Assembly: GCA_031414535.1 (NCBI GenBank)
Contig: JANNVQ010000035.1
Coordinates: 1-23,125 of the forward strand
Reading direction: 5' to 3'
Origin: Gemmatimonas sp.
GTDB lineage: Bacteria > Gemmatimonadota > Gemmatimonadetes > Gemmatimonadales > Gemmatimonadaceae
Length of the DNA: 23,125 bases
Numbering within the stretch: the first letter of the stretch is position 1; every line of letters starts with the position of its first letter. The notes under the pieces were generated by a model that worked only from the letters and a program-made list of their open reading frames with translations, did not search any database and was not told the DNA's origin. The position numbers were made by a program, and so were the translations under genes. This document shows positions 1-23,125 of the stretch, piece by piece.

Positions 1-1046
<1,046 letters not shown>

Positions 1047-1059
1047 TCCAACACAGCCT

Positions 1060-1080
1060 CTCCGTGGTGACCGCAGTCGC
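1060..1080 (-). repeat. Remnant arm of a REP-like repeat interrupted by the IS
   Basis: Minus strand reads GCGACTGCGGTCACCACGGAG versus GCGACTGCGGGTCACCACGGAG at 8783-8804 (one-base indel). Both lie just after a stop codon in the same orientation relative to transcription. Confidence 0.85.
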
Positions 1081-1082
1081 CC

Positions 1083-1613
1083 TTACTTCTTGAGCTTATC
1101 GAAAAACACCTTGCGCGCCTTCGACACTTTGGGCGCAACGACAACGGCGCAATACGGATTCGAAGGATTCCGCGCTAAGTAGTTGTCATGGTAGTTCTCG
1201 GCGGGCCAGAACTTTCCAAGCGTCTCAAGTTCCGTCACGATAGGATTGTCCCAATGCGCCTGCGCCGCAGCAAGCTTCTCGCGCGCCACCCGCGCCTGCT
1301 CATCAGAATGGGTGTAGATGGCCGAACGGTACTGCGGGCCCACGTCGTTGCCCTGACGGTCCTTGGTGGTGGGATCGTGGATGGTGAAGAACACATCCAG
1401 CAACTCACCGTAGGAAATCACGCTCGGATCAAAGGTTAGCTGCACCACCTCGGCGTGCCCCGTCTGCTTGCCGCAGACCTGCTCGTAGGTGGGATTCTGC
1501 ACGTGACCACCCGTGTACCCGCTCTTCGCCTTCTCCACGCCACGCAGTTCGAGGTACACCGCCTCGAGGCACCAGAAGCATCCGCCCGCGAGAGTAGCCA
1601 TCTCTTGAGTCAC
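1083..1613 (-). CDS. msrA: Peptide-methionine (S)-S-oxide reductase
   Basis: GGCFWC active site, [25 protein letters not shown] and AENYHDNY motifs. GTG start overlaps the msrB stop (GTGA). Confidence 0.97.
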
Positions 1614-2068
1614 GCGGACTCCTGCGTGAGGTTTGGAAAAAGCGCGGCAAAGGGAGCGTAGCCCTCGGCGGTCAAGCGAGTGGCCGGGACGAAGCGCAGG
1701 GAAGCCGAGTTGATGCAGTAGCGCAGGCCCGTCGGGCTAGGGCCATCGGGGAAGAGGTGCCCCAAGTGCGAATCACCGTCGGCGCTGCGCACTTCCACAC
1801 GCCGCATTCCATAAGAACGGTCTTCGATCTCCGTCACCTGCTTCGGTACCAAGGGCTTGGTGAACGAAGGCCACCCCGTGCCCGAGTCGAACTTGTCGTT
1901 GGAGGCAAAGAGGGGCTCGCCCGAGACCACATCTACATAGATGCCAGGCTCGTGGTGATCCCAGAACTCATTGCGAAAGGGCGGCTCGGTGGCGCTGCAC
2001 TGGGTCACCTCGTACTGCATCGGGGTGAGCTTGGCGGCGAGATCTTGGTTGTCTGGCTTTTTCTTCAT
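1610..2068 (-). CDS. msrB: Peptide-methionine (R)-S-oxide reductase, zinc-free type (152 aa)
   Basis: [28 protein letters not shown] and RYCINSA motifs. Start set to ATG 2068 (MKKKPDN); the upstream ORF extension looks non-coding. Confidence 0.96.
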
Positions 2069-2359
2069 ACGGAGCAAGTTTTGGAGAGAAGTACAGCAGA
2101 CTAATCGGACGGCGGGTCGCTCGCGTTCCCGCGAGCGCGATCGAGGCGAGCGACGAGAACAGCTGTCTCGAGGACGCCAATCGGCTGAGTGGGAATCTTG
2201 AATGCAAGAAGAATTGTGACATGCGGAAGTTCCGACGCAGTCCGTTCTTCCAGAAACCGCAGCTTTTACACCGAACATATGCCGAACTTACCGTATCGCC
2301 GTATGAACAGCACTTGGTAACAGCTTCGTGAAACACTTACCGGGGCACTTTCGTTGTAA

Positions 2360-2397
2360 GCAAGTAGCCGCTTACTTGTGTGCAAGCGTTTACTTGC
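2360..2397. promoter_or_regulatory. Two imperfect palindromes, candidate TetR operators
   Basis: GCAAGT-agcc-GCTTAC (2360-2375) and GCAAGC-gttt-ACTTGC (2382-2397), consensus GCAAGY-N4-RCTTRC, starts 22 bp apart, immediately upstream of the TetR ATG at 2412. Confidence 0.65.
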
Positions 2398-2411
2398 TCT
2401 AGCCATTCCAA

Positions 2412-4427
2412 ATGACCGAACCAACCAAACAACACCTCCTAGAAGCTGCACTTCGCGTGTACGGCGAAGGTGGTTTCCGCGGCGCGACCACGCGGCGCAT
2501 CGCCGAAGAGGCGGGCGTCAACGAAGTCACGCTCTTTCGGCTGTTCGGATCGAAGGCGGCACTGATCACGGCGGCGCTCGAAATGCGCCAGCTGCGTGCC
2601 CCGCGCGATCCGCTTCCCGATGTGCCTGAGAATCCCCAAGCCGAACTCACCAAGTGGGCACAGCAGGACCACGAGTTCATGCTCGCATCTGCAGGGATGA
2701 TCCGCTCCTCTTTGGCCGAGATGCATTCGCATCCCGATTGCGCCGACTCCACGGCGTCGCATCCTGAGAGTTCGTTTGCGGAACTGCACTTGTATGTCGA
2801 GCGCCTTGCCCATCATCGCTTCATCCCCTCGTCGGCTGATGCCAAGCCCGCGGCGGCGATGCTGATGGGTACTATCTTCGCCGACGCCATGGGGCGTGAT
2901 CTAATGCCTTCGATGTTTCCGCCGCGCGAGCAAGCGCCGGCGACGTATGTGCGACTCTTTCTGCGGGCCATCGGTGCCACGGTTATCGCAGCGCTCTTCG
3001 CAATTCTTCCGCTGGCTTTGCACGCGCAGGGCTCCACCCCGGCGTCTGTGTCCAACGCCTCACCGACATCCCTCTCGCTTGCCGATGCGCTGCGCATGGC
3101 CGAGCAGCGCGCGCTCGGCGTTCAAGCCGCGCAGGCCGGTGCGGATCGCGCACGGGGACAGCTCCGTCAGGCCAACAGCCAGCGCTTACCGCAGATCAAC
3201 GGCAGCGCCAGCTATCAGCGCGCCATCCAGAATCAGTTCCAGGCCATCTCGGAGGCATTTCCTGCCGACAGCGCCGACACCACCAGCAGCGGCGGCGGCG
3301 GCGACGGCCTCGCGAATTCACCGCTCGCGGCCATCTTTGCGGCGCCCAACACCTTCGTCTTCACGCTCAGCGCCACGCAGAACATCTGGACCGCTGGCCG
3401 GCTGTCGGCGCAGCGTGCTGGAGCGGAGGCTGGCCGTGATGCGGCCAACATCGCGCTCTCGTCGGCGAAGGCGCAGGCCCTGCTCGATGTCGCACAGGCC
3501 TACTATGACGCTGTTGCCGCCGAGCGATTTGCGGACATCACTGACTCCACGCTGGCGCTCACGGAACGCACCTTCGCGCAAGTGAAGCTCGCGCGAGAAG
3601 TGGGAACCGCGTCGGAGTTTGATTTGCTTCGCGCGCAGGTGACCCGAGACAACGCACGCCCTGCCTCCATCCAAGCGCGTGGCGCGCGCATGGCCGCGCA
3701 GTTGCGGCTGAAGCAGCTGCTGCGGCTTCCGCTCCAACAGCCGCTCACGCTGACCACGCCCATCCGCGATGAAGCGGCCGCGCTTGCGCCAGCGCTCTCA
3801 GGCGTGACGCTCGCCGACTCGCGTAGCATGGCGCCGGATACCAGCGTCAACGCACGCGCCACAGTGCGACAGGCCGAATCGCAGTTGCGTGCACAGGAGC
3901 AAGCACTCAACGCCGCGAAGCTGGCGCGTTTGCCATCCGTACAGCTGAGCTCCAACTACCAGCGCTTCGCGTATCCGCCCGATGGCACCTTCCTTCCGAG
4001 TGATTTGAATCTGTACTTCCCCAACTGGACGGTCTCCTTGGGCATGAGCTTCCCGGTGTTCAACGGCGGTCGCATTGCCGGTGAGCGCATCGTGGCAGAA
4101 GCCAATGTGGCCGAAGCGCGCGTGCAGCTTGAGTCCGCCCGCGACGGTGCTGGGCTCGACGCCATCCTGAGCATCAGCGCACTCGAACAAGCGCAGGCTG
4201 CTTACTCAGCAGCGGTGGGTACCGATACCCAGGCCGAACGCGCGTATCGCATTGCCGAAGTGCGCTTCGCCGAGGGACTCTCCACTGCCGTTGAGCTCAC
4301 GGAGTCGCGCGTCCAATTGGAGCAGGCTCGCCTACAGCGCGTCACGACCGCGCGTGATCTCGAAATCGCTCGCCTTCGTCTCGCGCTCTTAAAGGATCTC
4401 CCGCTGACTCTCGGAGGGAGCCGCTAA
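2412..4427 (+). CDS. TetR/AcrR-family regulator fused via an internal signal peptide to a TolC-family outer-membrane efflux protein (671 aa)
   Basis: N-terminal HTH (GFRGATTRRIAEEAGVNEVTLFRLFGSKAALI); hydrophobic segment ending ALHA|Q at aa ~180-206; then two OEP repeats (LSLADAL, RLPQING, VAQAYY, RFAEGLST). No in-frame stop between domains. Confidence 0.9.
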   Translation: MTEPTKQHLLEAALRVYGEGGFRGATTRRIAEEAGVNEVTLFRLFGSKAALITAALEMRQLRAPRDPLPDVPENPQAELTKWAQQDHEFMLASAGMIRSSLAEMHSHPDCADSTASHPESSFAELHLYVERLAHHRFIPSSADAKPAAAMLMGTIFADAMGRDLMPSMFPPREQAPATYVRLFLRAIGATVIAALFAILPLALHAQGSTPASVSNASPTSLSLADALRMAEQRALGVQAAQAGADRARGQLRQANSQRLPQINGSASYQRAIQNQFQAISEAFPADSADTTSSGGGGDGLANSPLAAIFAAPNTFVFTLSATQNIWTAGRLSAQRAGAEAGRDAANIALSSAKAQALLDVAQAYYDAVAAERFADITDSTLALTERTFAQVKLAREVGTASEFDLLRAQVTRDNARPASIQARGARMAAQLRLKQLLRLPLQQPLTLTTPIRDEAAALAPALSGVTLADSRSMAPDTSVNARATVRQAESQLRAQEQALNAAKLARLPSVQLSSNYQRFAYPPDGTFLPSDLNLYFPNWTVSLGMSFPVFNGGRIAGERIVAEANVAEARVQLESARDGAGLDAILSISALEQAQAAYSAAVGTDTQAERAYRIAEVRFAEGLSTAVELTESRVQLEQARLQRVTTARDLEIARLRLALLKDLPLTLGGSR

Positions 4428-5599
4428 TGCAGTTCACCCAGAATCCCCAGACACCCGCCTCGCGGGGGATGGTTCCGATGTCGTCCCGTTCGCTTCGCGC
4501 CGCCGGCTTGGCCGCAGCCGCGCTTGTCATTTCTATCAGCGCCTGCGGTGGCGATGCCGCTGAGGCGACGCCCTCCACCCCCGTGGCGGTGAACGTAGGG
4601 CCGGAAGGTGTGGCTGTCGCCGCGCAGACCACGCTGTCCATTGGCCCGATGCTCTCGGGCTCACTCGTGGCCGAGCGTACCGCGCAGATTCGCGCCGAAG
4701 TACCGGGCGCGATCGTGCAGGTATTTTTTGATCCCGGCGCGGTGGTCAGCAAGGGCACCTCGCTCGCCAAGATTGATGACCGCGGCATTCAGGACGCCTA
4801 CCTCGGTGCGCGTTCGGGCTTTACGGCGGCACAATCCGCCGCGGACCTGAGCGCACGCGAGTTGGAGCGCGCCAATCGTCTGCACACAGCCGGTGCCATC
4901 TCCGAGTCCGTGCTCGAGAACGCGCGTCGCGCCGACCTCGGAGCACGCTCGATGCTCGATGACGCCCGCGCGCGCTTGGCGCAGGCCGAAAAGAGTCGCG
5001 ACGCTGCCAACGTGCTCGCCCCGTATAACGGTGTCGTCTCCGAGCGCTACGTAAATCCCGGCGACATCGTGAATCCCGGCACCCCGATGTTCGCGATTGT
5101 CGATCCGAGCACGATGCGCTTGGAAGCCGCAGTGCCCGCGAGCGAATTGTCTATGGTGCGAGTTGGTGCTCCAGTGCGCTTTACGGTCACGGGCTATCCG
5201 GGCCGCACGTTTGAAGGTCGCATCTCCAGCGTGAACCCGCAGGCCGATCCACAGACGCGTCAGGTGCGACTGTTTGTACGCATTCCCAACACCGGCCAGC
5301 GCTTGGTGGCAGGATTGTTTGCCGAAGGCCGCATTGCCAGCGAAACGCGCGACGCGCTCACCATCCCGGCCCTCGCCGTAGACGAGCGCGGCCTCCAGCC
5401 GCAGGTGGTGCGCCTGAAGAACGGCGCGACGGAGCGCGTGGCCGTCGTCCTTGGCGTGCGCGATGGCGCCACGGGCCAGGTGGAAATCATGAGTGGCATC
5501 GCTGCTGGCGACACCGTTCTCGTCGGCGCGGCACTCGGTATCACCGTTGGCACGCGAGTGAAGGTCAGCACGCCGTCAGACACTTCGACCCAGCGCTGA
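4427..5599 (+). CDS. RND efflux periplasmic adaptor (membrane fusion protein), probable lipoprotein
   Basis: IRAEVPGAI and VLAPYNGVV lipoyl-like half motifs, helical hairpin, ISAC lipobox-like site. TAATG overlap with upstream stop and GGAGGGAG RBS; alternative start 4478. Confidence 0.95.
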   Translation: MQFTQNPQTPASRGMVPMSSRSLRAAGLAAAALVISISACGGDAAEATPSTPVAVNVGPEGVAVAAQTTLSIGPMLSGSLVAERTAQIRAEVPGAIVQVFFDPGAVVSKGTSLAKIDDRGIQDAYLGARSGFTAAQSAADLSARELERANRLHTAGAISESVLENARRADLGARSMLDDARARLAQAEKSRDAANVLAPYNGVVSERYVNPGDIVNPGTPMFAIVDPSTMRLEAAVPASELSMVRVGAPVRFTVTGYPGRTFEGRISSVNPQADPQTRQVRLFVRIPNTGQRLVAGLFAEGRIASETRDALTIPALAVDERGLQPQVVRLKNGATERVAVVLGVRDGATGQVEIMSGIAAGDTVLVGAALGITVGTRVKVSTPSDTSTQR

Positions 5600-5611
5600 G
5601 GCGCATAGCAG

Positions 5612-8600
5612 ATGTTCATCTCAGACTTTGCGATTAAGCGGCCGCTTGTCACCATCGTATCGATGTTGGCCCTGGTGGTGTTTGGCCTCTTCTCGCTCTG
5701 GCAGCTGGAAACGGACGAGTTCCCGGACGTTCAGCAGCCCATCATCAACGTCGCGATTCCGTTCCCCGGCGCCTCGCCGGACGTCGTGGAGCGCGAAGTA
5801 CTCGACCGTGTGGAAGAAGCCGTCTCGGGCATCTCAGGCGTGGACCGCATCTCGGGCGTTGCGCAGGACGGCTTTGCCAACGTGACGGTCTTCTTCGCCT
5901 TTGAAAAGGACCTGCAGCAGGCGTCGCAGGACATTCGCGACAAGATCAGCGCCATCCGCTCCGAGCTCCCGGTAGAAATGAAGGAGCCGGTGCTCACGCG
6001 CTTTGACCCGGCCGATCAGCCAATCATCGAGATGTCGCTCAATTCGAGCACGCTCGACGCGCCGGCGCTCACGCGCATCGCAGACCCCGCCATCACGCGT
6101 GTGCTGCGCGGACTCGGTGGCGTGGCCGAGGCCAATGTGGTGGGCGGCGTGGAGCGCGAGCTCACGGTTGAGATTCGTCCCGAAGCGATGGAAGCCGCCG
6201 GCATCACGGTGGCACAACTCGTGGGGGCGCTGCAGTCGCAGAACATTGCGGCTCCCGTGGGCCGCATCACCGGCGCACTCGATGAGCGCTCCATTCGCTT
6301 GAAGGGCAAGCTCGAGACGCCGGAAGACTTTCTGCAACTCGTGGTGGCCGAGAAGGGTGGCCGCTCAATCCGCCTCGGCGAAGTCGCCACGGCGCGCGAT
6401 GGCACTGCCGAGCCGCGCACCGCCGCGATGTTCAATGGCCGTGATGCCATCGGCATTCAGGTGAAGAAGTCCAAGGGCTATTCCACCACAGCCGTTTCCG
6501 AGCGCGTGGTGAATGCGATGGACGAGCTGCGCGCAGGACTGCCGGCGGGCACGACGCTCGACATCGTGCGCAATGCGGGCGACCGCGTGGACGCTTCGGT
6601 GTCCAACGTACAGAGCACGCTCATTGAAGGCGCGCTGCTGACGGTGCTCGTGGTGTTTCTGTTCCTCAACTCTTGGCGCTCCACGGTCATCACCGGGCTC
6701 GCGCTGCCCATCTCGGTGCTCGCGAGCTTTGTTGCCGTATGGGCCTTCGGCTTCACGCTCAACACGATGTCACTCCTGGGTCTCTCCCTCGCCATCGGCA
6801 TCCTGATTGACGATGCTATTGTGGTGCGAGAGAACATCGTGCGACACGTGGAAATGGGGAAGGACCACTTCCGTGCGGCGCACGAGGGGACCGACGAAAT
6901 CGGTCTCGCGGTGGCTGCAACGACCTTCTCGATCGTGGCGGTGTTCGTTCCAATCGGATTTATGGCCGGTCTCTCAGGCCAATGGTTCAAGCCGTTCGCG
7001 TTGACCATAGCTTGCGCCGTGCTCGTATCGCTCTTCGTGTCGTTCTCGCTCGACCCCATGCTCTCGGCGTACTGGCCGGATCCGGAGATCGAGAACCACG
7101 AGCATCGCAGTTGGATTTCGCGCCAGCTCGTGAAGTTCAATAACTGGTTCGACAAGTTGGCCGGTTCCTACACAAAGGTCATTGGCTGGGCGCTAGACCA
7201 CCGCCTCGTGATGGTTCTGCTGGCTGTGGGCTCGCTGGCTGGCGCGCTGTTCTTGCAGGCGACCATCGGTGGATTCGGCTTTGTGCCCGTGAGCGACAAC
7301 TCCGAACTCATCGTGCAGGTGGAAACACCGCCGGGCTCGAATCTCGAGTACACGCGCTTGAAGACCGAGGAAGCCGCGAAGGTGGCGCGGGCCCACGGCG
7401 AAGTGCGCTACACGTTTGCGACCATCGGCGCGGGCGGCGGTACGGATCCGTCGGAAGCGCTCGGTGCCGTTGACCTCGGATCTGTGTATGTGCGCATGAC
7501 GCCGAAGGCCGACCGAACAATCTCACAAGATCAGTTTGGCGCGATCCTTCGCGAGGAAGTGAAGTCCATTGGCGGCGCCAGCGTGGCGGTGTTCACCTCT
7601 GGATTCGGTGGGGCCATTAAGCAGGTGCAACTCGAGTTGCGCGGCGCCGACGGCCGTCAGCTACAGATCTTTGCCGATTCGTTGCTGCAAATCGTACGAG
7701 CGGTCCCTGGTGCGGTTGACGTGTCGCTGTCCACTAAGGGGCAGAAGCCCGAGCTCGAGATCACACTGGATCGCGCGCTGGCTGGCTCGCTTGGCGTGAG
7801 TGTTGGGCAGATTGCGCAGTCCTTGCGTCCGGCATTCGCGGGAATCGATGCCGGCGACTGGGTGGACCCTGCCGGTGAGAACCGGAAGGTACGGGTGCGG
7901 CTCGCGGCCGAGTCGCGGACGAAGGTGAGCGACATTGAGCGTTTGCCGATTTCTGTTGGTGGTCAGGGCGGTGCGCCGATGCGGATGATGCCGCTCGGTC
8001 AGCTTGCCACGGTCACGCAGGGCCTAGGGCCGGCCAAAATTTCGCACTTGGACCGCGACAACGTGGTCGTGGTGCAGAGTAACGTCTCTGGCCGCTCGCT
8101 CGGTGAAGTCACGGGCGACATCACGAAGGCGCTCAATCAGATGCAGGTGCCTGAGGGCATCCGCTGGAGCTTCGGCGGCGAGGCCAAGGACCAAGCGCAG
8201 GTGTTCGGCGACATTCTCGCGGCGCTGGGTATCGCATTGCTGCTGATGTACCTCATCCTGGTGATGCAGTTCGGCTCGTTCCTTGAGCCAATCGCCATTC
8301 TGATTTCCTTGCCGCTGTCACTCATCGGCGTGGTGCTGGCGCTCATCATTACCAACGACACGCTGAATATCATGTCGATGATCGGCGTGATTCTGTTGAT
8401 GGGCATCGTGGCCAAGAACGCGATCTTGCTCATTGACTTCGCCAAGTGGGGTCAGGAGCAGGGCATGTCGCGACGCGACGCCATCATTGAAGCCGGGCGC
8501 GTACGCCTCCGCCCGATTCTCATGACGACCTTCGCACTGATTGCCGGCATGATTCCGGTGGCGCTGGGCATTGGTGAAGGCGCGGACTTCCGTGCCCCGC

Positions 8601-8770
8601 TCGGCCGCGCCGTCATCGGCGGAACCATCACGTCAACGGTGCTGACGCTGCTCGTGATCCCGACGATTTACGAAATCATGGACGAGATGCGTAATAAGGT
8701 GGCGGGCTGGTTCAAGTTCCCGGTGCGTCCGAAGACCGAAGAGTACATGGTGCCGACGAAGCCGGTGTAA
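5612..8770 (+). CDS. RND efflux permease subunit (AcrB/AcrD/AcrF family, 1052 aa)
   Basis: MFISDFAIKRP start, GILIDDAIVVREN, AKNAILLIDF and RLRPILMTT proton-relay motifs; two TM clusters with large periplasmic loops. Confidence 0.97.
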   Translation: MFISDFAIKRPLVTIVSMLALVVFGLFSLWQLETDEFPDVQQPIINVAIPFPGASPDVVEREVLDRVEEAVSGISGVDRISGVAQDGFANVTVFFAFEKDLQQASQDIRDKISAIRSELPVEMKEPVLTRFDPADQPIIEMSLNSSTLDAPALTRIADPAITRVLRGLGGVAEANVVGGVERELTVEIRPEAMEAAGITVAQLVGALQSQNIAAPVGRITGALDERSIRLKGKLETPEDFLQLVVAEKGGRSIRLGEVATARDGTAEPRTAAMFNGRDAIGIQVKKSKGYSTTAVSERVVNAMDELRAGLPAGTTLDIVRNAGDRVDASVSNVQSTLIEGALLTVLVVFLFLNSWRSTVITGLALPISVLASFVAVWAFGFTLNTMSLLGLSLAIGILIDDAIVVRENIVRHVEMGKDHFRAAHEGTDEIGLAVAATTFSIVAVFVPIGFMAGLSGQWFKPFALTIACAVLVSLFVSFSLDPMLSAYWPDPEIENHEHRSWISRQLVKFNNWFDKLAGSYTKVIGWALDHRLVMVLLAVGSLAGALFLQATIGGFGFVPVSDNSELIVQVETPPGSNLEYTRLKTEEAAKVARAHGEVRYTFATIGAGGGTDPSEALGAVDLGSVYVRMTPKADRTISQDQFGAILREEVKSIGGASVAVFTSGFGGAIKQVQLELRGADGRQLQIFADSLLQIVRAVPGAVDVSLSTKGQKPELEITLDRALAGSLGVSVGQIAQSLRPAFAGIDAGDWVDPAGENRKVRVRLAAESRTKVSDIERLPISVGGQGGAPMRMMPLGQLATVTQGLGPAKISHLDRDNVVVVQSNVSGRSLGEVTGDITKALNQMQVPEGIRWSFGGEAKDQAQVFGDILAALGIALLLMYLILVMQFGSFLEPIAILISLPLSLIGVVLALIITNDTLNIMSMIGVILLMGIVAKNAILLIDFAKWGQEQGMSRRDAIIEAGRVRLRPILMTTFALIAGMIPVALGIGEGADFRAPLGRAVIGGTITSTVLTLLVIPTIYEIMDEMRNKVAGWFKFPVRPKTEEYMVPTKPV

Positions 8771-8772
8771 GT

Positions 8773-8923
8773 CTCTTCAACTGCGACTGCGGGTCACCAC
8801 GGAGGCACGGAGACCCGGAGAACAGCTTAGAAGTGACTTGGGGGCCCGCGCCGATTTATCGGTGTGGGCCCCCAAAGTTTCCTAACGTCGTTCTCCGAGC
8901 CTCTGTGCCTCCGTGGTGAAGAG
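8773..8923. repeat. REP/REPIN-like palindromic intergenic element between convergent genes
   Basis: 30-bp outer inverted arms 8794-8823 and 8890-8919 (27/30 complementary); inner hairpin 8838-8855/8858-8875; extra CTCTTCA/TGAAGAG complementarity at 8773-8779/8917-8923; second partial copy at 1060-1080. Confidence 0.85.
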
Positions 8924-8935
8924 GCCGTTCAGCGG

Positions 8936-9445
8936 TTACGGACGCGGACCAAACCTACGTGGTGGACGATTCGCGGCGATCCAAGCACGCTGCGCATCTG
9001 TGAGCAGCGCGCGAAGTGCTTCGTGCAGTGCGATCACGTCAGGACGGAGCGCTTCGCCAATCGGCCGGCCGGTCGCGAGGATAGCGCGGATCTCTTCGCG
9101 CGTGGCACCGTCCTGACGAGCCGTGTGCGCGGCTTGGAAGATGGCGCGGAGCGAGTCGAGCGCGCCCTGATGCTCGGTGCGGAAGGCTACGCGTAGGGCC
9201 AACATCGCCGCGCGCTGTCCGTCGCTGAGCGCGATGGAATCCGGGAAGGACGGGCGAATCGTGCGGCCGTCGAACGGACGCGGGCCTGACTGCATGCCCA
9301 TCGTGCCTTCGAGTGCAGCGCCTTGTTCACCGAACATCACTAGCGCGTAATCCTCGGTGCTCGAGAGCGGACCGAGCGGTGACTCGCTGCAGGCCGCGAG
9401 CACTAGCGTCGCGGCGAGGGTGGGGAAAAGCAAACGACGTAACAT
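8936..9445 (-). CDS. Spy/CpxP-like periplasmic lipoprotein
   Basis: Lipobox LAAC; two LTxxQ-like motifs (LSDGQR, LTDAQR) bracketing a helical region; GGAGG RBS. Confidence 0.7.
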   Translation of the reverse strand: MLRRLLFPTLAATLVLAACSESPLGPLSSTEDYALVMFGEQGAALEGTMGMQSGPRPFDGRTIRPSFPDSIALSDGQRAAMLALRVAFRTEHQGALDSLRAIFQAAHTARQDGATREEIRAILATGRPIGEALRPDVIALHEALRALLTDAQRAWIAANRPPRRFGPRP

Positions 9446-9519
9446 TGAACTTCCTCCGTCTGGCCCGAGGGGCCGGTAGGCGCGCGGCAGGGTGGGGCCT
9501 GCGCATGTTGTGCCTGTTG

Positions 9520-9545
9520 GATGCTGCAGACTCAGGAACGTTAAT
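9520..9545 (-). promoter_or_regulatory. Possible ECF-sigma promoter for the Spy/CpxP-like gene
   Basis: Minus strand ATTAAC-N16-CATC resembles the AAC-N16-CGTC ECF pattern, ~75 nt upstream of the ATG. Confidence 0.3.
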
Positions 9546-9580
9546 ACCCGAGTTCGCGGTACAGCGGTTACTACCTCCTT

Positions 9581-10783
9581 CTAGGGCCGAAGATTCACCG
9601 ATGCCTCGCTCTCAGAGAGCATGGCATCCCAGAGCGGCAAGGTCACCCCCCAAAAGAAGCGCCGCTGCACGCCCGGCCTCTTATCCCGCGCTTGGTATCG
9701 GCCAAACCAATCCAGCCCCCGCGTTCGCATCAACGGGGGAGGCCGCACGCCTACGTCGGCAAAATCCCCGGCGAAGTAGGCCCGAACCCCGCTTCCCCTG
9801 TGCCGGACAACGGCGGGAAAGCGCGCCGAGAAGCCCGCATTCTCCAGACGGCGTTTGGCATCGCCGGTGACGTGGAAATCGTACCACGCAAGCACGTTGC
9901 CGCTGTCTGTGGGCGCGGTGCCGGTGACCCAATACCAGTAGGGCTGTCCGCTGCGTACGTGGCGCACCAAGGGGTCGTCCGGCTCCTCGACCTCAAGCGT
10001 AATTGGCCACTCGGTGGTGAACTCGCTTGCTTCTATCACGACGATGCGATCGTCCGTCTCGGAGAAGATCACGATGCCCGCGCCGCGAAAATTCCAAGGC
10101 TTCCAATACACACGCTCGTAGCGTTCACGCATCCAGGGCGGAATCTCGTCGGAGCTCTCAAGATTGGGATACCACCGTCCGAGCCAGCGCAGGTAGCGCG
10201 CCCCGAGCAAGTTTCCGAGCGCCTCACCGGCGGCGCTGCCAGACGTGGGCTCCTCGAGCGTGTTGAACTCTGCTACCACGGACCCACCGCGAGCCACGAA
10301 CCTCGTGAGAGCGTCCACTTCCTCCTTCGTCACGCCACCATAGATACGCTCGGAGTGCTCAAGTTCTCCGTGGGTACTGGTGTCGTTATCCATCAGATAG
10401 TCCCCCTCGTACACCCCGTATGCGTCGGCGATGTATACCAGATTGACAGAGCTCAGCGCACTATCGCTCAGGTCTGTACCGCGCGTGTTCGTGGGGTCGT
10501 AGCCGATGTAGTCGCGCGTCGGATCCCACAGGGCATCACCACGCGGTGATACCACGCGGCGGTGCGTGAGCCACCACGTCACCCGCTCGTGTTCACGCCA
10601 TTCCGGGCGGGGCAGGGTCTTGTCTACGATGAGCACGCGGTGATTCCGCAGCGGCGTCCACTGCCACCAGATGCTTGGCGCCACCAATAAAAATAGAAGC
10701 AGGAACAGTGAAATGAGGCGCTTGATGGGCCGACGCGCGCGCGGCGGTAGAGCCTGCTCAGTGGTAAATGTCTCCGTAATCAT
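9581..10783 (-). CDS. Uncharacterised N-terminally anchored extracytoplasmic protein (400 aa)
   Basis: Basic N-terminus plus one TM helix (LISLFLLLFLLVAPSIWW), then a globular alpha/beta region (VLIVDKT, LVYIADAYGVY, FVARGGSVVAEFN). ATG 10783 overlaps the decarboxylase stop (ATGA). Confidence 0.8.
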   Translation of the reverse strand: MITETFTTEQALPPRARRPIKRLISLFLLLFLLVAPSIWWQWTPLRNHRVLIVDKTLPRPEWREHERVTWWLTHRRVVSPRGDALWDPTRDYIGYDPTNTRGTDLSDSALSSVNLVYIADAYGVYEGDYLMDNDTSTHGELEHSERIYGGVTKEEVDALTRFVARGGSVVAEFNTLEEPTSGSAAGEALGNLLGARYLRWLGRWYPNLESSDEIPPWMRERYERVYWKPWNFRGAGIVIFSETDDRIVVIEASEFTTEWPITLEVEEPDDPLVRHVRSGQPYWYWVTGTAPTDSGNVLAWYDFHVTGDAKRRLENAGFSARFPAVVRHRGSGVRAYFAGDFADVGVRPPPLMRTRGLDWFGRYQARDKRPGVQRRFFWGVTLPLWDAMLSESEASVNLRP

Positions 10784-12243
10784 GTCTCTTCCGCCGCCGT
10801 GGAGCGCAACAAGGTCCAAGCCTCATCGAGCGTCTCCTGCGTCGTGCGCAGGTTCCCGATGGCGATGCGCAGTGTGTAGCGGCCGCCGAGCTTGGTGTGC
10901 GAGATAAAAATGCGGCCGCTCGCGTTCACGCGTTCCAAGATGGCGGCGTTGTGACGCTCGAGTTCCGCCTCATCGTCCATACCGCGCGGATGATGCCGGA
11001 AGCAAACCACGGACATTTCCACGGGCGCGAGCAGCTCCCATGCGCCGGCGCCGCGGAGGGTTCGTTCAAACACCGCCGCCAGCTCGCAGTGAAAACGCAG
11101 GCGCGACTGTAATCCCTCGAGGCCGAAGGCGCGGAGTACGAACCACAGCTTGAGCGCCCGGAAGCGGCGGCCGAGTTGGAAGGAGTAATCCGAGTACGAG
11201 AGCGCCACGTCCTGCTCGCGTGTGCGCAGATACTCCGGCGTGAGCGAGAACGCTCGACGCAGCACCTCTGGATGCCGCGTCCAGAGCACCGAACAATCCA
11301 TTGGCGTGAAGAGCCACTTGTGCGGATTCACCACCAGCGAGTCGGCGCGCTCAAGCGCGGCAAACAGCGCGCGCTTCTCGGGCAACAGCGCGAGTACGCC
11401 GCCGTAGGCCGCATCGGCGTGCAGCCAAAGTCCGTGGCGCTCACAGATGTCCGCAATCTGTGGCAATGGATCGATGGCGGTGCTCGACGTGGTCCCGAGT
11501 GTCGCCACCACGGCCAGCGGTCTCAATCCAGCGGCAATGTCCGTGGCAATCTGCAACTCTAGGAGATCCGCCCGCATACGAAACTGATCGTCACTGGCGA
11601 TGCGCACGCAGTTGCCGCGGCCGAGTCCGAGCGTGATGACGGCCTTGTCTACGGAAGAATGCGCTTGGTCCGAGCAGTAGATGCGCAGCACCGGCAAATC
11701 GGCGCGCCCCGCCATGCCGAGCTCGCGGATCTTAAGGGCGGGATCGCGTTCACGCGCCGCGGCGAGTGCTTGCAGCGTACTCGTGGACGCCGTGTCCGTG
11801 AGCATGCCGAACCAATCCGCAGGCAGGCCCATCGCGTCGCGCAGCCAACCAGTCGTGACCTGCTCCAACTCGGCGAGCGCCGGCGAGGTACGCCAGAGAA
11901 TGCCCACCTGATTGAGCGCGGCACTTACCAGCTCACCGAGGATGCCCGGCACTGACGCCGTGTTGGCGAAGTAGGCCAGGAAGCCCGGATGATTCCAATG
12001 CGTGACGCCGGGCATGATGACTCGGTCGAGGTCGGCGAGGATTGCATCGAGCGATTCCGCATGGACGGGAATCGCATTCGGCAGGGCCCGCCCTAGGTCC
12101 CCCGGTGCCACACGCGCGAGAACCGGGTAGCGTTCGGGAGACCCGAGGTAGGCTGTGATCCACTGCGCCAGATAATTGGCCTGTCGCTGGAACTCTTCGA
12201 GTGGCAGGTCGCCGTGGTCGGCGGGTCGGAAGGACGAATCCAT
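10780..12243 (-). CDS. Group II PLP-dependent decarboxylase (aromatic-L-amino-acid decarboxylase-like)
   Basis: PGVTHWNHPGFLAYF, SPALAELE, AHSSVDKA, GTTSSTAIDP, WLHADAAYGG, NPHKW (PLP lysine) and LGRRFRALKLW motifs. Confidence 0.95.
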   Translation of the reverse strand: MDSSFRPADHGDLPLEEFQRQANYLAQWITAYLGSPERYPVLARVAPGDLGRALPNAIPVHAESLDAILADLDRVIMPGVTHWNHPGFLAYFANTASVPGILGELVSAALNQVGILWRTSPALAELEQVTTGWLRDAMGLPADWFGMLTDTASTSTLQALAAARERDPALKIRELGMAGRADLPVLRIYCSDQAHSSVDKAVITLGLGRGNCVRIASDDQFRMRADLLELQIATDIAAGLRPLAVVATLGTTSSTAIDPLPQIADICERHGLWLHADAAYGGVLALLPEKRALFAALERADSLVVNPHKWLFTPMDCSVLWTRHPEVLRRAFSLTPEYLRTREQDVALSYSDYSFQLGRRFRALKLWFVLRAFGLEGLQSRLRFHCELAAVFERTLRGAGAWELLAPVEMSVVCFRHHPRGMDDEAELERHNAAILERVNASGRIFISHTKLGGRYTLRIAIGNLRTTQETLDEAWTLLRSTAAEET

Positions 12244-12250
12244 TCCTCAA

Positions 12251-13537
12251 ATGTACGACGACGACGACCGGCGGCTTGATGCCGCGGTTTCCCTAGGCAT
12301 CATCTCGGCGGAGCAGGCGGCGGGTATCCGCGCGCTCACGCCCGCGCGGCGCGCGCCCGCCGCTCCGCAGCCCGTGGACGCCTCGTCCATCGGCTACGTG
12401 CTCGGCGCCATCACCGTGCTCGTCGCGATGGGTTGGTTCCTCGCCGACCGCTGGGATTGGTTGGGCGCAGGAGGCGTGCTCGCGGTGCTCGGGCTCTACA
12501 TCGGCATGTTTCTTGTGGTGGCGCAGCGTCTGCGTCGCGAGGGGTATGAGATCGCCGGTGGCTTCGCGGTGCTGCTCGCGGTGGCGATGGTGCCCATCGC
12601 GGTGGTGGCGCTCAACGAGCTCACACATTGGATCTCGCCGGAGATTCGCGCGAGCTGCCAGAATTCGCGCGTCAATCTGCTGTTCGACTTCAATCTCTGG
12701 GATTGTCGCGGGTTGGAAATCGTCGTGGAGCTCAGTACGCTCGCCGCGGCACTCTTGGCCGTACGCGCCGTGAAATTCTCATTGCTGGTAGTCCCGATTG
12801 CAGCAATTGTCCTGCGCTTCGTGTTTCATGCCGCCGCTGCGGTGTTCGGTGGTGAACTCGGCGCCGTCAGCTCTGGCTGGGTCTGGGTCATCTGCGCGAG
12901 CCTGATGACCGCGGCTGCCTATCACAGCGATCGTACGCAGCCGGACGACCACGACTTTGCTCTTTGGCTGCACGTCATAGCCGTCATCTCGGCCGCCACG
13001 GCATCGGTGACGATCCTCAACGCCACCGACAGCTACCGGCACCTGTTGCCGGGAGGCGCGGTACTGGCCTTCATCTTCTCGCTTCGCATGCGACGCGCCC
13101 CCTGGACCCTACTCGGCATGGGTTGGTTTGTGGCGTATCTGGGCTGGCTCGCGGCCGACGTGTTCCGCAACACGCCAGTGTTTCCCATCGTGCTCGCGGC
13201 GCTCGGCCTCGCGGTGATCATCGCGACGGTATGGGTGCAGCGGAACACGGCCATGCTGATTGCACGATTCGGCGGCATCGCCAGCGATGGGCGGCCCAGC
13301 TTCCCGGGCGGTGTGGGGGTGATTCTACTCCCCATCGTGGCGGCGATGATTCAGCTGCCCTTGGCGGCGCAGCTCGATGCCGCGGAGCGTCGTGAAATGT
13401 TGGCCCGTATGAAGCGCGACGAGATTGTGGGCAGGCGGCAAGCAGCACTAGCGGCGGACTCGGTCCGGTTGGACTCGCTACACCAAGACGCCCAGCGGGA
13501 GTTGCCGAAGGAAACTCTCCCTTCCCGAGTGCCGTAG
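12251..13537 (+). CDS. Multi-pass membrane protein (DUF2157-like N-terminus)
   Basis: LDAAVSLGIISAEQAAGI N-terminal motif followed by about a dozen hydrophobic segments and a charged C-tail. Start set to ATG 12251 to avoid overlap with the divergent gene. Confidence 0.75.
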   Translation: MYDDDDRRLDAAVSLGIISAEQAAGIRALTPARRAPAAPQPVDASSIGYVLGAITVLVAMGWFLADRWDWLGAGGVLAVLGLYIGMFLVVAQRLRREGYEIAGGFAVLLAVAMVPIAVVALNELTHWISPEIRASCQNSRVNLLFDFNLWDCRGLEIVVELSTLAAALLAVRAVKFSLLVVPIAAIVLRFVFHAAAAVFGGELGAVSSGWVWVICASLMTAAAYHSDRTQPDDHDFALWLHVIAVISAATASVTILNATDSYRHLLPGGAVLAFIFSLRMRRAPWTLLGMGWFVAYLGWLAADVFRNTPVFPIVLAALGLAVIIATVWVQRNTAMLIARFGGIASDGRPSFPGGVGVILLPIVAAMIQLPLAAQLDAAERREMLARMKRDEIVGRRQAALAADSVRLDSLHQDAQRELPKETLPSRVP

Positions 13538-13597
13538 GCCCACGAGTACGGCACCCGGTGCAGATTGCCGGGTATCCCCGCTTGTGAGGATTTTCTG

Positions 13598-15946
13598 ATG
13601 CTGGTGATGGGCCTGATGTTGGCGCTGCAGGTGACGGTGAACGTGGATCGCGACTCCGGTCGTGCATCCGCCGGCGTTTCCATCAATGCACCGAGCCGGC
13701 AACGCATTGCAGTCACCGACGAACTTCGGCGCACGGCGTTTCGCGACGCCAATGCGCGCGATCTCATTCTCAAGGCTCGCGCCGCTCGTCTCGAGCAGGA
13801 TTCGTCGCTGCAGTCATACGACGTGAAGAGTTACCAGCGCGTCTCGGCGGGGATGTCGCTTCGCGAGACCGCACGCGAGCGCCTCGTTTTCCGCAGTGAA
13901 AACGCGGCGCACGTCCGCTGGCAGCGAGGTATCGGCGCCCGCGTGGAGATTCTCGGCGCGCGGCAGGTTGCGCCCATCATGCAGGGCATCGGCGAGGCCG
14001 AGCAGGAAATGCAGGAGGAGATGGAATCCGAGCTGAGCGACATGCTCGCCGTCCCGTACTACCCGGGTAAAGACGAGCTTTGGCTCTTTGAGATGGTGGG
14101 CTCGTCCGATGATGAAGACTCACCGATGCTCATTCATCCGGTGGCTGAGGGCTCGGAGGCGTACTTCACCTTCTCGAGTGGTGACTCGGTAGACATTGTG
14201 CTCCCGGATGGGAAGCGCATCAAGCTGCGCGAGGTGATTGCGACGCCACGCCAAGCGGTGTGGAATCTGGTGGTGGGTTCCTTCTGGTTTGAGACGGAAA
14301 ATGCCCATCTAGCGCGCGCCGTGATGCGATTCTCCGCACCGATGGACATTTGGGAGACGGTCGAAGCGGAAGACTCCACCGCTCGCGACGAGATGCCCGC
14401 GCCCGTGCGGGCCATGCTCTCGCCGATGAAGGTAGAGATTACAGCGGTCACGCTTGAGTATGGATTATTTGAGCAGCGTTATTGGTTGCCGCGCACGCAA
14501 GGCGCTGAGGGCTACGCGCGGGTGAGCTTCATGCGCGTGCCTTTCCGGATTGAGCAGCGCTACCGCTACGAGAGCGTAAACGCGACTTCGAATCTCGAAG
14601 CGATTCCGGCGCCGCCTGCGACTGCGCGCTGGAGCGATCTGCGCGACTCGCTGCGGGCTACTGGACTCGATTCCGCTGCGACGCGGGATACCATCGGCGC
14701 CATTTACGCACGGGCCGACACCGCGCGCCGCGCGGCACGTGCCGCGGCCTGCGCGACGAATGCGACCTACACCGTGTACGAGCGGCGCGAGAACGGCGCA
14801 TTGGTGATGGCAGTGGAGGTGCCCTGTGATGCGAAGGTCCTCGCCAACTCCTCCGAGCTTCCGCCGTCCATCTACGATCGGGGGGATGAACTCTTCGGCG
14901 CCGCCCAGCGCGAGGAGCTCATGCAGATGCTCGACTTCGGCCTTCAGCCCTCGTGGGCGCCGCGCGCGCCGACTCTGGAGTACGGTCTCCAGTTCACGCG
15001 CTTCAATCGCGTGGAAGGTTTGGCTTCGGGCCTCCGTCTGGGCTCGACCCTCGGTAAAGGCTACAGCGTCTCGCTCGACGCACGCGGCTCGCTGGCCGAC
15101 CTGCAACTCAACGGCGCGCTGTCGCTCGCGCGCTCAAACGGGCGCCGCGCGTATCGCGGGACCCTGTACCGTCGCTTGAACGTGAGTTCCGACTTCGGGG
15201 ATCCGCTCTCGTTTGGGGCATCGCTTCCGGTGTTCTTCTACGCCCGCGACGAAGGCTTTTACCATCGCAGCTGGGGCGCCGAGTTTGTGAATGAAGGCGT
15301 TCCGCGCACGGGCCTGGAGTGGCGCATGTTCGCCGAGCAACAATGGAACGCGAGGGTTGAAAACGACTGGTCGCTGTTTGGTGGGGCCAACGACAATCGC
15401 TACGTCGGCAATGTTGTGGCTGACACGGGCTGGTTCTATGGCGCGGGAGTTCGCTGGCGAGGCAGCCGCGGCTTGGACCCCCAGGGTTGGCGCTTGAGCG
15501 CGGACCTGCGGCTTGAGGGCGCGACGGGCGCGATGGACTACGGCCGCGCCTTCTTGGAGACAATCGTGAGCCGTGGGCTTGGACCCGTGGTAGCCTCGGT
15601 GACGGCGGCCGCGGGCACCAGCGAGGGTGAACTTCCGGCGCAGCGGCAGTTCTTCCTCGGCGGCCTCCAGAGCATCCGAGGGCAGAGCGCGGGCACCGGC
15701 GTGGGCGAGGCCTTCTGGATGACGCGCGTGGAATTCGGGACCTCGGCGGTCGCGGTCAAGCCAGTGATTTTTGGGGACTTCGGTTGGGCGGGCGCTCGTG
15801 ATGGCTGGAGCCAAACGGGCCGACCGATGAGCGGGGTGGGCGTTGGTGCTTCGTTTCTTGACGGTCTTATCCGCATAGACCTCGCGCGGGGCATTTACCC
15901 GCGTTGGCAGACGCGTTTAGACCTCTATCTCGAAGCGCGCTTCTAG
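13598..15946 (+). CDS. Outer-membrane protein with C-terminal beta-barrel (Omp85/ShlB-like)
   Basis: Amphipathic beta-strand pattern in the C-terminal half, FFLGGLQSIRG (YxLGG..VRG-like Omp85 motif), terminal YLEARF. GAGGA RBS before ATG 13598. Confidence 0.75.
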   Translation: MLVMGLMLALQVTVNVDRDSGRASAGVSINAPSRQRIAVTDELRRTAFRDANARDLILKARAARLEQDSSLQSYDVKSYQRVSAGMSLRETARERLVFRSENAAHVRWQRGIGARVEILGARQVAPIMQGIGEAEQEMQEEMESELSDMLAVPYYPGKDELWLFEMVGSSDDEDSPMLIHPVAEGSEAYFTFSSGDSVDIVLPDGKRIKLREVIATPRQAVWNLVVGSFWFETENAHLARAVMRFSAPMDIWETVEAEDSTARDEMPAPVRAMLSPMKVEITAVTLEYGLFEQRYWLPRTQGAEGYARVSFMRVPFRIEQRYRYESVNATSNLEAIPAPPATARWSDLRDSLRATGLDSAATRDTIGAIYARADTARRAARAAACATNATYTVYERRENGALVMAVEVPCDAKVLANSSELPPSIYDRGDELFGAAQREELMQMLDFGLQPSWAPRAPTLEYGLQFTRFNRVEGLASGLRLGSTLGKGYSVSLDARGSLADLQLNGALSLARSNGRRAYRGTLYRRLNVSSDFGDPLSFGASLPVFFYARDEGFYHRSWGAEFVNEGVPRTGLEWRMFAEQQWNARVENDWSLFGGANDNRYVGNVVADTGWFYGAGVRWRGSRGLDPQGWRLSADLRLEGATGAMDYGRAFLETIVSRGLGPVVASVTAAAGTSEGELPAQRQFFLGGLQSIRGQSAGTGVGEAFWMTRVEFGTSAVAVKPVIFGDFGWAGARDGWSQTGRPMSGVGVGASFLDGLIRIDLARGIYPRWQTRLDLYLEARF

Positions 15947-15963
15947 CAGAACAAGGTCGAAAT

Positions 15964-15995
15964 GAGACCTGTGCCCTTGCGGGGGCGCAGGTCTC
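15964..15995. terminator. Stem-loop after the OMP gene, probable terminator
   Basis: GAGACCTGTGCCC...GGGCGCAGGTCTC inverted repeat 17 nt past the stop; no immediately adjacent U-tract. Confidence 0.6.
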
Positions 15996-16043
15996 GTGGC
16001 CTTTTATGAGGCTACGATTGCACCTGCCCAACGCTCTCCCGCA

Positions 16044-17351
16044 ATGTCCCCAGTCTCCACTCAGGCCACGAAGGTCAATGAAGAATACCAGGCAGAGGTT
16101 TTGCTCTGGCAGGCGCGATACCGCGCCATCTTCATCCCGCTCATCGGCTTCGCGACGGTTACCCTGAAATGGTTCGGGGTGATCTCGTCTGAGTCGCTCC
16201 TCATCACGCGCTACACTCCGCGCGAGTTGCTGGCGGCCGTGGTGGTGATGATGATGTCGTACCTGTTCGGGCACCGCCTGCTCGTGGCTTACCTCAAGAA
16301 GTCCAAGCGCGCGAGCAGGCGTATTATCATCGGGGCGATCGCCTCCGACGTGATTTTGCTTTTCGCGGGAGTGGGCCTGATGACGCCGCCCGAGCATTTC
16401 AACCGCGCGCTCATCGTCGCCATCTTCTCGGTGCAGATCACGCAGGTGTTTTTTGGTTGGACCGTGACGCTGGTGAACCTCGCGCTCATTGGTGCGGGGT
16501 ACACGGCGCTGATTGCCTTCGCGACCGACGCCGGGCGCCTGATGTTCCCCACCGAGGAGCTATGGACGCTCGTGCTGTACATCATCGGGGCGTTGATTTA
16601 CGTGGTCATGCAGGGGCACATCTCGGCGCGCATGCATCGCCTCGTGGAAATATTTGGGAAGGCGCAGGAAGGAGATTTCTCGGGACGCTTTGAAGACGAG
16701 GGCGATGAGAAGCTGCCCGATCCGGTGAGCGTCATCGGTCGCGCCTACAACCAAATGCGCGAGCGGCTTCAGGCCATCGTGCTCACGGACCCGCTGTCGG
16801 GCTGCTTCAATCGTCGCGGCTTAAATCAGTTGGCAGAACGTGAAGTCGCGCGGGCGATTCGTCAGAAGAAGGAGATCGCGGTGCTCGCCATTGACCTCGA
16901 CCACTTCAAGCGCGTGAATGACGAGTTTGGCCACCTCACCGGCGACGAAGTCCTCCGCGAGGTTGGCGACTTGCTACGCCGCACGGCGCGTGAAGCGGAC
17001 GTCGTGGCGCGTTTTGGCGGCGAGGAGTTCACCATCCTCGCGCCTGAAACGAATGAGGAGGGTGCGCTCATCCTCGCTGATCGTGTGATGGAGGCCTTCC
17101 GCACCAACAAGTTCCGCTCGTTGCCGCCGGAGTCGCGCATTACCACTAGCATTGGTCTCGCTGCTGAGTTTGCGCGCGACGACGAAGTAGCTAAGACCCT
17201 GCTCGCCCGCGCAGACGAGGCGCTGTATGTAGCCAAGCGCAACGGCCGCGATCAGTCGGTGGTGTGGCACGCTGGGATGCGGGCCTTCGATGGTTCCGGA
17301 TCGCGCGCGCGCTCGTCCGTAAGCGGGATGCTACGCGTCGCTGACGAGTAA
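16044..17351 (+). CDS. Membrane-bound diguanylate cyclase (TM region, HAMP-like linker, GGDEF)
   Basis: TDPLSGCFNRR, IDLDHFKRVNDEFGHLTGD, intact GGEEF with upstream RxxD I-site (READ), ADEALY. Start 16044 preferred (TACGAT -10-like at 16013-16018); 15996 is possible. Confidence 0.93.
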   Translation: MSPVSTQATKVNEEYQAEVLLWQARYRAIFIPLIGFATVTLKWFGVISSESLLITRYTPRELLAAVVVMMMSYLFGHRLLVAYLKKSKRASRRIIIGAIASDVILLFAGVGLMTPPEHFNRALIVAIFSVQITQVFFGWTVTLVNLALIGAGYTALIAFATDAGRLMFPTEELWTLVLYIIGALIYVVMQGHISARMHRLVEIFGKAQEGDFSGRFEDEGDEKLPDPVSVIGRAYNQMRERLQAIVLTDPLSGCFNRRGLNQLAEREVARAIRQKKEIAVLAIDLDHFKRVNDEFGHLTGDEVLREVGDLLRRTAREADVVARFGGEEFTILAPETNEEGALILADRVMEAFRTNKFRSLPPESRITTSIGLAAEFARDDEVAKTLLARADEALYVAKRNGRDQSVVWHAGMRAFDGSGSRARSSVSGMLRVADE

Positions 17352-17380
17352 GCGAACGGCGCTTTCGCGAACGGCGCTTT
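17352..17380. repeat. Perfect 14-bp tandem direct repeat GCGAACGGCGCTTT x2
   Basis: Copies at 17352-17365 and 17367-17380 fill the gap between two convergent stops. Confidence 0.85.
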
Positions 17381-18290
17381 ACCGGCCAGGGAGGCGCAGG
17401 CGGCCTTCGCCGGTGAGCACCGCACGGCCCGCGACCTTCACGGATGTCACCACACCCGCCACCTTGGTGGCGCGCACTTCGAGCAGGCTCGGGCGACCCA
17501 TTTCGATGCCTTGGTGCACCACCTGTGCGAACTCGCCGTCCGCCTTGGCATCCTTTATGGCCAACCAGCCGCCAAACGACGCGATGGCGGAACCGGTAGC
17601 CGGATCCTCAGGCACGTTGATGCCCGGCGCGAACATCCGCGCGCGCCAATGGTTCTCACCGGCGTCCGCGTCACGCGCCGCCACGAGGATCTCCGGCGCC
17701 CACGAACGCTTGAGCGTCTGTTCCCAGAGATCCTGCCGTACGCGGGAGCGCTGCACGGCTTCGACGGTGCGTAGTGGCACGAGCAGAAAGGGATAGCCGC
17801 AGGACACGGCCTGCGGGGAGAGCGCGCCGCCAACGAGATCCTTGGCATCGAGCGAAAGGATTTCGGCAAGCGTGTTCAAGGTCGGCGTCTGCGGGCCGAC
17901 TTCTGGCATCTTCGCCACCGAGAGCTCGGCCCACGCGAGCGTCTCGCCCTCGATGCGCACGTCTACGGGGACCGTGCCGATTTTGAGGTCCAGTTTGAGA
18001 TGCCCTTCCGTCGCCTCGCCCATCACCTTCTCGACGAGCGCGAGTGCCACGGCCGTCCCGATGGTCGGGTGCCCGGCGAAGGGCATTTCCTTTTCTGGCG
18101 TAAATATGCGCACCCGACGCACATGCTCCGCGTCCGTCGCGGGATACACGAAGGTCACTTCGGAGAAGTTGAACTCGCGCGTGATGGGGAGCAGCAAGTC
18201 TTCCGGAATGCCGGTTGCGTCGGGGAAGACGGCGAGCTGGTTGCCGCCAAATGCTTTGGCTGTGAAGACGTCTAGAGTGAGATAACGCAT
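17379..18290 (-). CDS. PhzF-family isomerase/epimerase (303 aa)
   Basis: DVFT...GGNQLAV, NFSEVTF, RIFTPEKEMPFAGHPT, EDPATGSA and QGIEMGRPS motifs. Start ATG 18290. Confidence 0.95.
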   Translation of the reverse strand: MRYLTLDVFTAKAFGGNQLAVFPDATGIPEDLLLPITREFNFSEVTFVYPATDAEHVRRVRIFTPEKEMPFAGHPTIGTAVALALVEKVMGEATEGHLKLDLKIGTVPVDVRIEGETLAWAELSVAKMPEVGPQTPTLNTLAEILSLDAKDLVGGALSPQAVSCGYPFLLVPLRTVEAVQRSRVRQDLWEQTLKRSWAPEILVAARDADAGENHWRARMFAPGINVPEDPATGSAIASFGGWLAIKDAKADGEFAQVVHQGIEMGRPSLLEVRATKVAGVVTSVKVAGRAVLTGEGRLRLPGR

Positions 18291-18305
18291 TGGCTCGTTT
18301 GGGAG

Positions 18306-18364
18306 TGGACGGAAGACGGATGACGGATGCGGCACGGCGCTTTGCAGCATCCGTCTTCCGTCCA
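18306..18364. repeat. Perfect 17-bp inverted repeat built from GACGGAW heptamers
   Basis: TGGACGGAAGACGGATG (18306-18322) / CATCCGTCTTCCGTCCA (18348-18364); three GACGGA(A/T) units in tandem at 18308-18328. Confidence 0.85.
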
Positions 18365-18368
18365 GGAC

Positions 18369-20000
18369 TTAGCCCATGTGCGGATACTTATAATCGCGCG
18401 GAGGAACAAAGGTCTCCTTTACCGTTCGAGCGCTGACCCACCGCAGCAGGTTCAGCTTCGAGCCCGCCTTGTCGTTGGTACCTGACCCACGGGCACCACC
18501 AAACGGCTGCTGGCCCACGACGGCACCCGTGCACTTGTCGTTGAGGTAGAAGTTTCCGGCGCTGTGACGCAGTGCGGCGTGGGCTTGTCGGAGCGCGCTG
18601 CGGTCCTGCGCGAAGACGGCGCCGGTGAGCGCATACTCGGACGTCTCGTCCACGAGCTTGAGCGTCTCTTCCCACTTGTCATCGTCGTACACATAGGCCG
18701 TGACCACCGGACCAAAAATCTCCTCACACATCAGCCGGTACTTGGGGTCCTTGGTCTCAACCAACGTGGGCTGCACGAAGTAGCCCTTGCTGCCATCAGC
18801 CGTGCCGCCGGCGATGATGCTCGCGTTCTGCTTGGCATCGGCCAGGTAGCCGCTGATGCGATCGAAAGCCTTTTGGTCAATCACTGCGCCCATGAAGTTG
18901 GAGAAGTCGTTCACGTCTCCAACCTTGATGTCGTTGATCATCGCGGTGATGCGCTCCTTCACCTCGGGCCAGATGCTCTTGGGCACGTAGATGCGCGAAC
19001 AGGCCGAACACTTCTGACCCTGGTATTCAAACGCGCCGCGGACCACACCCACTGAAAAGGCCTGCACGTCGGCGGAGGGATGCGCAATCATGAAGTCCTT
19101 ACCGCCGGTCTCGCCCACGATGCGCGGGTATGAGCGGTAGTGGCTCATGTTCTGGCCAATTGTGCTCCACATGGAGTTGAACACACCAGTGGAGCCCGTG
19201 AAGTGCACGCCAGCCAGATCGCGATGCTTGAGCGCGATCTCGCTGATCATCGCGGGGTCACCAGGAAGGAAGTTGATCACGCCCTTCGGCAGGCCAGCTT
19301 CGTGCAGCAACCGCAACGTGTACCACGCGGAGAGCATCGCGCTCGACGCCGGCTTCCAGAGTACGACGTTGCCCATCAACGCCGGCGCCGTGGGCAGGTT
19401 GCCGCCGATGGCCGTGAAGTTGAACGGCGTCACGGCGTACACGAAGCCTTCGAGCGGACGGTACTCGCTCTGGTTCCACATGCCGGGGCCAGAGATTGGC
19501 TGTTCGCTGATCAGTTCGCGCGCGAACTGCACATTGAAACGGAAGAAGTCCGTCATCTCGCAGGCGGCATCAATCTCCGACTGGTAGACGTTCTTGGACT
19601 GGCCGAGCATCGTGGCGGCGTTGATGGTGTCGCGCCAGGGACCGGCGAGGAGGTCGGCGGCTTTGAGAAAGACGGCCGCGCGCTCCTCCCAGCTCCACTC
19701 GCTCCATTCCTTGTACGCCTTCTTGCCGCTGGCAATCGAATCCTGCACGTCCTGCTCGGTCGCCTGGTGCCAAGTGGCGGTCACGTGCTGGTGTTTGTGT
19801 GGTGAGACGGAGTTCACGGCTTTACCGCCGCGGCGTTCCTCGCCATGCACGACCACCGCGATGTCGGGACGCTCGCCTTCCATTGCCTTCAGGCGGGCCT
19901 GGAGCGAGGTGCGCTCGGGCGACCCGGGCGCGTAGGCACGAATCGGTTCATTGACTGTCGGCGGCAGCTGTCGGACGCCGTTCGGCGAGTAGGTCGGCAT
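18369..20000 (-). CDS. pruA: L-glutamate gamma-semialdehyde (P5C) dehydrogenase (543 aa)
   Basis: NEPIRAYAPGSPER, PFNFTAIGGNL, FTGST, GETGGKDF, FEYQGQKCSACS, EEIFGP and QQPFGGARGSGTNDKAG motifs. Start ATG 20000. Confidence 0.96.
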   Translation of the reverse strand: MPTYSPNGVRQLPPTVNEPIRAYAPGSPERTSLQARLKAMEGERPDIAVVVHGEERRGGKAVNSVSPHKHQHVTATWHQATEQDVQDSIASGKKAYKEWSEWSWEERAAVFLKAADLLAGPWRDTINAATMLGQSKNVYQSEIDAACEMTDFFRFNVQFARELISEQPISGPGMWNQSEYRPLEGFVYAVTPFNFTAIGGNLPTAPALMGNVVLWKPASSAMLSAWYTLRLLHEAGLPKGVINFLPGDPAMISEIALKHRDLAGVHFTGSTGVFNSMWSTIGQNMSHYRSYPRIVGETGGKDFMIAHPSADVQAFSVGVVRGAFEYQGQKCSACSRIYVPKSIWPEVKERITAMINDIKVGDVNDFSNFMGAVIDQKAFDRISGYLADAKQNASIIAGGTADGSKGYFVQPTLVETKDPKYRLMCEEIFGPVVTAYVYDDDKWEETLKLVDETSEYALTGAVFAQDRSALRQAHAALRHSAGNFYLNDKCTGAVVGQQPFGGARGSGTNDKAGSKLNLLRWVSARTVKETFVPPRDYKYPHMG

Positions 20001-20060
20001 AGTCAGAATTGATGAGGGGAAGACGTAGAAATCTAACGCCCTCTCGGGCGATACTTCAGG

Positions 20061-20888
20061 ATGCTCTCTTATGTCACGCGGCGGACGGTGCCGTTTGCGG
20101 CTGCCGCGCTCGCGCTGTCTCTCTTGGCCTGCGTTCCCCAACCGGTGGATTGGTCCGAGGACATTGAACGGGTTGAAGGCGTGCTGGCTGATTCTATGCG
20201 TCTCGTGTTCAAGGCGGACGCGCCAGGTGGTGTAGCCTTTGCACCCCTGTGGCGGCCGCCCACTTGGCCCAGTGAGCCGAGTCAATGCCGCGCGTCCCTG
20301 CGGGCCGACCGGGCCCTCGGTGATGAAGCCTACGCCAGTTGGTTCACCGTGCGCGAGGATTCCTCCGTGGTATTGCGCGTGGCGCGCTCTGACGACGGCG
20401 GCCTGACGTGGAACGCCGCGGTGACGGCAGACTCTGTGGACGTGGGCCGTGCAGGCTGCGCGCGTCCGGTGCCCTACATCGCGGCAGACTCGCTCAACGG
20501 CTACGTGCACATCGTCTATTACCTCGATGCCCGCGAAGGCGCAGGGCTATTCTTCACGCACACCATGGAACGCGGCGCGCTCTTTCACGAACCGGTGCCC
20601 ATCGTATACGGCGACCGCCCCTCCGCCGCGGCCGTGGCCTCGCGCGGTGACACGGTGGCCGTGGTGTTTGAGGACCCCAATTCGAAGCTTCCGCGCCTCG
20701 GCATCGCGCTGTCTCGCCTGCAGGGACACATTTTTGAGCAACGCGCTTCCGCTTCCGACGACACCGGTGAGGCGCGTACACCACGCATCGCGCTCCGGGG
20801 TACGCAGCTGGTGATCGGATGGACATCGACCTCCAGAGGTGGTACGATGCCACGCACCGCCACTCGCTCCGGTAAGATTTCTTGGTAA
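20061..20888 (+). CDS. Lipoprotein with BNR/Asp-box repeat (sialidase-like propeller)
   Basis: Lipobox LLAC; Asp-box SDDGGLTW; beta-rich repeats. Confidence 0.75.
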   Translation: MLSYVTRRTVPFAAAALALSLLACVPQPVDWSEDIERVEGVLADSMRLVFKADAPGGVAFAPLWRPPTWPSEPSQCRASLRADRALGDEAYASWFTVREDSSVVLRVARSDDGGLTWNAAVTADSVDVGRAGCARPVPYIAADSLNGYVHIVYYLDAREGAGLFFTHTMERGALFHEPVPIVYGDRPSAAAVASRGDTVAVVFEDPNSKLPRLGIALSRLQGHIFEQRASASDDTGEARTPRIALRGTQLVIGWTSTSRGGTMPRTATRSGKISW

Positions 20889-21574
20889 GCCCCCCGCTCC
20901 GCATCATCCTCGCTGACGACGACCTCCTGATGCGGGATCTCCTGCAGACGGTGATTGAGGCGTACGGCCACGAAGTGGACGTGTTTGAGAATGGCGCCGC
21001 GGCCTGGCAGGCATTCCAAGAGAGGCCCACGGCCTTGGTGGTGCTCGATTGGGACATGCCCATCATGGACGGACTGGAGGTCTGCCGACGCATTCGTAAT
21101 CACGAGGACGGCACGGACACCTACGTGCTGATGATCACCGCACGCACCAAGGCCGCTGACCTCGACGCCGTGCTAGCCGCCGGTGCCGACGATTACCTGT
21201 CCAAGCCGGTGACGGCCAGTGACATCTCGGCGCGCCTGCGCATTGCCGAGGCGCGCATCGAGATTGCGGCTGCGCGTCGTCAGGCCGAGTCGGATCTCCG
21301 CAAGGCGCGCTACTTGGCAGGCGTGGGCGAGGTCTCGCTGGCCCTGCAGCACGAGATCAACAATCCCTTGGCGGCGCTACTCACCACGACCGCCATCATC
21401 AAGGAAGGGATGGTGGATGCGGCGGACATTCCGGAGAGCCTCGCCATCATTGATACGCAGGCGAGGCGAATTGCCGATGTCATGAAGCGCCTGCGCGAGG
21501 TGCAGACGGACCGGAGCGTGGAGTACGCGCACGGCCAGCGGATGGTGGATCTGGGAGAGAAGAAGCCGCGGTGA
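20882..21574 (+). CDS. Receiver domain + HisKA (DHp) protein lacking the HATPase domain
   Basis: ILADDD, LDWDMP, MITA and GADDYLSKP receiver motifs; H-box LQHEINNPL; ORF ends about 70 aa after the His. Exact start (TTG 20882) is uncertain. Confidence 0.88.
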   Translation: MVSPPLRIILADDDLLMRDLLQTVIEAYGHEVDVFENGAAAWQAFQERPTALVVLDWDMPIMDGLEVCRRIRNHEDGTDTYVLMITARTKAADLDAVLAAGADDYLSKPVTASDISARLRIAEARIEIAAARRQAESDLRKARYLAGVGEVSLALQHEINNPLAALLTTTAIIKEGMVDAADIPESLAIIDTQARRIADVMKRLREVQTDRSVEYAHGQRMVDLGEKKPR

Positions 21575-22476
21575 CCGCGCACGTCATCGGGGTGCATCCG
21601 GCCGACGAGGGTGGTATACCGATGGCGATTCGTCGCGCCGTCGCTGCTGGCGCGCAGGCCGTGCAGGTGTTCACGGCGCCGCCCACCTACTACAACGAAA
21701 AGGTGTCGTACAAGCCGCCCAAGGTGAAGACGGCGCACACGGTGCTCGCTGAGCTTGGCCTCACGCCGCGCGCGCTCTTCGTGCACGCGGCCTACGTGCT
21801 CAATACGGCCTCGCCCGAGGAAGAAAAAGCGCAGCGTGCCAAGAGCGGGTTGGCCAAGGAGTACGAACGCACGTCGGCGCTGGGCGCGTACGGCTGCTGC
21901 TTTCACCCCGGCTCGGCGGGCGATTCAGCCCCCGAGGATGCGGCGCGGCGGTCGGGCCAGGCCATCCTGCATGCGCTGGAGACGGTACCAGAGACCGCCG
22001 CCGCCACGCGCGTCCTGATTGAGAACACCGCCGGCGCGGGGAAGACGATGGGTCGCACGCCGGAGGAAATCGCGATCATGCTTGCCGAGGTGCCGGCAGC
22101 GCTCCGGCATCGCACGGGGTATGGGCTCGATACCTGCCACCTGTTTGCGGCTGGGCATCCGATCCATGAAAGCGCGGACCGCCTTCGCGCGGTGCTCGAT
22201 GAGTTTGAACGTGTGATTGGCGAACCCCCGGCATTCTTCCACCTGAACGACTCCCAACACGCCTTCGCGAGCAACAAGGATCGGCACGCGTTGCTTGGTG
22301 AGGGACTCATCGGTGCGGAGCCATTTCGCTGGCTCATAGCCGACCCGCGCACGCGGGGCGTGCCCTGCATTCTCGAGACGCCGTCAGAGCGGAAAGAGAC
22401 GGCGGAGGACGATGCGAGTGCCGATCCGGCGGATGCGCGGATGGTCGCGCTGCTCAAGGAATTCGCTGCCGCGTAA
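21571..22476 (+). CDS. nfo: Endonuclease IV (AP endonuclease family 2)
   Basis: Metal-ligand motifs HAAY, FHPG, IENTAG, LDTCH, HLNDS, DRH and LETP. GTGA overlap with the upstream stop. Confidence 0.93.
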   Translation: MTAHVIGVHPADEGGIPMAIRRAVAAGAQAVQVFTAPPTYYNEKVSYKPPKVKTAHTVLAELGLTPRALFVHAAYVLNTASPEEEKAQRAKSGLAKEYERTSALGAYGCCFHPGSAGDSAPEDAARRSGQAILHALETVPETAAATRVLIENTAGAGKTMGRTPEEIAIMLAEVPAALRHRTGYGLDTCHLFAAGHPIHESADRLRAVLDEFERVIGEPPAFFHLNDSQHAFASNKDRHALLGEGLIGAEPFRWLIADPRTRGVPCILETPSERKETAEDDASADPADARMVALLKEFAAA

Positions 22477-22689
22477 GCGGCGCGAAAGAGCGTTTTCATA
22501 GGGGAAATTGCCTCGATACGGCTTCGCTAAAGCTGCTGCCAGAGGGGAAACGGCAGCTCCCTAGAGGGAAAATCGATGATTCTCGCTCTTGCGCGGTGCG
22601 CGGCGTCCCTTACTTTCGAGTCAGAACGCGCAGCGCTCGACCGGGCGAAGCAGCGCGTTCGAAAAACTTCCTTTCGAGGAGATGTTCGA

Positions 22690-23034
22690 ATGGCTGCCAA
22701 GAAGAAGGCTGCAAAGAAGGCTGCAAAGAAGGCGCCGGCCAAGAAGGCCGCAAAGAAGGCTCCGGCCAAGAAGGCCGCCAAGCGCAAGCCGAACGCTGCG
22801 TTCATGAAGCCGGTGACGCCGAATGAGAAGCTCGCCCTTGTGGTTGGCGCTGCGCCGCTGCCGCGCACCGAGCTCACCAAGAAGCTTTGGGTGTACATCA
22901 AGAAGAACAACCTGCAGGACAAGAAGAACCGTCGCATGATCAACGCCGACGCGGCGCTCAAGGCGGTCTTCAACGGCAAGGCTCAGGTCTCGATGTTCGA
23001 CATGACCAAGCTCGTCTCGAAGAACCTCAAGTAA
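22690..23034 (+). CDS. SWIB/MDM2-domain protein with histone-H1-like Lys/Ala N-terminal repeats (114 aa)
   Basis: AKKAA/AKKAP repeats, then PNAAFMKP...LPRTELTKKLWVYIKKNNLQD...INAD...VSMFDMTKLVSKNL. GAGGAG RBS before ATG 22690. Confidence 0.92.
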   Translation: MAAKKKAAKKAAKKAPAKKAAKKAPAKKAAKRKPNAAFMKPVTPNEKLALVVGAAPLPRTELTKKLWVYIKKNNLQDKKNRRMINADAALKAVFNGKAQVSMFDMTKLVSKNLK

Positions 23035-23056
23035 CCGAGAGTCTTCTGTAGGGCAT

Positions 23057-23090
23057 GAGGGGCGCGCCGCGCGGCCCCCCCTTCTCGTTT
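23057..23090 (+). terminator. Possible intrinsic terminator
   Basis: Imperfect GC-rich hairpin (GAGGGG...CCCCTT) followed by a pyrimidine-rich tail, downstream of the SWIB gene. Confidence 0.4.
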
Positions 23091-23125
23091 AGATTCCCCT
23101 TGTCCTCACACCTTGAGACCCGTGG

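What the first reader, a model, noticed from the sequence alone, without database searches (positions are those of the whole stretch)
1053..1080. IS110 is inserted into a host palindromic repeat; unoccupied target sites are visible 7.7 kb away
Seen: the 21 nt from the IS boundary onward are the reverse complement of 8783-8804 (one indel), and identity starts exactly at CT 1060-1061. Inference: the pre-insertion site was TC(C/T)GTGC-CT-CCGTG, so the recombinase targets this repeat family with a CT core. Empty sites exist at 8902-8915 (+) and around AG 8803-8804 (-). Established: REP targeting is known for IS621 and some Pseudomonas IS110s. This target and repeat family give a distinct donor/target pair, a candidate new programmable recombinase.
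Basis: partly seen in the sequence, partly recalled or inferred. Interest (0 to 1): 0.8.

Follow-up and report, generated by a model that had tools for sequence, protein, structure and literature searches.

The report
REP-targeting IS110 bridge-RNA element
A small RNA-guided jumping gene of the IS110 family sits at a fixed CT inside one arm of an abundant host hairpin repeat, with empty copies of that landing site 7.7 kb away; the family is already known to behave this way.

Summary

**The element.** Window 1-1059 is the right 1,059 bp of a 1,146-bp IS110-family element. The contig starts inside it. The genome holds 6 left and 6 right ends, all at contig ends.

**The junctions.**
- All 6 left junctions read ...YTYYGTGC-CT-TGTATG.
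- All 6 right junctions read ...ACAGCCT-CT-YCGTGGTRA and then diverge.
- So 1062-1070 is flank, not IS.

**The target.** It is the outer arm of a ~120-140-bp nested palindrome. The exact 15-mer occurs 84 times and forms 60 paired elements. No RAYT gene was found. Both predicted empty sites exist: 8902-8919 (+) and 8794-8811 (-).

**The guides.** The 197-nt left end folds into two stem-loops like the IS621 bridge RNA.
- RTG CACGAAG pairs with CT-TCGTG.
- LTG GUGCC matches GTGC-C.
- LDG ACAGCCaCU matches the donor.
- Across 13 related elements with 8 distinct right-target guides, 21 of 23 right flanks match their own guide 5/5.
- A sister species carries CACGGAG, and its elements sit in CT-CCGTG arms.
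- The window copy and both nearby empty sites are one-mismatch (C-type) sites.

**Verdict.** This is a new member of a known kind. The scan has found the same arrangement before on other DNA. Interest is modest.

The parts
1..1059 (+). Right 1,059 bp of the 1,146-bp IS110-family element. The left 87 bp lie off the contig and are seen on C12, C57, C24, C8, C46 and C43.
3..13 (+). 3' closing strand of the first (target-binding) stem-loop of the bridge RNA. Window position 1 is the second handshake base, right after RTG CACGAAG.
18..86 (+). Second (donor-binding) stem-loop of the bridge RNA. LDG ACAGCCACT is at 35-43, RDG CAAG at 66-69 and handshake GT at 70-71.
109..1044 (+). Recombinase gene, 311 aa, with DEDD RuvC-like and Tnp domains. 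D7, E50, D92, D95 and S230 align with IS621 D11, E60, D102, D105 and S241.
1041..1046 (+). TTGACT, a -35-like hexamer in the right end. After circularisation it would lie 17 nt from TATGTC in the left end. This is inferred, not tested.
   Evidence: TTGAC conserved in relatives; promoter model from PMC11208160 passages
1053..1059 (+). Left donor (LD) ACAGCCT, the last 7 bases of the IS.
1060..1061 (+). CT core dinucleotide, the crossover point, present at both junctions.
1062..1070 (+). Right target (RT) CCGTGGTGA, the outer remainder of the interrupted host repeat arm (C-type).
1071..1080 (+). Weakly conserved outer flank of the repeat (CCGCAGTCGC). It is not part of the IS and does not recur at the other copies.
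8794..8919 (.). Intact host nested palindrome, 126 bp, between the convergent acrB-like gene and ORF 8936-9445. It folds at -99.1 kcal/mol with z = -10.4.
8794..8811 (-). Empty near-cognate site TCCGTGC-CT-CCGTGGTGA (core = 8803-8804).
8902..8919 (+). Empty near-cognate site TCTGTGC-CT-CCGTGGTGA (core = 8909-8910). Its 18 bases are identical to the reconstructed pre-insertion site of the window copy.

Best explanation
This is an IS110-group insertion sequence: 1,146 bp, one DEDD/Ser recombinase gene and a 197-nt non-coding left end. It is present in 6 copies.

**Proposed mechanism.** The left end encodes a two-loop bridge RNA.
[quoted passage not shown] - In the second loop, ACAGCCaCU and CAAG read the element's own joined ends, ACAGCCT-CT-TG.
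- The recombinase exchanges strands at the shared CT. The element therefore lands, without a duplication beyond CT, in the 11-mer GTGC-CT-TCGTG.

**The target.** That 11-mer lies at the junction of the last two octamer units of the arm of an abundant host nested palindrome.

**This copy.** The window copy sits in the sister C-type arm (CT-CCGTG), one mismatch from the guide. The two empty sites 7.7 kb away are of that same type.

**Shown versus inferred.**
- Shown: junctions, copy number, repeat census, protein family and catalytic residues, conserved two-stem-loop fold, guide/target covariation.
- Inferred: that the RNA is made, that a circular intermediate forms a promoter, and that recombination follows the IS621 pathway.
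For: - **Copies and junctions.** 6 left and 6 right IS ends, all at contig ends. 6 of 6 left junctions are ...GTGC-CT-TGTATG. 6 of 6 right junctions are ACAGCCT-CT-YCGTGGTRA and then diverge.
- **Protein.** Pfam DEDD_Tnp_IS110 at 7e-23 and Transposase_20 at 2e-21. It aligns with the IS621 (8wt6, 1.3e-36) and ISCro4 (9t56, 6.9e-40) recombinases, with all five catalytic residues kept.
- **RNA fold.** The left end folds into two stem-loops. An alignment of 12 left ends gives 24 consensus pairs, 9 of them with compensatory changes.
- **Guide orientation.** The rules come from PMC11208160 section 7 and the handshake rule from PMC11208158 section 11.
- **Covariation.** 13 related IS species carry 8 distinct RTGs. 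21 of 23 right flanks match their own RTG at 5/5 non-core positions, and 2 of 23 match 4/5 (the window copy and G139). Non-cognate pairs average 3.1. 0 of 20,000 label permutations reach the observed sum, for RTG and for LTG alike.
- **Sister species.** In G006 the RTG is CACGGAG. Its 2 right flanks are CT-CCGTGG and its 3 left flanks are C-type.
- **Contiguous occupied sites.** A complete same-genus genome shows GTCTTCGTGC-CT-[IS]-CT-TCGTGGT at 2 of 2 copies.
- **The repeat is independent of the IS.** G012 has 40 copies and G018 has 33 copies of the 15-mer, but neither gave an IS hit.
Against: - No occupied site is contiguous in this genome, because every copy breaks the assembly. The pairing of left and right flanks is therefore inferred. 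That includes C12 start with C35 start for the window copy.
- The LTG is short (5 nt) and does not pair with the core T. 0 of 13 relatives have U at that position, unlike the IS621 description.
- The preference for T-type over C-type arms is not significant within this genome alone: 5 of 58 against 1 of 57, Fisher p = 0.21.
- The related elements are kin, so the permutation test overstates independence.
- No Rfam family matched the left end.
- There are no expression or activity data.
- One left end (C57) carries 5 substitutions, including changes in the LTG, RTG and handshake base, that worsen the match. It may be a decayed copy or a contig-end error.
Confidence: 0.9

Rival explanations
1. 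The motif after 1061 (YCGTGGTGA...) is the true terminal part of the IS, carried with it. It would then not be a host target.
For: All 6 right ends extend 7-16 bases past 1061 in blastn.
Against: - The 9 bases are polymorphic at 2 positions among the copies, while the IS just before them (from about 922-931 to 1061) is 100% identical in the other five right ends.
- Everything after 1070 differs between copies.
- The same arm occurs uninterrupted 84 times, as LT-CT-RT with nothing between.
- The arm is also present in genomes with no IS hit.
Confidence: 0.02
2. Site choice is made mainly by protein or structure recognition of the hairpin (cruciform or stem-loop). The RNA matches would be secondary.
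For: - 4 of 6 left flanks carry the full palindrome with a G+C-rich inner hairpin.
- The element folds very strongly.
- The ISPpu10 preprint (abstract only) reports a target stem-loop as an added specificity determinant.
Against: - 2 of 6 copies lie where no partner arm is present: C46 has five tandem octamers and C43 only a 7-bp mini-hairpin.
- Guides covary base for base with flanks across 8 RTG variants.
- A structural contribution on top of RNA guidance is not excluded.
Confidence: 0.05
3. The palindromic repeats are non-autonomous derivatives (MITEs) of this IS, or are spread by it. They would then not be an independent host repeat family.
For: IS and repeat co-occur in several genomes of the genus.
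Against: - The arms share no sequence with the IS ends, TGTATGTC... and ...ACAGCCT.
- G012 (40 copies) and G018 (33 copies) have the repeat but gave no IS match. Those genomes are 85% and 76% complete.
- IS110 elements are not known to leave such footprints (recalled, not tested).
Confidence: 0.03

Closest known systems
IS621 of Escherichia coli and its bridge RNA (Durrant et al. 2024, PMC11208160; Hiraizumi et al. 2024, PMC11208158)
   Same: - The same two protein domains and all five catalytic residues.
- The guide RNA lies in the left end, upstream of the gene.
- Two stem-loops, each with a left guide in sense and a right guide in antisense.
- A CT core.
- Handshake bases after the right guides. 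The base after the RDG pairs with target position 7 in 11 of 13 relatives (read).
- It targets an extragenic palindromic repeat.
   Different: - The protein match is moderate only (E 1e-36, roughly one third identity by eye).
- The target is GTGC-CT-TCGTG (4+2+5), against ATCAGGC-CT-AC (7+2+2) for IS621.
- The LTG pairs only with the first core base, in 0 of 13 relatives with U opposite the core T.
- The RTG is naturally 7 nt long.
- The host repeat has no RAYT gene in the genome.
ISPpu10 of Pseudomonas putida (bioRxiv 10.64898/2026.03.19.712850; abstract and outline only seen)
   Same: An IS110 element whose insertions all map to copies of one intergenic repeat with a G+C-rich stem-loop 5' of the target. 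Here the inner hairpin likewise lies on the LT side in 4 of 6 copies.
   Different: The role of the stem-loop is untested here. 2 of 6 copies lack the full palindrome. No sequence comparison with ISPpu10 was made.
ISCro4 recombinase (PDB 9t56)
   Same: It is the best solved-structure match of the protein (E 6.9e-40).
   Different: Only the protein was compared. Nothing is known here about its RNA or target.
IS1111-group elements with seekRNA (for example ISPa11; recalled, and named in earlier scan notes)
   Same: RNA-guided DEDD/Ser recombinases, some of which target REP sequences.
   Different: Those carry the guide RNA downstream of the gene, in the right end. Here only 15 nt follow the stop codon and the RNA lies upstream, so this element is IS110-group.

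Membership tests
IS110 family, IS110 group (bridge recombinase) | N-terminal DEDD RuvC-like domain with its four acidic residues | tested here: met
   PF01548 at 7.2e-23. D7, E50, D92 and D95 align with IS621 D11, E60, D102 and D105 (the chain numbering is offset by 2).
IS110 family, IS110 group (bridge recombinase) | C-terminal Tnp domain with the catalytic serine | tested here: met
   PF02371 at 1.9e-21. S230 in ESG aligns with IS621 S241.
IS110 family, IS110 group (bridge recombinase) | Long non-coding left end upstream of the gene that folds into two stem-loops with internal loops | tested here: met
   197 nt run from the core to the ATG. The consensus of 12 left ends has two stem-loops and 24 pairs, 9 of them compensatory. 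Only 15 nt lie between the stop codon and the IS end.
IS110 family, IS110 group (bridge recombinase) | Loop guides complementary to the target and donor halves, including the core | tested here: met
   RTG CACGAAG with CT-TCGTG, LTG GUGCC with GTGC-C, LDG ACAGCCaCU with ACAGCCT-CT, and RDG CAAG with CT-TG. Covariation holds across 13 IS species. The LTG covers only the first core base.
IS110 family, IS110 group (bridge recombinase) | Insertion at a conserved core dinucleotide without a longer target duplication, and no long terminal inverted repeats | tested here: met
   CT is present at both junctions of all ends. The ends give a local inverted-repeat score of 9 over 40 nt, reached by 44 of 1,000 shuffles.
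IS110 family, IS110 group (bridge recombinase) | Promoter reconstituted across the circle junction; the RNA is expressed and needed for recombination | not testable with these tools
   Only a -35-like TTGACT (1041-1046) placed 17 nt before TATGTC of the left end, by reading. No expression data.
REP / BIME elements (RAYT-associated) | Short extragenic palindromes in high copy number | tested here: met
   84 exact 15-mers. 60 paired elements of 68-201 bp, most of them 117-143 bp. The window copy folds with z = -10.4.
REP / BIME elements (RAYT-associated) | A cognate RAYT (Y1 transposase, PF01797) gene in the genome | tested here: not met
   0 matches in the window's own genome, which is 98.4% complete. 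The control search hit 6 of 14 known genomes. I therefore call the repeat REP-like, not REP.

The most novel reading that the evidence does not exclude
This IS clade and the octamer-built palindromes of Gemmatimonadaceae may be co-diversifying. Single-base changes in the right-target guide would retarget the element from one repeat subfamily to another between sister species: CACGAAG here, CACGGAG in G006, CACAGAG and CGCAGAG elsewhere.

The clade would also use a distinct guide geometry: a 5-7-nt left guide that stops at the first core base, plus a natural 7-nt right guide. The palindrome's inner hairpin might serve as an extra structural gate, as reported for ISPpu10.

If so, this would be a natural series of reprogrammed bridge RNAs with a right-heavy recognition code.
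Probability: 0.3. Interest if true: 0.45.

Novelty: new member of a known kind. Interest (0 to 1): 0.3.

Why it matters
It is a clean natural example of bridge-RNA targeting in a phylum, Gemmatimonadota, where I found no paper on the subject. A search for 'Gemmatimon' with 'IS110' found 9 papers holding both words; 8 were listed, and none of those had either word in its title or abstract.

The family-wide set of 13 elements with 8 different right guides, each matching its own flanks, is an independent natural confirmation of the IS621 pairing and handshake rules. It also offers ready-made orthologues with a longer right guide.

In practical terms, this element explains 12 of the contig ends in this assembly. 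It adds nothing new in principle.

Tried and rejected
- **Rfam.** A scan of two left-end loci at E <= 1 gave only two chance hits, MIR533 and RFPL3-AS1. No bridge-RNA family matched.
- **Earlier notes on this genome.** There were none.
- **RAYT search.** No match.
- **Promoter and terminator scan of 8700-9000.** 0 promoter-like and 0 terminator-like sites. The palindrome is therefore not a canonical intrinsic terminator by that scan.
- **T-type against C-type usage within this genome.** Not significant, p = 0.21.
- **Predicted targets of the variant left end on C57.** GAGCCTTCGTT occurs 3 times and GAGCCTTCGTG 4 times. This gave no sign of a second target family and I did not pursue it.
- **Alternative core.** I considered the first CT of ACAGC-CT-CT as the donor core. 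I rejected it because it would predict GTGC-CT-CTTGTATG at the left junctions, which is not seen.
- **Right-end search in G020.** My first regular expressions found no right ends in the G020 copies. I then located them from where the copies diverge.
- **Rows dropped from the counts.** G003/L007 was dropped because its right flank is cut after 4 bases and its left flank has an extra C. The C57 variant was dropped because it has no assignable right flank. The more distant G020, G021, G026 and G029 elements were dropped because their loop geometry differs.

Full report
**1. What is in the window**

The window is the whole of contig C35 of a 58-contig, 3.70-Mb genome.

- Positions 109-1044 (+) encode a 311-aa protein with the two IS110 domains: PF01548 at 7e-23 and PF02371 at 2e-21.
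- It aligns over residues 3-295 with the solved recombinases ISCro4 (9t56, 6.9e-40) and IS621 (8wt6, 1.3e-36).
- D7, E50, D92, D95 and S230 stand opposite the IS621 catalytic residues D11, E60, D102, D105 and S241.
- Only 15 nt separate the stop codon from the proposed IS end.
- The next gene is msrA on the other strand (1083-1613), followed by msrB and an efflux operon.

**2. The observation**

Reading, window 1060-1080 equals the reverse complement of 8783-8804 with one extra C. Identity begins exactly at CT 1060-1061. This is confirmed.

**3. The IS is multi-copy and breaks the assembly**

blastn of window 1-1100 against the genome finds 6 right ends (C35, C12 end, C55, C53, C32, C31). It finds 6 left ends (C12 start, C57, C46, C24, C43, C8). 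All of them lie at contig ends. The contig starts inside the IS, and 87 bp of its left end lie elsewhere.

Left junctions:
- Five read YTTCGTGC-CT-TGTATGTCTCC.
- One (C12) reads CTCTGTGC-CT-TGTATG.

Right junctions:
- All read ...CAACACAGCCT-CT- followed by the flank.
- The flank is CCGTGGTGA in the window, TCGTGGTAA in C12, and TCGTGGTGA in the other four.
- After those 9 bases all six sequences differ.

The IS just before the junction (from about 922-931 to 1061) is 100% identical in the other five right ends, while the 9 bases after it vary at two positions. So 1062-1070 is flank. The IS measures 1,146 bp between two CT cores.

Only C12 has a C-type left flank and only the window has a C-type right flank. 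The window copy's left neighbour is therefore probably the start of C12. That gives a pre-insertion site of TCTGTGC-CT-CCGTGGTGA, identical over 18 bases to the empty site at 8902-8919. This pairing is inferred.

**4. The host repeat**

- The 18-mer arm, allowing up to 3 substitutions, occurs 124-152 times depending on the pattern.
- The two main forms are TTCGTGCCTTCGTGGTGA (36 copies, 'T-type') and TCCGTGCCTCCGTGGTGA (38 copies, 'C-type').
- The exact 15-mer GTGCCTYCGTGGTGA occurs 42 + 42 times, against 0 for the reversed control.
- Sixty pairs of arms face each other at 68-201 bp, most at 117-143 bp, around an inner G+C-rich hairpin. 32 arms are unpaired.
- The arms are built from tandem octamers (CTYCGTGS) ending in GGTGA.
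- The window's copy (8794-8919) folds at -99.1 kcal/mol, z = -10.4. It lies between convergent genes and has no T-tract terminator.
- No Y1/RAYT gene was found in this genome, which is 98.4% complete. I therefore call the family REP-like.
- The repeat occurs in other genomes of the genus, including two that gave no IS match (G012 with 40 copies, G018 with 33). It is therefore independent of the IS.

**5. The guide RNA**

From the core to the ATG there are 197 non-coding bases. Window position 1 is base 90 of this left end, counting from the C of the left core CT.

The minimum-energy fold has two stem-loops. So does the consensus fold of 12 left ends from this and related genomes, with 24 pairs, 9 of them compensatory.

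The published rules are as follows. Left guides read like the top strand, and right guides are the reverse complement of core plus right half (PMC11208160 section 7). Handshake bases follow the right guides (PMC11208158 sections 11-12). Applying them:

- Loop 1, 5' side: GUGCC equals GTGC plus the first core base.
- Loop 1, 3' side: CACGAAG is the reverse complement of CT-TCGTG. It is followed by UG.
- Loop 2, 5' side: ACAGCCaCU equals ACAGCC-T-CT, unpaired at donor position 7. The paper singles out that position as mismatch-tolerant.
- Loop 2, 3' side: CAAG is the reverse complement of CT-TG. It is followed by GU, which can pair with target C7 and G6.

**6. Covariation**

Relatives were found in three ways: by protein in public genomes (the closest are Gemmatimonas and Gemmatimonadaceae MAGs at 78-86%), by DNA in 30 relatives, and by the left end in 300 genomes of the family, 11 of which matched.

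The core was fixed by a distance rule (ACAGC + 2 nt + CT), independent of the guides. Across 13 IS species with 8 different RTGs:

- 21 of 23 right flanks match their own RTG at all 5 non-core positions.
- 2 of 23 match at 4: the window copy and G139, both mismatched at position 10.
- Non-cognate pairs average 3.1.
- The anchored LTG match averages 5.0 for cognate pairs against 2.2 for non-cognate pairs.
- No label permutation out of 20,000 reaches either observed sum.

The elements are kin, so these numbers overstate independence. The 8 distinct guides are the sounder figure.

The neatest case is G006, a species of the same genus. Over the roughly 130 bases of its left end that were recovered, it differs from this element mainly in the first 25 bases after the core, and it carries RTG CACGGAG. 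Its 2 right flanks are CT-CCGTGG, and its 3 left flanks are C-type. A complete genome of the genus (G319) shows two contiguous occupied T-type sites.

In 0 of 13 elements is there a U opposite the core T in the LTG. More distant relatives (G020) do have CU there.

**7. Consequences for the finding**

The element's cognate 11-mer GTGCCTTCGTG has 53 empty copies, against 2.7 expected from composition. The C-type GTGCCTCCGTG has 56.

Five of six copies use T-type arms. The window copy uses a C-type arm, and the two empty sites at 8794 and 8902 are also C-type, so they are one-mismatch sites. Within this genome alone the preference is not significant (p = 0.21).

Four of six copies lie in full palindromes. 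One lies after five tandem octamers with no partner arm (C46), and one lies in a 7-bp mini-hairpin (C43). The full hairpin is therefore not required.

**8. Comparison and novelty**

This is how IS621 and ISPpu10 behave. For IS621 I read passages of PMC11208160. Tobes & Pareja 2006 I saw only in its reference list. For ISPpu10 I saw only the abstract and outline.

The differences are matters of degree:
- another target sequence;
- a right-heavy guide split (4+2+5);
- a left guide that stops at the first core base;
- a REP-like host repeat with no RAYT gene.

Earlier notes of this scan describe the same arrangement in several other genomes. A search for 'Gemmatimon' with 'IS110' found 9 papers holding both words; 8 were listed, and none of those had either word in its title or abstract.

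It is a new member of a known kind, of modest interest.

Noticed in passing
window 2412-4427 (+): One 671-aa open frame holds a TetR_N domain (aa 9-54) and a TolC-like OEP part (two stretches, the best at 476-660), with no stop between them. A signal-peptide-like stretch (…IAALFAILPLALHAQG…) lies near aa 190-205. The outer-membrane gene probably starts internally, or the regulator has lost its stop codon.
   Followed up: partly
G000 contig C57:31-230 (-), locus L001: One IS left end differs from the other five at 5 positions within 70 nt. Three of these are the LTG (GUGCC to GAGCC), the first RTG base, and the first handshake base, which becomes a perfect pair with donor T7. All five changes are to A or T. 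It may be a decayed copy, a variant guide, or a contig-end error.
   Followed up: partly
G000 contig C46, last ~130 bases (locus L005): The left flank of one IS copy is five tandem CTTCGTGC octamers with no partner arm nearby. This is an expanded solo arm, and it offers several in-register target sites.
   Followed up: no
loci L119-L135 (G081, G319, G100, G229, G202, G155, G188, G233, G139): Relatives of the IS were found in eight genera of the family in all, this one included. In most of them the copies sit in arms built from octamers of the same CTNNGNGN type (for example CTCTGCGC-CT-CTGCG and CCGTGAAC-CT-CTGTG). The IS clade and the repeat family seem to have diversified together.
   Followed up: partly
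L007 (G003:C345), left junction: The left flank reads ...CTCTGTGCC-CT-TGTATG, one C more than the guide and the sister elements predict. The contig ends 4 bases past the right core, so the site cannot be reconstructed.
   Followed up: no
loci L097-L106 (G020): A more distant relative (67% nt identity) is present in at least 10 copies of two subtypes in one genome. All sit at TGACGCCYCC-CT-AACGC, which is not the octamer palindrome. Its RTG is GCGUUAG, and its LTG CCUCCCU does include both core bases.
   Followed up: partly

Follow-up and report, generated by a model that had tools for sequence, protein, structure and literature searches.

A TetR repressor and a TolC-family channel joined in one reading frame by a predicted internal signal peptide in Gemmatimonadaceae

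In a freshwater genus of the Gemmatimonadaceae, the first gene of a tetR-tolC/mfp/rnd operon encodes a TetR-family repressor and a TolC-family outer-membrane factor as one protein, with a signal-peptide-like segment at the junction. The fusion is real and conserved, not an assembly error, and by domain tests the protein belongs to both the TetR and the OEP families. The reading towards which we lean, if only slightly, is that the 671-aa precursor would be threaded through Sec and cleaved behind A205 by signal peptidase I, with TolC exported and a TetR piece of about 205 aa repressing its own operon. In addition, codons 162-181 carry a patch, new here, resembling a nested translation start in most of the genus, eroded in the subclade of the genome studied and absent from a second fused lineage. 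Coordinates (Table 1) are those of the window, i.e., the whole stretch of 23,125 nucleotides that was analysed.

Table 1. Features of the fused locus and its operon, in window coordinates
Feature	Position	Strand	Remarks
ECF-promoter-like motif GAAAC-N17-CGTT	2329..2355	+	directly upstream of operators
Palindromic operator 1, likely TetR site	2360..2375		GCAAGY-N4-RCTTRC type
Palindromic operator 2	2382..2397		same palindrome type, upstream of tetR
Fused tetR-tolC ORF	2412..4427	+	671 aa, one open frame; TetR_N + signal-peptide-like junction + TolC
TetR-family repressor part	2412..2996	+	aa 1-195; HTH aa 9-54; from Pfam, AlphaFold2 model and unfused 195-aa sisters
Candidate nested initiation region	2895..2954	+	spans codons 162-181; A/T-rich at synonymous sites, weak folding; ATG 2904 (M165), ATG 2913 (M168), GTG 2949 (V180); weak in own subclade
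Internal signal-peptide-like segment	2946..3026	+	n-region aa 179-188 (TetR last helix), h-region aa 189-200, c-region L-x-A to A205
Predicted mature TolC-family outer-membrane factor	3027..4424	+	starts at Q206; Pfam OEP x2; Foldseek TolC/OprM/CusC
RND periplasmic adaptor (mfp)	4427..5599	+	start overlaps TolC stop (TAATG)
RND permease (AcrB/AcrD/AcrF family)	5612..8770	+	follows adaptor

The first-pass annotation, made from the letters of the window, had described one uninterrupted TetR-TolC frame, and this stands: the ORF is open throughout, with Pfam TetR_N (PF00440) matched at 49.5 bits (cut-off 24) and OEP (PF02321) matched in two stretches of the C-terminal part at 165 bits. In Foldseek the TetR half matches TetR structures (target TM 0.66-0.75) and the TolC half matches TolC, OprM and CusC (E 1e-17 to 1e-13), the latter half scoring under the NCBIfam equivalog cut-offs, which leaves it with no named subfamily. 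The AlphaFold2 model, built from a 50-sequence alignment, has nine TetR helices over aa 6-187 (pLDDT mostly 70-90; block pLDDT 88 and 75), the last at aa 175-187, followed by a helix at aa 189-197 and a linker of low confidence, and then by the TolC fold. The junction peptide quoted in that annotation and its coordinates are exact (V180 is GTG 2949, A205 lies at 3024-3026 and Q206 at 3027-3029), although its placement of the TetR end near aa 188 has to be moved, the nearest unfused relatives, P0146 and P0148, being 195 aa long. The risk of an assembly error between 2940 and 3030, which it had raised, is answered by a contig from a second sample (run X2, same study), which covers 2817-4459 without a single differing letter and with just one gap, of 3 nt, in frame and well away from the junction, and the fusion found across the genus agrees; the full contig from run X1 is possibly the source of the window and hence not independent support. 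A GGC run at about 3289, within a Gly repeat, is 3 nt shorter in both metagenome contigs than in the window, giving 670 instead of 671 aa.

A match to the fused locus was found in 52 of 55 genomes of the genus (the three without a match are 71-82% complete), and all 51 loci that span the junction, from 50 genomes, are fused in a single open frame, two further contigs ending before the junction. Full-length identity within the genus is 60-79%. The suspicion that close relatives might all carry separate tetR and tolC genes thus does not hold for the genus, where the junction is conserved in 50 of 50 junction-spanning genomes; it is in other genera that the genes are split, namely at 34 of 34 orthologous loci (genus g60 apart), often with an ATGA/GTGA overlap, and at 16 of 16 further loci with tetR and tolC, in a sample chosen by score or long frame and not randomly. 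The further loci come from seventeen genomes with a long open frame or a read-through match at tetR, one of which has no tolC in the locus. A protein search gave 283 long relatives, with both TetR and TolC domains in all 120 listed; the named ones carry the label Gemmatimonadaceae, and annotation pipelines call these proteins only 'TolC family protein', which masks the regulator. Two genus loci (L049 in G016 and L090 in G211) are fused at the junction and frameshifted later in TolC, through assembly error or decay, and one genome (G026) has two different fused copies (L029 and L050), possibly by bin contamination.

P0146 and P0148 branch next to the genus as its sister (support 81, with 97 for the genus clade), and their tail aligns to aa 189-195 of the fused protein. 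The fusion thus deleted the tetR stop together with the tolC start and n-region, and the last helix and tail of TetR became the front of the signal; residues 189-195 of the 'signal' are, judged by this alignment, remodelled TetR tail and not TolC sequence. The single-sequence fold of P0146 is of low confidence (pLDDT 50). How short the step can be is illustrated by G052, in which tetR and tolC are in frame and parted by TAG-ATG alone, one change from fusion; there, as in other loci of family f3, the gene upstream of the related tolC (L036 in G052) encodes a different TetR subfamily.

On the tree the fusion arose independently at least twice in the family, and again in further lineages. In genus g60, of which 30 genomes were searched and 27 loci analysed, 14 loci are fused and 13 split, and the fused ones have a longer junction in which the basic TetR tail would serve as n-region. 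The tree of 46 loci needs three changes, and a single clade of all fused rows is rejected (p-AU 3.9e-6); within g60 the test does not tell one origin from two (p-AU 0.35). The first-pass annotation had proposed a search for TetR_N + OEP architectures elsewhere, and beyond g60 this yielded three more TetR-signal-TolC fusions (P0268, P0404 and P0338) among the 150 listed representatives of 50% clusters, placed apart from both groups, P0338 using a different TetR subfamily; these are single sequences, with P0404 frameshifted later, and errors are possible. In all three a basic TetR tail is joined to the h-region with no Met between. In the ESM Atlas, clusters with TetR_N and OEP come mostly from Gemmatimonadota (98 members), from Elusimicrobiota (170) and from Verrucomicrobiota (54), and a search of that atlas with aa 1-260 gave no usable match. 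Such recurrence may only reflect that basic TetR tails are ready-made n-regions.

The idea that the last TetR helix doubles as the basic n-region of a signal peptide agrees with the model, where helix 175-187 overlaps aa 179-188 and carries R181 and R185; the best 12-mer hydropathy is 2.68, as against 2.2-2.4 in split orthologs. This higher hydrophobicity was rejected as a sign of SRP targeting, since a single clade is concerned and the trait is already there in the nearest split genome. Across 50 aligned homologs P200, A205 and Q206 never change, among surrounding residues that vary, and this alignment alone is the independent placement of the site, our scripts having taken it as the first A/G-Q; so placed, 110 of 118 proteins have L, A or V at position -3. 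Neither a lipobox nor a twin-arginine (Tat) motif was found at any of 65 loci (0/65 each). All this is in keeping with the SPase I-type site proposed in the first-pass annotation, and we infer from the sequence that signal peptidase I would cut between A205 and Q206. The signal nevertheless sits 180-205 aa inside the ORF, and TolC has no N-terminal signal on a gene of its own unless a nested start is used. In the model, helix 175-187 is placed with good confidence as part of the TetR fold, and the h-region follows without a linker. A tethered TetR dimer would therefore lie directly against the membrane, and folding of TetR and recognition of the signal may be in competition.

The TetR half itself looks functional, as its HTH evolves at an unchanged rate and a candidate operator is nearly universal. 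The ratio of HTH to TolC distances is 0.60 in the genus, 0.63 in the g60 fusions and 0.62-0.63 in split loci, the whole-domain TetR/TolC ratio being 1.35, 1.18 and 1.45-1.52, respectively. Of the 121 loci, fused and split together, 120 have at least one copy of GCAAGY-N4-RCTTRC ahead of tetR, and of the four sites in the whole genome two are upstream of the fused ORF; the other two exact matches to the pattern (G000 C29:126288 and C51:1993) mark possible regulon members. The strict GAAAC-CGTT motif (spacing N16-18), which we liken to an ECF-sigma promoter, occurs at 35 of 54 genus-type loci and at 6/14, 6/13 and 6/40 in the other groups, and it is not enriched genome-wide (7 against 11 in the control). 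In distant split relatives the operator lies over a -35 element that we take to be sigma-70-like, and a TANNNT about 7 nt before the tetR ATG suggests a leaderless tetR mRNA there. A Cys near aa 110 was discarded as a mark of the fusion, not being fusion-specific. Binding of a palindrome by the N-terminal HTH is what the available text of PMC8277102 describes for TetR.

With no TetR stop, and with the nearest stops in the two alternative frames, counted onward from the last helix, scattered from 1 to 235 and from 27 to 907 codons away, hence no conserved frameshift exit, the repressor would be obtainable only from the long product, in keeping with the first-pass annotation. In the reading that we favour, translation from ATG 2412 would give the precursor, whose internal signal would engage Sec; signal peptidase I would cut after A205 and free mature TolC, from Q206 onward, for the outer membrane; and TetR(1-205), keeping a signal remnant of 17 aa, would repress the operon through the two upstream palindromes, either tethered by this remnant or after an RseP-type cut. 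The genome has two LepB homologs and one RseP homolog.

The same annotation had mentioned, as an alternative, that TolC could be made separately from the GTG at 2949, and had held the lack of an obvious RBS against it. This objection loses its force here: at the true tetR start only about 1 of 50 loci shows an SD-like 4-mer, SD sequences are scarce in the genome at large (19% at starts vs 9% background; the assembly yielded no 16S rRNA 3' end), and since starts here rarely have an SD, a missing RBS excludes no internal start. Codons 162-181 are, moreover, the top internal window of synonymous A/T, second to the 5' end alone (permutation p 0.0002 over the gene and 0.006 over the TetR half), and the weakest-folded internal stretch compared with synonymous shuffles (42 loci). 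The A/T excess over the TetR body is present at 47 of 52 genus loci, and at 28 of 31 near-independent genus loci chosen to be near-saturated at four-fold sites. The corresponding counts are 6 of 14 for fused g60 loci, 8 of 19 for close split ones and 12 of 26 for far split ones. R181 is written as CGA in 39 of 50 loci, where 8-14% would be expected, and is the sole CGA-majority column among 37 conserved Arg columns. Where GTG180 is missing, another start codon is found within -10 to +8 codons in 4 of 6 loci, compared with 4 of 46 loci where it is present (in a window picked after seeing the data).

Not every candidate sign survives. GTG at V180, present in 46 of 52 loci, is not significant as start evidence on its own, being near the 76% expected from codon context, and M168 was rejected as a genus-specific start (44, against 7 of 48 split), since M165, M168 and V180 are all seen already in the unfused sister TetRs and so predate the fusion. 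At real starts the A/T excess lies mainly over the first 8 codons, so M168 or M165 fit at least as well as V180. A start-site PWM scores the candidate internal starts at -1 to -6 and real starts at a median of +5; built from 355 heuristic starts, it is noisy and penalises sites with coding sequence upstream, and was given little weight. Alternatively, a pause or some other cis-element may underlie the patch.

In the genome of the window the patch is weak (A/T 0.27 vs 0.19; opening energy 14-15). Its subclade of eight loci has GTG180 in 4 of 8, as opposed to 42 of 44 elsewhere. To open the better candidate start there takes 14.3 kcal/mol, against 8.5 elsewhere and about 9 at real starts; the contrast was spotted post hoc, and the eight members are related. 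The closed genome G348 is without the GTG. The g60 fusions show no A/T or folding signal at the junction, 6 of 14 have no ATG, GTG or TTG in the stretch from the last helix to the h-region, and the one start common to the fusions is a Met, which 33 of 48 split TetRs have as well. A nested start near M165/M168 or V180 would thus probably add extra TolC in most of the genus, and with it eroded or absent in the window's subclade and the second fused lineage, the precursor would probably be the main source of TolC there. It follows that the strict 1:1 stoichiometry of repressor and channel expected in the first-pass annotation is doubtful, given this signature in most of the genus.

These data could be taken further, to an arrangement of two nested genes, in which TolC would come mainly from ATG 2904/2913 or GTG 2949 as an ordinary preprotein with a signal of 26-41 aa, while the full-length product would serve only to supply TetR, its TolC tail poorly exported or degraded. 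We regard this as possible, though distinctly not the probable case. The A/T peak and weak folding in most of the genus, the CGA majority at R181, the replacement of lost GTG180 by nearby start codons and the dispensability of an SD all speak for it, and there is a precedent: in E. coli, arcB (giving ArcB-C) and speA have an internal GUG or AUG at a domain boundary, with local synonymous constraint and isoforms differing in location (bioRxiv 10.1101/520783), the arcB start being a GUG. The same preprint cautions that conserved patches may be unrelated cis-elements; further, the GTG180 rate is near its context expectation, the three candidate codons are older than the fusion, their PWM scores fall below those of real starts, the signature is weak in this genome and subclade and absent from the g60 fusions, and TetR would still carry the attached signal and TolC. 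In arcB and speA, besides, the short form loses a targeting signal, whereas here it would gain an N-terminal one and be of an unrelated family. N-terminomics alone cannot reveal such a start, because signal cleavage erases it, a point made in the available text of PMC13515050. Be that as it may, once TolC has an entry inside tetR the stop cannot return, so conservation of the open frame is partly forced, a sort of evolutionary trap, which makes it no proof of precursor processing and does not imply an adaptive feedback.

Less probable by far is that nothing is exported from the long product at all, the precursor staying cytoplasmic or uncleaved in the inner membrane and being trimmed by proteases to the TetR core, with the pump using the nested start or another TolC. 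A folded domain of 190 aa directly ahead of a short h-region, with no linker in the model, would fit this, the genome has ten further OEP loci besides the fused tolC, from which the pump could borrow a channel, and the TolC half is frameshifted in G016 and G211 (possible assembly errors); against it, the TolC half is conserved as much as the TetR half or more, and the cleavage motif is invariant, also in lineages with no sign of a nested start. That a programmed frameshift or stop at the junction frees TetR, or that the fusion is an artefact of assembly, is hardly credible, as nothing speaks for it other than the CGA at R181, which could slow decoding, and the out-of-frame stops are scattered, the second-sample contig is identical and 50 of 50 genomes are fused.

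If export and cleavage of the precursor do take place, it is tempting to go one step further and suppose that the repressor would be active only once exported-and-cut with its own channel, that the activity of Sec, signal peptidase or RseP would set its level, that envelope stress would de-repress the pump and that the genus would record a switch from nested start to obligate processing. We think this extension unlikely.

Local repression of RND operons by TetR/AcrR proteins is the closest known arrangement, and the split Gemmatimonadota orthologs have the same four components, the same order and the same palindromic operator upstream of tetR. Those operons, however, have separate tetR and tolC genes, whereas here there is neither a tetR stop nor a separate tolC start, and the last helix and tail of TetR front the TolC signal. 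In giving, as predicted, two proteins from one bacterial gene the fusion would resemble the cytochrome b-c1 precursor FbcH of Bradyrhizobium japonicum, which reportedly joins two inner-membrane subunits of one complex through an internal signal sequence that is cleaved; the partners here are instead a soluble DNA-binding regulator and an outer-membrane barrel. RsiV, RsiP and IutY, the last said to be a sigma/anti-sigma hybrid, are cases of regulated intramembrane proteolysis and likewise have a cytoplasmic regulatory domain ahead of a membrane segment. For RsiV and RsiP, the available text of PMC10202637 describes a site-1 cut by signal peptidase behind the cytoplasmic regulatory domain, followed by a site-2 cut by RasP/RseP. 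Their cleavage is ligand-gated and the outer sensor part is discarded, while here the outer part is the channel, and by analogy cleavage would more likely be constitutive. A literature search, in which subscription journals were thinly covered and supplements lay outside the scope, found no description of a TetR-TolC fusion, nor is there one in the text of PMC8277102 that was examined.

The locus thus offers a natural, conserved case, with several origins, of a predicted classical signal peptide about 190 residues inside a protein and behind a folded DNA-binding domain. It raises two testable questions, i.e., how deep in a chain Sec and signal peptidase can use a signal, and whether export of a controlled protein can set the dose of its transcription factor, for which the genus provides natural variants that have or lack the nested-start signature, plus unfused sisters.

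As for the neighbourhood, between 2050 and 9000 a sigma-70 promoter scan found none and terminators were no more frequent than by chance. The adaptor has its synonymous A/T peak at codons 16-35 (region 4427-4480), just past two in-frame Mets (codons 15 and 18); the true adaptor start may thus lie downstream of 4427. Divergent from tetR, with the intergenic region in common, lies msrB-msrA (1083-2068, minus strand), where 50 of 53 genus loci have msrB, 47 have msrA and no locus of other genera has either (flank length varies by locus), which raises a possible link to envelope or oxidative stress. An IS110-family transposase (109-1044, plus strand) occurs only in this genome among the compared loci. 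Five ORFs (8936-9445, 9581-10819, 12176-13537, 13565-15946 and 20061-20888) have no NCBIfam match, several of them with apparent signal or membrane segments, and at 22690-23034 (plus strand) a small protein combines a Lys/Ala-rich, histone-like N-terminus with a match to the C-terminal SWI-domain part of topoisomerase fusion models.
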